Below are positions 1 to 64,000 of a stretch of DNA of 64,000 bases, one piece after another; position 1 is the first letter of the stretch; each line of letters begins with the position of its first letter. The stretch covers positions 7,549-71,548 of the forward strand of contig JAKAKS010000019.1 of NCBI GenBank assembly GCA_021813405.1, written 5' to 3'. Source of the DNA: Nitrospirota bacterium (GTDB taxonomy: Bacteria; Nitrospirota; Thermodesulfovibrionia; Thermodesulfovibrionales; JdFR-88). The notes below the pieces were generated by a model. The model was not told the DNA's origin, did not search any database, and saw only the letters and a program-made list of their open reading frames with translations. Position numbers and translations under genes: made by a program.

Positions 1-1599
1 CTTGCCGAGGATGAAAAGCCTGCCTTCGCGCGCCCTGTGGAGCGCCTCGGTGAGTATGGCCCTGTTTATGCCGGCTGTCTTTACGTCCATCTGAAAGGCC
101 GTTATGCCTTTTTCCGTGCCGGTGACCTTGAAGTCCATATCGCCCAGGTGGTCTTCCAGCCCCAGGATGTCCGTAAGTATAACCGGCTTGCCACTTTCAA
201 GTATAAGGCCCATGGCGATGCCTGCAACGGGAGCCTTTATGGGCACGCCGGCGTCCATAAGGGCCAGCGTTGCGGCGCATACCGTGGCCATGGAAGAGGA
301 CCCGTTAGATTCCAGTATATCGGAAACAACCCGGATCGTATATGGGAATTCTTCCTTGGACGGTATCATCGGCCTGATGCCGCGTTCCGCAAGCGCGCCA
401 TGCCCAATCTCTCTTCTGCCGGGGGCCCTGAGGAACTTTACCTCGCCCACGGAAAACGGAGGGAAATTGTAATGGAGCATGAACCTTTTGTAGCTTTCGC
501 CCTCAAGGGCGTCTATCTTCTGCTCGTCATCCGCCGTCCCAAGGGTTGCAACGGAAAGGGACTGGGTTTCACCCCTTACAAACAAGGCGGAACCGTGTGT
601 GCGGGGCAGAAGCCCCACCCTTGCCGTGATCTTTCTTATCTCGTCTGGCCTGCGTCCATCGGCCCTTCTGTTTTCGTTTATTATCATGTCCCGCACGAGG
701 TGCTTTTCAACCGAATAGAAGGCCCCGGCTATCTCCTTGGCCCTGTTTTTATCGGGGTCCGTGTTAAGGGCAGTGATTGCTTCGTCGCGAAGCCTGTCCA
801 GCGCGGCCTGCCTTACAAGTTTGTCCGGGATGACTATGCATTCCTTTACCTTGTCCAGTATCAGGTTGCGGACAGCCTGTTCCAAAGTGGGGTCTGTTTC
901 CTGAATAATCAGCTGCCTTTTGGGTTTGCCGATCTTTTCCCTAATCTCGTGCTGGAATTTGCATATCTTCTTGATCTCGGCGTGTGCCGTATCAATGGCC
1001 TCTATAAGCAGTTCCTCGGAAACCTCGTTTGCGCCGCCCTCCACCATAACGATGAAGTCTTCGGTGCCGGCCACGGCTATATTCAGGTCCAGGCCCTCGA
1101 TTTCGCTGAGGTCCGGATTGATTATGAGCTTCCCTTCCTTAAACCCGATCCTTACCGCCCCAACCGGCCCGTCAAAGGGGATGTCCGATATCATGAGGGC
1201 GCAGGACATTCCGGTTATGCTGAGCATGTCCGAGATGTTTTCGCTGCCAAAAGACAGCAGGGATGCTATCCCCTGGGTTTCAGAGAAGAAACCATCGGGG
1301 AAGAGCGGCCTTATGGGCCTGTCTATCAGCCTTGAGGTGAGGACTTCCTTTTCGGAGGGTTTGCCTTCACGCTTGAAAAAGCCGCCCGGTATCTTTCCGG
1401 CTGCGTAAGTCTTCTCCTGGTAGTCAACGGTAAGGGGGAAGAAGTCTACCCCCTCCTTAACCCTTTTTTCAGCTACAACGGTGGCAAGCACCATAGTGTC
1501 GCCAAACCTGACAACAACAGATCCATCAGCCTGTCTGGCCATCTCTCCGGTTTCAATAGTAAGCTTGCCCCGGCCGACTTCGGTCTCAAAAGTGTGCAT
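1..1599 (-). CDS. pnp: Polynucleotide phosphorylase (PNPase), first 533 codons; gene continues past the window start
   Basis: Own translation of the minus strand from ATG 1599-1597: MHTFETEVGRGKLTIETGEMARQADGSVVVRFGDTMVLATVV...FFPLTVDYQEKTYAAGKIPGGFFKREGKPSEKE. Frame stays open to position 1. Sits downstream of rpsO, the usual arrangement. Absent from the ORF track because it has no stop inside the window. Confidence 0.95.
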   Translation of the reverse strand, partial: MHTFETEVGRGKLTIETGEMARQADGSVVVRFGDTMVLATVVAEKRVKEGVDFFPLTVDYQEKTYAAGKIPGGFFKREGKPSEKEVLTSRLIDRPIRPLFPDGFFSETQGIASLLSFGSENISDMLSITGMSCALMISDIPFDGPVGAVRIGFKEGKLIINPDLSEIEGLDLNIAVAGTEDFIVMVEGGANEVSEELLIEAIDTAHAEIKKICKFQHEIREKIGKPKRQLIIQETDPTLEQAVRNLILDKVKECIVIPDKLVRQAALDRLRDEAITALNTDPDKNRAKEIAGAFYSVEKHLVRDMIINENRRADGRRPDEIRKITARVGLLPRTHGSALFVRGETQSLSVATLGTADDEQKIDALEGESYKRFMLHYNFPPFSVGEVKFLRAPGRREIGHGALAERGIRPMIPSKEEFPYTIRVVSDILESNGSSSMATVCAATLALMDAGVPIKAPVAGIAMGLILESGKPVILTDILGLEDHLGDMDFKVTGTEKGITAFQMDVKTAGINRAILTEALHRAREGRLFILGK

Positions 1600-1613
1600 T
1601 TCGGTTACCTGTT

Positions 1614-1883
1614 TTACTTGCGGAGGCCGAGCCGTTCGACGACTTTCTCGTATCTCGGCTTGTTGCCGGACTTGAGATAATCCAGAAGCTTCCTGCGCTG
1701 GCCAACCAGCTTCAGCAGGCCCCTTCTGGAATGGTGGTCCTTAGCGTGGGTCTTGAAGTGCTCCGTGAGATAAGTGATCCTTTCACTAAGGAGCGCTATC
1801 TGGACCTCGGCCGAACCAGTATCTTTTTCGTGTGACTTGTATTGACCGATTATCTCTTGCTTCTTTTCCTTCCCAAGTGCCAT
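1614..1883 (-). CDS. rpsO: 30S ribosomal protein S15
   Basis: [70 protein letters not shown] is typical S15 at 89 aa. I prefer the MALG start over the track start at 1901. Confidence 0.95.
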
Positions 1884-2062
1884 CTGTGACTCCTTCCGCA
1901 CTCCTTTCTTTTTTCTTTCATTTTCTCAGATGTGATAGGATAACACAAACCTGTCAATGCTGCAAACATCCATTTTAAAACGCTTTTTCACATTGACAGC
2001 GCAAAGGGGCGGGGCTTAGAATACAAGCACGCGGGTTTTCCTGTTTTTTCCCGGTCGTTTTC

Positions 2063-2136
2063 GCGCCCATAGCTCAGCTGGATAGAGCGTCGGACTACGA
2101 ATCCGCAGGTCGGGGGTTCGAATCCCTCTGGGCGCG
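2063..2136 (+). tRNA. tRNA-Arg (anticodon ACG), no encoded CCA
   Basis: Cloverleaf read by hand: acceptor GCGCCCA/TGGGCGC, D arm GCTC-AGCTGGATA-GAGC, anticodon loop CTACGAA, T arm GGGGG-TTCGAAT-CCCTC. One U-C mismatch at the base of the anticodon stem. Confidence 0.9.
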
Positions 2137-2522
2137 CTTTAATTCCTGCCTGTTTCTCCCCTTGATTTGCACGCGTTTCAAATCCCCTTTTTTATATGTT
2201 CAGTGCGAAATTTGCAAACTGTTGATTTGAAAGCTTTTTTAAGATTTTTCTGTTCAACTGTTCAAATGGACCCACCCGAGTAAGTTTCTTTTAACTTGCT
2301 GTTCACTAAGCGCAAGGTCTCTTCTAACCCCTCCTCCTTGAGGGGGGAGGCTGGGGAAGGGTGGAAATAATCACCCTTCCCTTACTCGCTATACCGTAAC
2401 CTGGCGCTGCATGACATCGTCAAGGGGCGCGATGTCATATTCTTCATGCCCGCTTTGTCCGGCCCCGGAGTTATTTCAGGGCGGCTGTATAAGTATCCAA
2501 AAAATACGAGATCACCTTTTAA

Positions 2523-2554
2523 TAAAAAAGCGGAAGGTCAAAACGGCCTTCCGC
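2523..2554 (-). terminator. Probable Rho-independent terminator of hcp
   Basis: Just after the hcp stop, the minus strand reads GCGGAAGG-CCGTTTTGA-CCTTCCGC followed by TTTTTTATT. Confidence 0.5.
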
Positions 2555-2580
2555 AAAATGAGCGCCTCTGGATCCGGTCT

Positions 2581-4251
2581 TTACGCCGCCGCTTCGGCCC
2601 CGTTGCAGCAGTCCTCGCCAAGGATCGCCTTCAGGTCCTCTTCAGCGGTTGCGGCAATGGGCTTTATGTCAAAGTTCTTCACCAGCACGTCCAGAACGTT
2701 TGGCGTGATGAACGCGGGCAGTGTCGGCCCGAGGCGAATGTCCTTTATCCCCAAGTAAAGAAGCGTAAGCAGTATGGCCACGGCCTTCTGCTCGTACCAG
2801 GACAGAATCAGCGAAAGCGGCAGTTCGTTTACGCCCACGTTGAATGCCTTGGAGAGGGCCAGGGCTATCTGGATGGCGGAGTAGGCGTCATTGCACTGGC
2901 CAATGTCCAGCAGCCTGGGTATGCCGCCGATGTCGCCAAGCTCCTTGTCGAAGAACCGGAATTTCCCGCAGGCCAGGGTCAGAATAACAGTGTCCTTCGG
3001 GGCTTTCTCCACAAAGTCCTCGTAATAACCCCTCTTTGGCTTTGCCCCGTCGCAGCCGCCCACCAGGAAGAAATGCCTTATCTGTTTTCCTTTAACCGCC
3101 TCGATCACCTTGTCTGCCACGCCCAGCACTGCATTTCTGGCAAACCCGGTGATCACCTCTTTGCCCTGCCTGTCCGCCGTGAAACCGGGCAGATCAAGGG
3201 CTTTCTGGATTGCGGGGCCAAAATCGCGCCCGTCTATATGCTTTATGCCCGGCCAGCCCACAAGCCCGCAGGTAAAGATGTTAGCCGCATAGGAATCAAG
3301 CGGCTTCTGGATGCAGTTTGTGGTCATGATTATCGCGCCGGGGAATTCGGCGAATTCCTTCTGCTGGTTCTGCCAGGCGGTCCCGTAATGGCCGTAAAAG
3401 TGACCGTACTTCTTCAGCCCCGGATATCCGTGAGCCGGGAGCATTTCGCCATGGGTATAAACGTTAATGCCTTTTCCGGCGGTCTGCTTGAGGATCTCCT
3501 CCAGGTCCTTCAGGTCATGCCCGGACACAAGTATGGCCTTCCCCTGCCTGGCCCCAAGGGGTACTTTTGTGGGCACGGGATGGCCGTACGTGCCGGTATT
3601 TGCCGCGTCTAGCAGTTCCATTGCCTTAAAATTTGCCTCGCCGCATTTCATGGCCAGGCCTATCCAGTCGTTTACGCCAAGATCCGTATGCGTCATTGCC
3701 GCCAGGGCCTCATACATCAAGGTATAGACGGCGTTGTCCTGCTGCCCCAGAATCGCGGCATGGTCGGCGTAAGCGGCCACGCCCTTCAAGCCAAAGAGCA
3801 CGATGTCCTGAAGGGACTGAATGTCCGGGTTAAGGCACCTGTCCGGCACGTGTTCCCTTACCTGTTTACCCTGCATTATAAGGCCGTCCATATCGGCGGC
3901 CGGGGTAAACGAGGCGCTCTTGTCCGGAAAATCCGTATTGCCGCCCGCAGCTGCTATCTTGTTGCGCAGGTCTTCACGGAACTCAACGGTTTTGCTGATG
4001 AGCGCGGGAAAGCGGTCCGCATCAAAATCAACATTGGTGAGCGTTGAAAAAAGCGCCTTTGCGGCAAACGGGCCGATGGCGGCATCGGCTATCCCCGCCT
4101 TCCCGGCCTCAACGGCGTAAAGAGAAAGCCCTTTAAGTGCGTATATTAAAAGGTCCTGAAGCGCCGCAACCTCCGAATCCTTCCCGCAAACCCCCACTTT
4201 CCTGGTGCACCCCTTGCCTTGTGCCGCCTGTTCACACTGGTAACAAAACAC
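2581..4251 (-). CDS. hcp: Hybrid-cluster protein / hydroxylamine reductase
   Basis: N-terminal MFCYQCEQAAQGKGCTRKVGVCGK cysteine motif and 556 aa length, typical of Hcp. Confidence 0.9.
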   Translation of the reverse strand: MFCYQCEQAAQGKGCTRKVGVCGKDSEVAALQDLLIYALKGLSLYAVEAGKAGIADAAIGPFAAKALFSTLTNVDFDADRFPALISKTVEFREDLRNKIAAAGGNTDFPDKSASFTPAADMDGLIMQGKQVREHVPDRCLNPDIQSLQDIVLFGLKGVAAYADHAAILGQQDNAVYTLMYEALAAMTHTDLGVNDWIGLAMKCGEANFKAMELLDAANTGTYGHPVPTKVPLGARQGKAILVSGHDLKDLEEILKQTAGKGINVYTHGEMLPAHGYPGLKKYGHFYGHYGTAWQNQQKEFAEFPGAIIMTTNCIQKPLDSYAANIFTCGLVGWPGIKHIDGRDFGPAIQKALDLPGFTADRQGKEVITGFARNAVLGVADKVIEAVKGKQIRHFFLVGGCDGAKPKRGYYEDFVEKAPKDTVILTLACGKFRFFDKELGDIGGIPRLLDIGQCNDAYSAIQIALALSKAFNVGVNELPLSLILSWYEQKAVAILLTLLYLGIKDIRLGPTLPAFITPNVLDVLVKNFDIKPIAATAEEDLKAILGEDCCNGAEAAA

Positions 4252-4319
4252 GATAACAACCTCCTTGGAGTTTTTTTGTAATCCGAGATTAAAGTTTAAA
4301 TTTTAGTTTCAGGCGGGGC

Positions 4320-4335
4320 TATGATATTCGTCATA
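4320..4335. promoter_or_regulatory. Candidate CRP/FNR-type (HcpR-like) operator upstream of hcp
   Basis: Palindrome TATGA-N6-TCATA, 69-84 nt upstream of the hcp ATG. Same 5-6-5 geometry as TGTGA-N6-TCACA sites. Confidence 0.3.
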
Positions 4336-4362
4336 CGGAACCTGTTTCATAAAAATTAGGTT

Positions 4363-4749
4363 CTAAAAATGGCCGCCGGCAAGGCTGAAGACGAGAATTG
4401 AAAGGACGATGATTGTCAGCGCTACGTACAAGCGGTCCCGCTGGGCCGCAAAGGCGGCTATGCTGAATGCCACGCGCGAAACCGGGGTTGCTATCAAAAG
4501 AATAAGGCCAAGCTGTATAACCCCCTTGCTGTGCATTGCCAGGGCGTCTCTGGCAATGCCGCTTATGTCCCGCAGGTCCGCAGGCTCCCCGGAAAAAACC
4601 TTATAGTTTGGCCTCTGCGCGCCGTAGTGCGCCAGATAAAAGACCCCGCCAGCCAGAACGATAACCGCCGCGGCAAGCACCCCCGCCCGGAGCAGGTTGC
4701 CTATCACCACTTCTATCTGCCTGTCTGTAAGAGGCGGCTTTCCGGACAT
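4363..4749 (-). CDS. DUF1634-like small membrane protein (usual partner of TauE/DUF81 permeases)
   Basis: 128 aa with 3-4 hydrophobic helices. Its start shares 1 nt with the stop of the upstream TauE gene. Confidence 0.6.
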   Translation of the reverse strand: MSGKPPLTDRQIEVVIGNLLRAGVLAAAVIVLAGGVFYLAHYGAQRPNYKVFSGEPADLRDISGIARDALAMHSKGVIQLGLILLIATPVSRVAFSIAAFAAQRDRLYVALTIIVLSILVFSLAGGHF

Positions 4750-5585
4750 CAGAGCTTACCAGTTATCCCTCTGTAAATCATCTCCACCGCAAGCAGCAGG
4801 ATGGTTACGCTGAATACCATTCTTAGCGATGCGGGCCGGGCCTTTACGAGGGCCATGCTGCCTGCAAAAGAGCCCATCAAAACCCCCAGCATAACGGGCA
4901 TGGCCAAACCCGGGTCTATGTACCCGCGGTCCAGATATATCCCGGCGCTTGCCGCGGCGGTCACCCCGATCATGAAATTGCTGGTGGTAGTGGAAACCTT
5001 GAACGGAATGCGCATTGCCCTGTCCATGGCCAGCACCTTCATAACGCCGGAACCTATGCCAAGGAGGCCCGAAATAGTGCCCGCCCCGAACATCATGACG
5101 AACCCGGTGGGTATCGAGTGCACATAGTAATCCCTTATGCCTTCCCCGGTGGGGTAGCTGGAATCAACCCGCAAAAGCCCGGCCAGCTTGTCCGGATGGG
5201 TTGCCGCCGGGGTCGGATGTGGCGGCCGCACCGACACTATTGATGAATAGACGAGAATTATTCCGAACACTATGGCAATGGTTGACGTGGGCATCGTTGT
5301 GGCAAGAAAAGCACCAAATAGCGCGCCAAGAGTTGTGGCTATCTCCAGGAACATACCTATCCGTATATTGCTGTATCCCTCTTTGACATAAGCTGATGCC
5401 GCCCCCGAGGAAGTGGCGATTACCGACACCAGCGACGCTCCTATTGCATAGCGAATGTTAACCCCGAACCCCAGGGCCAGCAGGGGGACTATTATTACGC
5501 CACCGCCAAGCCCGGTAAGGGCGCCGAAAAAACCCGCCGCAACGGAACCAAGCCACAATAATAATGTGAAAAGAAGATTGTCCAT
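4749..5585 (-). CDS. TauE/SafE (DUF81) family anion exporter
   Basis: 278 aa polytopic protein with Gly-rich helices (GALTGLGGGVIIVPLL, GLLGIGSGVMKV), typical of DUF81. Confidence 0.8.
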   Translation of the reverse strand: MDNLLFTLLLWLGSVAAGFFGALTGLGGGVIIVPLLALGFGVNIRYAIGASLVSVIATSSGAASAYVKEGYSNIRIGMFLEIATTLGALFGAFLATTMPTSTIAIVFGIILVYSSIVSVRPPHPTPAATHPDKLAGLLRVDSSYPTGEGIRDYYVHSIPTGFVMMFGAGTISGLLGIGSGVMKVLAMDRAMRIPFKVSTTTSNFMIGVTAAASAGIYLDRGYIDPGLAMPVMLGVLMGSFAGSMALVKARPASLRMVFSVTILLLAVEMIYRGITGKL

Positions 5586-5673
5586 TCGATTCCCGGGCAG
5601 CGCCAGATAACAAATCCATTATCAGTAAACGCCGGGGCTGTCAAGGCGGCGTTTGATTTTGTGCTGAATTGCC

Positions 5674-6012
5674 ATGCTACTATTAATTGTGCCTGGGAAG
5701 AGGCAGTTCCAGAGGTTCATTGTAAAACTGCCGGCAAAGGTCAGCGCCGGGGACAGATCGATAACGGGCATAACCGTCCGGGTCTCCCGGAAAGGGTTTT
5801 TCGTCCGCGCCCAGAACTGCTTTAGCGCGGGGACCCCGGTTATAATCGACCTCTCGCTGTCCGATACGGATATCTGCCAGCTTAAGGGGGCGGTGAAATA
5901 CGTCCGCCATTATGACCTGCTGCCGCGGCTAAACGGAATGGGTATCGAGCTTTCGGGGGAATTCCCCCGGTATGCCGAGTTGATAATGGCTATTGAGAAG
6001 GAGCGCGGCTAG
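5674..6012 (+). CDS. PilZ-domain protein
   Basis: 112 aa. The KRQFQRF...SRKGFFV... pattern resembles the RxxxR / D-x-S-x-x-G PilZ layout. Confidence 0.55.
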   Translation: MLLLIVPGKRQFQRFIVKLPAKVSAGDRSITGITVRVSRKGFFVRAQNCFSAGTPVIIDLSLSDTDICQLKGAVKYVRHYDLLPRLNGMGIELSGEFPRYAELIMAIEKERG

Positions 6013-6506
6013 ACAATCTCCTCAATGGCCTCAAGGGCCGCCTTGCGCACAAGCGGGTGCGGACTGCCTGAAGCGTACCTCAGCATCCGGAGCGCCTCCG
6101 CACCGCCGATGATTGAAAGTATGTAAACCGCATCTGCCTGGACAGTGGGCTCCGGATTTTCAATTGTGGGCTGAAAAAGCGACGCCGTGGCCCGGATATC
6201 CGGTCTCATCTCGTCTATAAGCGATTCCACAAGCGCGGCCGCCCCGATGCGTACTCTGGGCCGGTGGTCCGCAGCCAGCACGGGGATGAGTTTGAGTGCG
6301 GACTTGTCGGCCCTCATAAGGGCCACAATGTTTTCCAGGTAGCCGGCCTCCATGTAATCTGCCACCATCCTCTTGAAATCCTCGGCGGTTTGGCCATTGG
6401 ATAAGTCATTAGGCAAGCCGGTAGATAACGGCACGGCCGATTGGCCGCCGGGCCCTGGCTCCGGAGTATGGTTTGGGTTATCAGCCATACAGTTTCTATG
6501 ATACAC
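6009..6506 (-). CDS. HEAT-repeat protein
   Basis: C-terminal repeats ([11 protein letters not shown]..., [21 protein letters not shown]..., [13 protein letters not shown]) look like PBS-lyase HEAT-like repeats. Start uncertain (6506 or 6488). Confidence 0.5.
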
Positions 6507-6554
6507 CCGGTTTTGTTAAATTATATAATGAGTTTTTCCGCCGGATCCTTACGC

Positions 6555-8675
6555 ATGGAATTGTCCAGGGACTTCCGGGCGGTGTTCGATAAGGACCCGG
6601 CGGCGAAATCCAGGCTGCAGGTGATCCTGACTTATCCTGGGTTTCACGCCATAGTGATGCACCGGATAGCCCACAAGCTTTGGGGCAAGGGGTTCAGGTG
6701 CCTGCCCCGGTTTCTGGCCGCGTGGAACAGGGGGCTTACCGGCATAGAGATACACCCGGCCGCAAAAATAGGCGCGGGGTTCTTCATAGACCACGGCATG
6801 GGCGTGGTAATAGGCGAAACCTCGGAGATCGGGGAGGACTGCCTTCTCTACCAGGGTGTTACGCTGGGGGGCACCGGCAAGGAGACCGGCAAAAGGCATC
6901 CCACACTTGGCAGGGGCGTTGTGGTGGGGGCCGGGGCCAAGGTGCTCGGCCCGATACGGATTGGCGATTACTCGAAGATAGGGGCCAATTCGGTGGTGCT
7001 GAAACCCGTGCCGGACCATTCGATAGTGGTTGGCGTGCCCGGCAGGATTATAAAGAAGAGGGTTTACAGGATATACGAGGAAGGGCCGCGCGAGGTGCTG
7101 GACCATGTGCACATGCCGGACCCTTATGAGGAACGGTTCCAGGCGCTTGAGGCCAAACTGGCCGCCCTGGAAGACAAAGGAAAAACAAAGGCCCGGGGAG
7201 GGGAAGAAAAGACAGCCTTGAAGATATACAACACTCAGACAGCCAGCAAGGAAACATTCACGCCGCTTGTGCCGGGCAGGGTGGGCATGTACGTATGCGG
7301 GGTTACCGTGTATGACGTTTGCCATATAGGACATGCCAGAAGCGCCGTTGTGTTCGATGTTATCAGGCGCTATATGCAAAGCCGGGGTTTTGAAGTGAAG
7401 TTTGTAAAGAACTTCACGGACATAGACGACAAGATAATAAGCCGCGCCCGGAAGGAAAACATCTCATGGGACGAGGTGGCCCGCAAATATACTGAAAAAT
7501 ATTATGAGGACATGCATAAACTTGGCGTGCGGGACGCAGACGTGGAGCCGCGCGCAACCGGGCATATCAAAGAAATAATCGAAATAGTAAAAGGCCTTGT
7601 GGACAAGGGCCGCGCCTACGTTGTGGACGGGGACGTTTATTTCAGTGTTGAAAATTTCAGCGGCTACGGCAAGCTCTCCGGCAGGAAACTGGATGACATG
7701 ATGGCCGGGGCCAGGGTGGAAGTGGACGAGCGCAAAAAAAACCCCATGGACTTTGCACTCTGGAAATCTTCCAAGCCTGGCGAGCCCGCATGGGACAGCC
7801 CCTGGGGGCCGGGCCGGCCTGGCTGGCACATAGAATGCTCCGCTATGAGCCTGAAACACTTGGGCGAAACCTTCGACATTCACGCGGGCGGGGCGGACCT
7901 GATATTCCCGCACCATGAAAACGAGCTGGCCCAGTCCGAGTCCTACACGGGCAAGCAGTTTGTGCGCTACTGGATACATAACGGCTTTATTACCGTGGAC
8001 AAGGAAAAGATGTCCAAGAGCCTCGGCAATTTCTTCACCATCGAAGAGGTGCTTGGGAAATTCGATCCGGAGACCGTCAGATTATTTTTGCTTCAAACAC
8101 ATTACAGAAGCCCTATAGAGTTTTCAAATGAACCCATTGAGGAGGCCGAGCGCTCCCTGGAGCGGTTTTACCAGACTATTGAACGGGTGGATGAGTTTCT
8201 TGCCAAGCCGGAGCAGGCGGGCGCGGAAAAAGAAAGCGGCTTGAAAGAAAGCGTATCTTCCTTCAGGGTGAAATTCGGCGAGGCGATGGATGACGACTTT
8301 AATACCGCCCTTGCCATAGGGCATGTATTCGAGCTGGTGAAAGAGATAAACCGGTTTCTGGATTCAAAGCCCCCCAGAAATGCCGCCAATGCGGAACTGG
8401 CTGAAGACGCCAAAAAGGCCATAGCCGAATCGGCTTTGGTGCTGAATGCCTTTAACAGGACTCCCGAAGAGTGGACCAGGGCGATGCTGAAGACAAAAAA
8501 AATAGAGGCCACCGAACCTGAAATTGAGCAGCTTATAGAGGAGAGGGAAAAAGCCCGCGACTCCAAAGACTGGGCCCGCGCGGACGCAATACGCGCCCAG
8601 CTGGAAAAATCGGGAATCCTGCTTGAGGACAAAAAAGACGGCGAAAAAAAGACCGTGTGGCGTGTGAAGGTTTAG
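6555..8675 (+). CDS. cysE-cysS: Serine O-acetyltransferase fused in frame to cysteinyl-tRNA synthetase (single ORF, no stop between the two)
   Basis: The N-terminal ~200 aa form a hexapeptide-repeat SAT ([27 protein letters not shown]...[27 protein letters not shown]). After a charged linker, [42 protein letters not shown] plus KMSKS form a full CysRS. An alternative upstream start is at 6528. TTG at 7218 could be an internal CysS start. Confidence 0.85.
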
Positions 8676-8940
8676 CCGGCCATTCCCGTGCAGGCGGGAA
8701 TCGGCCGGTTAAGCAGATGTGCGCGGCGTTCGCCGGCAGCCCTAATCCCCATTTTCGAATTTCGCTTTGTTTTGCGGGCGGGGTTAGTCTCCACTAGGGC
8801 GCGGTCTCTCACTATCAGGTTCACCGCAGTGCCATGCGCGGCTCACATGAATACGGCAAAAGGCCGCCGCCACGAAGCAAAAAATTCCGTGAGAACATGG
8901 GAAGCTATTTTTGCGGTCCGGGTTGAAATGAAAAAACTTT

Positions 8941-10023
8941 CTATTTCGGGAACCTCAACCCCGGGAAGGCCTGTTCCAGAAACCGGCAAAACTCTTTTCT
9001 TCTGGTTTCCCAGTTAAACCCGCGCGCGTACTCCAGGCAATTGGAAGACAATTTCGCGTAATGCTCCTTATCCTTGAATAAAGTGACTATCTTTGCCGCC
9101 GCGTCTTCTTCGGATTTGGCCAGAAGCCCTGTAATGCCGTCCTTTATGGAATCCCTTAGCCCGTGCACATCATAGCCCACTGCCGGTGTGCCCTGGGAGG
9201 CCGCCTCGATCACGTTAATCCCAAAACCCTCCCTCACCGATGGCACTATAAGGACATGCGCCCGGCCAAGCCTGTCAAATTTTTCGTCTTCGCTGAGCCA
9301 GCCAAGAAAGCTGACGTCCCCAACGCCCGATGCAAGCAGCTTCAGCTCATGCTCCATGCCGCCGGAGCCTATCATCCATAACTGCGCGTGCGGCACCTCT
9401 TTTTTTACCCTGGCAAATATCCTTATGGCATGGTCCGGCCTTTTTGTGGACCTGAACCTGCCCAGGAAGACCAGCGCGGGCCGGGCTTCTTTTGCGGGGA
9501 TTGTATCCGGCGGCTTTATATTCAGCGCATTCATCACTATGCGGACGTTTTTGAAGCCTAGCTTTTCAAGGTCCGCCCTGGTGGACTGGGAGACGGTGAC
9601 AACAGGCCGCCGCCTGTAAAGACAGAGGGCGAAAGGCTCCAGTACATACGGCAGCACGCCTGCCGGGCCGAGTTCCTTAAACCAGAACTGCCGGTACATC
9701 TGATGAATAAGGAGGGCGGATTTGGGCAGGAGGAAGCAGAAAAAACCCATGCCGTTGAACTCGTCTATTATCACGTTGTAAAAGGCCCTTTTTTTTACCG
9801 CGTGCGCAAACCCGATGAAATGCACGGTAAACTCGTTGCCGCGCCTCAGGTATTCCACGCCGTCTATCAGCCTGCGTGGCTCGCACCCCCTGAAGCCGCT
9901 TGCCAGCACTGTAACCTGGCAGCCCCTTTCGGTGAGGCCCCTGGCAATCTCATGCGTGTAAACCTCCGCCCCCCCGGCGGCAGGGTTGGCGGGGTCCCTT
10001 CTGTTAAGGATAAGCACTTTCAT
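8941..10023 (-). CDS. Glycosyltransferase family 4 (GT-B, GT1 domain)
   Basis: MKVLILNRRDPANPAAGGAEVYTHEIARGL... with the C-terminal EGFGINVIEAASQGTPAVG motif. Start moved to ATG 10023. Confidence 0.8.
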   Translation of the reverse strand: MKVLILNRRDPANPAAGGAEVYTHEIARGLTERGCQVTVLASGFRGCEPRRLIDGVEYLRRGNEFTVHFIGFAHAVKKRAFYNVIIDEFNGMGFFCFLLPKSALLIHQMYRQFWFKELGPAGVLPYVLEPFALCLYRRRPVVTVSQSTRADLEKLGFKNVRIVMNALNIKPPDTIPAKEARPALVFLGRFRSTKRPDHAIRIFARVKKEVPHAQLWMIGSGGMEHELKLLASGVGDVSFLGWLSEDEKFDRLGRAHVLIVPSVREGFGINVIEAASQGTPAVGYDVHGLRDSIKDGITGLLAKSEEDAAAKIVTLFKDKEHYAKLSSNCLEYARGFNWETRRKEFCRFLEQAFPGLRFPK

Positions 10024-10036
10024 TTGTAACCGGTAA

Positions 10037-10511
10037 TTATAACACCTGCGAACCCGTCTCAAAATCGTTTCTGGCTGCAAGAGGCAGAAGTTGCGGCATG
10101 CCGCGCCGATTAGGGGTAAATCGATCCTTGGCGGCCATAAATTCCCTGGCGGACACAAATAAAGCCCCATCCGGAATCCATTTTGCCTTCATCTTTGCCT
10201 TCATGACCTTTGCGCCAATCTGGGACCCGATCAGCACGGCGACTGCCGTTGAAATCATAAGGGGCCAATTGAAATGGCCTGCAAACCCCGAATGCGATGA
10301 AAAAATAACCACAAAAGAACTTGTGGCCGCGGCTTGCGGGATATCCTATGGCCAGATGACCATGGCGATGGCAAAAAGGAGGATCAGCACCCCGGAGGAG
10401 ACCATCTTGGTAAGATATGCCCCGATTGGCGCACCAATAAACGCGGAGACAATGAGGGGAATTGCCCCCTTTACGAAGCCGGATTTGCTTGGGAATAAGG
10501 ACTCTATTTAA
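10037..10511 (-). pseudogene. Decayed TauE/DUF81-like permease remnant
   Basis: Two short minus-strand frames carry TauE-like helices: LFPSKSGFVKGAIPLIVSAFIGAPIGAYLTKMVSSGVLILLFAIAMVIWP-stop, then ...FNWPLMISTAVAVLIGSQIGAKVMK. They are separated by a stop and a frameshift. The total is far shorter than a real DUF81 protein. Confidence 0.5.
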
Positions 10512-10777
10512 TCTCCATATCCCGAACATGGGATGCAAACCAGTTTCCGGCCGGTTGTAAGCCTAAGTTTGTCGACGAACGCCATCTTGTTGTAATACAG
10601 CTTTCTGATATTGGCCTTGCCGTAGGTGCAGCCAGTGGCGGCCATGATCCCGCCAACAAAGCACCCTGCGGCATGTCCCCTGCCGGTTCCGGCCTCGACG
10701 AATAGTTCCTTGTCCATTGAGCGCTCAACACCAAGAGCCCGCATTGCCGCCAGACCTGCCCTGAGCCCCAAGGGCAT
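10508..10777 (-). pseudogene. Truncated paralogue of the FmdE-like gene at 14893-15507
   Basis: By my count, 59 of 67 aligned residues match residues 23-89 of the 204-aa FmdE-like protein. It lacks the N-terminal HGHKCP segment and the whole middle region, and keeps only a vestige of the C-terminal zinc ribbon (GRKLVCIPC). Confidence 0.6.
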
Positions 10778-10886
10778 GCCGTGTTATAAGCTTCCCTTGA
10801 ATGCTATCATCGCGGCCCTCCGTTTCCGGCAAACTCAATCTGCCCTGATATTTTTGTTAGCCATATTACTTCCCTTGCCTGCCACC

Positions 10887-13295
10887 CTAAAGCCCAAACT
10901 TCCTGAAAAGGTAGTACTTTGGGAAATCTATTAAAAGTGTAAAGAGGGCCGAAAACGCAAGCACCATAATAGCCAGATGGTACGGCACGGATGGGACGAA
11001 GATGCCGTATATTGCCAAAAGAGCAAACCCGATTATTGCAGCGGTACTCAGGAAAAGAAGATTTTTCCCTGGGAGCGACGACCAGAAATGCCGCCTCTCC
11101 CGCACTATAAGCACCCGGAACTGGCTGTTGAATATGAGATTCAGCATTACAAGCGTCTGGAGCCTTATCCAGTCCAAATGAAAATACTGCCTGGCGGCAT
11201 GGATTATGAATACGTCTCCTAGAATCAGTAGCATGCCCGGGAAAACGGAGGCGATAGTAATATTTTTTACGTTCCACTTGTTGGGGCTGGCAGTATGCTC
11301 CACATTATCCGTTGCCAGCGACATTGTGACAAAGTCGTTTGCGAACACTAGCAGGGTCATGCCAAGCAGGGACAGTAAAACATGATGGAGCCAGAGAAAG
11401 CCTACCGTCAGAAGCCCCATGAACTCTATTACTTTGGTGACCTTGTTTATAACCCATGTGAGCATCCGCTGGTAGATTTTCCTGCTAGTTTTTATGGCAT
11501 CCACTATTACGCTTATGCCCGGTTCAGTGAGTACCACGCTTGCTGAAGCCTTAGCCACGTCGGTTGAATCGTTCACCGCTATGCCCATTTCCGCTTGTTT
11601 CAGCGCAGGGGCGTCGTTTACGCCATCCCCGGTCATCCCCACCATGTGCCCCGCGGACTGAAGCAGTTTCACTACCCTGTATTTGTCTTCCGGGTATATC
11701 TCCGCAAACCCGTCTATTTTTCCCGAAGCCATCATCCGTGCGTCTTCGCCGGCAGTTTCTATATCAGCGGCCCGGATGATATTGCCGCCAATGCCTACCT
11801 CCCGGCCTATTTCCCTGGCTATGGCGACATTGTCGCCGGTGAGCATCACCGGTTTTATTCCAAGGCTTGCCGCCTCGCTTATCATTCCTTTTGAATCAGG
11901 CCGGGGCGGATCGGCCAATGCAAGCAGGCCAATTAGCTTTAGTTGGCCGGAATCATTTCCCTCCGAGCGCGCAACCGCCAGGGTCCGGTAGCCCTTGAGC
12001 GCACAGTCCTCAAGCATTTTGTCCCTGGCTTGGGCTGTCTTGACGTCCATTGCGGCGCACATTGAAGATACCGTCTGCACGGCGCCTTTGACTGACCTGA
12101 ATCTCCTACCGCCGGCTTCGGCAACCGCCTCCGTCCTTCTTGTGGACGGATCAAATGGCGTATAGGATATTTTCCTGTAGGCGCCAAGATCGGTCTTCTC
12201 TTGTCTGGCATATTCGATTACGGCTAGATCGATCAGATCCATGCCTTCTTCCTGTGATGCCAGCGCGGCCGCAACTGTCACATCCTCTTTCCCATACCCG
12301 GGCATAGGGCAGACATCTACAATTGAAAGCCTGTTTTGGGTTATCGTGCCGGTCTTGTCCAGGCAAAGGATATCTATCGAGGACGCGTCCTCGACCGAGT
12401 CCAGCCTGGTCACCAGCGCGCCTTTTCGTGCCAGTTCCATCGCCCCCGCGGCCTGCACTATTGTCAGCACGGCCGGTAAGGCCACCGGCACCGCCCCCAT
12501 AAGCAAGATAACCACAAAAGTCAGGACTGAAAAAATGCTTGTCCCTATAGAAAGCGCATACGAGGCTACCAGGACAGATGCGGCTATTCCCAGATACATC
12601 ATATATTTGACTATGGCCATCATCACTTCTTCCTGGTGGGATTTTGGTTTGGCTATCTTAACAAGTTCCGCGGTCTTGCCAAAATACGTATTTGCCCCGG
12701 TATTGATAACTACACACCTGGCTTCCCCTCTTCTGATAACCGTGCTTGAAAAGATAACCGCAGAGGCCGCCGCGCTTAATGGCAGGGATTCTCCGGTCAG
12801 GGCTGACTCATCCACTGAAAGCTGCCCATCCACGACCTTGGCGTCCGCAGGCACAATGTCTCCGAGCTTCACTGAAATCAAGTCCCCCGGAACAATATTT
12901 TTTGCATCTGTTACTGTCCAAACACCATCCCGAAGCACCCTGGCTTTGCCGGCAAGCTTCTTTTTAAGAAGTTCAACTGCCTTTTGAGAACTGCGTGCAT
13001 GCAGCTGCCCGATTATTGCGTTTAACGTAAGGAGGGCAAAGATTATGATGGCTTCAAGGTGGTGTTTAAGAAGGAAAGCCAGCGCCATTGCCAATTCCAG
13101 CAGCCAGGGCATGGGGCCCCAGTAGCGGCGCAGGAATTCAATGTACGGGCTTTTCTTTTTTTCAGTTATCTCATTGGGGCCGAACGTGGCCAGGCGGCTG
13201 CCGGCCTCTGATGCCGTTAGTCCCGCAGCCGATGTTTCAAGCAGCCCCATCGTCTTTTCCAGGGATAATTTTTTGTATTCAGCTGTCCCTGGCAT
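10887..13295 (-). CDS. P-type ATPase, type IIIA (plasma-membrane H+-ATPase-like)
   Basis: CLDKTGTITQNRL phosphorylation motif, MLTGDNVAIAREIG, GMTGDGVNDAPALKQAEMGIAV. The N-terminus GLTASEAGSRLATFGPNEITEKKKSPYIEFL resembles H+-ATPases. Start moved to ATG 13295. Confidence 0.85.
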   Translation of the reverse strand: MPGTAEYKKLSLEKTMGLLETSAAGLTASEAGSRLATFGPNEITEKKKSPYIEFLRRYWGPMPWLLELAMALAFLLKHHLEAIIIFALLTLNAIIGQLHARSSQKAVELLKKKLAGKARVLRDGVWTVTDAKNIVPGDLISVKLGDIVPADAKVVDGQLSVDESALTGESLPLSAAASAVIFSSTVIRRGEARCVVINTGANTYFGKTAELVKIAKPKSHQEEVMMAIVKYMMYLGIAASVLVASYALSIGTSIFSVLTFVVILLMGAVPVALPAVLTIVQAAGAMELARKGALVTRLDSVEDASSIDILCLDKTGTITQNRLSIVDVCPMPGYGKEDVTVAAALASQEEGMDLIDLAVIEYARQEKTDLGAYRKISYTPFDPSTRRTEAVAEAGGRRFRSVKGAVQTVSSMCAAMDVKTAQARDKMLEDCALKGYRTLAVARSEGNDSGQLKLIGLLALADPPRPDSKGMISEAASLGIKPVMLTGDNVAIAREIGREVGIGGNIIRAADIETAGEDARMMASGKIDGFAEIYPEDKYRVVKLLQSAGHMVGMTGDGVNDAPALKQAEMGIAVNDSTDVAKASASVVLTEPGISVIVDAIKTSRKIYQRMLTWVINKVTKVIEFMGLLTVGFLWLHHVLLSLLGMTLLVFANDFVTMSLATDNVEHTASPNKWNVKNITIASVFPGMLLILGDVFIIHAARQYFHLDWIRLQTLVMLNLIFNSQFRVLIVRERRHFWSSLPGKNLLFLSTAAIIGFALLAIYGIFVPSVPYHLAIMVLAFSALFTLLIDFPKYYLFRKFGL

Positions 13296-13365
13296 TTTTG
13301 GGTTTAGCGTATGCAAATCCGGGGATTTCCTTTCTTGACAATGCAAAGCGTTTTTTTGCCAGCCT

Positions 13366-13665
13366 TCATGAGTAATTCCCCAATAAAAGTTTATTCCTTT
13401 CCAGATGATTTGCAAAAGACATGGGAAGTGGCCTGAAATAGCAGAGTTTGCTCTCAAGTCCGTGCGGCGGTCTTACTGTAATTGTGGCAATTATTGATTG
13501 AACTCTAAAAAATAGGCGCGGCCCCTTAATTGGCCCAACAAGCCGGGTTGTATCTGACGTAGTAACCGCGCTGGTCCAGGGCGGTATTCCGGCATGGATC
13601 GCAAAAACCGCAGAACAGAGGACAAAAGCAGATAAAATGCCTGCTAAAAGCGCTATGGATTTCAT
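13366..13665 (-). CDS. Hypothetical small secreted protein
   Basis: MKSIALLAGILSAFVLCSAVFAIHAG looks like a signal peptide. No recognisable domain, so coding status is uncertain. Confidence 0.3.
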   Translation of the reverse strand: MKSIALLAGILSAFVLCSAVFAIHAGIPPWTSAVTTSDTTRLVGPIKGPRLFFRVQSIIATITVRPPHGLESKLCYFRPLPMSFANHLERNKLLLGNYS

Positions 13666-13681
13666 CAAAAAATTCTCTTTT

Positions 13682-14896
13682 TCACCTGACAACGCCAAAG
13701 GCGCCCAGTACTGCCCCTATCGCAAGAACAAAGGCCGGATGCCATTGAAAGCGCGCAAGCAGCGCAAGGGCAATCGCCATGAGGCCCCAGGCGGCGGCGC
13801 CGTGAAGAGTCCCGGGCGCAAGGAGCACGGCCGCGCTCATCACCATGCCCACCACGGCCGGCGCGATCCCTCCAAGGAAGTCTTTCACGCGCGGCCCTTC
13901 CTTAATCCAGGAATATCCTTGTGAAAGGACCGTCATCAGTATCAGCGCCGGGGTGAAAAGCGCGATAGTGGCCGCCAATGCTCCAGCGGCTCCATGGAGA
14001 TGAAAACCGGCAAATGTGGCCAGAACGGCTATGGGGCCAGGCGTCAGATTGCTGATCGCGACCCCGTCTATGAACTGCTTCGGGCTGAGCCATCCCAGGG
14101 CCTCAAGTTTTTGCTGGAGGACCGGCACAAGAACAAAACCACCACCGAAAAAGACAAAGCCAACTTTGAAAAACACCCACGCGACAGACGCAAGTGATTT
14201 CCCTGACAAAGCGGCCCCGGCAGTAATGGGCAAAGCGAAACCTGCCGCTCCAGGCGCTTCCGGATTTTTGTCCTGCTGCTCCGGTTTATGTCCTTTACCA
14301 AGGATCCGCTTTCCCACGGCCAGGCCTGTCATACCAGCCCCGATAAGAATATAGACCGCGTTGATCTTTAAAAGAGAGAGTCCAAGGGCGATTGTTAACA
14401 TGAATACTGACGGCAGCGAGCGCACGGCTTTTCGGCCCATGGACCACGCCGCACTGAGAATTAATGCAATGACAACGGGCCCCAGCCCCCCGATTGCGCT
14501 CTGCAAAGCCGGAATGGCATGAAAGCTGAAGTAAAGCCAGGAAAGCATGACCACAATGAGGACCGAAGGCGCCATGAAGGCAAAGGCGCATGCCAGCCCG
14601 CCCATCGGGCCGTATAACCGGTTACCGATGAAAAGGGCGGCGTTCACCGCAAAGGGGCCCAGCACCTGCCCGAGCCCGATACCGTGCAGAAATTCATCCA
14701 TCCCCATGACGCGCCTTTTTAGTATCAGATCCCGTTCCATCAGGGCAATTACGGCCATTCCGCCCCCGAAGCCTATGGCTCCGATCTTTAAAAACTGAAG
14801 GAGCAAGGCCGGCAGGGAAAGCGCCGGCCTTGCTCCTTCTTGCGGGAGCCGCGGCTGCGAAATATTTTTGCCCATGACATCCCGCCCGGTTTTCAT
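13682..14896 (-). CDS. chrA: Chromate transporter (two CHR domains)
   Basis: [23 protein letters not shown]... and a second [19 protein letters not shown]... half. ATGA overlap with the upstream FmdE-like gene. Confidence 0.85.
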
Positions 14897-15507
14897 TTAT
14901 TTTTTTCTTTTTCCGCGCAGGGAATGCAGAGTTTCCGTCCGTCCAAGGCGATAATCAATTTATCGGTGAACACCGCTTCTCCGCATTTGTCGCAGCGCCT
15001 GACGTGAAAATTGGGAGAACCCTTTTTTACATCTTTTCTGAACACTTCACTGATATTCAGGAACTCGCTTTCCGGCAGCCCCAATATCTTTTTTACCAGC
15101 GGTCCGGTTATTTCAGGAGGGATGTCCTGCGGGGGCACTCCTTTTTTCCTCTCAGCCACGAAGGGCGAATTCAGTGCCTTTTCGAAAAAGTCCGGCTTAA
15201 GAGATACTCTCACCGCCTTACCAGCCTTTGAATCGATGAGAGTGAAAGCCATCTTGCTGTAATAGAGCTTCTGGATGTTGGCTTTTCCGTAAGTACACCC
15301 AGTGGCGGTCATGATTCCGTCCAGAAAACACCCGGCGGCGTGCCCCCTGCCTGTCTCGGCCTCTACAAAAAGCTCCTTGTCCTTTGACCGTTCCACGCCG
15401 AGGGCGCGCATCGCCGCAAGCCCGGCCCTAAGCCCCATCGGCATGGCGGGGCACTTGTGCCCATGGAACTCCAGCGCAACATTAAAATATTCGTCGAATT
15501 CTTTCAT
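14893..15507 (-). CDS. FmdE-domain protein with C-terminal zinc ribbon
   Basis: [24 protein letters not shown]...[19 protein letters not shown] matches the FmdE family. C-terminal CDKCGE...CIPC ribbon. Confidence 0.75.
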
Positions 15508-15706
15508 CGCAAATCCTCCGTTTTGTAAATTTCATGCTATAACGGGCCAGGGAATATCTGGGCGCGCCAAGGCGATTATTACAGGGACCTGCGTATTTCA
15601 CCATCCATGCCACCAGCATTTGCAGACTATCAAGAACCTTTTCATATCCATGCGCCCAGTTGAGAAGACCGGCACAGGAATACGATTAACAAAACTATTT
15701 GTCTTT

Positions 15707-16774
15707 TCATACGGGTTTTGTGGTTTTTATCTCGCAAGTGGTGAAATACTTTTTCTTGAAATATGATGCCACGTTCACCAGCCCTATCATGACGGGCACC
15801 TCCACAAGAGGCCCTATTACCGCTGCAAAGGCCGCTCCGGAATTAATCCCGAATACTGCAACGGCTACAGCTATCGCCAGCTCGAAATTATTGCTTGCCG
15901 CCGTAAACGCCAGGGTGGCCGTTTTTTCATAATCCGCTCCGATCTTCCTTCCAAGCCAGAATGAGACCAGGAACATGACCACAAAATAGATCAGGAGGGG
16001 AACAGCTACACGCACCACGTCCAATGGGAGCCTGACAATATAATTCCCCTTAAGGGAGAACATCACGATTATCGTAAAAAGAAGAAATATGAGAGTGACC
16101 GGGCTTATCCTCGGAATGAACTCCCGCCTGTACCACTCCGGACTCTTTATTTTTATCAGGCTGAACCTGGTTATCATACCTGCCAGAAACGGGACGCCAA
16201 GGTAGATCAAAACACTCTTTGCGATTTGCCCTATCGTGACATGCACGACCGCGCCCTTAAGCCCCAGCCATGCAGGAAGCACCGTTATGAATACATAAGC
16301 ATACACGGAAAAGAAGATGACCTGGAACACGGAGTTAAAAGCGACAAGGCCAGCGGCATATTCCGGATCTCCGCAGGCAAGGTCGTTCCACACTATCACC
16401 ATCGCGATGCAGCGGGCAAGGCCGATCATGATAAGCCCGACCATGTATTCCGGATAGCCGCGCAGGAAGATTATCGCAAGAAGGAACATGAGAATCGGGC
16501 CGATTACCCAGTTTTGCACAAGCGACAGGCCAAGCACCTTCCTGTTTTTAAAGACATCCCCCAGTTCCTCATACTTTACCTTAACAAGAGGCGGGTACAT
16601 CATGAGGATGAGACCTATGGCTATGGGGATGTTGGTTGTGCCCACCTGGAACTTGTTTATGAGCGCTGGAATTGAAGAAAAGTAATATCCGGCCCCTACG
16701 CCAACCGCCATGGCAAGGAATATCCACAGGGTCAGAAACCTGTCAAGGAAAGATAATTTTTTAGATACAGCCAT
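15707..16774 (-). CDS. acr3: Arsenite efflux permease, ACR3 family
   Basis: [32 protein letters not shown]..., 355 aa, 10-TM ACR3 pattern. Confidence 0.9.
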
Positions 16775-17213
16775 TACGAAGCTCCTTTATCAGGTTTTCG
16801 ATTCTGATTTTTATTTCATCCCTCGCCCTTCTGAATTCGTTCATTACATCTTCCCCGGCGCCTGTTGCCTTTACCGGGTCCTCTATGGGCCAGTGTGTTC
16901 TTTTTATCGCGGGCGGAGTCGTTGGGCAGGTCTGCTCCGCGTTGCCGCAGAGCGTTATCACCATGTCCATCTTCAGAAGAAGGTCATAATCAATGCCTTT
17001 TGAATCCTGGCGGGAGATGTCGATGCCCGCCTCCTTCATTACTGCTATCGCCTTCGGATGAACGTGGCCCGCCGGGTTCACGCCCGCGCTGTGCGCCTCC
17101 ATAACTCCCTTGCCAAGAGCTAACGCAAAACCTTCCGCCATCTGGCTGCGGCATGTGTTGCCCGTGCACAAAAACATTATCCTGAACACTTTATTCCCTA
17201 CCTCCCGCAGCAC
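16761..17213 (-). CDS. arsC: Arsenate reductase, LMW-PTPase (thioredoxin-coupled) type
   Basis: [16 protein letters not shown]-loop. Start uncertain (17213 or 17177). Confidence 0.85.
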
Positions 17214-17575
17214 TGCGCTTTTTTTGCTGTTTTGATTTCATGCCTGGTTCCAGCCTTTTGCTTAAGAAAAGCCTCCAGGCGGGCCTTGTCCCCCGCAACT
17301 GCGTCCGCGGGCGTTCTCTCTATGGCGGAGTAAAGGAGCATCCGCCTGAACATGTCCGCCTCGTTAAGCCTGTAATGCGTCCATTTGCTCTCTTTCCTGT
17401 CCGTGATGAGGCCGGCCTCTTTAAGTATTGCCAGATGAAAAGATATCTTTGGCTGCACCATATCGAGCGCCGCAACCAGGTCGCATACACACAGTTCCCC
17501 ATGCTCCAGGAGCTTTATGATCCGCAGCCTCGTCTCGTCCGAAAACGCCTTAAAAATATTCAGCAGTTCCTGCAT
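17198..17575 (-). CDS. arsR: ArsR/SmtB family metalloregulator
   Basis: FKAFSDETRLRIIKLLEHGELCVCDLVAAL wHTH with the ELCVCDL metal site. Confidence 0.85.
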   Translation of the reverse strand: MQELLNIFKAFSDETRLRIIKLLEHGELCVCDLVAALDMVQPKISFHLAILKEAGLITDRKESKWTHYRLNEADMFRRMLLYSAIERTPADAVAGDKARLEAFLKQKAGTRHEIKTAKKAQCCGR

Positions 17576-17594
17576 GTTTTTTGCCTTTCGTTTT

Positions 17595-18287
17595 TCAAGT
17601 CTCCTGCAGATTGAGCCGCCCGTCTTTCAGGTGATAGACGTGGTCGAAGCCGCTCACCATCCGCACGTCGTGTGTCACAACGATTACGGCAGTCTGGTTT
17701 TCCCTTGCGATCTTTTTAAGTATTTCCATCACCTTCGTGCCCCTGGCGGTGTCAAGCGAGGCTGTGGGCTCGTCGGCCAGCACCAGCCTGGCGTTATTGG
17801 CAAGGGCGCGCGCTATGGCCACGCGCTGCTGCTCTCCGCCTGAAAGCAGGGCCGGAAGGGCATCGGCCCGGTGGGCGATCTCCATGTATTCAAGCAGCTC
17901 CCGTGCCCGCCTCTCGGCCTTTTCCCCTTTTATGCCTATCAGGTTCAAAGGCAGAAGCACGTTCTGTTTTGCGGTAAGAAAAGGAATAAGGTTGTGGGAC
18001 TGGAAGACGAACCCAATCTTTTCCCGGCGCAGGCGGCGCATATCCACCCCCCATCCGTCTTTATGAAATATCGTCTGGCCGTCAAAATCGATCTTTCCCG
18101 CCGTGGGCTCAAGTATCAGGCTTATGCACAAAAGCATCGTGGTCTTGCCGGAGCCCGACGGCCCAAGCAGCGCAACAAGATCGCCCTTTGAAACTGACAG
18201 GTTTATGTCCTCTAAAGCGCGGACTTCCAGATGTCCGGCGCCGAAGATTTTGCTTAGCCCATCGATCCTGAGGATTTCTTCTTCCAT
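17595..18287 (-). CDS. ABC transporter ATP-binding protein (MacB/DevA-like)
   Basis: Walker A GPSGSGKTT, signature LSGGEQQRVAIARAL, Walker B LVLADEPT. Confidence 0.9.
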   Translation of the reverse strand: MEEEILRIDGLSKIFGAGHLEVRALEDINLSVSKGDLVALLGPSGSGKTTMLLCISLILEPTAGKIDFDGQTIFHKDGWGVDMRRLRREKIGFVFQSHNLIPFLTAKQNVLLPLNLIGIKGEKAERRARELLEYMEIAHRADALPALLSGGEQQRVAIARALANNARLVLADEPTASLDTARGTKVMEILKKIARENQTAVIVVTHDVRMVSGFDHVYHLKDGRLNLQET

Positions 18288-19484
18288 TTACTCACCAAGG
18301 GCCATGGCAGGCTGTGTTTTAAGCGCGTGCCATAGCCCTAAAATACTGGCCAGAACGCCGCCTATTAAAGCCACTACGAAAGTAACGATATCATCTCCCG
18401 GCAGCAGCAGGACAGTCCTTGGGAATTTGGAATAAGTGATATGGATAACAAACTGTCCGACCAGGAAGGCAACAATGGTAAGAAACAGAGACTGCTCCAG
18501 CACCATCCTGATAATTTCCCAGTCGGGCGCGCCTATAAGCTTCATGACCGCTATGCTCCGTATTTTTTCCATGGTGAACGTGTAAACCACCAGGGCGATT
18601 ATTACAACGGAAATAAGCAGAAGGAGCACCCTGAAGAGCAGGAGCTGTTTTGTTATGCTGGCAAGGCGTCCTTTAAGCAGCAACTGCACCTCGTCTTTCG
18701 TGCTGTATGCGTTCAGGTACAGCCATTTTCTGATCATGCCGGCCGCTTCCGCGGTGCTTACTCCGGGTTTCAGCTTGACAAGGATTGCGTTAATGACATG
18801 CGTGTCCGGCTGCAAGGGGGCAAGCAGCTTTTGGGCCTGGTCCGGGGAGAGGTAGCTCTGCCCGTAGAGCGTCTGCAACAGCCTTGCGCGCTCGTTTCTC
18901 ACCTCTTCGTTGTCAGGCTGATAAAGCACTTCCTGAGCGTCATGAAGAGACAGGTAAACTATGGGATCGCCATCGCCGTCCACCGCGTCATTTGTAAGGC
19001 CTACAACAGTATAAGTATGGAGACCCAGGGGGATGCGGTCCCCAACGTGAACGCCCAGTTTCACATGGGCCACCATTTCATAGTGGGCCTGCCCTATTGC
19101 CCTTCCGGCAACGATATGCTTTGGCCCGCCAAGCCCCCCGAAAACATCATAGCCCACAATGCTGAAGTGCCTGCTTTTGCCGTCTACAAGCCTTTCAACA
19201 GTGTAGTAGATAAAAGGGCTTGCCTTTTCCACGCCCGGGACCGCCTGGACGCTGTAATGATAAAACTCCGGCAAAGTCGATTGTTCGTTGAACGGGCCGC
19301 CCCTGTACCTTTCCACTACCCACAGGTCCGGATTGGTTGACCGGATCAGGGCGGTCCCATCGGCGATATTTCCGCGGTAAAGGCCGTTCATCGCAAGGAC
19401 TATCGTAAAGAGCAGCCCCACGCCTATTATCGTTGCGATAAAACGGGCCTTATGGCGTTTCAGATCATGAAATGCAAGGTCCAT
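18288..19484 (-). CDS. ABC efflux permease, FtsX/MacB/DevC-like
   Basis: 398 aa: N-terminal TM helix, large periplasmic domain, C-terminal 3-TM FtsX-like region. Confidence 0.8.
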   Translation of the reverse strand: MDLAFHDLKRHKARFIATIIGVGLLFTIVLAMNGLYRGNIADGTALIRSTNPDLWVVERYRGGPFNEQSTLPEFYHYSVQAVPGVEKASPFIYYTVERLVDGKSRHFSIVGYDVFGGLGGPKHIVAGRAIGQAHYEMVAHVKLGVHVGDRIPLGLHTYTVVGLTNDAVDGDGDPIVYLSLHDAQEVLYQPDNEEVRNERARLLQTLYGQSYLSPDQAQKLLAPLQPDTHVINAILVKLKPGVSTAEAAGMIRKWLYLNAYSTKDEVQLLLKGRLASITKQLLLFRVLLLLISVVIIALVVYTFTMEKIRSIAVMKLIGAPDWEIIRMVLEQSLFLTIVAFLVGQFVIHITYSKFPRTVLLLPGDDIVTFVVALIGGVLASILGLWHALKTQPAMALGE

Positions 19485-19485
19485 T

Positions 19486-20649
19486 TTACATGTTTCCCTT
19501 GGCTGGAGCGATTTGCACCTGAGGGCGCACTTTCTTGCCTGGCTTGATCATCGCCGGGTTTACTATCACCAGAGCGCCTTCCTTCAGCCCGCTTAACACG
19601 GCAGCCTGTTTGCTGTCATTTGGCCCGATGGAAACCGGCCGGAAAATGGCCCGCCCATTTTCGACTGCAAGCACCCCTTTTGTGCCGTTTTGCTCGGTTA
19701 TGGCAGACAACGGCACGGCCAGGGCGGACTCATGGCCGGTATTAATATAGACCTCGGTCTCCTCGCCGATTGTAAGGGGTTTTGGCAGGGTGTCGAATTT
19801 CACATCCACCTCAAGCTCACGGGTCACCGTGTCGGCCTGCCTGGTAATCCTGGCTATCTCGCCTGGGTATTCCTGCCCGGAGCGCAATTTTATCAGGGCT
19901 TTCTGTCCAACTTTCAGCTTGCCAAGCTTCGTTTCGTCTATCCACGACGCCGCCCATATCTGATAATTGACCATCTGGAAAACGGGTGTGCCCGGATTGA
20001 TGGTGTCCCCTGTCTCGGCTGTCCGGCTGGTGATGATCCCATCCATGGGCGCATATATGCGCGTATAGCCAAGAACGGCGTGTGCCGTCCCGGCCTCCGA
20101 TTCCGCCTGCTTTGCCGCGGCCTTCGCGGCCTTTACCGCCGCTTCACTGGCCGCAACATCGCTTTGGGCCACATGTAGAGCGTCTTTTGTTATATCGAAG
20201 GCCGCGGGAGAAATATATCCCGGCTTGTAAACCTCCAAATCGCGCTGGTAATTGCTTTTGGCAAGTTCAAGATTGGCCTCCGATTTAACAAGGTTAGCTT
20301 TCGCGCTGGCCAGGTCCCGCTCGGCGCGGCTCTGTGCGAAACGGGCCGCCGCCTCCCGGTCCCTCAACTCGGCGGAGTCAAGCTCGGCCAGAAGCTGGCC
20401 CTTCTTTACTTTTTCCCCCTGGTCCGCGTAGAGTTTTTCCAGAATGCCGGTGATCTTCGCGCTTACGGCAACAGGCACCTTGGATTGCACCGTGCCCGGC
20501 CCCTGGACGGCCTCCCGGATTTCCGCGGTTCTGACAACGACAACGCCCACACGCGGACGGTACAGAAAAATCTTAAAAATTGCGAAGCCCGCGATTACCG
20601 CGGCTATAATTATGATTGCAATTTTCTTGCCTGTTATTTTTGCTTTCAC
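19486..20649 (-). CDS. Periplasmic adaptor (membrane fusion protein, HlyD/DevB-like)
   Basis: N-terminal anchor, coiled-coil middle (AELRDREAAARFAQSRAERDLASAKANL...), beta-barrel C-terminus. Confidence 0.85.
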   Translation of the reverse strand: MKAKITGKKIAIIIIAAVIAGFAIFKIFLYRPRVGVVVVRTAEIREAVQGPGTVQSKVPVAVSAKITGILEKLYADQGEKVKKGQLLAELDSAELRDREAAARFAQSRAERDLASAKANLVKSEANLELAKSNYQRDLEVYKPGYISPAAFDITKDALHVAQSDVAASEAAVKAAKAAAKQAESEAGTAHAVLGYTRIYAPMDGIITSRTAETGDTINPGTPVFQMVNYQIWAASWIDETKLGKLKVGQKALIKLRSGQEYPGEIARITRQADTVTRELEVDVKFDTLPKPLTIGEETEVYINTGHESALAVPLSAITEQNGTKGVLAVENGRAIFRPVSIGPNDSKQAAVLSGLKEGALVIVNPAMIKPGKKVRPQVQIAPAKGNM

Positions 20650-22088
20650 TTTCCTTTACCCCCGTTTTCACTTCGCCCGATGCCGGAAGGACTTTGAGGT
20701 CCGGAAAAGGGCGCTCCAACAATCTGCTTTATACGCGCCCTGGCAATCTCATATTCGGCCTTGTATCTGATAAGGCTGAACCGTGACGCGGTCAGGTCCA
20801 CCACCGCCTGAAGCACATCCAGCCCGAGGGCCTTGCCGTTTTTATAGAGGGCGCTGGCGCTTGCGTATGCCTCCTCGTTTGTGGCCACTGTTTGCAAGGT
20901 GTCAGCCACCCCGTTTCTGGAATTTTCCATGTCCTGCCATGCCGTTGTTAAGTCTATTTTCAGACTGTTCAGCCGGTCGCGCTTCCTGTCCATGGATTGA
21001 AGATATCTTGAATTGGCGGCCTCAACCTGCGCCTTTGTAAGTCCGCCCTGGAAAAACGGAAACTGTATGAAAACCCCGGCAAGCCACTCGCCTCTGGTGC
21101 CGCCAGTGTCCTGATGGCGCGTTCCGATATCGCCCTGCAGGGCCACCTCGGGGTAGTAGCCGCTTTTTGCTAACTTCACTTGGGCCTCGCTTTGTTTTAT
21201 CTCCATATCCAACTGCTTTAATTCCGGATTATTTTGAAGGGCTTCCATCCATAGCGGGTCCGCGCCGGGAGAGGGAGGGAATTCCCCAGAGAGCACGCCT
21301 TGGATATCCACCTGGGTCTGTCCTTTCAGGCCGATTGTCCTGGCCAGTATTTCCCGGGCAAGCGTTAATGCGTTTTCCGCCTCGACCACCGCCTGCGTGG
21401 CATCTGAAACAAGAGATTTGGCCCGGAAGAAATCGAGCTTGGTGGCTTTGCCCGCTTTGAAAAAGGCGTCCGTGAGATTTAAAAATTCCTGTCTCTGTTT
21501 CAGGGCGTCCTGCGCCACCTTCACGTCCTCTTTTGCCTCCAGCAGGCGATAGAATGCCTGCGTCACGCCAAAGGCCACTTCATCGCCTGTGCTGATGGCC
21601 CCCTGCCTCTGTGCCTCAGCGCCGATCTTTGCGGACTTTGTACTGTAATAAGTCTGCCTGCCGTTAAATATAAGCTGCTTGCCGTAAATGCCGGCAAACG
21701 TTTCGTCCTTGTTGAAGTCCATCGCAGGCGGCGCTGTTGAACCCCCGGCTGGCAGGCGGTTTGGCTCCAGCCGTTCGTACCAGGACAAAAGGGAAAGCTG
21801 CGGGAGAAATTGCGACTTGGCCGCCTGGTAGTCCGCCGTCAGTTCGTTGATTTTTTCAGCAGCCCCGCCAAGGGCCGGGTTGTACTGGCGGGCAAGGGAA
21901 AGACAGTCATCAAGCGATAACGCCTGGTAATTAAGCGGCTGCGGCGTCCCTGCATTCGCGTCCATGCCGGATACCAGCACCAGCAGAAACGCAGCGATAA
22001 TCAAAACAAAGTTAAAAACCCGTCTCCCTTCTTTGATACAAGCGGGGCTTTGCATAAGCCTCCTCCTTAATATCATTCTATTGCCCAA
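20646..22088 (-). CDS. TolC-like outer membrane efflux protein
   Basis: 480 aa, signal-like N-terminus, two OEP repeats. ATGA overlap with the adaptor gene. Confidence 0.8.
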   Translation of the reverse strand: MGNRMILRRRLMQSPACIKEGRRVFNFVLIIAAFLLVLVSGMDANAGTPQPLNYQALSLDDCLSLARQYNPALGGAAEKINELTADYQAAKSQFLPQLSLLSWYERLEPNRLPAGGSTAPPAMDFNKDETFAGIYGKQLIFNGRQTYYSTKSAKIGAEAQRQGAISTGDEVAFGVTQAFYRLLEAKEDVKVAQDALKQRQEFLNLTDAFFKAGKATKLDFFRAKSLVSDATQAVVEAENALTLAREILARTIGLKGQTQVDIQGVLSGEFPPSPGADPLWMEALQNNPELKQLDMEIKQSEAQVKLAKSGYYPEVALQGDIGTRHQDTGGTRGEWLAGVFIQFPFFQGGLTKAQVEAANSRYLQSMDRKRDRLNSLKIDLTTAWQDMENSRNGVADTLQTVATNEEAYASASALYKNGKALGLDVLQAVVDLTASRFSLIRYKAEYEIARARIKQIVGAPFSGPQSPSGIGRSENGGKGK

Positions 22089-22323
22089 TTTCTTCTTTTA
22101 TCAGCGCCTTTATCTTCTCAATCGGGGGGAGGGGCTTGCCCGAGTGCTTCAGCTTCCCGTTTATCACAAGCCCTGGAGTGCTCATCGTATACTTCATGAT
22201 CTCAGCAATATCCGAAACCTTCTCCAATTTCGCGTCAACACCCATCTCATTTATGGCCTTCTTCACGATCTCTTCCATCTTCCTGCAATTAGGGCAGCCA
22301 GGGCCAAGCACCTTGATCTCCAT
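22078..22323 (-). CDS. Small thioredoxin-fold protein (redox-active disulfide protein 2 type)
   Basis: MEIKVLGPGCPNCRKMEEIVKKAI...TPGLVINGKLKHSGKPLPPIEKIKALI with a CxxC motif. Confidence 0.8.
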   Translation of the reverse strand: MEIKVLGPGCPNCRKMEEIVKKAINEMGVDAKLEKVSDIAEIMKYTMSTPGLVINGKLKHSGKPLPPIEKIKALIKEEIGQ

Positions 22324-22326
22324 GCG

Positions 22327-22629
22327 TTATCTCCTTTTCGACCTGAAAATCTTTCTTAGCGTCTCGACTGAGGGCGCGTTCACGAGCCTCCCGGACTCAT
22401 CCGCAAACATCCTTCATGAAAACCCCTCGATATCGGCAGGTTGCACCTCTTCTCCGTCCACGAACACCGAGGGCGAGCCGCGAAGGCCCTTCTCCGCCGC
22501 CTGCCCATCGCGCAGGCGATAAACATCCACGTCAGCATGGCCGCCTTCAAGGACAAGGGCTTTTTCTATGTTTTCCTTAAGCGCGGCTTCCGAGCCGCAC
22601 CTTTCAGATATGTAGCACTCGATTTTCAA
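22327..22629 (-). CDS. Thioredoxin-fold protein with in-frame UGA (candidate selenoprotein); conventional ORF ends at 22414
   Basis: The 71-aa ORF ends ...VFVDGEEVQPADIEGFS-TGA. Read-through adds RMFADESGRLVNAPSVETLRKIFRSKRR and ends 3 nt before the next gene. The family's conserved C-terminal G-x-x-P-S-x-E-x-(L/I) element (seen in the neighbouring paralogue as SGKPLPPIEKIKALI) lies after the UGA. Confidence 0.45.
22384..22398 (-). other. Hairpin 15 nt downstream of UGA 22416-22414 (weak SECIS candidate)
   Basis: mRNA GAGUC-CGGGA-GGCUC: 5-bp stem including one G-U pair, extendable by 2 weak pairs. Confidence 0.3.
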
Positions 22630-22639
22630 GCATTGCCTC

Positions 22640-23596
22640 CTACAAGATGGCGTTAAACAGATATCCTACCGCAATTATCGTCACAGTCATTATGGCTGTA
22701 AAGACAATAAGAAGCTGTACCTTCAGGACCTTTCTAAGGATTATCATCTCCGGCAGCGAGAGGGCCGTAACGGACATCATGAAAGCAAGGACCGTCCCCG
22801 TGCTAAGCCCTTTTTCCATCAGGGCATAGACTATCGGGATTACGCCCGCCGCGTTCGAATATAGCGGCACCCCTATCAGGACCGCGACCGGAACGGCAAA
22901 CGGATTGTGCGGCCCGGCATAGCGCACAAGGAAATCCTGCGGCGCGTAGCCGTGGATAAATCCTCCTATGCCTATGGCGATAAGGACGAAGAGCCACACT
23001 CTCTTAAGGATGTCCGCCGTGTTCCGCCTGGCGTACAGTATCCTTTCTTTGAATGGTTGCTTCGCTGCTTCAGCAGCTCCATCAAAGTGGAGCTTGTAGA
23101 CGTAATCCTGCACCCACTTTTCAAGCTTCAGCTTGCCGATTATAAACCCTCCAAGCATCGCAACAAGCAGCCCCGCGCTTATGTAAATGGCCGCAATCCG
23201 CCAGCCAAAGAGTCCCCACAAAAGAACCACCGCAACCTCATTCACCATGGGCGAGGATATCAGGAAGGAAAAAGTGACTCCAAGAGGGACACCGGCCTCC
23301 ACAAACCCGATAAATAGCGGCACAGCGGAGCAGGAACAAAAGGGCGTGACTATCCCAAGGAGTGAGGCCATGACGTTACCGATAAATTCTTTCTTATGTG
23401 AAAGTATCTTCTTAGTGCGCTCCGGCGGGAAATAGCTCCTGATAACTGAGACGGCGAATATAATCGCGGCGAGGAGCAGGAATATCTTTATCGTGTCATA
23501 TATGAAGAATTCAACGGCATCAGCGAGGCGTGAGCCGTGAGCGAGCCCCAGGATATTATATGTAGCATACGACGCAATTACCTTCAGCATTGCCAT
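22640..23596 (-). CDS. DUF318 family permease (ArsP-like predicted permease)
   Basis: TPFCSCSAVPLFIGFVEAGVPLGVTFSFLISSPMVNE with the vicinal-Cys motif typical of the family. 318 aa. Confidence 0.8.
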   Translation of the reverse strand: MAMLKVIASYATYNILGLAHGSRLADAVEFFIYDTIKIFLLLAAIIFAVSVIRSYFPPERTKKILSHKKEFIGNVMASLLGIVTPFCSCSAVPLFIGFVEAGVPLGVTFSFLISSPMVNEVAVVLLWGLFGWRIAAIYISAGLLVAMLGGFIIGKLKLEKWVQDYVYKLHFDGAAEAAKQPFKERILYARRNTADILKRVWLFVLIAIGIGGFIHGYAPQDFLVRYAGPHNPFAVPVAVLIGVPLYSNAAGVIPIVYALMEKGLSTGTVLAFMMSVTALSLPEMIILRKVLKVQLLIVFTAIMTVTIIAVGYLFNAIL

Positions 23597-23613
23597 GGCC
23601 TCCTAAGAAGAAT

Positions 23614-23631
23614 ATATAAAAATATTTATAT
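23614..23631. promoter_or_regulatory. AT-rich palindrome upstream of the DUF318 permease (possible operator or promoter element)
   Basis: ATATAAA-AATA-TTTATAT, 18-35 nt upstream of ATG 23596, next to the AGGAGG Shine-Dalgarno. Confidence 0.2.
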
Positions 23632-23846
23632 GAGTGTCAAGAGGGAAAATGGGGAAGGAAAAAATTTAGCCACCTTACACCTTTTTTATCCAGGACAATC
23701 CCTCAAGGGCGGCCAGCATGGAGCGCAGACTCCCCCTCCTTAGCGCGGGCCCCAGTTTCGAAGGACCATCCGGAAGGTTTCAGAAAAGAACTTCATAAGG
23801 GAGTATCTATTTTCTCCGGAAATATGCCCTGACCAAAAAGGTTTTT

Positions 23847-25268
23847 TTATTCCGTTACTTCTTTTCTTTTGGCCATGAAGGAGAAAAACTCTCTGCCTTC
23901 TCTTATCCGGCGGCTGAAGACCTGCCGGTCGGAAAGCATATCCTTTAAAATCCTCAGCACCGGGCGCGGCCTCAGATAAAAACGCCGATAGAATCGCTCG
24001 ACCGCCTCGAATATCTCCTCCTTGGGAAGATGGCTATAGGAAAGGGCGGCCGTCTGTATCCCATCCTCTACAAGACCGTCCTGTTCCCCGGGAATCCAGC
24101 CTTCCTTTAGGGCCTGCCGGTAAAGCTCGGTCCCGGGGTAAGGGGCCGCAAGCGAGACCTGAAGGCTGTAAGGGTCTATCTCCTTGGCAAAGCGTATGGT
24201 CTCCTCGATGGTCTCCCTTGTTTCACCGGGGAGGCCCAATATGAAGGTGCCGTGGATTAAAATGCCAAGCTCTTTTGCCGCCTTGACGAATTTTTTTGCT
24301 TCCTCTACGACAATCCCTTTTTTAATGTTATTCAGTATATGCTGGTTGCCGGACTCAAAGCCCACCACGAGGACCCTGAGGCCGCTGTCCTTCATGACCT
24401 TTAGCGTCTTATAAGGCACGTTTGCTCTCGCGTTTGCCGACCACTTTACCCCCAGCGGGGCGATCTTTCTGGCAATCTCCTCCGCACGGGGGAGATTGCC
24501 CGTAAAGGTATCGTCGTCGAAGAAGAACTCTTTAACTTGCGGGAGGATTTTCTTTGCATGGGCAAGCTCCTCGTACACATTCCCGGCGCTCCTGGTGCGG
24601 TAAGTCCTGCCGCCTATCGTCTGGGGCCAGAGGCAGAAAGTGCAGCGGGCGGCGCAGCCCCGTCCGGCATAAATAGCAAGGTATGGGTGGTCGAGATAGC
24701 CTATGTAATAGTTTTCAATCTTCAGGTCCCTCGCGTAAACGTCCGTAACGAAAGGCAGGGCGTCAAGATCGGCGATGAGCGGCCTGTCTGGCGTCCTAAT
24801 AAGTTTGCCTTCCCTGAGATAAGCCACACCGTTTGTTTCCTGAAAGGCTTTGCCCTGGGCGATCTCGGCTATCGTGTAATCGAACTCCCCCGTGCAGACA
24901 AAATCGATCGCCTTCGAGCTTTGGAGCGTTTCCAGCGGAAGCGTGATGTCGTGTGGGCCAACGAACCCGATCAGTATGCCCGGACAGCTTTCTTTGAATT
25001 TTTCAGCAACCGTGCAGTCGTTTTTAATGGTAGGAGTGCTCGTATGGATCACGAGCATGTCAAAGCTCTTGCCGGCGTGGACCACTCTCTCCAGGTCCAT
25101 CTCCTCAGGCGGGGCGTCTACAAGAAGGCTGTCTTTCACAAGCCCTGCCGCGTAGGCCAGCCAGGCCGGATACCAGAAGGAGCGCACCTCGCGCCTCGCC
25201 TGGTAGCGGGCGCCGGCCCCGCCATCAAAGCCCATGTAAGAGGGTGGGTTCAGGAACAGGACTTTCAT
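23847..25268 (-). CDS. B12-binding-domain radical SAM protein, HpnJ-like
   Basis: MKVLFLNPPSYMGFDGGAGARYQARREVRSFWYPAWLAYAAG recalls the HpnJ family N-terminus as I remember it. CxxxCxxC is present as GRGCAARCTFCLW. Confidence 0.65.
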   Translation of the reverse strand: MKVLFLNPPSYMGFDGGAGARYQARREVRSFWYPAWLAYAAGLVKDSLLVDAPPEEMDLERVVHAGKSFDMLVIHTSTPTIKNDCTVAEKFKESCPGILIGFVGPHDITLPLETLQSSKAIDFVCTGEFDYTIAEIAQGKAFQETNGVAYLREGKLIRTPDRPLIADLDALPFVTDVYARDLKIENYYIGYLDHPYLAIYAGRGCAARCTFCLWPQTIGGRTYRTRSAGNVYEELAHAKKILPQVKEFFFDDDTFTGNLPRAEEIARKIAPLGVKWSANARANVPYKTLKVMKDSGLRVLVVGFESGNQHILNNIKKGIVVEEAKKFVKAAKELGILIHGTFILGLPGETRETIEETIRFAKEIDPYSLQVSLAAPYPGTELYRQALKEGWIPGEQDGLVEDGIQTAALSYSHLPKEEIFEAVERFYRRFYLRPRPVLRILKDMLSDRQVFSRRIREGREFFSFMAKRKEVTE

Positions 25269-25426
25269 TTTAAAAATGTATCACAAAAATGAAGCATATG
25301 CCATTCGTCGTGGACTCACTTGGTTTCTGTTGCGGATAGATTTTTTGATAAAAAAAAGAAGCCCGCTCCTTTAATAATTGGTAATCGCCAAATCACCAAG
25401 AGAAAGGAGCAGGCATTGCGAACAAT

Positions 25427-25807
25427 CGCTGAAACAAGAATACCTGGACTTTAGCGGAGAATCAAATTTGAAGATGGTACGGCAGTACAGGGCGAAATAC
25501 GAGGCGATAGGCCGGTTTTTCTAAAATCCCATCGGGGAAAATCGGAATTTATACACAGACTCTAATTAGGCGAGCCAGTTGATCTCTTTCCTGCCTAATG
25601 CATTGTCTTTCCCCGGTTATTTCCTCTCTCACTATATCTATTATTTCGGGATGATCGTTCAGGATCGTATCCATCACCGCCAACTCCGGGTTTAATGCCC
25701 ATAATTCTTTTTCAAATTGCAGTTTCAAATCGTTCAGCAGCTTCAATATCCCTCCTGTTTTCGATTTTCGCTGCAATTATACAATTTCCCTTATGCAATA
25801 AGGACTT
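25427..25807. mobile_element. Probable IS/transposase debris (family undetermined)
   Basis: Short fragments on opposite strands (QEYLDFSGESNLKMVRQYRAKYEAIGRFF on plus; LNPELAVMDTILNDHPEIIDIVREEI on minus) resemble transposase N-termini. The segment is bounded by a 22-bp direct repeat and truncates a kinase gene. Confidence 0.3.
25544..25565 (+). repeat. 22-bp direct repeat copy 1 (GGAATTTATACACAGACTCTAA)
   Basis: Exact match to 25808-25829. Confidence 0.9.
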
Positions 25808-25829
25808 GGAATTTATACACAGACTCTAA
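25808..25829 (+). repeat. 22-bp direct repeat copy 2
   Basis: Exact match to 25544-25565. It abuts the truncated start of the kinase remnant. Confidence 0.9.
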
Positions 25830-26355
25830 ATGGAATCCTGTCCGGAAAGGCAGGCCCCCTGACGGAAAAACAGAGGAATTACATCGGCATTATCGAGGAC
25901 GAGCTGAACAAGGTTACAGGACTTGTAGCAGGCTTCCTTGAGTTTGCCCGGTTTGAGGCTAAGGAATACAGGCCTGTCCCGGAATCTTTCAATCTGGAAG
26001 GAAATATCCTTAAAAATATTGAGGCCGCAAAGGCCGCGGCCGAAGCAAAAGGGGTGGAGCTGATTTTCGAATCTACAGAGGAGGCTCCACAGGTAGTCTA
26101 CGCAGATGGGACGATGATAACCAGAGTAATAAGAAATCTTCTTGAAAACGCAATAAAGTACTCAAACCCTGGCGGCACAGTGACCGTGAAGTTATCGAGA
26201 TGGGATGGCCAGACGCTTGCTTCGGTTAAAGATATCTGATTGGGAACAGCTAATTAGCCAAGATGATAGTGGAAGCCCACGCGGGAAGATATGGGCGCAA
26301 AGCTTGCCAGGCCGGGGGAGTACATTCAGTTTTACCCTTGCCTCTAAAAGGAGCT
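25829..26355 (+). pseudogene. Histidine kinase remnant (HisKA plus HATPase_c, decayed)
   Basis: The frame reads NGILSGKAGPLTEKQRNYIGIIEDELNKVTGLVAGFLEFARFE...VIRNLLENAIKYSNPGGTVTV...VKDI-stop. AKMIVEAHAGR and IWAQSLPGRGSTFSFTL follow in shifted frames. The N-terminus (phospho-His region) and the G1/G2 boxes are missing. Confidence 0.7.
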
Positions 26356-26420
26356 TTTAATTTCGAAGCCGGTAAATGATACCGGTCCAATTTATACCGG
26401 CCTTAAACAAAGGAGGTCGC

Positions 26421-28244
<1,824 letters not shown>

Positions 28245-28248
<4 letters not shown>

Positions 28249-28535
28249 TGGGCCCGGATGGAAATAAAGAGAAAAGATTTTCTGGCGAAATAAAAAAGTC
28301 GGCCGGGCAACTGATGAAAGGCCGCAAGGAAAGGTCCTCTTTCTGGCATTACGCCTATGTTATTGGAGTTGGAGGGTGGCTTTTTGTCCTTCCGGTGGTT
28401 GGAGGGGCATACCTTGGGCGTTATCTGGATGGCAGACTGAAGGCCGGGATATCCTGGACCATCACTTTCATCATCATTGGGATAGTAGCGGGCGTTTACA
28501 ACGTCTGGCTTTTTTATTTCAGGAGGCAGGGGTGA
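28245..28535 (+). CDS. AtpZ/AtpI-like small membrane protein (AtpQ-type N-ATPase accessory subunit)
   Basis: Two TM helices with the GGAYLGRYLDGRL motif. GTGA overlap with the a-subunit start. Confidence 0.65.
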
Positions 28536-29200
28536 AAAATATCGGGATTTCGCCGGAGGCGTTCATAAAAATTGGCCCGGCGGTAATAACAAACACCGTC
28601 CTTACCACATGGTTGGTAATGACAGTCATAGCCGTGGCCTGCTGGTTTGCCAAAAGACGGCTTTCCCTGAGGCCTTCGGGGTTCCAGGAGATACTGGAAG
28701 CGGGCCTGATTGCCATAGAAAATACGGTCAGGGATGTGTTGCCCGATGCCGACCCATGGCTGGTTATTCCTGTTATTGGGACCTTGTGGATATTGATAGG
28801 GGTTTCCAATCTGGCGGGCCTTGTCCCCGGGCTAAATACGCCAACCGCGGATATAAATACTACGTTTGCCTTCGCGGTCCTGTCTTTTTCGATGGCGCAT
28901 TTTTTCGGCATAAAAACGCTTGGATTCAAAGGCTATCTCAGGCACTATACAAGGCCATCGTGGGTCTTGCTGCCGTTCCACATTATAGCGGAGGCCACCA
29001 GGACCGTGGCGCTTGCCGTCAGGCTCTTTGGCAACATGCTAAGCGGGGAGATGACCGCCGCGATCATCCTGGGTATAGCGGGGCTGCTGGTACCCATCCC
29101 CTTTGCCCTTCTGCATATTGTCATAGGGATCATACAGGCCTATATTTTTGGCATATTGACACTCGTTTTTATCGCGGGCGGCATTCAGAAAGAAGTGTAA
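28532..29200 (+). CDS. atpB: ATPase a subunit
   Basis: GTG start at 28532. Contains the essential-Arg helix ALAVRLFGNMLSGE. Confidence 0.85.
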   Translation: MKNIGISPEAFIKIGPAVITNTVLTTWLVMTVIAVACWFAKRRLSLRPSGFQEILEAGLIAIENTVRDVLPDADPWLVIPVIGTLWILIGVSNLAGLVPGLNTPTADINTTFAFAVLSFSMAHFFGIKTLGFKGYLRHYTRPSWVLLPFHIIAEATRTVALAVRLFGNMLSGEMTAAIILGIAGLLVPIPFALLHIVIGIIQAYIFGILTLVFIAGGIQKEV

Positions 29201-29215
29201 GAAAGGAGGCTGGAA

Positions 29216-29482
29216 ATGACTTCTTCAACTGTTATCATTGCGGTATCAGTAATAGCGGCGGCTTTTGCAATCGCCATTGGCGCATATTCGCCTGCAAAGG
29301 CGCTGGGGGAAAGCCTTTCAAGGGCACTTGACGCCATTGCACGGCAACCCGAAGCAGGCGCGCAGATAGCCAGAACACTCTTTGTAGGGATGGCCCTGAT
29401 AGAATCCATCGCGATATATGCCTTCGTTATAGCCCTGATCATCCTCTTTGCCAATCCACTTATGAGTTACGTGGCGAAATGA
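29216..29482 (+). CDS. atpE: ATPase c subunit
   Basis: 88 aa hairpin with an ARQPEA loop and the ion-binding helix GMALIESIAIYAFVIALIILF. Confidence 0.9.
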   Translation: MTSSTVIIAVSVIAAAFAIAIGAYSPAKALGESLSRALDAIARQPEAGAQIARTLFVGMALIESIAIYAFVIALIILFANPLMSYVAK

Positions 29483-30270
29483 CATTCAATATCTGGACGT
29501 TCTCATTCCAGGTAATAAATTTTATCGTCCTGCTGCTCATACTGAGAAGACTGCTCTACAGGCCGGTAAAGGAGATTATCGCCAAACGAAGGGATGCCGC
29601 CCAAAAGACATTGGAAGACGCCGGAAGGATGAGACAAGAGGCGCTGGAAATGAAAGAGGCCCAGAAAAGGGAAACGGAAAAACTTAGCGAAATTAAAACT
29701 GAATTCATGGAAAAGATGAGGAGCGAGGCTGAAGAGGAAAGGAAAAAACTGCTCCTTGCTGCTGAAAAAAGCGCCCAGGCCGCAGCCGAAAAAGAAAGGG
29801 CGCTTTTAAATGCTGAAAAAAGCCGGGCCGAAGAGGAGGTCAGGAAACGGGCCGTCCGGATTGTAACAGCCATGGCCTCCAATCTACTAAGTGATATTTC
29901 CAGCGAGTCCCTTCACAAGAGCATTTGGCAAAACCTTTTCAGGGAAGCGGGCTCAATAGTCTCCCGGATTTTAAATATAAGAAAACCATCCTCCGCTTCA
30001 TCCGAAATTGCCCTCGCAATCCGCACCGCATGGCCAATTGGGGAAACAGAGATTGGAAGGTTGCTAAACGCCCTAGAATCCTTCGCTCCCGATATGAAAT
30101 TCACAGCCGGAGAGATTGAGGACAAGGCCTTGATCGCAGGGGTCAGCATAAAGGCTTACGATACGGTCTTTGATTTCTCGCTTGCAGGTCAGCTGGAAGC
30201 TCTGGCCACCAAACTGGAAACAGACGAAACGGTTGGCCGGCTTGCTGGTCAGCCAGCAGCGGGAAGCTGA
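29479..30270 (+). CDS. atpF: ATPase b subunit (long form; no separate delta gene)
   Basis: N-terminal TM helix then a long charged coiled coil. 263 aa. Confidence 0.8.
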   Translation: MTFNIWTFSFQVINFIVLLLILRRLLYRPVKEIIAKRRDAAQKTLEDAGRMRQEALEMKEAQKRETEKLSEIKTEFMEKMRSEAEEERKKLLLAAEKSAQAAAEKERALLNAEKSRAEEEVRKRAVRIVTAMASNLLSDISSESLHKSIWQNLFREAGSIVSRILNIRKPSSASSEIALAIRTAWPIGETEIGRLLNALESFAPDMKFTAGEIEDKALIAGVSIKAYDTVFDFSLAGQLEALATKLETDETVGRLAGQPAAGS

Positions 30271-30271
30271 A

Positions 30272-31792
30272 TTGGAAAAGTCCATTCAAGATTTCATTGA
30301 AAAAATTGCATATGAGGCGGGAGAAACCCGTTTTTTCCTGAGAATACACGAAGAGGGCAAGGTCCTGTCCGTTGGTGACGGCATAGCCAGGGTTTCTGGG
30401 CTGAATGACGCAAGACTTTATGAGCTGCTGGAATTCGCAAGCGGAGGCAGCGGAATAGTATTTGACCTCGAAAGCGATAGCATCGGGGTAGTGCTTCTTA
30501 CTGAACAGGGCGGGATAAAAGCATGTGAAGAGGTCCGCAGGACTGGCCAAACGGCTTCCGTAAATGCCGGTGGCGGGCTTCTTGGGCGTGTGGTTGACGC
30601 CCTTGGCAATCCGGCCGGCGGAGAACCGGAAATCGGTAATACAATACCTTATCCTATTGAAAGAGAAGCCCCGCCAATTATAAAAAGAGACTACGTTTCA
30701 AGACCCCTTCTGACCGGTATCAAGATCATCGATTCGATGTTTCCTATTGGCAGGGGACAAAGGGAGCTGATAATTGGAGACTCATCGACAGGAAAGACCT
30801 CTATCTGCGTAGACGCAATTATAAACCAGAAAAACTCCGATGTAATATCCATATACGCCGCGATAGGGCTGAAAAAAACACACGTCCTCAAGATAATCGA
30901 GGATCTTAAGACATACGGCGATTTTTCCAGGACCATAGTTCTTGCCGCTTATGCCTCGGATTCACTTGGAATGCAGTACATTGCGCCTTATAGCGCTATG
31001 GCCATGGCGGAATATTTCATGGACAAGGGACTGGACGTTCTTCTGGTTCTGGACGATTTGACCAAACATGCCGAGGCTTACCGGTCGCTTAGTCTTCTTC
31101 TGGGCAGGCATCCGGGCAGGGAGGCCTATCCAGGGGACATATTCTTTATCCATGCCCGGCTCCTTGAAAGATCAGCCAGGATTGCGGAGGAGTATGGCGG
31201 CGGCTCAATTACCTCCTTACCCATTGCCGAAACGCAGCAAGGGAGGATATCTTCGTACATCCCTACAAATCTGATCTCCATAACAGATGGCCAAATATAT
31301 CTGGACGCGCAGCTATTCGATAAGGGTTTCCGGCCCGCCATTGACGTGGGGAAATCCGTTTCCAGGATCGGGGGCCGGGCGCAGATTAAGGCACTAAGGG
31401 AAGTTACTGAACGGCTGAAGATAGATTATTCGAGATTTTTGGAGATGGAGGTCTTCACCAAGTTCGGCGCCCATCTTGAGGAGGAGACCTCTAAAGCGCT
31501 GGACCACGGAATAAGGTTAAGGGAAATGCTTAAACAGCCCAGGTTTCATCCGTTTTCAATAGAAGACGAGGTAATGATCTTCTGGATAATAAATTCGGGC
31601 GTTCTCGACAAAATCGAGTCTCACCTGGCAGAAAAAGCGGCGATGGAAATCTTAAGCAGGGCAAAACGGGCTATCCCTCAGATACTTGAGCGCATAAAGG
31701 AAAAGGGGGCGCTGGGGCTGGCAGACCACCAATCTTTAAACGAATTTATACTGCACAATCACGACTTTGCCAGCGGAAAAGAAAACAGCTAG
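30272..31792 (+). CDS. atpA: ATPase alpha subunit
   Basis: GDSSTGKTS Walker A and VSVGDGIARVSGL. I propose the TTG start at 30272, right after the b stop. The track's ATG at 30170 would overlap atpF by 100 nt. Confidence 0.85.
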   Translation: MEKSIQDFIEKIAYEAGETRFFLRIHEEGKVLSVGDGIARVSGLNDARLYELLEFASGGSGIVFDLESDSIGVVLLTEQGGIKACEEVRRTGQTASVNAGGGLLGRVVDALGNPAGGEPEIGNTIPYPIEREAPPIIKRDYVSRPLLTGIKIIDSMFPIGRGQRELIIGDSSTGKTSICVDAIINQKNSDVISIYAAIGLKKTHVLKIIEDLKTYGDFSRTIVLAAYASDSLGMQYIAPYSAMAMAEYFMDKGLDVLLVLDDLTKHAEAYRSLSLLLGRHPGREAYPGDIFFIHARLLERSARIAEEYGGGSITSLPIAETQQGRISSYIPTNLISITDGQIYLDAQLFDKGFRPAIDVGKSVSRIGGRAQIKALREVTERLKIDYSRFLEMEVFTKFGAHLEEETSKALDHGIRLREMLKQPRFHPFSIEDEVMIFWIINSGVLDKIESHLAEKAAMEILSRAKRAIPQILERIKEKGALGLADHQSLNEFILHNHDFASGKENS

Positions 31793-31803
31793 GGGACATA
31801 AGC

Positions 31804-32643
31804 ATGCGCTCAACAGCGGCGATAGATAGGCAGATAAAGGCCTTCCGGCTCATTGAAGACATCGTTAACGCCATGAAGGCTTACGCCGGCATTGTCATAA
31901 GGAAAACGGAAGACCTGGTGGCGAATATAAGGATATACGAGGAAAGTGTCTTTGCCTCCATTGCCGGAATCACAGCCTGCCATCCTGAGATAGCACGGAA
32001 AATAAGATATTCGGAACAAAGCGGAAGGATTCTTATAGCTTTGGGTTCCTCGCAGGGGCTTTGCGGCCTTTTCAATAAAAAAATGGCGGATGCAGTTTCA
32101 AAAGAAAGGCGGTCCGGCGATGCCCTTTTTGTTATTGGCGGAAAACTCCAGTCCGCCCTCGAATCCATGGGGATAGTCCCGGAATATTCCGCGGGCTCCG
32201 CTGTAAGCGTAAATGGCATACAGGAAGCTCTGGGCGAAGTGCTTTCCAGGGTTATGGACATTTACAGCCAGGATGAGTTCTACCGGTTGGCAATTATCTT
32301 CACCAGTGTATCCGGAAAGGTCCCGGATATCATGGCAGAACAGATATTGCCGCCGGATACGGCTAGGACTGGTGCGTTGTGCCCATTAAAAGGACCACCC
32401 TTGCTGTATATGGATCCAAACATTGTTTTTGAAAAAATTATCGAGCAGCTGATATTTATAACCCTTTACAGGAGCTATGCCGAATCCTTGAGAAGCGAAA
32501 ACTGGTATCGTCTAAGAAGTATGGAAGGGGCCAGCGAAAACCTGAGAAAGCGGTTGTCCGAGACCGAAGCGCTCCAGAGATATGTGCGGCAGGAGGAAAT
32601 CACCGAGGAAGTGCTTGATATCTTAAAAAGCTTTAAAACGTAA
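31804..32643 (+). CDS. atpG: ATPase gamma subunit
   Basis: 279 aa. N- and C-terminal helices (IKAFRLIEDIVNAMKAYAG...; ...ITEEVLDIL) and operon position. Confidence 0.8.
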   Translation: MRSTAAIDRQIKAFRLIEDIVNAMKAYAGIVIRKTEDLVANIRIYEESVFASIAGITACHPEIARKIRYSEQSGRILIALGSSQGLCGLFNKKMADAVSKERRSGDALFVIGGKLQSALESMGIVPEYSAGSAVSVNGIQEALGEVLSRVMDIYSQDEFYRLAIIFTSVSGKVPDIMAEQILPPDTARTGALCPLKGPPLLYMDPNIVFEKIIEQLIFITLYRSYAESLRSENWYRLRSMEGASENLRKRLSETEALQRYVRQEEITEEVLDILKSFKT

Positions 32644-32767
32644 ACGTGTAAAAAGTATGCAGCTTTACACATGCTTAGATAATCGGCATCAGATGGCATG
32701 GTCCTCTCTCTTTTTTATTTCATGCATTACGCTCCTATTGATTGCAGTTCGCCCACAGCGTCTTATT

Positions 32768-33616
32768 TCACGGATTGTAGGCCACCACGGTTTGGCGTTG
32801 TTCTCCCAACCCATCGATCCACAGATGGACGGCGTCGCCGGGCTTAAGCCAAATCGGTTCTGGTTTCGTTCCCATCCCGACCCCAGGTGGGGTGCCGGTG
32901 CAGATGACATCGCCAGGAAGCAGGGTCATATAGCGGCTGCAATAGGCCACTATCTGCGCGACGCTAAAAATCATGTTGGCGGTGTTACCGGTCTGGCGGC
33001 GTTGTCCGTTGACCTCCAGCCACATATCCAGGTTCTGCGGGTTGGGCACCTCATCCTTGGTCACCAGCCAGGGGCCAATCGGCCCGAAACTGTCACAGCC
33101 TTTCCCCTTGGCCCACTGGGAGCTTTGAAACTGAAAACCGCGGTCGGACACATCATTGGCGATGCAGTAACCGGCTACATAGTCCAAGGCTTTAGGCTCA
33201 TCAACGTACTGGGCCTTACTGCCGATTACGACGCCAAGTTCCAATTCCCAGTCCAGTTTGGTCGAATGCGGCGGCTGAATTATATCGTCATTCGGTCCGG
33301 AAAGGCAGTTTATCGCCTTCAGGAAGATCAGAGGTTCTGTGGGAATGGCCAAGCTCGCCTCTTCGGCGTGGTCCCGGTAATTGAGTCCAATCGCTATGTA
33401 TTTGGAAGTCCTGGTAACCGGTATTCCCAACCGGGGTGAGCCAGGCACCACGGGCAAAATGGCGATCGACAGGGCGGCAATCGCCGCAAGTGACTTCGGA
33501 TCGAGGGCTTGAGCATTGATGTCGGCCAGATGGGCCGATAAGTCCCGTATCATCCCGTTCTTATCAACCAGTCCGGGGCGCTCTTGGCCCTTTTCTCCAT
33601 AACGACAAAGCTTCAT
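32768..33616 (-). CDS. Fumarylacetoacetate hydrolase (FAH) family protein
   Basis: MKLCRYGEKGQERPGLVDKNG...; ELELGVVIG; GDVICTGTPPGVG. Confidence 0.85.
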   Translation of the reverse strand: MKLCRYGEKGQERPGLVDKNGMIRDLSAHLADINAQALDPKSLAAIAALSIAILPVVPGSPRLGIPVTRTSKYIAIGLNYRDHAEEASLAIPTEPLIFLKAINCLSGPNDDIIQPPHSTKLDWELELGVVIGSKAQYVDEPKALDYVAGYCIANDVSDRGFQFQSSQWAKGKGCDSFGPIGPWLVTKDEVPNPQNLDMWLEVNGQRRQTGNTANMIFSVAQIVAYCSRYMTLLPGDVICTGTPPGVGMGTKPEPIWLKPGDAVHLWIDGLGEQRQTVVAYNP

Positions 33617-33746
33617 GAATATCCCTTTCTTTCCGCTGGCGCAAGTGCGCCGCCGTTATCACTTCACTATTTTATAAGGGCACAGAATCGATATAAGCAG
33701 TATATAATATGGCGATGATAAACATTAGTATTTTGGCGATCTTAAA

Positions 33747-34220
33747 ATGAGCGGGAGTCCGCTTTGGGTATTATACAATTTGACGCTCGCCCTATGGGTA
33801 GGCGGCATGGCCATATACACATTTCTCATTACGCCCAAGATATTCAAATCATATGACAGGGACAAAGCGGGCGCGGTCGTGGGGCTCCTTTTCCCCGGAT
33901 ACTTCCTCTATAAGCTGATATTTTCCCTGCTGGCGCTGGCCTTCTTTCTGCCGTTGTATATGGAGGCGGGGTTTTTCTCAGGCGCTTGGCGGGCCATTTC
34001 CCTTTCCCTTCTTTTGCTGGCCGTCATTCTGAATGCAGTCCACAGGTTCTGGCTCTATCCCGCAATCCAGCGAGTGAAAAAGGAAGTGCGTTCCTTTGAG
34101 GCGGAAGCCAGCAGCGCGCCCCGCCGGAAATTCGCAAAACTCCACGCGGCCAGCATGTTGTTAAATATGCTGGTGCTGGCAACAGGAACTACGCTTTTTA
34201 TTCTGGCCGTTTTGCGGTGA
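33747..34220 (+). CDS. DUF4149 (TMEM205-like) membrane protein
   Basis: 157 aa, 4 TM. LALWVGGMAIYTFLITPKIF... motif. Confidence 0.6.
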   Translation: MSGSPLWVLYNLTLALWVGGMAIYTFLITPKIFKSYDRDKAGAVVGLLFPGYFLYKLIFSLLALAFFLPLYMEAGFFSGAWRAISLSLLLLAVILNAVHRFWLYPAIQRVKKEVRSFEAEASSAPRRKFAKLHAASMLLNMLVLATGTTLFILAVLR

Positions 34221-35470
34221 ACATAACCTTGACAACATACGCCGTGGTCTTTCTTGTGCTTTATGTTGTCACGGAGAGTTTTGAGTATCTCGTAAAACAC
34301 CTGAACCTGAGATATTTGAGCAGGGCTGGTAGCGAGGCGCCGCCGGAGTTCAGCGGGCAAATGGATGAGGCCCTGGTGGCAAAGGCGATGGAATACCAGG
34401 CTGAAAAGACCCGCTTTGGTTTTGTCTCCGGGGTGGCCGGAAACATCGGGGTACTAATTTTCATCTTTGGCGGCCTGCTGAACGCACTCAACTCCTGGAT
34501 AGTCTCTCTGGGGCTACCCTTCGCGGTCTCCGGCTGGCTGTTTTTCCTTATCCTTTTGTATGCAACTGAATTGCTTTCCGCGCCCTTCAGCCTTTATCTC
34601 ACATTCAGGATAGAGAACAAATACGGCTTTAACACGATGACCATCAGGCTCTGGATATCCGATTTCCTTAAATCTGTCATCATTTCGACCATCCTGTTTT
34701 CCGTTCTGGCCTTTGCCGGTTTCAGTCTCATCCGCTGGAGCCCCTTGCACTGGTGGTTCTGGGTGTGGGTATTCCTCCTGGTTTTCGGCGTCTTCATGAT
34801 GTATATATCGCCAAGGGTGATCGAGCCGCTGTTCAACAAGTTTGTTCCCCTGGATGACGAGGCCCTCAAGGAAAGGGTGGTCCGGCTGGCCGAGCGGGCC
34901 GGGATCAGGGCTGGTCGGGTGCTTAAGGTGGACGCCTCCAAGCGCAGCACGCACAGCAACGCCTATTTTACCGGCCTCGGCAAGACAAAGAGGATAGTCC
35001 TTTTTGACACCCTTCTAAAAGGCATGAAGCCTGAGGAGACCCTTGCGGTAATAGCGCACGAGATAGGCCACTGGAAGAAAAAACATCTGCTTAAGATGAT
35101 GGCGCTTATGGAGGCGATGACCTTTGCAGGCCTGTGGGCCGCCTACCACATCATCAAAAGCGGCGCGATGGCGGAGGTTTTCGGCATTAGCAAGGACACC
35201 ATTTTCGCCGGGCTTGTGCTGATCGCCTTCATTGCCGGCATGATCTCTCTGCCCCTGAAGGCGTTCTTGAATTATCTTTCAAGGAGGAACGAAAATGAGG
35301 CGGACACCTTTTCCTGCAATCTCACGCAAGACCGGGAGGCAATGTCCCGCGCCCTTGTGAAACTTTCAAAGGAAAACCTCTCGAACCCCCATTCGCCACA
35401 TCCGCTTTACGTTGCGCTTTATTATTCACACCCACCGGTGCTCAGCAGGATCAGGCGGATTTTGAAGTAA
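34217..35470 (+). CDS. M48 family (Ste24/HtpX-like) zinc metalloprotease
   Basis: HEIGHWKKKH zinc motif, multi-TM N-terminus. 4-nt overlap with the upstream gene. Confidence 0.85.
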   Translation: MNITLTTYAVVFLVLYVVTESFEYLVKHLNLRYLSRAGSEAPPEFSGQMDEALVAKAMEYQAEKTRFGFVSGVAGNIGVLIFIFGGLLNALNSWIVSLGLPFAVSGWLFFLILLYATELLSAPFSLYLTFRIENKYGFNTMTIRLWISDFLKSVIISTILFSVLAFAGFSLIRWSPLHWWFWVWVFLLVFGVFMMYISPRVIEPLFNKFVPLDDEALKERVVRLAERAGIRAGRVLKVDASKRSTHSNAYFTGLGKTKRIVLFDTLLKGMKPEETLAVIAHEIGHWKKKHLLKMMALMEAMTFAGLWAAYHIIKSGAMAEVFGISKDTIFAGLVLIAFIAGMISLPLKAFLNYLSRRNENEADTFSCNLTQDREAMSRALVKLSKENLSNPHSPHPLYVALYYSHPPVLSRIRRILK

Positions 35471-35732
35471 AAGTCCCACTTGTCCAAGGGATGAACGCCA
35501 CAGCCTGGACTCTCTCGCGCAAAGGTTACAGCGCGCGGCAATGGACGTCCTTGAAAGAGAGGACAGCAAATTGACTGTTTTTGAAAAAATAGTCAGGCAT
35601 CTCTTCAATTTTACTTTGCACAGTCCCATCATGGAGCTGAGCAATTATCTAACTGTCCGAGTTCGTTCCTTCCTGGTCTTCCAAGCCCGACAGGACCTTT
35701 TTAACATCTTCCCCAGTACCTTTAAATATTCG

Positions 35733-37104
35733 GGGTCTTCGCCCAACCGAGTGGGTAAAAAAGGGGTGCTCGATGGCCGGACAGCCAATAGGGGCAAGGG
35801 TATAGAAGGATTCATTAAAGGGGGAAATCTGTCATGATAGGCGGATGTCAAAAAAGAGAAGCTTGCTGGACGCATACAACTTCCCCGGGTTTCGTCCAAA
35901 GGCAATTATTAAGGGGGTATTTGGGGACCCCAAAGCAAGGATTGTCCGGCTTAAGCGGCTCCAAAAAAAACGGTATGTGGATGTTGTGGAAGAACGCACC
36001 GGAGCTTCTACGACCAGAAGGTACGGCGGATTCGGGACCTTTCCTGCGGGGACATGCGGATATATCTGGAGATGGATGTCCGGAGGGTTCTGTGCCGGGG
36101 GTGCGGGAAGGTGAAGCAGGAGAAGTTTCCGTGGCTTTCGGACAATCCCTTTTACACGAAACGTTTTTCCTATTATGTGGGACGGCGGTGCAGGGACGCC
36201 GCGGTCAGAGACGTAGCTATGGAACTCAAGCTGGATTGGAAGACGGTAAAGGCCCTGGAAAAGGAATATATGCGAGAGCAACTCCGGCGCACGGGGACTC
36301 CGGGGCCGAAGGCCATAGGCATTGACGAGATATCCATCAGGAAGGGGCATACGTACCGGATAGTTGTTAGCGATCTCGTGCGGAGGCGTCCGATATGGTT
36401 TGGGGGCGTTGACAGATCCGAGGAGAGCATGGACATGTTTTACCAGTGGCTAGGGCCAAAGAAGAGCGCGGGGATCAAGCTGGCGGTGATGGATATGTGG
36501 CGGGCCTTCGAAAAGTCGACCGTGAGTAATGCGGCCAAGGCGGCCATCCTGTACGACAAGTTCAATGTGGTGAAGCATTTGGGGGAAGCGCTGGACAAGG
36601 TGCGCAAGATGGAATACGCCCGGCTCTCCGAAAAGGAGCGCTCCTACATCAAGGGCCAGAAGTATACGCTCTTGTCGAATCGGGAGAACCTGACGCTTGA
36701 CGGGCGCAGGGCACTTAAGAAACTGCTTGGAGCCAACAAGCGTCTTAATACCGCCTACCTGTTAAAGGAGTCTTTCGGGCAGTTGTGGGAATATCAAACC
36801 GAGGGATGGGCCAGGAGGTTTTTCGACAACTGGAAGGCCTCCTTGAAATGGCAGCGGCTGACGCCTTACGAGGAATTTGCGGAAATGGTGGAACGGCACT
36901 GGGAAGGAATAGCCGCCTACAGCAAGCCTGAGAACAAGGTGCCTCTCGGCTTTGTAGAAGGGCTGAACAACAAAATCAGGGTGATCCAGAGAAGGGCTTA
37001 CGGATTGCGTGATGAGGAATATCTGCGCCTGAAAATCCTAACCTGTATGATCAAGCCGATATGAAATGCAACTCACAATCGCCCACTCACTTTGGAGAAG
37101 ACCC
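35733..37104 (+). mobile_element. ISL3-family insertion sequence, 1372 bp, with imperfect 23-bp terminal inverted repeats and an 8-bp target-site duplication
   Basis: Left repeat GGGTCTTCGCCCAACCGAGTGGG (35733-35755) versus the reverse complement of 37082-37104, GGGTCTTCTCCAAAGTGAGTGGG: 19 of 23 match. AATATTCG occurs at 35725-35732 and again at 37105-37112. Confidence 0.85.
35845..37064 (+). CDS. ISL3 transposase, two frames joined by a -1 shift in an A8 run (35963-35970)
   Basis: Frame 1 reads MSKKRSLLDAYNFPGFRPKAIIKGVFGDPKARIVRLKRLQKK. After a -1 shift it continues TVCGCCGRTHRSFYDQKVRRIRDLSCGDMRIYLEMDVRRVLCRGCGKVKQEKFPWL...GIDEISIRKGHTYRIVVSDL..., the ISL3 zinc-finger plus DDE layout. Confidence 0.8.
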
Positions 37105-37273
37105 AATATTCGAAAGCTTTAAAAGAACTGGAAACCATAGCGGCGGAAATAGAAAGCGATAATGAGAAATTCATACCGATCGGCTATTCACTCCTGATCT
37201 CCGCGGGATGCGGACTACATTCGCCGCCGGCGTAAACCACAGAACTTTTTTTGTAAGCGGAAATATTTTGTTA

Positions 37274-38380
37274 TTACGCTCTCAATGAATAACTGGTGCT
37301 GCGGCCGCCGCTGGAATCCTTTATCAAAACGCCCCGGTTCACAAGATCGAGAATGTCACGTAGTGCCGTGTCCTGAGAACATTTTACCAGCCTGGCCCAT
37401 TTGGAAGACGTCAGCTTGCCTTCAAAATTACCATCAAGCATTTTATTGAGAATCTTGCGCTGCCGGTCATTAAACGGCTCATGCAAGTGAGATTCCCAAA
37501 AAAGGGACTTGCTGAGCACAGTCTGAAGTGCGCTTTCTGCCTTATCAAAAGCATGGTCCAGGCAAGCCAGGAACCAGTCGAGCCAACTTGTGATATCGAG
37601 CGTTCCCTTTTGTGTTTTTTCCAGGATGGCGTAATACCCGTTTTGCTCATCGCGGATTTGCGGCGGCATACTGTAGAACCGCTGCGGGCTGTTTTCCGAT
37701 CGCGCCAATACCATATCAGTGATAGCGCGCGCTATACGGCCATTGCCATCTTCAAAAGGATGGATGGTCACAAACCACAGATGCGCGATGCCCGCCCGCA
37801 ATATAGGGTCAGTCTCATCCCGGCGGTTAAGCCACTCGAAAAATGAGGTCATCTCTCGCTGAATACGGCTGGCGGCAGGGGCCTCGAAATGCACTCGCTC
37901 GTTGCCAACCCGTCCGGACACGACCTGCATCGGCCCGTTTGCGTCATCGCGCCACGCGCCGGTTTTAATTTTTTTTATGCCGCTGTATCCTGCCGGAAAT
38001 AACGCGGCGTTCCAGCCCAGAAGCCTTTTTTTGTTTAAGGGCTTGTTATAGTTCTGAGTGGCGTCAAGCATCATCTCGACTACGCCTTCAACGCTCCTGT
38101 CTGCCCGAGCCAGGGCGCCAATATCCATTCCGAGGCGCCTGGCTATGGACGAACGCACCTGCGTTTTATCCAGGACCTTTCCTTCTATTTCGCTGGACTT
38201 CAAAATATCCGAAGTCAGCGTTTGAAGAACTGCTTCTTCACGGAGTGAAAAGCCCAGGGTTTCCATTCTTCCGAGCAGCCGCCCCTGCCTGAAACGGACC
38301 GCGCTTAGCCGCCCGGCCAAGGCATCCACATTCCAATGGAACCGTGGCCAGTCTCTAAGTTCGTGGATGTAAGTTGTCAT
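37274..38380 (-). CDS. Fic family protein (AMPylase-type) with a Fic-N domain and C-terminal wHTH-like region
   Basis: Canonical Fic motif HPFEDGNGRIARA. 368 aa. Confidence 0.9.
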   Translation of the reverse strand: MTTYIHELRDWPRFHWNVDALAGRLSAVRFRQGRLLGRMETLGFSLREEAVLQTLTSDILKSSEIEGKVLDKTQVRSSIARRLGMDIGALARADRSVEGVVEMMLDATQNYNKPLNKKRLLGWNAALFPAGYSGIKKIKTGAWRDDANGPMQVVSGRVGNERVHFEAPAASRIQREMTSFFEWLNRRDETDPILRAGIAHLWFVTIHPFEDGNGRIARAITDMVLARSENSPQRFYSMPPQIRDEQNGYYAILEKTQKGTLDITSWLDWFLACLDHAFDKAESALQTVLSKSLFWESHLHEPFNDRQRKILNKMLDGNFEGKLTSSKWARLVKCSQDTALRDILDLVNRGVLIKDSSGGRSTSYSLRA

Positions 38381-38613
38381 GCTGCGCCCCTTATGCGGAG
38401 ATTATAGCATATATTCACCGCATATTTTGCGGATAATATATGCCGTATTCGCCGCAAATCTGGTGGCAATCCGGATGTCCTTTCGAACAGAAACTAACAG
38501 AAAGCCTGGCAGGGTTGGCTCAGCTTTTGATAACAGTTCCAAAGGGGCGGGAGTAGTTTCGGTTACTTGATACTGGCCCCTCGATCTTGGTGAATACCTC
38601 TTTTTCTCAAATC

Positions 38614-38662
38614 GGGTGCATTTTGGGTGCAGAATGCACCCAATTTTGACACTTTTGGGTGC
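38614..38662. repeat. Cluster of GGGTGC(A) heptamers (three direct, one inverted)
   Basis: GGGTGCA at 38614 and 38625, TGCACCC at 38635, GGGTGC at 38657. Located between the Fic promoter region and the tRNA-Leu 3' end. Confidence 0.6.
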
Positions 38663-38741
38663 TTTGAGCTACTTAGTGATACTTACGGGCTGGCCCTTCA
38701 AAAAGCCAGTAAGTAATGGAAATATTTGAAAAAATAAGCAA

Positions 38742-38825
38742 TGCCGGAGACGGGATTTGAACCCGTACGCCCTTGCGGACGAGGGATTTTAAGTCCCTTG
38801 TGTCTGCCAGTTCCACCACTCCGGC
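38742..38825 (-). tRNA. tRNA-Leu (anticodon UAA), long variable arm, no encoded CCA
   Basis: Minus strand GCCGGAG-TG-GTGG..CAC-A-AGGGA-CTTAAAA-TCCCT-CGTCCGCAAGGGCGTA-CGGGT TCAAAT CCCGT-CTCCGGC-A. Confidence 0.9.
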
Positions 38826-38882
38826 TGGGTTGATTTTAAAGGATTTTTCCCGGTACAGTCAAAAGCGGGCTGGCTGAGGGGT

Positions 38883-39569
38883 TCAGTCTTTTGCGTTCTG
38901 TTTGTCCCAAACCCTTGCCACTTCGGCCTCTTCAAGGCCAAGCTCCTGCGCAAGCTGCTTTGGGGAGGCATTAGTGTGGTGGATAACTTCCACAAGGTAT
39001 TGGTCGTAATCGATGGCCCTGGCCCAGCACTCCTCGAAATACTGTTTGAAGATATGCGTTAGCCCCTCCGAGACCACGCGGTATCCTTTTTTTGTGGCCT
39101 CCTTGTCGCCTGTCTTTTCCGGCAGACCTATTATTGACACGTCATTGTCCACGGTCATATACCTAAGATCGTGCAGGGAAGGGCATGTCATGTATCTTAT
39201 CTCCGCCCCGGCGTCCTTGTATTGATGGCCGATTTTAAGCCGGTCCTGGAACCTGGGCAGGATGTATTTCAGGCTGACCCCGGCTGCGGCGGACTTCTCG
39301 ATTGCGCTGATGATGTCTTTTGTCCTTTTAATGTCCTGCCCGGAGGGCGGGCGCCCGGTTATCATGCCATGCACCTCTTTTTTTGCATCGGCCATGGAAT
39401 CGACCACCACAAGAAAATATTCAAGCCGCGTAAATGTTCTTGCGGCCCTGTCTATTTCTGTAAGGAGGCGGGACCTGAACCTGCCTTCCTTAATGCTGTA
39501 CAGAAGGATCAGGATAGTGAAGACCAGAAGGACGGATTCCAGTACTAAAAGCGCCAGTTCCAGGTTCAT
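38883..39569 (-). CDS. Hypothetical membrane-anchored protein
   Basis: One N-terminal TM helix, then a 200-aa domain I cannot assign. ATGA overlap with the upstream SBBP gene. Confidence 0.5.
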   Translation of the reverse strand: MNLELALLVLESVLLVFTILILLYSIKEGRFRSRLLTEIDRAARTFTRLEYFLVVVDSMADAKKEVHGMITGRPPSGQDIKRTKDIISAIEKSAAAGVSLKYILPRFQDRLKIGHQYKDAGAEIRYMTCPSLHDLRYMTVDNDVSIIGLPEKTGDKEATKKGYRVVSEGLTHIFKQYFEECWARAIDYDQYLVEVIHHTNASPKQLAQELGLEEAEVARVWDKQNAKD

Positions 39570-42133
39570 CCGGTTGTGAAGCTCCGCGTTTCGCTTTGGG
39601 AAGATGCGCCGGCACTGTCCACCGCGATTACTTTCCAGTAATATACGGTGTTATGGTTAAGCCCGCTTATTGTCAGCTGCGCGGTGCCGGCTGGCGTGGA
39701 GCTTTTGTGGCCGCCGCAGGAGGCGGCGGATGTAAACACCGCAAACGCCAGGATTACCGAGGCAAGCCTGGATTTGCCCTTTCTGAATAAAACCAGCCCC
39801 ATCGCAACTAATGATATCATACCGGCCAGGCGCGCGGCATGGCCGCCCTTAGGTTTTTCAACAAAGGCCGTCTGGGTGGGAAGGCAGTTTGCAAATCCGG
39901 AGTCCGCGCACACAAAAAGACTATATTCAATGCCTTCCCCATCCGGCTCGGACGCCCTCTGCCACGTAAACGTGACGGATGTGCCAAGGCCAGTTGCGCC
40001 GTTTGCGGGCGAATTGAGCAGCGGGATGGAAGGCGGCGCATTCAGGGACGCCGATATCTCCGTTGCAAAGGCGTCAAACGAACCGGCAAAACCCGGTTGT
40101 GCCGCGTTTTTTACGGGAAAGTCCGTGGAACTGGTCCGTCCGGCTGTAAATATGTTCTGGGACGGGTCCAGCGCCACTGCCAGCGCCTGGTCGTCCCCGT
40201 TGCCGCCGAGCAGGGTTGAAAATATTATCCCGGAGCCCAGGGAATTCAGCTTGGTTACAAAGGCGTTTTCACCGGCCAATGAGGACGGTATTGGGTTTTT
40301 AAGCGGGAAGTCCGTTGAGATTGTCCTGCCGGAAACAATGGCCTCGTTTGCCGGGCTTACAGTTATTGCCTGGCCGAAGTCGTCGGCGGAGCCGCCAAGG
40401 AATGTTGAATATACAAGCCCGCCCGTTGGGCTGAACTTGGACACAAATGCGTCGTTGCCCCCGCCAAAAGACTGCACGGGGCCCAGCACCGGGAAGTTGC
40501 TTGAGGTGGTGGAGCCTGTTACATAAGCGTTGCCGGACGAATCCAGCGCCACCGCGTTGCCGGAATCGGTTGCCGTGCCGCCGTGGTATGTGGAAAAAAC
40601 CAGTTGCCCTGCTGGAGAAAATTTTGTTAGAAAGGCGTTTGAGCCGCCTGCCAGCGCGGTCTGCCGGGCTCCAAGCGTTGTTGGGAAGTTGGAGGAAGTT
40701 GCAGTGCCGGTTACAAAGGCATTCCCGGAGGCGTCCACGGCTATGCCCGCGCCTTTGTCGGAGGCAGACCCGCCCAGAAAGGTGGAGTACTGAAGCGAAT
40801 TTCCCGCAGGGGCAAGCCTGAAATAAAATGCGTTGCTTGCGCCAAGCAGCCTGGGTTGTTCGGCATTCAATACAGGGAAGTTGGTTGATGTTGTGGTCCC
40901 CGTTACGTAAGCTGCTCCCGAAGAGTTGACGAATATGGCAGCGCCCTGGTCAGAGGCCGAGCCGCCTACGTATGTGGAGTATGCAAGCGATCGACCATCC
41001 GCGGAAAGTTTTGTTACGAATACGTTTTGGGTCCCGGCCAACCCGGATTGATATTGATTGGACAGAGGGAAATTATTGGACTGTGTCAGTCCGGTTACAT
41101 AAGCCGCGCCTGTGCCGTCCACGGCCAGCCCGTAAGCCGCGTCATCGCCACTGCCTCCAAGAAATGTTGAATATACAAGAGTGCCCGAGGGGTTGAACTT
41201 TGCCACGAATGCGTCGCCAAGATTAGTTCCCCCTCTCCACGTTGTCTGATAGCCGTTTGCAAATAAATTGGAGGACATCGTGTGCCCGGCTATATAAAAA
41301 TTTCCGTTGGAATCGGATGCGGCGGCCTGGGCCTGGTCCGCCTGGCTGCCTCCAAAATAAGTTGAGAAGATCAGCACCGGGTCTATTACGGTCTTTTCCG
41401 CAGCCACATCAAGCCTTGCTATTTTGAAGCCCGCATGGCTAGCGTCCTTAAGCTCAAAGCCTCCGGCTATCCGCACCTTTTTGTTTCCGGCCGCCTCTTC
41501 GTAAAAGACCGGTTTTTCAAGCACAAGCCCAGGCGCATTTCCGATAACAAGGCTTCCGTACGGCCCGGGTTTGAAACTGGCGTTTGCGAGGCAGAGGCTT
41601 ACGTTTTCCGGGTCCGCCCCTTTTTTAAGCACTACATCAAACTCCATACCTTCTTTAACCGGACGGAAGACAACGTCGGTTGCGGGCCATACGTTTTTAT
41701 ATCTTACTTCTGCAAACTGCGGCACGCCTGTTATCCATTTGGCGGGCTTGTTGCCGATAAGATAATTGGAAACGCCTGGCAGTGGTTTTTCGCCAGAGGG
41801 AACAACCGCGGAACTGCTTGCCTTTCCCGCAAAGTAAAGCCTGGCGGTTTTTGCCGCAAGGCCGCCTGGCAGCGGGAATTCCACCGCGTTTTTTTCGAGC
41901 ATTATGCGGCCAGATCTTTTTGTGCCGTTAGATAGGGCCCAATTGGAAATAAAGGCGGCTTTTTGGGAGGCTTGCCCCATGTTTGGTTCGAACGCATGCG
42001 GTATTGAAAACCGTGTCTTTAATGCATGCGCAGTCCTGTTTTTGGGTATGTGCGGAGAAACCCGAAGCCCGGCTGACATTAACGCAAAGGCGAGAAACGA
42101 GAGCAGGAAAATTTTCTTCTTTGTTATTCCCAT
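39566..42133 (-). CDS. Large secreted SBBP (beta-propeller repeat) protein with a C-terminal Fn3-like domain
   Basis: Signal peptide. About 8 repeats of the form FLGGSxxDxGxAIAVDxxGNAYVTGxTxSxNFP. C-terminal TFTW...DGEGIEY...YYWKVIAVD motif. Confidence 0.75.
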   Translation of the reverse strand: MGITKKKIFLLSFLAFALMSAGLRVSPHIPKNRTAHALKTRFSIPHAFEPNMGQASQKAAFISNWALSNGTKRSGRIMLEKNAVEFPLPGGLAAKTARLYFAGKASSSAVVPSGEKPLPGVSNYLIGNKPAKWITGVPQFAEVRYKNVWPATDVVFRPVKEGMEFDVVLKKGADPENVSLCLANASFKPGPYGSLVIGNAPGLVLEKPVFYEEAAGNKKVRIAGGFELKDASHAGFKIARLDVAAEKTVIDPVLIFSTYFGGSQADQAQAAASDSNGNFYIAGHTMSSNLFANGYQTTWRGGTNLGDAFVAKFNPSGTLVYSTFLGGSGDDAAYGLAVDGTGAAYVTGLTQSNNFPLSNQYQSGLAGTQNVFVTKLSADGRSLAYSTYVGGSASDQGAAIFVNSSGAAYVTGTTTSTNFPVLNAEQPRLLGASNAFYFRLAPAGNSLQYSTFLGGSASDKGAGIAVDASGNAFVTGTATSSNFPTTLGARQTALAGGSNAFLTKFSPAGQLVFSTYHGGTATDSGNAVALDSSGNAYVTGSTTSSNFPVLGPVQSFGGGNDAFVSKFSPTGGLVYSTFLGGSADDFGQAITVSPANEAIVSGRTISTDFPLKNPIPSSLAGENAFVTKLNSLGSGIIFSTLLGGNGDDQALAVALDPSQNIFTAGRTSSTDFPVKNAAQPGFAGSFDAFATEISASLNAPPSIPLLNSPANGATGLGTSVTFTWQRASEPDGEGIEYSLFVCADSGFANCLPTQTAFVEKPKGGHAARLAGMISLVAMGLVLFRKGKSRLASVILAFAVFTSAASCGGHKSSTPAGTAQLTISGLNHNTVYYWKVIAVDSAGASSQSETRSFTTG

Positions 42134-42239
42134 CGCCCCCTCCTAAAAAGATTTTAAGTGAGTCCGGAGTTTCCGGCAACGGGCAAAAATTTCTTGCGGC
42201 TTGTTTTTAAATAAACCGAAGTGTTTAAATTTTAGTTAG

Positions 42240-44099
42240 ATGTTTAAAGGCAGGGTTCTCTTTACCATATTTGCCATCCAGTTCCTGGCGGTTACAAGCG
42301 TTCTGGGCTACCGGGCCTGGCTTAATTCGGACGCGGGCTGCGTTAGGTGCCATTCGGACCGGGCCAGGATGGAGGCGCTTGGCTACCCGGAGCTTTACAC
42401 AACGCATGCCATGGTGGCCAGAGAGAGCGGCCACGCCAACCTGAGCTGCCTTGATTGCCACCTGGGAAACGGCCGGGCCAAAGACTTGAACAAAGCCCAT
42501 AAAGGGATTCTGAAAGCCCTGCTTCTGGATGATAACGGAAACGTGCTAAAAAGGGCGGGGCTTGTAAATGGGGCCATCATCCCCAGAGGCAATGACAGGA
42601 TAAGAGAGCTTCTGCCCATGCTGCCCTCCGGAGATCAGGTTAGAAACGTGCTCTGGCAGGACCACAACCCCGGCACCTTCGATTTCGACCCGGATATAGC
42701 CAGGAAAACCTGCGCCAGAAGCTCCTGCCATCCCACGGAGTTGAAGCAGTTCCTCCATACGGACATGGGCGCCAACTTCCGCCAGCGGACTATGAAGACC
42801 TGGCTTACGCCTTACGGCCCTCACAATTGCGGGCCGTCCTTTGCCGATATGCCGCCAACAGGGCCGCTTTCGCGCAAATCCGGCTTCGATTTCAAAAACA
42901 CTTCCAGGATAAGCGCCGAATGCACCCTGGGGCTTACAAAGCAGCAGGCCATGGACAAGCAGAAGTTCTGCAACATATGCCATCCCGGATGCCTGGATTG
43001 CCATTACAAGCCGGACGCAAACAAGGGCGTACACCATTTTGTAACGCGCCCAACGGCGGAATCCTGCTCCGGGAACGGCAGGGGCACAAGCATCTGCCAT
43101 CCCGGCGCAATGGACAGCAGGCGCGGGGAGGCTTATATAGGCGGCGATTATTCAATCCCTACCGGCATGAAGCCGGACGTGCATTATACGATAGGGCTCA
43201 AGTGCATAGACTGCCATCTGCCCGGCCCTAAAGGCATGGGAGACATGACAAGGAAGGCCGGGTGCCAGGACTGCCACATAGAGGCCGAAGACGCGCTTGC
43301 CAGAAGCGTGCATAAAAGCCTTACATGTGCTGCCTGCCACATCTCGGAGCTGAGGGGTTACCAGCTTACAATCTGGGGGCCAGGCATGGTGGCAGGCAGG
43401 CCAAACCCGTTTAACAAGTATTCGCTTTATTACGGCATCCAGAAGCCGCCTATATTGATGAGGGACCAGAAGGGCCGCTGGATGCCGGTTAAAGTATGGC
43501 CGCACAGCGTTGGCAACTTCAGCAAGGATGTCCCGCCTTCGGGCAAAATACTGTTCAGGTGGCCACACGGCGAGACTCACGATGCCTATTACATAGTTGG
43601 CACGGTATACGGGCCGGTGGCGCAGAGGAACCTTTTGTGGCTGGAGATTGAGCAGGCATCACATCCCTACGGCAAGGCACGCAGCTGCCAGTCCTGCCAT
43701 GCGGGCAAAAACGGGACCCAGACGTCATATTCCAACTGGGAATTTGAGGAGGACCAGGGCACGGATGTCCCCTTCAAAGGCTCCCATAAAATTGTGGCGG
43801 ACTCTGCCGGGATAAGGATAGAGGACCTTAAAAACACCACTCCGATAGTTGTTGAGAAGGGCTGGAAGCTGGGTGATTTTGCCTCCTGGCTTTATTTCAG
43901 AAACAAATGGAGCGCCCCAGGCGACTTTGCCATAAGGACTGACAAACCGGAATATCAAAAACAGTTGCGTGCCTCAAGGCTGGCTGAGGCCCGGCTTAAA
44001 ATCCTTGAAGGGAAACTGAAACCCGGTGACAGAAAGGCCGCCATTGAATTCAGAAGGACGGCCGAAACCGCTATCCACAATCCGGCGGCATGGAAGTAA
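42240..44099 (+). CDS. Membrane-anchored multihaem cytochrome c (8 CxxCH plus 2 atypical motifs)
   Basis: CVRCH, CLDCH, CNICH, CLDCH, CIDCH, CQDCH, CAACH, CQSCH, plus CARSSCH (Cx4CH) and CSGNGRGTSICH (Cx9CH). N-terminal TM helix. Confidence 0.85.
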   Translation: MFKGRVLFTIFAIQFLAVTSVLGYRAWLNSDAGCVRCHSDRARMEALGYPELYTTHAMVARESGHANLSCLDCHLGNGRAKDLNKAHKGILKALLLDDNGNVLKRAGLVNGAIIPRGNDRIRELLPMLPSGDQVRNVLWQDHNPGTFDFDPDIARKTCARSSCHPTELKQFLHTDMGANFRQRTMKTWLTPYGPHNCGPSFADMPPTGPLSRKSGFDFKNTSRISAECTLGLTKQQAMDKQKFCNICHPGCLDCHYKPDANKGVHHFVTRPTAESCSGNGRGTSICHPGAMDSRRGEAYIGGDYSIPTGMKPDVHYTIGLKCIDCHLPGPKGMGDMTRKAGCQDCHIEAEDALARSVHKSLTCAACHISELRGYQLTIWGPGMVAGRPNPFNKYSLYYGIQKPPILMRDQKGRWMPVKVWPHSVGNFSKDVPPSGKILFRWPHGETHDAYYIVGTVYGPVAQRNLLWLEIEQASHPYGKARSCQSCHAGKNGTQTSYSNWEFEEDQGTDVPFKGSHKIVADSAGIRIEDLKNTTPIVVEKGWKLGDFASWLYFRNKWSAPGDFAIRTDKPEYQKQLRASRLAEARLKILEGKLKPGDRKAAIEFRRTAETAIHNPAAWK

Positions 44100-44294
44100 T
44101 CAAGGCTGTTTTTTGGAAGTCCGCCCGGACCGGCCATAGAGGTGATAGGCACAGTCCGGGCCTATAAGTGATTTAAGCGCATCTATGGACAGCCGCCGTC
44201 CGTTTTCAGTCATCGCCAGCTTCCGGTAGATATACCGTAACCTGATCTCCTCGGCCCTGTCCGAGGCTGATTTTCCTTGTCTGTCCGAGGCCAT
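44100..44294 (-). CDS. Hypothetical small basic protein
   Basis: 64 aa from MASDRQGK... Starts directly after the GYD gene stop. No recognisable domain. Confidence 0.3.
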   Translation of the reverse strand: MASDRQGKSASDRAEEIRLRYIYRKLAMTENGRRLSIDALKSLIGPDCAYHLYGRSGRTSKKQP

Positions 44295-44295
44295 T

Positions 44296-44601
44296 TTACC
44301 CGTGGTGTACCGCCCCGGGATGGAGCTTGTTTGCAAGCTCGCCCGCCGGAATGGCTGCAAGCGACAGCATATGCACGCTGCCGCGCGCGCCCAGCTCCAC
44401 CGACATCTTCAGTATCGTCTCGTTGTCGGGGGCCTCAACTATATTAACAAAATCATATGGCCCCAGTGTGGCAAACTGTTCCTTTACCTTTACTCCCATC
44501 TTTTCCAGCTCCCGGTTTACCTCAAACATCCGCTCCGGGTTATGTTTCAGGGTTTTCCTGCCCTCGTCGGTAAGCGTGCTTAAGATTATATAAGTTGCCA
44601 T
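44296..44601 (-). CDS. GYD-domain protein
   Basis: MATYIILSTLTDEGRKTLKHNPERMFEVNRELEKMGVKVKEQFATLGPYDFVNIVEAPDNETILK is typical of the GYD family. Start moved to 44601. Confidence 0.7.
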   Translation of the reverse strand: MATYIILSTLTDEGRKTLKHNPERMFEVNRELEKMGVKVKEQFATLGPYDFVNIVEAPDNETILKMSVELGARGSVHMLSLAAIPAGELANKLHPGAVHHG

Positions 44602-44827
44602 ATGGTTTCCTCCTTTTAATTTTCTTATACCCCCTGGGTGAAATGATGTCAATGCGGCGGGCAGGCAGCGAGGGGCAAAGGGCCGTTGTACCCCCCCATG
44701 CCCTGTATCTTATACCCGGAACCCGTATATAATAGTGTCCTGGCGGTAATTCCCAGAGAAAGGCGTCCGTATTATCCAGACCTTAATAGAAAATTCTCCA
44801 TACCTGGCCCTGTTTACTCTGCTTGTA

Positions 44828-45382
44828 GTGGGCGGCATGGGGGTGCCCTTTTTCCCGGAGGACACAACCCTTATGCTATGCGGTTTCCTGGTCTATACCG
44901 GGCACGTGCGCCTTGCCCCGGCGCTGGTGACGGTTTTTCTGGGCGTGCTCATATCGGATTTGTTTCTTTACTGGGTGGGCAGGCATTACGGGCGAAAGGT
45001 GGTCACCAGAAAATGGTTCGGGCGCTTCCTGTCCCCGGCCAGGCTTGAATCACTGGAGGCCAAGTTCAACAAGCGCGGGATATTTTTCATTCTAATAGGG
45101 CGGCACCTGATAGGGCTGCGGACGCAGATATTCCTGGTTTCAGGCATCATGAGAATGTCTGCGATAAAATTTTTGGTGGCTGACGCGCTTACCTCTTTGC
45201 TTACAATAGCTGTAATGGTGTCCATAGGGTACGGCGGCGGGCGCGGGCTGCACAGCGGACTGGGCATTCATGTGCACCGTGCCGAGGTAATCGCGGCAAT
45301 TGTGGTCCTGGCCTTTCTGGCGGGTTATCTTGCGCTCAGGTTGTTTCTCAAAAAAAGGAAAAACAACACCGGCCCCCTGTGA
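44828..45382 (+). CDS. DedA/SNARE-associated family membrane protein (true start probably upstream at a non-canonical codon)
   Basis: GVPFFPEDTTLMLCGFLVYTG...VFLGVLISDLFLYWVGRHYGRK. The frame is open back to 44750 and encodes the expected first helix (NSPYLALFTLLVVGG), but that stretch has no ATG, GTG or TTG. Confidence 0.8.
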   Translation: MGGMGVPFFPEDTTLMLCGFLVYTGHVRLAPALVTVFLGVLISDLFLYWVGRHYGRKVVTRKWFGRFLSPARLESLEAKFNKRGIFFILIGRHLIGLRTQIFLVSGIMRMSAIKFLVADALTSLLTIAVMVSIGYGGGRGLHSGLGIHVHRAEVIAAIVVLAFLAGYLALRLFLKKRKNNTGPL

Positions 45383-45413
45383 TGATCCTAGAACCACGTA
45401 ATCCGTTCACGAA

Positions 45414-45484
45414 TCACGGTTCACAAGCCGCGGTTTTTTCACGGTTTTGAGAAGGCAAATTTTTAAGTCTGGCGTTTCACGGTT
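45414..45484 (+). repeat. Three direct copies of TCACGGTT
   Basis: Copies at 45414-45421, 45439-45446 and 45477-45484, plus GTTCAC variants at 45403-45426. Located in the gap between two convergent genes. Confidence 0.6.
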
Positions 45485-45755
45485 AACGGCCGTCGTCCAG
45501 TTCAAGCGGATCGCATAAAAGGCTTTGCACCGGAGCAAGCCTTCCGCAGCGTATGCATACGAATCCCGCATGCTTAAGCTTGTCCGGGCATGTATGGCCC
45601 GCAGGCGAAGGTTTTTTCCCGCAATAAGGGCATTCAATTAATTCAAATGGATGGCACATATGGCCTGCCGCCTGGGTAGCATGGCCGCAGCCGGGGCATT
45701 TGCGTCCGTGGTTGGCGGTGCTGTCAGGCCTGGAAAGAGGCCCTTCCCCGTCCAT
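45483..45755 (-). CDS. Cys/His-rich protein with three zinc-ribbon-like repeats
   Basis: CPGCGH..GHMCHP, CPYCGK..GHTCPD, CIRCGR..LLCDP. Its ATG directly abuts the TAA of the upstream DsbC-like gene (TAAATG). Confidence 0.55.
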   Translation of the reverse strand: MDGEGPLSRPDSTANHGRKCPGCGHATQAAGHMCHPFELIECPYCGKKPSPAGHTCPDKLKHAGFVCIRCGRLAPVQSLLCDPLELDDGR

Positions 45756-46601
45756 TTAGGAGTGCGAAGCTGTTTTGTGGCTGGTTTCCCGGCGGGTTGT
45801 TTTTTTCATGTCCTTGGCGGCCTGGTCTATCAAGGGGACCAGCATGTTCGGGTTCGGGCCAACCACAACCTTGCCGTCGGGCAGTACGATAGAGGGGGTA
45901 CCCGTGATGTGAAGGCTGTCTGCCAGCTTTATGTTCCTGGCTATCTCAGGAGCGGGGCACGAGGCCTTCAGCTGCTTGCCCGCATAAGACTCTTCCAGAA
46001 GCTCCATTGAATGTTTGCACACGATGGCCTTGGCGTTTTCCATGGCTACAGGGCCATGCATGGCAAGCGGGAAAATCTTCAGGTAGAAGACAATATCCGG
46101 CCTTTTCTTTACTATCTGCTTCATCACCTGATGAAGGTTTTTGCAGAACGGTCAGACGGGGTCGTCAAAAACTATCACCTTCAGCCTGGCTTTCGGGTTG
46201 CCAAGCACCAGGGCGTCCTGAAGGGGTATCTTTGAAGGATTGGTATAAACGGCGTTGAGCTTTTCGTCCTCGTCACTGGTAAGGTTGTGCTTGGTTGCGA
46301 TGTCGATAATGGAGCCCTGAACTATGTGCTTTTTTTCGTAGTCCACATAAAGCAGGCCCTTCTGGCCCCTGAATTCGCATTGTATTTCCCACAGCCCGCC
46401 AATCGCGGATTTCTTTACGCTGAGCACCTTGATCTGAGGGTTCAGGGCAGACACCAGATGCTGCGCCTCATTGTCGTTTAACGAATGGCAGCTGCGGCAA
46501 TCGCCTCCGCATGCCCCGCCGCCTGTGCCGAAAGCAAACGCGGGCGAGGAAGCAAAAAGGATTGCCAGTACGGGAAGAGTTAAAAGACTGAATCTGCGCA
46601 T
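45756..46601 (-). CDS. DsbC/DsbG-like thiol:disulfide interchange protein with in-frame UGA (probable Sec) at the active site
   Basis: Track ORFs 46152-46601 and 45756-46127 share one frame. Joined they read ...LKVIVFDDPV-U-PFCKNLHQVMKQIV...ITGTPSIVLPDG. Signal peptide MRRFSLLTLPVLAILFASSPAFA, followed by CGGDCRSCH. Confidence 0.8.
46119..46136 (-). other. SECIS-like hairpin 15 nt downstream of UGA 46154-46152
   Basis: mRNA CUUCAUC-AGGU-GAUGAAG: perfect 7-bp stem with a GGU-containing tetraloop. Confidence 0.5.
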
Positions 46602-46702
46602 GTGATTAATTATATCAAGTAATATTTTTTTTTTGCAATCTGGCGTGCGGGCCCGGATTTTTGCGGCTTGAAAAATCCGCGCACCAAATGATTAAATTGT
46701 TG

Positions 46703-49288
46703 ATGCCGGAACTTACCCCTTTAATGAAGCAGTACCAGGACATCAAGGAGCGGCACAAGGACGCCATCGTTTTTTTCCGGCTGGGCGATTTTTATGAAAT
46801 GTTTGGCGATGACGCCAGGGCCGCCGCGCGCGTGTTGCAGATTACGCTTACAACCAGGGACCGGTCCAAGGAGGACCCCGTGCCCATGTGCGGCGTGCCG
46901 TACTTTGCCGCGGAATCCTATATAGCCAAGCTGGTGAACGCCGGTTATAAGGTGGCCGTCTGCGAGCAGATGGAAGACCCCGCCACGGCCAAGGGTGTGG
47001 TTGAAAGGGACGTGGTTAAGGTGATAACGCCCGGCACGCGCTCCCCGGAGGACCCGAAGGAAAATAATTACATGGCGGCGTTCTGCCCGGCGGGCAAGGT
47101 GCACGGGATGGCAATTGCCGATGTTTCCACCGGCGAGTTCTTTCTTTTTGAGACAGACAACCCCATAGTGGATGAGCTGGGCAGGTTCGAGCCGCAGGAG
47201 GTGGTCTACCCGGCGAGGCTTGGGCAGGACATCGCCTATTCCGGGATGCTTGAAAGCTTTTATTGCACCCCGGCTGATGATTTCCTGTTCGATTATACGG
47301 AGGCGTACAGGCTGCTTTTGTCTTTCTTCCGTGTCTCCAGCCTGGACGCTTTTGGCTGCGAGGGTATGAGCGCGGCAATATCGGCCGCCGGCGCGCTTCT
47401 GGCCGTTTTGAAAGACACGCAGAAGGGCGCGCTCAGCTTTGAAAGGCTTAAGCCGCTGCGGGAACGCTCCTACATGTTCCTGGACTATTCCACCAGGCGG
47501 AATCTGGAGCTTGTAAATAATCTGAGGGACGGAGGCAAGGAAGGCACCCTTTTATGGGCGCTGGACGAAACCCTTACTCCAATGGGAGGGCGGTTTTTAA
47601 GGAACGCACTGCTTCGGCCTCTTGTGGACGAGGACGAGATCAAAAAGAGACTGCGCGCCGTGGACACCCTGGTGGACCGGTATGAGTCCATAGAATCCAT
47701 CAGGGGGGCGCTCAGAAAAGTGCAGGATTTAGAGAGGCTCTCAGCGCGGATACAGATGGGCTCGGCAAACGCGCGGGACCTTATTGGCCTCAAAAACTCG
47801 CTCAAGGCAGTCCCGCAGGTAAAGCAGGCCCTCCAGCCGCTTAGGGACGGGCTGCTGACCGAACTGGAATCCGGGCTGGACGCCCTGCCGGGCGTAGTCT
47901 CCTTTATAAGCTCCGCAATAAACGAGCATCCACCAGCCACTTTAAAAGAGGGCGGGATTATAAAGAGCGGCTACAGCCGTGACATAGACGAACTCCGGTC
48001 CATATGCGACAGCTCGAAGGATTTTATCGCCGCGCTGGAGGTACGCGAGAAGACCAGGACGGGAATCAATTCGCTGAAGGTGGGCTTCAACAGGGTGTTC
48101 GGGTATTACATCGAGATCACCAGGGCCAATTTCCACCTTGTGCCCGAAGACTACATAAGGAAACAGACGCTGGCCAACGCCGAGCGGTTCATAACGCCGG
48201 AACTGAAGGAGTATGAGTCCAAGGCGCTTGGCGCGGAGGAGAAATTAAAGGCCCTGGAGGCGGCGGCCTTCCAAAACGTGCTTGAAAGGCTGAAAGGCAA
48301 TGCCGCAGCCCTCTCTGCTACCGCAAGGGAACTGGGCAGGCTGGATTTTCTTGTTTCGCTGGCCGTGTCCGCCAAACGCTACGATTATATAATGCCGGAA
48401 GTAGACACCAGCCTTGCACTGGAGATAGAAGAAGGCAGGCATCCCGTAATAGAACGGCTGGACCTCGGTGAGCGTTTTGTGCCAAACGGCATAAGCCTGG
48501 ACGGGGATTCAAGAAGGATGATCGTCATAACCGGCCCCAACATGGCGGGCAAGTCTACCTACATGCGGCAGAACGCCCTTATTGTGCTTATGGCACAGAT
48601 AGGCGGTTTCGTACCCGCCGCGCGCGCCAGGATAGGCGTGGCCGACAGGGTTTTTACCCGGATAGGGGCATCTGATTTTCTGAGCATGGGGCAGAGCACT
48701 TTCATGGTGGAGATGCTGGAGACGGCCAATATTATAAACAACGCAACGGCAAGAAGCGTTATAGTGCTGGACGAGGTGGGCCGTGGTACAAGCACGTTCG
48801 ACGGCATAAGCATAGCCTGGGCCGCCGCTGAATACATACTGGAGAACGTGAAGGCCCGCACCATGTTTGCCACGCACTATCACGAACTGACGGAGCTTGC
48901 CCTGAACAAGCCTGGCGTTGCCAATTGCAACGTGGCGGTGAGGGAGTGGGGGGACGAGATAATCTTTCTCCGGAGAATCGAGGACGGGCCGGCGGACAAG
49001 AGTTACGGCATCCAGGTGGCAAGGCTTGCCGGGCTTCCAAACGGGCTTCTGGAAAAGGCCAAATCCGTGCTGGCCGGCCTGGAGGCCCAGATGCTTGCCT
49101 CCAGGGGGATGCCAAGGCTTATGCCCCCGTCGCGCCCAAGGGGGCAGATGGAACTTTTCGGCAGCCGGGCGGACGCATTCGTTGAGGAGGTTGCGGTGAT
49201 GGAAGACGGCATCTCCGCGGAACATGCTGTTGAGAAACTTGCAGAGCTCAGGAAGAAGGCCTCAGAGTTGCGCCGCGCCCGTTCTTGA
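46703..49288 (+). CDS. mutS: DNA mismatch repair protein MutS
   Basis: MPELTPLMKQYQDIKERHKDAIVFFRLGDFYEMFGDDA, Walker A GPNMAGKST, and TFMVEM...DEVGRGTSTFDG. Confidence 0.95.
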   Translation: MPELTPLMKQYQDIKERHKDAIVFFRLGDFYEMFGDDARAAARVLQITLTTRDRSKEDPVPMCGVPYFAAESYIAKLVNAGYKVAVCEQMEDPATAKGVVERDVVKVITPGTRSPEDPKENNYMAAFCPAGKVHGMAIADVSTGEFFLFETDNPIVDELGRFEPQEVVYPARLGQDIAYSGMLESFYCTPADDFLFDYTEAYRLLLSFFRVSSLDAFGCEGMSAAISAAGALLAVLKDTQKGALSFERLKPLRERSYMFLDYSTRRNLELVNNLRDGGKEGTLLWALDETLTPMGGRFLRNALLRPLVDEDEIKKRLRAVDTLVDRYESIESIRGALRKVQDLERLSARIQMGSANARDLIGLKNSLKAVPQVKQALQPLRDGLLTELESGLDALPGVVSFISSAINEHPPATLKEGGIIKSGYSRDIDELRSICDSSKDFIAALEVREKTRTGINSLKVGFNRVFGYYIEITRANFHLVPEDYIRKQTLANAERFITPELKEYESKALGAEEKLKALEAAAFQNVLERLKGNAAALSATARELGRLDFLVSLAVSAKRYDYIMPEVDTSLALEIEEGRHPVIERLDLGERFVPNGISLDGDSRRMIVITGPNMAGKSTYMRQNALIVLMAQIGGFVPAARARIGVADRVFTRIGASDFLSMGQSTFMVEMLETANIINNATARSVIVLDEVGRGTSTFDGISIAWAAAEYILENVKARTMFATHYHELTELALNKPGVANCNVAVREWGDEIIFLRRIEDGPADKSYGIQVARLAGLPNGLLEKAKSVLAGLEAQMLASRGMPRLMPPSRPRGQMELFGSRADAFVEEVAVMEDGISAEHAVEKLAELRKKASELRRARS

Positions 49289-49398
49289 CAAAAAAAAGCT
49301 CCTATGATTGAATTTCAGACGCGGGTATCTTTCTGTTTTTCAGCGGGATGACGCTTTATAATATCGAAATAACAAAAGTAATAAATTAGGAGGGCAGC

Positions 49399-49785
49399 AT
49401 GAATCCGGACAATCTTAAGTACCACAGAGAGCACACCTGGGCCAAAATAACCGGCAACAGGGCCAAAATCGGAATAACAGACTACGCGCAGGAAGCCCTC
49501 GGTGATATAGTTTATATCGACCTGCCCGAAGTGGACAGCACCGTGGAGGCCAATCACGAGATGTCCGAAATAGAGTCCACCAAGGCCACGTCGCCCGTGA
49601 TAGCGCCGCTCTCCGGGACGGTGGTGGAAGTGAATGAAGACCTGGGCGACGCCCCCGAAACCATTAATGAGGACCCCTATGAAAAGGGCTGGATAGCCGT
49701 CATAGAACTTTCAGACGCCTCCGAAGCCGAGGACCTCCTGGACTCCGGCGAATACGAAAAGCTTCTGGAAGAGGAGGAGAAATGA
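49399..49785 (+). CDS. gcvH: Glycine cleavage system H protein (lipoyl carrier)
   Basis: YHREHTWAKI...IGITDYAQEALGDIVYIDLPE...EIESTKATSPVIAPLSG, with the lipoyl-Lys in ESTKA. Confidence 0.9.
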   Translation: MNPDNLKYHREHTWAKITGNRAKIGITDYAQEALGDIVYIDLPEVDSTVEANHEMSEIESTKATSPVIAPLSGTVVEVNEDLGDAPETINEDPYEKGWIAVIELSDASEAEDLLDSGEYEKLLEEEEK

Positions 49786-51179
49786 GAGTAGTTGTCCTCG
49801 GCGCGGGCCCCGGCGGTTATGTGGCCGCGATAAAGGCAGCCCAGCTTGGCGCACAGGTGGCCGTGGTGGAGTCCCGCGAAGTGGGCGGAGTATGCCTGAA
49901 CTGGGGCTGCATCCCCACAAAAACGCTTGTGGCCTCGGCCGAACTGCTTATGAAGCTTAAGGAAGTGGAAAGTTTCGGCATAGACATATCCGGCACGCCC
50001 TCTGCCAACCTGGAAAAAATGATGCTCCGCAAGAACAAGGTCATAGATGTCCAGGTGAAAGGGATAAGGGGGCTTTTCAAGAGCTGGGGCGTGGAGATTG
50101 CCGAAGGCAGGGGCAGCCTCCGCAAGGGCGCTGGGCCGGTCCCTTCGGTAGTGGTGGAAAAGGACGGACAGGAAAGGACGCTGGAAGCGGACAAAATAAT
50201 CATTGCAACCGGCTCCAGGCCTGCTTCCATACCGGTTTTCCCGTTTGACGGGGAGAACATACTTTCAAGCGACAACGCGCTTACCATCAAGAGCATCCCT
50301 AAAAGCATTATTATCGTGGGCGCAGGCGTTATAGGCAGCGAGTTTGCCTGCATCTTCAACGCCCTTGGCACGGAAGTTACTATGGTGGAACTCATGGACA
50401 GGGCCGTAAGCACCGAGGACCTGGAGGTGTCCGAACTCCTGGAGCGCGAGTTCAAGAAAAGGAAGATAAAGCTCCACAAGGGCATAAGCATACAGAAAGT
50501 GGAAAAAGGGCCGGACGGTGTGAGGGCCTTTACTGCGGACGGCAGGGAGTTTGCCGCCGAAAAGATGCTGGTATCAATCGGCCGCACGCTCAACACCGAA
50601 AATATGGGCCTTGAAGACGCCGGTGTTGAAAAGGGCAAGCGCGGCGAGATTGTTGTGGATGAAAAGATGGAGACCTCGGTTAAGGGTGTATACGCCATAG
50701 GCGACTGCACCGGCAAGATAATGCTGGCCCATGTGGCTTCCACTCAAGGGGTGGTTGCGGCAAAGAACGCCTGCGGCAAAGACGCGGCGATGGATTACAT
50801 GACCGTACCTGCCGCCATATTCACTTCGCCGGAGATAGCCTCGGTCGGGCTCCGGGAGTTCCAGGCAAAGGACAAGGGGATCGCCTACAGGACCGGCAGG
50901 TTCCAGTACAGGGCGCTAGGCAAGGCCCATGCGATAGGGGAGATAACCGGGTTTGTGAAAGTGCTTGCGGAGGAGGGCACGGACAAGATAATAGGCGCAC
51001 ATATAATCGGCGCCCATTCGTCCGACATGATCCATGAGTTCGCGATAGCCATGAAAAACGGGCTTACAGCCCGGCAGGTGGCGGGCACAATACACGCGCA
51101 TCCTACCCTTGCGGAGGGGATAATGGAGGCCTGCGAAGCCCTGCATGGCGAAGCCATCCACGCGCCAAAGGAAAAATAG
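49782..51179 (+). CDS. lpdA: Dihydrolipoyl dehydrogenase (E3)
   Basis: GAGPGGYVAAIKAAQLG...GGVCLNWGCIPTK redox-active disulfide. 465 aa. Confidence 0.9.
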   Translation: MRVVVLGAGPGGYVAAIKAAQLGAQVAVVESREVGGVCLNWGCIPTKTLVASAELLMKLKEVESFGIDISGTPSANLEKMMLRKNKVIDVQVKGIRGLFKSWGVEIAEGRGSLRKGAGPVPSVVVEKDGQERTLEADKIIIATGSRPASIPVFPFDGENILSSDNALTIKSIPKSIIIVGAGVIGSEFACIFNALGTEVTMVELMDRAVSTEDLEVSELLEREFKKRKIKLHKGISIQKVEKGPDGVRAFTADGREFAAEKMLVSIGRTLNTENMGLEDAGVEKGKRGEIVVDEKMETSVKGVYAIGDCTGKIMLAHVASTQGVVAAKNACGKDAAMDYMTVPAAIFTSPEIASVGLREFQAKDKGIAYRTGRFQYRALGKAHAIGEITGFVKVLAEEGTDKIIGAHIIGAHSSDMIHEFAIAMKNGLTARQVAGTIHAHPTLAEGIMEACEALHGEAIHAPKEK

Positions 51180-51203
51180 ATCAACAGGGAAAGGCCTCAG
51201 TCC

Positions 51204-52700
51204 GTGAAGCAAGCGCAGGACGCAGTACAGCCGAAAAGCAGAAAAACCCGCGCTGATAAAAAGCTTTTTTCGGAACTGGATGTGCTTTTAAGGGCCCTCG
51301 AAAGGTATTTCGATCCGGAGAATTTTCCGGACCTGCGCTTTCCATCAGGGGCAGACCTGCCAGTTTCGCCATCTAAAACCATGCCGCAGAAATCCGGCGG
51401 GGTTCTGGGTACTCCGCTGCCTGGACGGGATTTTTCAATGGAACTTGCAATGGCCAGGGGCGCTTGCCTCAGGGTAATTGCAGTGCTGGAGGGCCTGATC
51501 CCGGAAAGCCGCCGCAATCTCTACTGGTTCCGCAAATACGCGGAAAAATCGCTGCCTGGCGTGGGGACGGGCGATGACTTTAAAAAATGGATGCACCTGC
51601 AGGAAACGCCTGAGCAGTGCCTCTATCTCCTTTACGACAGTGTCCAGAACATAAAAGAACTGATTTCAGGGGTGCTGGAATCGGGAGCGGTCTCCTGGCC
51701 GGCATTTGCCGGGGTTGGGGGCTCAATAAGCTCAGCCATAAGGGGCAACAAGTGTTTGAACCCTTTTGAAAAAGATATCAACCTGGAATTCGACGTGATT
51801 GAAAATGCCCGGATTTCGGCTGCGGTGAAAAAAATACCAGACAGGCAGCAGATGCGGATTGCCTCGTCCGTGCTTCTGGGGCTTTTCAGGTTTCTGAGGT
51901 ACCTTTCACATGTGGACCTTGCGGCCAGGCGGCCGGCCGGGCTTTATTCAAATTACCTCATATTATTGCTGGTGAAACTGGAAGTTGGCCATTTAATAGA
52001 ATTCCTGGAATCCTCTGCCGACGCGGGCCGCAGGGCCGGCTTAAGCGCCCTTCTTGGCGGGGCCGCGTACCAGTTTTCCATGGAGCGCAAACGGGTTTTC
52101 CGGCAGGAACTGAGGGATTTTCCGGCGCTGCCTGCCGTCAGGCAGAGGGGCAAGATAGAAAACAGCCACGGCATACTTAAAAACCTGATCGAGCATTCCG
52201 TAGTGGCCATAGTGCAGCACTGGGCCCCGGCCGTAAAAGGGGAGGAGATATTCGACAGCTTCGTGACCAAGCGCGAACAATCAATGCGGCTTAGGGAGGA
52301 GATGGCGCTTCTGGGCAGGCTGCTGGCGCTGTTTGAAAAGAAAGGCGGGGGGCAGAGGCACAGGGCCGTGCTTCTGAAGGCGTTAAGAAATTACATGCGC
52401 CACTTTGAAAATTATACGTTCAGGCTCCTGCGGTATGAGGACTACGAGGAGTTCGCCTCTTTTTTTGTGGAGTTGTCCGCCCTTCTGGGGCCGTCTCTTA
52501 AAAAAGGGGAGATGGCGCCAGCCAAAATCATCCCAAAACCGGCCGGGGGATTTGAAAAACTGCTGGAGAAATGCGCACACTTCGCTGTGTTTGTGGACTC
52601 CATGCTGGAGCATATAAACAAAAGGGCGGAGTTGATGGGGGAGCCGATGGACCCCGCAAGAATAGACCGCGCGCTGAAAAAGCTGATCCGCTTCTCTTAG
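51204..52700 (+). CDS. Hypothetical 498-aa soluble, apparently all-alpha protein
   Basis: Long ORF 24 nt after lpdA, with consistent coding look. No motif I recognise. Confidence 0.6.
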   Translation: MKQAQDAVQPKSRKTRADKKLFSELDVLLRALERYFDPENFPDLRFPSGADLPVSPSKTMPQKSGGVLGTPLPGRDFSMELAMARGACLRVIAVLEGLIPESRRNLYWFRKYAEKSLPGVGTGDDFKKWMHLQETPEQCLYLLYDSVQNIKELISGVLESGAVSWPAFAGVGGSISSAIRGNKCLNPFEKDINLEFDVIENARISAAVKKIPDRQQMRIASSVLLGLFRFLRYLSHVDLAARRPAGLYSNYLILLLVKLEVGHLIEFLESSADAGRRAGLSALLGGAAYQFSMERKRVFRQELRDFPALPAVRQRGKIENSHGILKNLIEHSVVAIVQHWAPAVKGEEIFDSFVTKREQSMRLREEMALLGRLLALFEKKGGGQRHRAVLLKALRNYMRHFENYTFRLLRYEDYEEFASFFVELSALLGPSLKKGEMAPAKIIPKPAGGFEKLLEKCAHFAVFVDSMLEHINKRAELMGEPMDPARIDRALKKLIRFS

Positions 52701-52756
52701 CAACCCCAAATTTTGCTGTAAAAAGAAAGCCCGGTTGTTTATAATATGCGCAAACT

Positions 52757-53098
52757 GTGGAGCCTACACTCTGGATAAAAATAAGGGCCAGGAGAAAGAG
52801 GCGGAATTTCGTCATCTGGACGTTCATGCTTCTTTGTTTCCTGTATATCGTTGGGGATATGGTTTTCAGCGATATGGGCTATTTAAAATACAGGCAGCTT
52901 CTTGGCAGAAGGCTGGCCCTGCAAACGAAGATAGCGCAAACGGAAAAAGAGAACCAGCACATAGAAAAATCACTCAGCCAGTTCGCCAAAAACGATTTTT
53001 ACAAAGAGAAGCTTGCCCGCGAGGATTATGGCCGCGCCAGGCAGGGCGAGTATGTATTTATTTTTGAAAACGGCGTAGCCGCCCCTCAAAAGAACTAG
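52757..53098 (+). CDS. ftsB: Septum formation initiator FtsB/DivIC family
   Basis: One TM helix, then a coiled coil and KLAREDYGRARQGEYVFIF. Confidence 0.7.
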   Translation: MEPTLWIKIRARRKRRNFVIWTFMLLCFLYIVGDMVFSDMGYLKYRQLLGRRLALQTKIAQTEKENQHIEKSLSQFAKNDFYKEKLAREDYGRARQGEYVFIFENGVAAPQKN

Positions 53099-53133
53099 CT
53101 GGTTTTTGCCTGACGGCCAGTCTGCCTGAAATT

Positions 53134-54168
53134 TTAGCCTTTGCCCGCAAGCTGTCCGCAGGCGGCAAGTATGTCCTTCCCCTTGCTCTTTCTGATGATG
53201 GCGGTGTGCCCCGCCCTCACAAGGACGTCCTGAAATGCCATTGTGGTGTTTTCATCGGGCATATTGAACGCCCTCCCGTTTTCACAATTCTCCGGCCCGT
53301 TGTACGGGATAAGGTTTATCTTGCAGGGGATTCCGCGGAGGAGCCCGGCAAGAGCCTTAGCGTCAGCCTGCGCATCGTTTACTCGTTTTAGAAGCACGTA
53401 TTCAATGGTTATCCGGTCCCTTGGCGCAAGCGGGAAATCCCTTAGCGCGGCAATCAGTTTTTGAAGCGGGTATTTCCTGTTTATGGGCATTATGGAGCTT
53501 CGCACGGAGTCTGTGGCCGCGTTTATCGAAACGGCCAGCTTGACCCCGGAAGCCTTTGCCGCGAATTCCCGTATCCCCGGCGCCACCCCGGAGGTGGATA
53601 CGGTGATCCTTCTTTTTGAGAAGCGGGCGAATGCGGTTATCCGTTTAATCGCCTCGGCCACATTGTCCAGGTTGTCCAGCGGCTCGCCCATGCCCATGAA
53701 CACGATGTTGGTTAAGGTTTCGGGCAGGGCCAATTGGCGCGCCAGAAGAAATTGGTCCACAATCTCGTGAGGCAGCAGGTCTCTTTTAAAGCCAATCTTG
53801 CCCGTGAGGCAGAACCCGCAGCCCATGCGGCAGCCTGCCTGGCTGGATATGCAGAGCGTAAGCCTTTTGCCATCCGGGATAAGCACGCTTTCAATGGCGT
53901 TTCCATCACTGAGCCCAAACAGGAATTTCCTTGTGCCGTCTTCCGAGGAAAGCGCGGTCTTCAGTTGCAGCCTGCTTATAAACGCCTTTGCCGCAAGCTC
54001 TTGCCGCAGCTTCTTTGAAAACTCCGTTATCTCCTCAATTGTTCCGGCATTACGTTCATAAATCCAGTGTATAAGCTGCCCCGCCCTGTAAGCGGGCAGG
54101 CCGCTTCCCTTTGCAAACGCTCCCAGAGCGCCCCTGTCCAGCGATTTGAGATCGGTTTTTACACTCAT
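53134..54168 (-). CDS. rlmN: 23S rRNA/tRNA m2A methyltransferase RlmN (radical SAM)
   Basis: CISSQAGCRMGCGFCLTG, MGMGEPLDN, and the C-terminal ILAACGQL. Confidence 0.9.
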   Translation of the reverse strand: MSVKTDLKSLDRGALGAFAKGSGLPAYRAGQLIHWIYERNAGTIEEITEFSKKLRQELAAKAFISRLQLKTALSSEDGTRKFLFGLSDGNAIESVLIPDGKRLTLCISSQAGCRMGCGFCLTGKIGFKRDLLPHEIVDQFLLARQLALPETLTNIVFMGMGEPLDNLDNVAEAIKRITAFARFSKRRITVSTSGVAPGIREFAAKASGVKLAVSINAATDSVRSSIMPINRKYPLQKLIAALRDFPLAPRDRITIEYVLLKRVNDAQADAKALAGLLRGIPCKINLIPYNGPENCENGRAFNMPDENTTMAFQDVLVRAGHTAIIRKSKGKDILAACGQLAGKG

Positions 54169-54249
54169 TATTTAATTCTAACCTGAGTGTTGTTTAAATT
54201 GTTTCCGCCGGGCTTGACCTCCGCGAAGGCCGCTATTTAAAATCAGCAT

Positions 54250-55104
54250 ATGAAAAAACCATTTCTCCAGACGGCTGTGCTTTTGTTGTGCATTCTTTCC
54301 GGGGCTGTTGCCGCCGCCGATGATTTCTCAGACGGGATGAAGGCGTATGACAGTGGCGATTACAAAACGGCATACCGGCTTTTTTTAAAATCAGCGGCAA
54401 CCAATAACGCAAAAGCGCTGGACATGCTTGGCATTATGTACGAATCTGGCCAGAGTGTGCCGCAGGACCTGACAGAAGCAGCCAGGTGGTTTAAAAAAGC
54501 CGCCATGCTGGGCGACGCCAAGGCGCAAAATGATATCGGGTACATGTACGAATCCGGCAGGGGCGTGCCCCAGGATTACAGTGAAGCCGCAAAGTGGTAT
54601 AAGCTTTCAGCCGGTCAGGGTTATGCCTCGGCCCAGAACAATCTTGGGTTAATGTTCTTTTACGGTGAGAGTGTGCCGCAGGACTACGCCGAAGCCCTGA
54701 AGTGGTACCGCCTGGCTATTGCCCAAGGTAACGCAAGCGCCCAGGACAATCTTGGCTACATGTACCAGACCGGCAGGGGCGTGCAGCAGGACTATGGCAA
54801 GGCCCAGAGATTGTTTGAATTATCCGCTGCGCAGGGCAACGCTTCCGGGCAAAACGATCTGGGTTATCTGTATTTAAACGGCCTTGGGGTGCAGAAGGAC
54901 TATGCTGAAGCCGCCAAGTGGTTCCGGATGGCTGCCGGGCAGGGCTATGCCGGCGCAAGCTGCAACCTCGCGGTGCTTTACGCCCTTGGCATGGGTGTGG
55001 AAAAGGACATTTCCATGTCAAAACAACTCGCACAAAAAGGTGCGGATGCAGGGGACGATTTCTGTAAAGCGGTGTGGGACCGTTTCAACCTCGGCAGTTA
55101 TTGA
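54250..55104 (+). CDS. Secreted Sel1-like repeat (SLR) protein
   Basis: Signal peptide plus about 7 repeats of the form AxxWYxKAAxQGxAxAQxNLGxMYxxGxGVxQDY. Confidence 0.85.
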   Translation: MKKPFLQTAVLLLCILSGAVAAADDFSDGMKAYDSGDYKTAYRLFLKSAATNNAKALDMLGIMYESGQSVPQDLTEAARWFKKAAMLGDAKAQNDIGYMYESGRGVPQDYSEAAKWYKLSAGQGYASAQNNLGLMFFYGESVPQDYAEALKWYRLAIAQGNASAQDNLGYMYQTGRGVQQDYGKAQRLFELSAAQGNASGQNDLGYLYLNGLGVQKDYAEAAKWFRMAAGQGYAGASCNLAVLYALGMGVEKDISMSKQLAQKGADAGDDFCKAVWDRFNLGSY

Positions 55105-55272
55105 TCGCCGCATTACCTGTGATTACTGCTTGTCCGGAATCATTGTTTGCAGCAGCGTTCGCGTGCCGTTGAAATTTTTTAATTAACTTTTTCCTTTTTT
55201 TCACAAGCGGAGTTCTCCTCATTCCGGCCTGAATTTTGCTTCTATAAATTTTTATCATCACTTGCGCCCCTC

Positions 55273-55301
55273 TTGACATGGGCCATATTTCCACATAGTA
55301 T
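55273..55301 (+). promoter_or_regulatory. Sigma70-like promoter
   Basis: TTGACA (55273-55278), a 17-nt spacer, then TAGTAT (55296-55301). Confidence 0.35.
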
Positions 55302-55497
55302 TGCTTTACATCGGCTTACTCTATACCAGTCATTTAATATCTGCATATACCGGCCTGACAGGCCTGAATATATTGAGCTCTATATTTCCCGGGAAACGCT
55401 TGCGCAGTGCGCAGATCCCAGCGGGCCGGGAGTGAAGGAGGTTGTGGCGGGCCGGGCTTTCGCCGCAAAATTTCCTTGTGTTTCAAAAGGAGGGGCC

Positions 55498-55704
55498 ATG
55501 AGCAGGATTGCTGAATGGATGAGAGGCAAATTCTCTAATCTTTTAACTGTGCGGGACATTTTTTTCTTTGCGTGCGGCGTTGCGGTTGCCTTCTATCTGG
55601 CACTGCACATCTATGAATGGAGAATGGGAGAAGCAAAGAAAATCGGGGCCATTGTATTTGAAAACAGTCCGTACACTTTCAAACAGACGATAACCCAGCA
55701 ATGA
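55498..55704 (+). CDS. Small single-TM membrane protein
   Basis: AAGGAGG-ggcc-ATG. MSRIAEWMRGKFSNLLTVRDIFFFACGVAVAFYLALHIY... The track ORF from 55273 starts inside the promoter and is probably an artefact. Confidence 0.4.
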   Translation: MSRIAEWMRGKFSNLLTVRDIFFFACGVAVAFYLALHIYEWRMGEAKKIGAIVFENSPYTFKQTITQQ

Positions 55705-55714
55705 AAAGGCACAC

Positions 55715-55900
55715 ATGATGAAAATCGACGAGGTCAAATTATGCGTTAACTGCGAGGAGGTTTTTTCTTTTTATGATTCAAAGGACGGCTGCTGCCCTGC
55801 CTGCGGCTCCGCTGTCACATTCTTTGTAAACCAGGCATGGACAAATCAAAACAGCGGCAAAATTGAAATGAAGGAAGAGAACTTAAGTTTTGAGAACTAG
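55715..55900 (+). CDS. Small zinc-ribbon protein
   Basis: CVNC...17 aa...CPAC pattern. 61 aa. Confidence 0.45.
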   Translation: MMKIDEVKLCVNCEEVFSFYDSKDGCCPACGSAVTFFVNQAWTNQNSGKIEMKEENLSFEN

Positions 55901-56360
55901 AATGGCAGTTGCCATACTCTTTGTGCTGAACTGGATTTTAATATACAAATTCATGTCTGTTGTTGTGCCTATTGAAATACAGGACCAGAAGCAAATCCAG
56001 GTGCAGCAATTAATTAATAAATTCCATATCTCCTCAAAACTTGCCAATGATTTTTACGACATCGGCAAAGACAACCATCTGGACCCCGTGCTGCTTTGCT
56101 CCATTGCCCAAACAGAGAGCAGCTTCCGGCTGGACGCGGTAAGCCCCAAGGACTACAAAGGCATACTGCAAACGCCTGTAGCCACGATGAAATGGGCGGA
56201 TGTGGACATCCTTATCGGGGTGAAAATATTAAAGGACAAGCTCATTTTTTCCAAGGGGGACCTCCTTAAGGCCATACAGCTTTACAAGGGGGGCGACAAC
56301 CCGGAGGCGTTGAAGGAAGCAAAAGAAGTCCTTAGGATATATAACGTTTGCAAAAATTGA
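55890..56360 (+). CDS. Lytic transglycosylase (SLT domain) with N-terminal anchor
   Basis: LLCSIAQTESSFRLDAVSPKDYKGILQ with the catalytic E-S motif. Confidence 0.75.
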   Translation: MRTRMAVAILFVLNWILIYKFMSVVVPIEIQDQKQIQVQQLINKFHISSKLANDFYDIGKDNHLDPVLLCSIAQTESSFRLDAVSPKDYKGILQTPVATMKWADVDILIGVKILKDKLIFSKGDLLKAIQLYKGGDNPEALKEAKEVLRIYNVCKN

Positions 56361-56404
56361 TCATCTTTTAAAAATGCCTCACCGGCTGTACGCGATTTTT
56401 CTTT

Positions 56405-56750
56405 GTGGTGTTGGCCGTAACGCCTACCGGGAAATCATTTAAGGCTCTTCAGGCTTCCCTGCGGGTATGTATTAGCCGTTTGGGTTTGTCTTTGAAGTAC
56501 CTGGCAATGCGGGAGCGGTTAGCGAGCGCAGTGGGCAGCGCGTGCGTGCGCCTGCAAGTGGCCTTACTGGAGACAGCTCCGGCGCGGGTAATGCCGCAAG
56601 GCTTGTATAACATGAGATGCGGCCCAACAAGAACACCGCCCCGCGAAAAAAGTAAACCCCGGCTGTTAAGATTCAGGCATATCGGCGAACGCCGTAAATA
56701 AACAGCAAGGGCTGCTTCACCCCTACCCACGGGAAATCCGGAAAGCCTCG
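56405..56750 (+). ncRNA. Candidate structured non-coding RNA (or MITE-like element), class unknown
   Basis: GC-rich segment between the 3' ends of two convergent genes, with no credible ORF. Nested helices at 56529-56569 around hairpin 56535-56555. Hairpin GGAG-ACAG-CUCC at 56569-56580. Long-range complementarity between 56452-56467 and 56724-56739 (13 of 16 pairs). G-U pairs favour the plus strand. Confidence 0.3.
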
Positions 56751-56804
56751 TTTAAAAGCCCGCTGCTTTCTATCAGTACTCCGGCAGATGCCTGAAAGGC
56801 CTGC

Positions 56805-59105
56805 TTACTTATTCTTGAACGCGTCAAGAAACGGGGTGTTCGAAAACCGGGCCGGCCTCTTTCCTGTTTCCTTTTCCCTGGCCTGACCGGCTTTCTTTGT
56901 GCCTGGAGCAGATTTCACCTCCGTGGCCTTCTGCCCCACCGCTTCCTGTGCCGCAGCTGCGCCGCCCTTCATAGAAAGCGCGATGCGTTTACGCTGGAGG
57001 TCCACCTCAAGCACGTTAACCATGACTTTTTGCTGAACTTTTACAACATCAGCCGGGTCTTTCACAAACCTGTCGGCCAGTTCGCTTATATGCACTAGCC
57101 CGTCCTGATGGACGCCGATATCCACGAAGGCCCCGAATGCCGTGATATTGGTAACTATTCCCGGCAGCCTCATGCCGGGCTTTACGTCCTCTATCTTCGT
57201 TACGCCGCTAGCGAACTCAAAACTCTCGAACTGCTGGCGGGGGTCGCGGCCCGGCCTGGCAAGCTCGGCCATTATATCGGTGAGTGTGGGCATGCCGGCC
57301 TTATCGGTCACATAGCGCGCCAGGTCTATTTTCTTCCGGAGTTCAGCATCACTTGTAAGGTCTTTCGTGCTGCAACCCAGATCATGCGCCATGGCGTCCA
57401 CAATGTAATAGCTTTCCGGATGGACAGCGCTCCGGTCCAGCGGGTTTGCCGCATCCTGTATGCGGAGAAAACCCGCCGCCTGCTCGAATGCCTTGGGCCC
57501 CAGCCGCGGCACGTTCCTAAGCTCCTCGCGGGACCTAAACGGGCCGTGGCCGTCCCTGTATTCCACAATGGATTTTGCCAGCTGCGGGCCAAGCCCCGAC
57601 ACATAAGTAAGTAGCTGTTTGCTTGCGGTATTTACTTCCACGCCAACGCCGTTAACACAGCTGGTCACCACGTCATCCAGGCTCTTTTTCAGTGCGGCCT
57701 GGTCCACGTCATGCTGGTACTGGCCCACGCCTATTGATTTGGGGTCTATCTTCACCAGTTCTGCCAGCGGGTCCATCAGCCTGCGGCCTATGGAAACTGA
57801 ACCCCGTACGGTAATATCGTAATCCGGAAACTCCTCGCGGGCCGCTTCGGAAGCGGAATAGACAGATGCCCCGCTTTCGTTTACCATCACTATCTTAATT
57901 GCCGCCGGCAGGCCCAGTTCTCTTACGAAAGCCTCTGTCTCTCTTCCGGCGGTACCGTTGCCTATGGCTATCGCTTCTATAGTGAATCTGTCGCAGAGTC
58001 CTTTGAGCTTCATGCCCGCCTCGGAAGCGCCTTTTTCATTAAAGTGGGGATATATCGTTTCGTTATAAAGAAGCTTGCCCTGCCTGTCCAGGCACACCAC
58101 CTTGCAGCCCGTCCGGAAGCCGGGATCTATGGCCAGCACTGATTTTCCGCCAAGCGGGGAGGCAAGCAGGAGCTGCCTGAGGTTCTCCACAAACACCCAT
58201 ATAGCTTCCTGGTCCGCCCGTTTCTTCATAGCCAAACGCACCTCGGCCTCAATGGATGAACCGAGCAGCCGTTTGTAGCTGTCATGAACGGCCGTTTTCA
58301 CCTGCTGCGGCGCCGGGCCCACGCCCTTTAAAAAGAGTTTTTCCAGAGTGGCCAGCGCCTCTTCTTCGGGCGGCAATACGCGGTGAATAAGAATACCTTC
58401 GCTCTCGCCGCGCCGGATCGCCAATATCCTGTGGGCAGGCGCTTTCGAGGCCGGTTCCTCCCATTCGAAATAGTCCTTGTACTTTATCCCTTCTTCCTCT
58501 TTGCCTGTGATTACCTTTGCTCTCATTATACCTTTGGCAAAATAGAGCGCCCGCATCGCCTCCCTGGCCCGCTGGTCCTCGCATACCCATTCGGCGATTA
58601 TGTCCCGCGCGCCGGCAAGGGCCTCTTCGGCGGAGGCCACGCCTTTTTCAGTGTCTATGAACGGGACGGCCGCAGCCTCAATGTCTTCTTCCATTTGCTC
58701 AAAGATAATCATGGCAAGGGGTTCAAGGCCCTTCTCCTTTGCAACGGATGCCCTGGTGCGGCGCTTCGGCCTGAACGGAAGATAGATATCTTCCAGCTCC
58801 GTTACCGTGCCAGCTTCTTCTATCTTTCCCTTCAACTCATCGGAAAGAAGCCCGCGTTCCTCAAGCGATTTAAGTATTGCTCCCCGCCGCTTGTCCAGCT
58901 CTTGCAGTTCCTGAAGCCGGTCCCTTATGGCGGCAACGGCCACCTCGTCCAGGCTGCCGGTGGCCTCCTTCCTGTACCTTGCTATAAAAGGCACAGTGGC
59001 CCCCTCCGATAGCAGCAATGCCACGGCCTCCACCCCATGGGGCTTTATATCAAGCTCTTTTGCAACAACTGCAATGTGCGCTGTTTGTTTATTATCTTCG
59101 GTCAC
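56805..59105 (-). CDS. tex: Tex-like transcription accessory protein (YqgF, HhH and S1 domains)
   Basis: VALLLSEGATVPFIARYRKEATGSLDEV N-terminus and a C-terminal S1 domain (GIVTNITAFGAFVDIGVHQDGLVHISEL). Confidence 0.9.
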   Translation of the reverse strand: MTEDNKQTAHIAVVAKELDIKPHGVEAVALLLSEGATVPFIARYRKEATGSLDEVAVAAIRDRLQELQELDKRRGAILKSLEERGLLSDELKGKIEEAGTVTELEDIYLPFRPKRRTRASVAKEKGLEPLAMIIFEQMEEDIEAAAVPFIDTEKGVASAEEALAGARDIIAEWVCEDQRAREAMRALYFAKGIMRAKVITGKEEEGIKYKDYFEWEEPASKAPAHRILAIRRGESEGILIHRVLPPEEEALATLEKLFLKGVGPAPQQVKTAVHDSYKRLLGSSIEAEVRLAMKKRADQEAIWVFVENLRQLLLASPLGGKSVLAIDPGFRTGCKVVCLDRQGKLLYNETIYPHFNEKGASEAGMKLKGLCDRFTIEAIAIGNGTAGRETEAFVRELGLPAAIKIVMVNESGASVYSASEAAREEFPDYDITVRGSVSIGRRLMDPLAELVKIDPKSIGVGQYQHDVDQAALKKSLDDVVTSCVNGVGVEVNTASKQLLTYVSGLGPQLAKSIVEYRDGHGPFRSREELRNVPRLGPKAFEQAAGFLRIQDAANPLDRSAVHPESYYIVDAMAHDLGCSTKDLTSDAELRKKIDLARYVTDKAGMPTLTDIMAELARPGRDPRQQFESFEFASGVTKIEDVKPGMRLPGIVTNITAFGAFVDIGVHQDGLVHISELADRFVKDPADVVKVQQKVMVNVLEVDLQRKRIALSMKGGAAAAQEAVGQKATEVKSAPGTKKAGQAREKETGKRPARFSNTPFLDAFKNK

Positions 59106-59262
59106 GATATGCCTCGCTGGATAAAAAGTGCATTCGTACTCTACCAGTATCCTATGAAAAAGTTCCAGTGCCGGAATTAAGGAATCTTTAACTTATGATA
59201 ATCACCGGGGCCCCGCTTATGATGACGCGGCCAGTCTTGGTAATACAGTAATGCCAAAATAG

Positions 59263-59781
<519 letters not shown>

Positions 59782-59930
59782 GCCATGTATTTTAATTGCA
59801 GAAATTTCACTCTCGTCAATGCTTTAACAAAACAATTGAGCGCATCTTTTTAAAGCTGCGAGTGACGGCGGCACAGAATTCATTGTTATGCCCTGTTTCT
59901 AACAGTATTTGTGAGTTGATCGTTTCAACT

Positions 59931-60401
59931 TCAAAACCTAAGCGTCGCCTTGCACCTCTTGGGATTAAGTAAAAGATCCAATCCGTCTGCTGCGCTTCGG
60001 ACATGGATATTTGCCGCCATTATGGCGTCGACGGAGCATCCTTCTGCTTCAGAGACAGCCACTCCGATCCTTGCTGCCTTGAGCATTTTGCGGTCGTTTT
60101 TTCCATTGCCGAAAGCGAATACTTGCTCAGGCCCCAGCTTTTTTACGTATTCCTCTTTTTGAAAATCAAGGTCCTCTCCTTGAAGAATTAGAACCTCGCA
60201 ATTTATTCCATTTAGCTCTTCTTTTGCCTTGCCGAACGTGTCGGCTGTCAGGATGTGTATCTTCAGGAATCCTGCTATCTTATTCAGCCGCTCCTTAACG
60301 CCCGGCAGAAGCACGCCATCCACTGACAAGGTCCCCGTGAAATCCGAAACCAGATACTCCAGCCTGACCAATCCAAAACCTGGAATGTCTATCTCAAGCA
60401 C
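59931..60401 (-). CDS. HAD-superfamily hydrolase (soluble P-type-ATPase-like, COG4087 type)
   Basis: YLVSDFTGTLS (DxT-type motif I variant) and GNGKNDRKMLKAARIGVAV (motif III). Confidence 0.7.
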   Translation of the reverse strand: MLEIDIPGFGLVRLEYLVSDFTGTLSVDGVLLPGVKERLNKIAGFLKIHILTADTFGKAKEELNGINCEVLILQGEDLDFQKEEYVKKLGPEQVFAFGNGKNDRKMLKAARIGVAVSEAEGCSVDAIMAANIHVRSAADGLDLLLNPKRCKATLRF

Positions 60402-60440
60402 AGTTATCCCCCTTTCTTTTTATTTGAAGACGTCCGCCAG

Positions 60441-61727
<1,287 letters not shown>

Positions 61728-61753
61728 TTAATTTAAGAAGATTTTTATATTCC

Positions 61754-62060
61754 TTATGAAATTTCAATAGAAGGAATACCCCTTATTTTGATTATGAGGA
61801 CAACAAACAAGAGCGCTGATAAAATTGCCATTACAGAACCAAAATAAAATGTGGCGGAAGGTGAAACGTGGTCCCATAACCAGCCGCCAAAAAGACTTGC
61901 GGGCAACATTGCGGCCCCAGTCACCGTGTTGAAAACACCGAAAGCCGTAGCTTTAAAGTCCGGTGGAAGTATAGTGCAATAAATGCCTTCTGGATGCCTT
62001 CTGTCATTCCCATGAAAAGACCATAAAACCCAAACAGAATCCACCGGCGGCAATAAGCCT
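61754..62060 (-). pseudogene. C-terminal remnant of an MFS transporter (paralogue of 62417-63601)
   Basis: Fragments GLFMGMTEGIQKAFIA (one frame) and ILPPDFKATAFGVFNTVTGAAMLPASLFGGWLWDHVSPSATFYFGSVMAILSALLFVVL (another frame) align with the last third of the intact MFS. No N-terminal two thirds are present. Confidence 0.55.
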
Positions 62061-62420
62061 CTTTTCCCCAAGGGCTTTCAGGAGAGGCCATGCGGCGCCC
62101 TGTCCAAAATATTTCAACTCTGCTGCAATTCTGTTCTTAACGGCCTCTTCTTCCAGGGCCAGCACCGGATCTTCTACCCAGGCGAAAGCTTCAAGCCCCT
62201 TAACGAGAGCATCGAAGGCGTCTTGACCACCAATAATTCTCAATGCCTCGGCCGCAAGACTCCTTGGCCTGAGATTGCCGGGTCTCTCGTGCAGAAAATG
62301 GGCAAGCGCGGGCACGGCTTTTTTACCGCGCTCTATAAGCCTGCTCCGGACGGATTCAGCCTTTTCCAGATCGTCCAATTCTTTTACCAGCTCATATATT
62401 GACCAGTCTACTACATTCAT
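62004..62420 (-). CDS. HEAT-repeat protein (its C-terminus runs into the MFS remnant)
   Basis: MNVVDWSIYELVKELDDLEKAES...RSLAAEALRIIGGQDAFDALVKGL... ATGA overlap with the upstream MFS stop. Confidence 0.55.
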   Translation of the reverse strand: MNVVDWSIYELVKELDDLEKAESVRSRLIERGKKAVPALAHFLHERPGNLRPRSLAAEALRIIGGQDAFDALVKGLEAFAWVEDPVLALEEEAVKNRIAAELKYFGQGAAWPLLKALGEKRLIAAGGFCLGFMVFSWE

Positions 62421-63601
62421 TTTCTGTTCCTTACCATGAAGAGGAGGACGGCTCCTATGAAGGTCAGGATGCCTGAATAAACAAACCCGGCGGCTGGTGA
62501 AATCCTGGACCACAATAACCCCACCACAAAGCTTGACACGAAATCACCTATCCCGTTTACGGTTGCGAGAAATCCGTATCCCGTCCCCCTTAGGTGTTCC
62601 GGCAAAAGTTCTCCGGCCAGGGCCCGCTCCATCGAATCCACAAGCGCTATGTAAACGCCTGCCAATATGAATAATATTGCCATTGCCCATAGTTTGGGCG
62701 GCTCAAGGATGAAGCCCAGGCACATCAGCGCGAATAAAAGATAGCCCGCGCCCAGAAGCGTCCGCTTGCCGACCTTTTCACTTAGTATCCCGGCGGGGTA
62801 GGCAAACCCGGCATAAAGCACATTATGAAGGGTATAAAGGCCAACCGCCATGCTCACCGCCGCAGCTTTCCCGTATTGGGGCGTAAGTATTTCAGTGGCC
62901 CTCAGGATCAAAAGCGTGTGCGCGAAATTGCCGAGGCCGAATATCCCGGCGCTGAAGACGAAAAGCTTGAAATTGAGCGGCAGCTCTTTTATATTTTTCC
63001 AGAACCCCGCCTGCCCATCAGGTTTTCTCTTTTTTTCTTTGACCAGGAAAGCGAAACAGCCGACTGAAGCGAGCCCCGGTATAAAGGAGATCAAAAATAT
63101 CTGCCTGTAGCTGAGGACCCCAACAAGCGCCAGGGCGATTGCCGGACCAAGGACCGCTCCAAGTGTGTCCATGGCGGTGTGAAATCCAAAGGCCCTACCG
63201 TAATTAGCCGGCTCCAGCATATCGGCCATCATGGCATCGCGCACAGGTCCCCTTGCGCCCCTGCCCATCCATGCCGCCGCCCTTATAGCAAGCACCTGGG
63301 GCCAGCTTGTAGTAAACGCAAACAGCCCCTTTAAGGCCGTAATCACATAACCTATAACCGCTATTGGTTTTCTTTTTTTGATTCGGTCGCTGCAATAGCC
63401 CATCCAGAGCTTGACGAAGCTGGACGAAGCATCAGCAACTCCCTCGATAAGACCAAGTGTAGCGGCCGTGCCTCCTATGGTGACTATAAACATTGGCAGA
63501 ATGGCCGTTGCCATCTCATGCCCCATATCGCTAAACAGACTTGTAAGGCCAATCCCAAAAATGCTTTTGGTCAGCCAGCTTTTGTTATTATTTTTTCTCA
63601 C
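62417..63601 (-). CDS. MFS transporter
   Basis: 394 aa, 12 predicted helices. Loop motif MGYCSDRIKKRKP (D-R-x-x-R-R-like). Confidence 0.85.
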   Translation of the reverse strand: MRKNNNKSWLTKSIFGIGLTSLFSDMGHEMATAILPMFIVTIGGTAATLGLIEGVADASSSFVKLWMGYCSDRIKKRKPIAVIGYVITALKGLFAFTTSWPQVLAIRAAAWMGRGARGPVRDAMMADMLEPANYGRAFGFHTAMDTLGAVLGPAIALALVGVLSYRQIFLISFIPGLASVGCFAFLVKEKKRKPDGQAGFWKNIKELPLNFKLFVFSAGIFGLGNFAHTLLILRATEILTPQYGKAAAVSMAVGLYTLHNVLYAGFAYPAGILSEKVGKRTLLGAGYLLFALMCLGFILEPPKLWAMAILFILAGVYIALVDSMERALAGELLPEHLRGTGYGFLATVNGIGDFVSSFVVGLLWSRISPAAGFVYSGILTFIGAVLLFMVRNRK

Positions 63602-63974
63602 TGTATTTCCTGTCCAAAAGTTCTCTGGCTTTCGTTCTGACCATGGCCACTTCCGAATCTACTGACCTGATAATAAAACCAAGCGCTTCTGGTGTGTCTA
63701 TCCGGGCCAGGGCTTCCAGAATTATCACTTTCAGGAACGGATCGCTTGTCTGCCCGAAGAGACTAATAAGCTGTTTTATCGCTTTATCAGACTTGATTCG
63801 GCCCAGTACCCATACCGCCCTCAACACAGTTTCGGGCTCAGGATGCTTTAAGGCATTTATCAATTTTCCCTCAAAGTCCATCTTTTCGTGCTGCTTTATA
63901 TCAGCTCCGCAGTGGGGGCATCTGTCATCATCCGCTTTTATTTCCCTCCAACATGCCGGACAAAAGAAAACCAT
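63588..63974 (-). CDS. Zinc-ribbon plus HEAT-repeat protein
   Basis: MVFFCPACWREIKADDDRCPHCG followed by HEAT-like repeats (VLRAVWVLGRIKSDKAIKQLI..., VIILEALARIDTPEALGFI...). 14-nt overlap with the MFS start. Confidence 0.6.
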   Translation of the reverse strand: MVFFCPACWREIKADDDRCPHCGADIKQHEKMDFEGKLINALKHPEPETVLRAVWVLGRIKSDKAIKQLISLFGQTSDPFLKVIILEALARIDTPEALGFIIRSVDSEVAMVRTKARELLDRKYSEKK

Positions 63975-64000
63975 TAATGTCCCTTCCCTATTTTTTCTAT

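Follow-up and report, generated by a model that had tools for sequence, protein, structure and literature searches.

Reading frame and organization of the locus

Is the TGA that separates two minus-strand open reading frames in this 64,000-nucleotide stretch of DNA (hereafter the window) the end of a gene or a codon for selenocysteine (Sec)? Our analysis indicates that the two frames very probably form one gene, whose product would be an exported thiol:disulfide oxidoreductase of the DsbC family with selenocysteine as the active-site nucleophile (U-P-F-C). As described in the first-pass annotation, ORFs 46152-46601 (149 aa) and 45756-46127 (123 aa) share a common frame and are separated by the TGA at 46152-46154 and eight sense codons. 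Translation of 45756-46700 revealed this TGA as the sole internal stop in the minus-strand frame (...KVIVFDDPV*PFCKNLHQVMKQIV...). The expectation that standard gene callers would divide such a gene was borne out in the public records, in which it appears as proteins of 149 aa and 122 aa on every public contig carrying it, and the identical split gene is present on 10 independent public contigs from several assemblies. The division most likely arises because the active-site cysteine has been replaced by a UGA-encoded selenocysteine. When the two parts are joined, the protein comprises 281 aa with a signal peptide, a DsbC_N domain and a thioredoxin-fold domain. The features at the level of the gene are as follows:

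45756-46601, minus strand: complete predicted selenoprotein gene, 281 codons including one UGA (Sec150), with a TAA stop at 45756-45758
46609-46638, minus strand: promoter-like site TTGCAA-18-TATAAT with TG extension just 5' of the ATG, scoring 10/12 in a consensus scan (pattern match only)

Domain composition and active site

The joined protein is predicted to be exported to the periplasm, and its domains and active-site elements are distributed along the frame in the following way:

46533-46601, minus strand: signal peptide, residues 1-23 (MRRFSLLTLPVLAILFASSPAFA), read by eye from an n-region (MRR), an h-region and an AxA cleavage motif (AFA), with equivalent N-termini in homologues
46278-46469, minus strand: DsbC N-terminal dimerisation domain, residues 45-108 (Pfam PF10411, E = 1.1e-10, 41.5 bits against a cut-off of 25)
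45858-46187, minus strand: thioredoxin-fold catalytic domain, residues 139-248, with the UGA inside (Pfam PF13098 Thioredoxin_2, E = 5e-12)
46143-46154, minus strand: active site U-P-F-C, residues 150-153, with the Sec codon UGA at 46152-46154, aligned with CGYC of DsbC
45894-45902, minus strand: cis-Pro loop G-T-P, residues 234-236, aligned with GTP of DsbC

Secondary Pfam matches were obtained to PF13462 and PF01323. The initial proposal that the UGA occupies the place of the first cysteine in a DsbC/DsbG-type active site agrees with the alignment to Salmonella and E. coli DsbC, in which the TGA lies opposite the nucleophilic first Cys of CGYC and the alignment continues past the stop. The cis-Pro element noted at the same time in the downstream half (ITGTPSIV) lies opposite the cis-Pro loop GTPAIV of DsbC, T235 and P236 show little or no variation across the family, and two further cysteines are found opposite the second Cys pair of DsbC. 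Structure was modelled for the Cys homologue P0001 standing in for the window protein; the AF2 model, a monomer, had a pLDDT of 91.8, and its top Foldseek matches were DsbC, DsbP and DsbG.

Active-site codon among related loci

Comparison with homologues, recommended in the first-pass annotation as a means of deciding between Cys and Sec at the UGA column, gave both answers. The column is occupied by Cys in all full-length homologues, as DPxCPxC or CP[YF]C, while at the level of DNA the codon is TGA in 44 and TGC/TGT in 36 of 80 related genome loci. Relatives with dead sequence beyond the stop, which had been named as an observation that would speak against Sec, were not encountered among these loci, since the coding sequence 3' of the active-site codon is conserved in all 80. 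The TGA column and the downstream hairpin recur together in 48 other sequences, which speaks against a chance arrangement. Two truncated database entries (P0039 and P0041) end exactly at the active-site column; their DNA has a TGA there, and the frame beyond it is conserved. Codons +1 to +5 are conserved at the amino-acid level (P, F/Y, C, A/G, K/R) but free at the wobble position, and are therefore translated.

The clade of the window protein belongs mostly to Nitrospirota/Thermodesulfovibrionales. Its Sec forms have a median pairwise identity of ~50% and are interleaved with Cys forms in the tree, with at least 14 switches. Sec was probably ancestral in the clade and repeatedly replaced by Cys, because all Sec forms have the same hairpin sequence and the root of the tree is reconstructed as Sec.

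The hairpin downstream of the UGA

An element specific to the TGA-bearing genes is a short stem-loop within the coding region:

46119-46136, minus strand: SECIS-type hairpin CUUCAUC-AGGU-GAUGAAG, a perfect 7-bp stem with a 4-nt loop, starting 15 nt past the UGA, with 22 nt from UGA to loop

Folding confirmed the perfect 7-bp stem that had been recognized by inspection, with -6.9 kcal/mol for the 18-nt hairpin alone and none of 200 shuffles folding as well. According to published criteria, a bacterial SECIS (bSECIS) has an apical loop of 3-9 nt with a G in its first two positions, an upper stem of 4-16 bp, a UGA-to-loop distance of 16-37 nt and a minimum free energy of -7.5 kcal/mol or lower (PMC13188914). 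The earlier remark that the loop contains GGU and that the spacing resembles that of the E. coli fdhF SECIS is consistent with the structural values: the 4-nt loop AGGU has its G residues at positions 2-3, the stem has 7 bp and the loop lies 22 nt from the UGA, all within the published ranges (PMC13188914). In energy, the hairpin alone is slightly weaker than the consensus threshold. The -10.7 kcal/mol obtained in the context of the UGA plus 45 nt includes a non-conserved lower stem, and a 76-nt context is of ordinary stability (z = -1.23). The lower stem seen in the fold of the window gene itself was rejected as part of the element, being absent from the conserved structure among relatives; the RNAalifold consensus of 41 Sec-form genes is exactly the 7-bp hairpin.

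The E. coli fdhF SECIS has a bulged U, which is absent from the window hairpin. Like fdhF and the bSECISearch model, the hairpin is a coding-region stem-loop just past the UGA with a small apical loop containing G followed by G/U, but it is very short (18 nt), lacks a conserved lower stem and has a marginal energy on its own. Scanned permissively against Rfam, the gene region gave only two chance-level matches and none for the hairpin. The hairpin was flagged as terminator-like on the plus strand, a reading rejected because the element sits inside the coding region of the minus strand. On the plus strand, the closest gene upstream (VTT domain, ending at 45382) has a terminator-like site of its own at 45417-45430.

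Of 49 TGA-bearing genes, 48 have the hairpin CUUCAUC-NGGN-GAUGAAG fully paired, versus 3 of 36 Cys forms. Third-position entropy over codons +6 to +11 is at most 0.16 bit in the Sec forms; it amounts to 0.9-2.0 bits in the codons on either side, and the Cys forms have 0.85-1.67 bits over the same stretch. Covariation within the stem is thin, the stem being scarcely variable, with one compensatory and one broken pair. Judged from these patterns of codon use, selection on the hairpin is confined to the TGA-bearing genes.

Sec machinery and further candidates

The Sec trait is documented in Nitrospirae, with selC overlapping selB (PMC13188914, PMC9312934). Within the 64-kb window, ARAGORN, Rfam and Pfam scans detected no selA, selB, selD or tRNA-Sec; the RNA scans (ARAGORN, Rfam) yielded tRNA-Arg and tRNA-Leu only, and no Sec machinery was recognized by Pfam in 20 ORFs of the window, among which were the ORFs of SelA, SelB and SelD size. 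Neither tRNA-Sec nor other Sec machinery was present in the flanks of 60 related loci. No convincing further selenoprotein gene emerged among all same-frame ORF pairs of the window that are split by one TGA; the pair at 29329 was rejected as a shadow frame of the ATP synthase a-subunit gene.

Alternative explanations

If the TGA terminated translation, the locus would be a pseudogene or a truly split gene, with an isolated DsbC_N fragment and a downstream ORF that is separate or dead. Gene callers do output two ORFs, and a GTG or ATG is available 9-10 codons past the TGA, but a product restarted there would begin beyond the first beta-strand and the CxxC motif, and the eight codons between TGA and restart include the second active-site Cys and conserve their amino acids with free wobble. 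Moreover, 44 genome loci have kept the TGA column while their proteins drifted apart to ~50% identity, and the sequence downstream stays open and conserved as far as the full-length C-terminus, which makes termination very improbable. An error in sequencing or assembly that turned TGC/TGT into TGA has a negligible chance of being correct: while a one-base difference would restore Cys and the window comes from a metagenome assembly, the same 149-aa truncation is found on 10 contigs belonging to several assemblies, and dozens of independent MAGs have the TGA at the same column along with the TGA-specific hairpin. We consider a pseudogene, a sequencing error and a genome-wide reassignment of UGA to be excluded, the last because TGA is the ordinary stop of 8 of the 18 Pfam-supported genes in the window.

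That the hairpin is a by-product of the conserved peptide L-H-Q-x-M-K, with no function as RNA, is extremely unlikely. Its stem is indeed encoded by conserved residues, and the perfect hairpin also occurs in three Cys-form genes, all among the six Cys forms that share the LHQEMK peptide. These three, however, are neighbours of Sec forms and nested among them in the tree, which fits a relic SECIS left after recent Sec-to-Cys replacement, and the other 33 of 36 Cys forms lack the full stem. Cys forms with the same or a similar peptide freely use CTC/CTG/TTG, CAC and AAA, whereas 41 of 42 Sec forms adhere to CTT-CAT...AAG with near-zero wobble entropy; the sole exception (L047, CUCCAUC/GAUGGAG) alters both sides of the stem together at the price of a Lys to Glu change. 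Read-through of the UGA without Sec, for instance by hairpin-stimulated near-cognate insertion of Cys or Trp, would dispense with Sec machinery, which was not found within the 64-kb window, and stop-codon read-through can in general be stimulated by downstream hairpins. This explanation is nevertheless quite improbable: the position is that of the redox-active Cys of a thioredoxin-fold enzyme and Sec/Cys pairing is the standard selenoprotein signature (PMC13188914), the hairpin agrees with the SelB-type bSECIS consensus in its loop GG and its spacing, use of Sec is documented in related lineages (PMC13188914, PMC9312934), and UxxC selenoprotein families of the same fold are already catalogued.

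Proposed mechanism

Under the favoured reading, in which the UGA encodes Sec, the 18-nt hairpin located 15 nt past the UGA would act as a bacterial SECIS during translation. Its apical NGGN loop would bind SelB carrying GTP and Sec-tRNA(Sec), and SelB would deliver Sec at the UGA in place of termination. The mature protein would combine a DsbC-type dimerisation domain, presumably mediating dimer formation, with a thioredoxin fold, cis-Pro loop and second Cys pair. The selenolate would attack a substrate disulfide to give a mixed selenylsulfide that would then be resolved by Cys153. The outcome would be disulfide isomerase/reductase chemistry with a more reactive nucleophile, acting on putative disulfide substrates and regenerated by a presumed recycling reductant.

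Comparison with known systems

The original description of the thiol:disulfide interchange selenoprotein family is reportedly that of Kryukov and Gladyshev in 2004. Selenoproteins of the thiol:disulfide interchange (PF13098, UxxC), DsbG-like and DsbA-like types have been known as predictions since 2004-2006 and are catalogued (PMC1794560, PMC9312934, PMC13188914), so this kind of selenoprotein is not new and the window gene adds a member to the known Sec-containing Dsb-type proteins. The exemplar of the thiol:disulfide interchange group is WP_011366075.1 of Geobacter metallireducens, with further members in Syntrophus aciditrophicus and G. uraniireducens (PMC1794560, PMC9312934, PMC13188914). 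The window protein shares with this group PF13098 as best Pfam family, a UxxC motif with Sec first, an origin in anaerobic bacteria and a prediction by Sec/Cys pairing plus bSECIS. In contrast, the clade described here has a DsbC_N domain and an N-terminal CxxCH and belongs mostly to Nitrospirota/Thermodesulfovibrionales. It may represent a separate subfamily, the exemplar having been compared by description only; no Geobacter or Syntrophus protein was among the 120 best profile matches.

DsbC of E. coli and Salmonella (PDB 1EEJ, 4I5Q) and the window protein have in common the DsbC_N plus thioredoxin-fold architecture, the active-site position, the cis-Pro GTP loop and the second Cys pair. However, identity is ~24-25%, the active site is U-P-F-C instead of C-G-Y-C, and the window protein adds an N-terminal CxxCH segment and an invariant His182 that are absent from DsbC. 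The score for the NCBIfam DsbC equivalog NF008129 was 68.4 bits against a cut-off of 215, and the protein is therefore a DsbC-family member in the broad sense and not an equivalog. DsbG-like (NF041057/PF13462) and DsbA-like (PF01323) selenoproteins are likewise predicted Dsb-type thioredoxin-fold proteins with UxxC, but the DsbC_N domain sets the window protein apart from the DsbA-like selenoprotein as DsbC-type. An NCBIfam search gave no match of the joined protein to NF041057 (DsbG-like selenoprotein) at E <= 0.01, and no NCBIfam model recognized it as a selenoprotein. Our literature search found nothing tying DsbC to CXXCH and selenocysteine, nor Geobacter selenocysteine to disulfide isomerase.

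The N-terminal CxxCH motif

Near the mature N-terminus the protein contains the segment that had attracted attention at the outset as resembling a haem attachment site:

46485-46511, minus strand: conserved motif C-x3-C-x2-C-H, residues 31-39 (CGGDCRSCH), with CxxCH as C35-R-S-C38-H39, after the signal peptide

The motif turned out to be a conserved trait of most family members. CxxCH occurs in nearly all of the 80 genome loci and is present in the majority of Sec forms and of Cys forms. Of 131 full-length database homologues, 96 have it, and one subclade lacks it; its position is fixed in homologues at 106-124 residues before the active site. The Pfam scan gave no cytochrome match for the window protein, and in the AF2 model of P0001 the block-mean pLDDT of the segment (residues ~25-35) was only 53-83. 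Haem attachment at CxxCH is possible from the motif, but that it constitutes a genuine c-type haem site, and the family a haem-carrying DsbC-type selenoprotein, appears rather unlikely. A precedent for CxxCH and Sec in one protein is MccSep of Geobacter sulfurreducens, which has c-type haem (PMC13510729); unlike the window protein, for which haem binding is a candidate property only, MccSep is a pentahaem polysulfide reductase, and its fold and chemistry are unrelated. If haem were bound, the V-shaped dimer would hold two haems at its base, with one selenolate per catalytic domain; the periplasmic cytochrome pool, instead of DsbD, might supply the electrons, and the enzyme might act on sulfur/polysulfide or on apocytochrome CxxCH substrates. 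This would be a new cofactor combination in the Dsb system.

Downstream ORF and implications for the family

The gene is followed directly by a small reading frame:

45483-45755, minus strand: uncalled Cys-rich ORF of 90 aa, beginning immediately after the TAA of the gene

The 90-aa ORF matched no Pfam family and is not called in public records. By tblastn, ~50% identical ORFs were located directly 3' of the orthologous Sec-form gene in two related loci, L010 (E = 9e-17) and L011 (E = 1e-14). Its arrangement suggests that it is probably co-transcribed with the selenoprotein gene, and if the oxidoreductase did carry haem, this translationally coupled small ORF could encode a partner of the Sec enzyme.

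The window gene and at least 44 MAG orthologues are split or truncated in public records, and, as no NCBIfam model recognizes the protein as a selenoprotein, selenoproteome counts for Nitrospirota/Thermodesulfovibrionales are probably underestimates. A Sec-containing DsbC could be a faster isomerase/reductase. With approximately half of its members using Sec and half using Cys, and a near-invariant SECIS that decays once Sec is replaced, the family constitutes an unusually clean natural experiment, useful for defining the minimal SECIS in these lineages and for understanding why a disulfide isomerase keeps or loses Sec.

Gene structure and occurrence of the in-frame TGA

The minus-strand translation from 46700 to 45756 consists of a single frame with one internal stop (...LKVIVFDDPV*PFCKNLHQVMKQIVKK...), and the two ORF pieces on either side lie in the same frame with eight sense codons between them in the ORF list. 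The N-terminus (MRRFSLLTLPVLAILFASSPAFA/FGTGGGACGGDCRSCH) comprises a signal-peptide-like segment followed by a CxxCH motif. The features of the region are:

just upstream of the ATG, minus strand: promoter-like site TTGCAA-18-TATAAT (pattern match)
46152-46601, minus strand: upstream ORF piece, 149 aa, ATG start
46152-46154, minus strand: in-frame TGA (translation)
46119-46136, minus strand: hairpin CUUCAUC-AGGU-GAUGAAG, starting 15 nt past the UGA
45756-46127, minus strand: downstream ORF piece, 123 aa, GTG start
45483-45755, minus strand: uncalled Cys-rich ORF, 90 aa, starting directly after the TAA of the selenoprotein gene

The two same-frame ORFs, the lone TGA, the hairpin and the CxxCH motif were all found where the first-pass annotation had placed them. 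Its expectation that standard callers would split the gene is borne out by the public records, in which the identical sequence occurs on 10 contigs from several assemblies and is always called as 149 aa plus 122 aa.

In the database search, all 38 full-length homologues (34-51% identity) carried Cys at the active-site column (DPxCPxC), while two shortened entries stopped exactly there (...VIVFDDPV and ...VIVFTDPD). The loss of conservation past the stop that the first-pass annotation had named as counting against its proposal was not seen: the contigs of both shortened entries contain an in-frame TGA and then conserved sequence through to the normal C-terminus, and in one of them (locus L001) mutS adjoins the gene, the same as in the window. 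The question whether homologues carry Cys or selenocysteine (Sec) at this column was addressed by scanning a single genome from each species, which yielded 80 relatives, nearly all of them Nitrospirota, Thermodesulfovibrionales or Dissulfurispiraceae MAGs and a few bearing the label Thermodesulfobacteriota or delta proteobacterium. The active-site codon was TGA in 44 (Sec forms) and TGC/TGT in 36 (Cys forms), although the 55% TGA share is a biased frequency because one of the two search patterns demanded a Cys codon and the kept loci were ranked by similarity to a Sec form. Median pairwise identity among the Sec forms was 50%.

Codons +1 to +5 past the TGA are conserved in what they encode (Pro, Phe/Tyr, Cys, Ala/Gly, Lys/Arg), whereas their wobble positions are free to vary, with entropies of up to 1.96 bits. 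These codons include the second active-site Cys, and any restart codon could lie only downstream of them, so that they must be translated. A pseudogene is therefore out, given the recurrence of the TGA column and the conserved, translated codons beyond it, and so is a sequencing error, given the identical split gene on 10 public contigs. An alternative genetic code is likewise rejected, as TGA is the ordinary terminator of 8 of the 18 Pfam-supported window genes and genome-wide UGA reassignment is therefore absent. These data show a single, full-length gene with UGA in place of the nucleophilic Cys. The selenocysteine reading put forward in the first-pass annotation, a probable Sec in a DsbC/DsbG-like oxidoreductase, is supported by the Sec/Cys pairing at this column together with a hairpin constraint specific to TGA-bearing genes.

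The hairpin as a probable SECIS element

The hairpin belongs to the minimum-free-energy fold of the region, and none of 200 shuffles folded as well as the bare hairpin (-6.9 kcal/mol). Because it overlaps the conserved peptide L-H-Q-x-M-K, the Cys-form genes were used as control. The 7-bp stem was fully paired in 48 of 49 TGA-bearing genes versus 3 of 36 Cys-form genes, with a mean of 6.98 (n=44) versus 4.2 of the seven pairs formed. Third-position entropy in codons +6 to +11 did not exceed 0.16 bit in TGA-bearing genes, whereas it was 0.85-1.67 bits in Cys-form genes; the flanking codons of the Sec forms reached 0.9-2.0 bits. The stem codons CTT-CAT...AAG were present in 41 of 42 TGA-bearing genes, while Cys forms use CTC/CTG/TTG, CAC and AAA freely, and the loop followed NGGN in 48 of 49 TGA-bearing sequences. 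RNAalifold on 41 Sec-form sequences returned precisely the 7-bp stem and 4-nt loop and no other structure. The weakest point of the case is that so nearly invariant a stem offers minimal covariation. Only in one Sec form, L047 (3439-3456), does the stem sequence differ; both of its sides are altered together (CUCCAUC/GAUGGAG), for which the protein accepts Glu in place of Lys. Another Sec form, L027, has a weakened stem and a GUGA loop. The SECIS argument rests on synonymous-site constraint specific to TGA-bearing genes, which, as judged from sequence comparison, shows an RNA hairpin under TGA-dependent selection.

The bSECIS consensus specifies a loop of 3-9 nt, a stem of 4-16 bp, a UGA-to-loop distance of 16-37 nt, a G within the first two positions of the loop, in most cases with G or U after it, and a minimum free energy of -7.5 kcal/mol or below (PMC13188914). 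The window hairpin, earlier described as SECIS-like, falls within these limits in loop (4 nt, AGGU), G placement, stem (7 bp) and spacing (22 nt) and is borderline in energy (-6.9 kcal/mol bare, -10.7 in 48-nt context). A terminator-like flag on the plus strand (the reverse complement of the hairpin, then GTTTTTG) was discarded; the site falls within minus-strand coding sequence, where the plus strand has no transcription unit to terminate, and the flag is probably an artefact that arises from AAA/AAC codons preceding the stem.

Sec and Cys forms were interleaved in a rough neighbour-joining tree, with at least 14 state changes and a root inferred as Sec by parsimony. A perfect hairpin was also present in three Cys forms (L030, L045 and L048, all TGC) and 6 of 7 pairs in two others (L016, L029), all five nested beside Sec forms; these look like relics of SECIS elements, in decay since Sec was recently replaced by Cys. 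Since one hairpin sequence is common to all Sec forms, one Sec origin in the clade followed by many Sec-to-Cys losses would be more parsimonious than repeated gains.

Protein family and proposed mechanism

With Cys put in place of the stop, the 281-aa product matched Thioredoxin_2 (PF13098, 5e-12), DsbC_N (PF10411, 1e-10), DSBA and Thioredoxin_4 in Pfam. The best NCBIfam match was the DsbC equivalog (68 bits; cut-off 215), with DsbG next; NF041057, the model given for the 'DsbG-like' selenoprotein in a 2026 review (PMC13188914), was not matched in this search. Among solved structures, Salmonella and E. coli DsbC matched best, and the alignment continued through the stop (VFDDPV[U]PFCKNLH with VFTDITCGYCHKLH, and ITGTPSIVLPDG with VSGTPAIVLSNG), placing the UGA at the first Cys of the CxxC as originally proposed. 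Cys195 and Cys215 align with the second Cys pair of DsbC. The AF2 model of P0001, the nearest full-length Cys homologue, was of high confidence (pLDDT 91.8), and its best Foldseek matches were DsbC, DsbP and DsbG. On these profile, structure-alignment and Foldseek results we classify the predicted protein as an oxidoreductase of the DsbC family, broadly defined, and not as an equivalog of E. coli DsbC.

His182 (approximately 46056-46058; motif FPL-x-x-H), about 30 residues past the active site, is invariant family-wide, including members without CxxCH, whereas E. coli DsbC has no His at the aligned position. The best profile match, P0042 (357 aa, E = 1e-128), extends over just 54% of the query length and is without DsbC_N; its catalytic domain appears to be in a different, possibly duplicated, arrangement.

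By established bacterial Sec decoding, SelB-GTP-Sec-tRNA(Sec) would bind the apical loop and deliver Sec at the UGA. Following DsbC chemistry, the exported protein would dimerise via DsbC_N, its selenolate would attack substrate disulfides, Cys153 or a substrate thiol would resolve the mixed selenylsulfide, and a membrane reductant would then recycle the enzyme.

N-terminal CxxCH and downstream Cys-rich ORF

The CxxCH regarded as unusual in the first-pass annotation is indeed present in the mature N-terminus; it is not peculiar to this gene, being conserved across the family. Nearly all of the 80 genome loci have it, Sec and Cys forms alike, as do 96 of 131 full-length homologues from the database, where it always precedes the active site by 106-124 residues; a single subclade is without it. 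In about a quarter of the CxxCH-bearing proteins, the window protein among them, an extra Cys lies 3-4 residues ahead of the motif. An invariant His follows the second Cys of the motif, which speaks for haem c attachment over a plain dithiol. Pfam recognised no cytochrome domain in the window protein, the CxxCH segment was modelled with lower confidence in P0001, and the literature searched gave no description of DsbC combined with CXXCH and selenocysteine. Haem and Sec cooperate in one enzyme in MccSep, a Geobacter sulfurreducens multihaem selenoenzyme (PMC13510729), the fold of which is unrelated. We consider it unlikely that the CxxCH of this predicted DsbC-type selenoprotein serves as a haem c attachment site.

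The 90-aa ORF contains about 9 Cys in the pattern CPxC...HxCHP...CPxCG...HxCP[DE]K...FVCxxCGR...LCxP and has no signal peptide, no Pfam family and no call in public records. Two related Sec-form loci (L010, 3804-4034; L011, 3844-4068) have ORFs about 50% identical to it at the corresponding site, where they overlap or abut the stop codon of the Sec-form gene.

Sec machinery and gene neighbourhood

No tRNA-Sec was found in the 64-kb window or in the flanks of 60 related loci, and SelA, SelB and SelD were absent from the 20 window ORFs scanned; for this reason the Sec-decoding capacity of the source genome is one that we infer. Support for this capacity is indirect and comes from reviews that report an overlap of selC with selB, and with it the Sec trait, in Nitrospirae (PMC13188914, PMC9312934). 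Around the DsbC-like gene lie a divergent mutS, a convergent VTT/DedA-domain gene and genes for ATP synthase, enolase and Tex; its vicinity showed neither a DsbD/CcdA partner nor a gene for cytochrome maturation. A 619-aa ORF (42240-44099, plus strand), 1.7 kb from the DsbC-like gene, has a cytochrome c7-type multihaem domain (residues 313-367) as its sole Pfam match and may encode a periplasmic multihaem cytochrome. Two further ORFs had no Pfam family: one of 498 aa (51204-52700, plus strand) at E <= 1e-3 and one of 228 aa (38883-39569, minus strand) at E <= 1e-4.

Another same-frame pair, 28609-29331 and 29479-30270 (plus strand; TGA 29329-29331), proved spurious as a second recoded gene. 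The real gene upstream of this TGA encodes the ATP synthase a subunit in another frame (28376-29200), and 29479-30270 encodes an ATP synthase b/delta fusion.

Relation to known selenoproteins

Catalogued selenoproteins include a 'thiol:disulfide interchange protein' family (PF13098, UxxC) with members in G. metallireducens (WP_011366075.1), Syntrophus aciditrophicus and G. uraniireducens, as well as 'DsbG-like', 'DsbA-like' and 'thiol-disulfide isomerase-like' selenoproteins (PMC1794560, PMC1088965, PMC9312934, PMC13188914). The window protein has both the Pfam family and the UxxC motif in common with the first of these, and its clade may be a sister subfamily of the WP_011366075.1 family; the best 120 profile matches included none from Geobacter or Syntrophus. 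The gene is an example of a known recoding class and no new kind of system. Its relevance is to annotation. Every database member that has a name goes by 'DsbC family protein' or 'thiol:disulfide interchange protein DsbC', and not one is labelled a selenoprotein. What it adds is a family in which about half of the orthologues, in a biased sample, are Sec forms with a near-invariant minimal SECIS, together with the conserved CxxCH and an uncalled, conserved Cys-rich ORF directly downstream.
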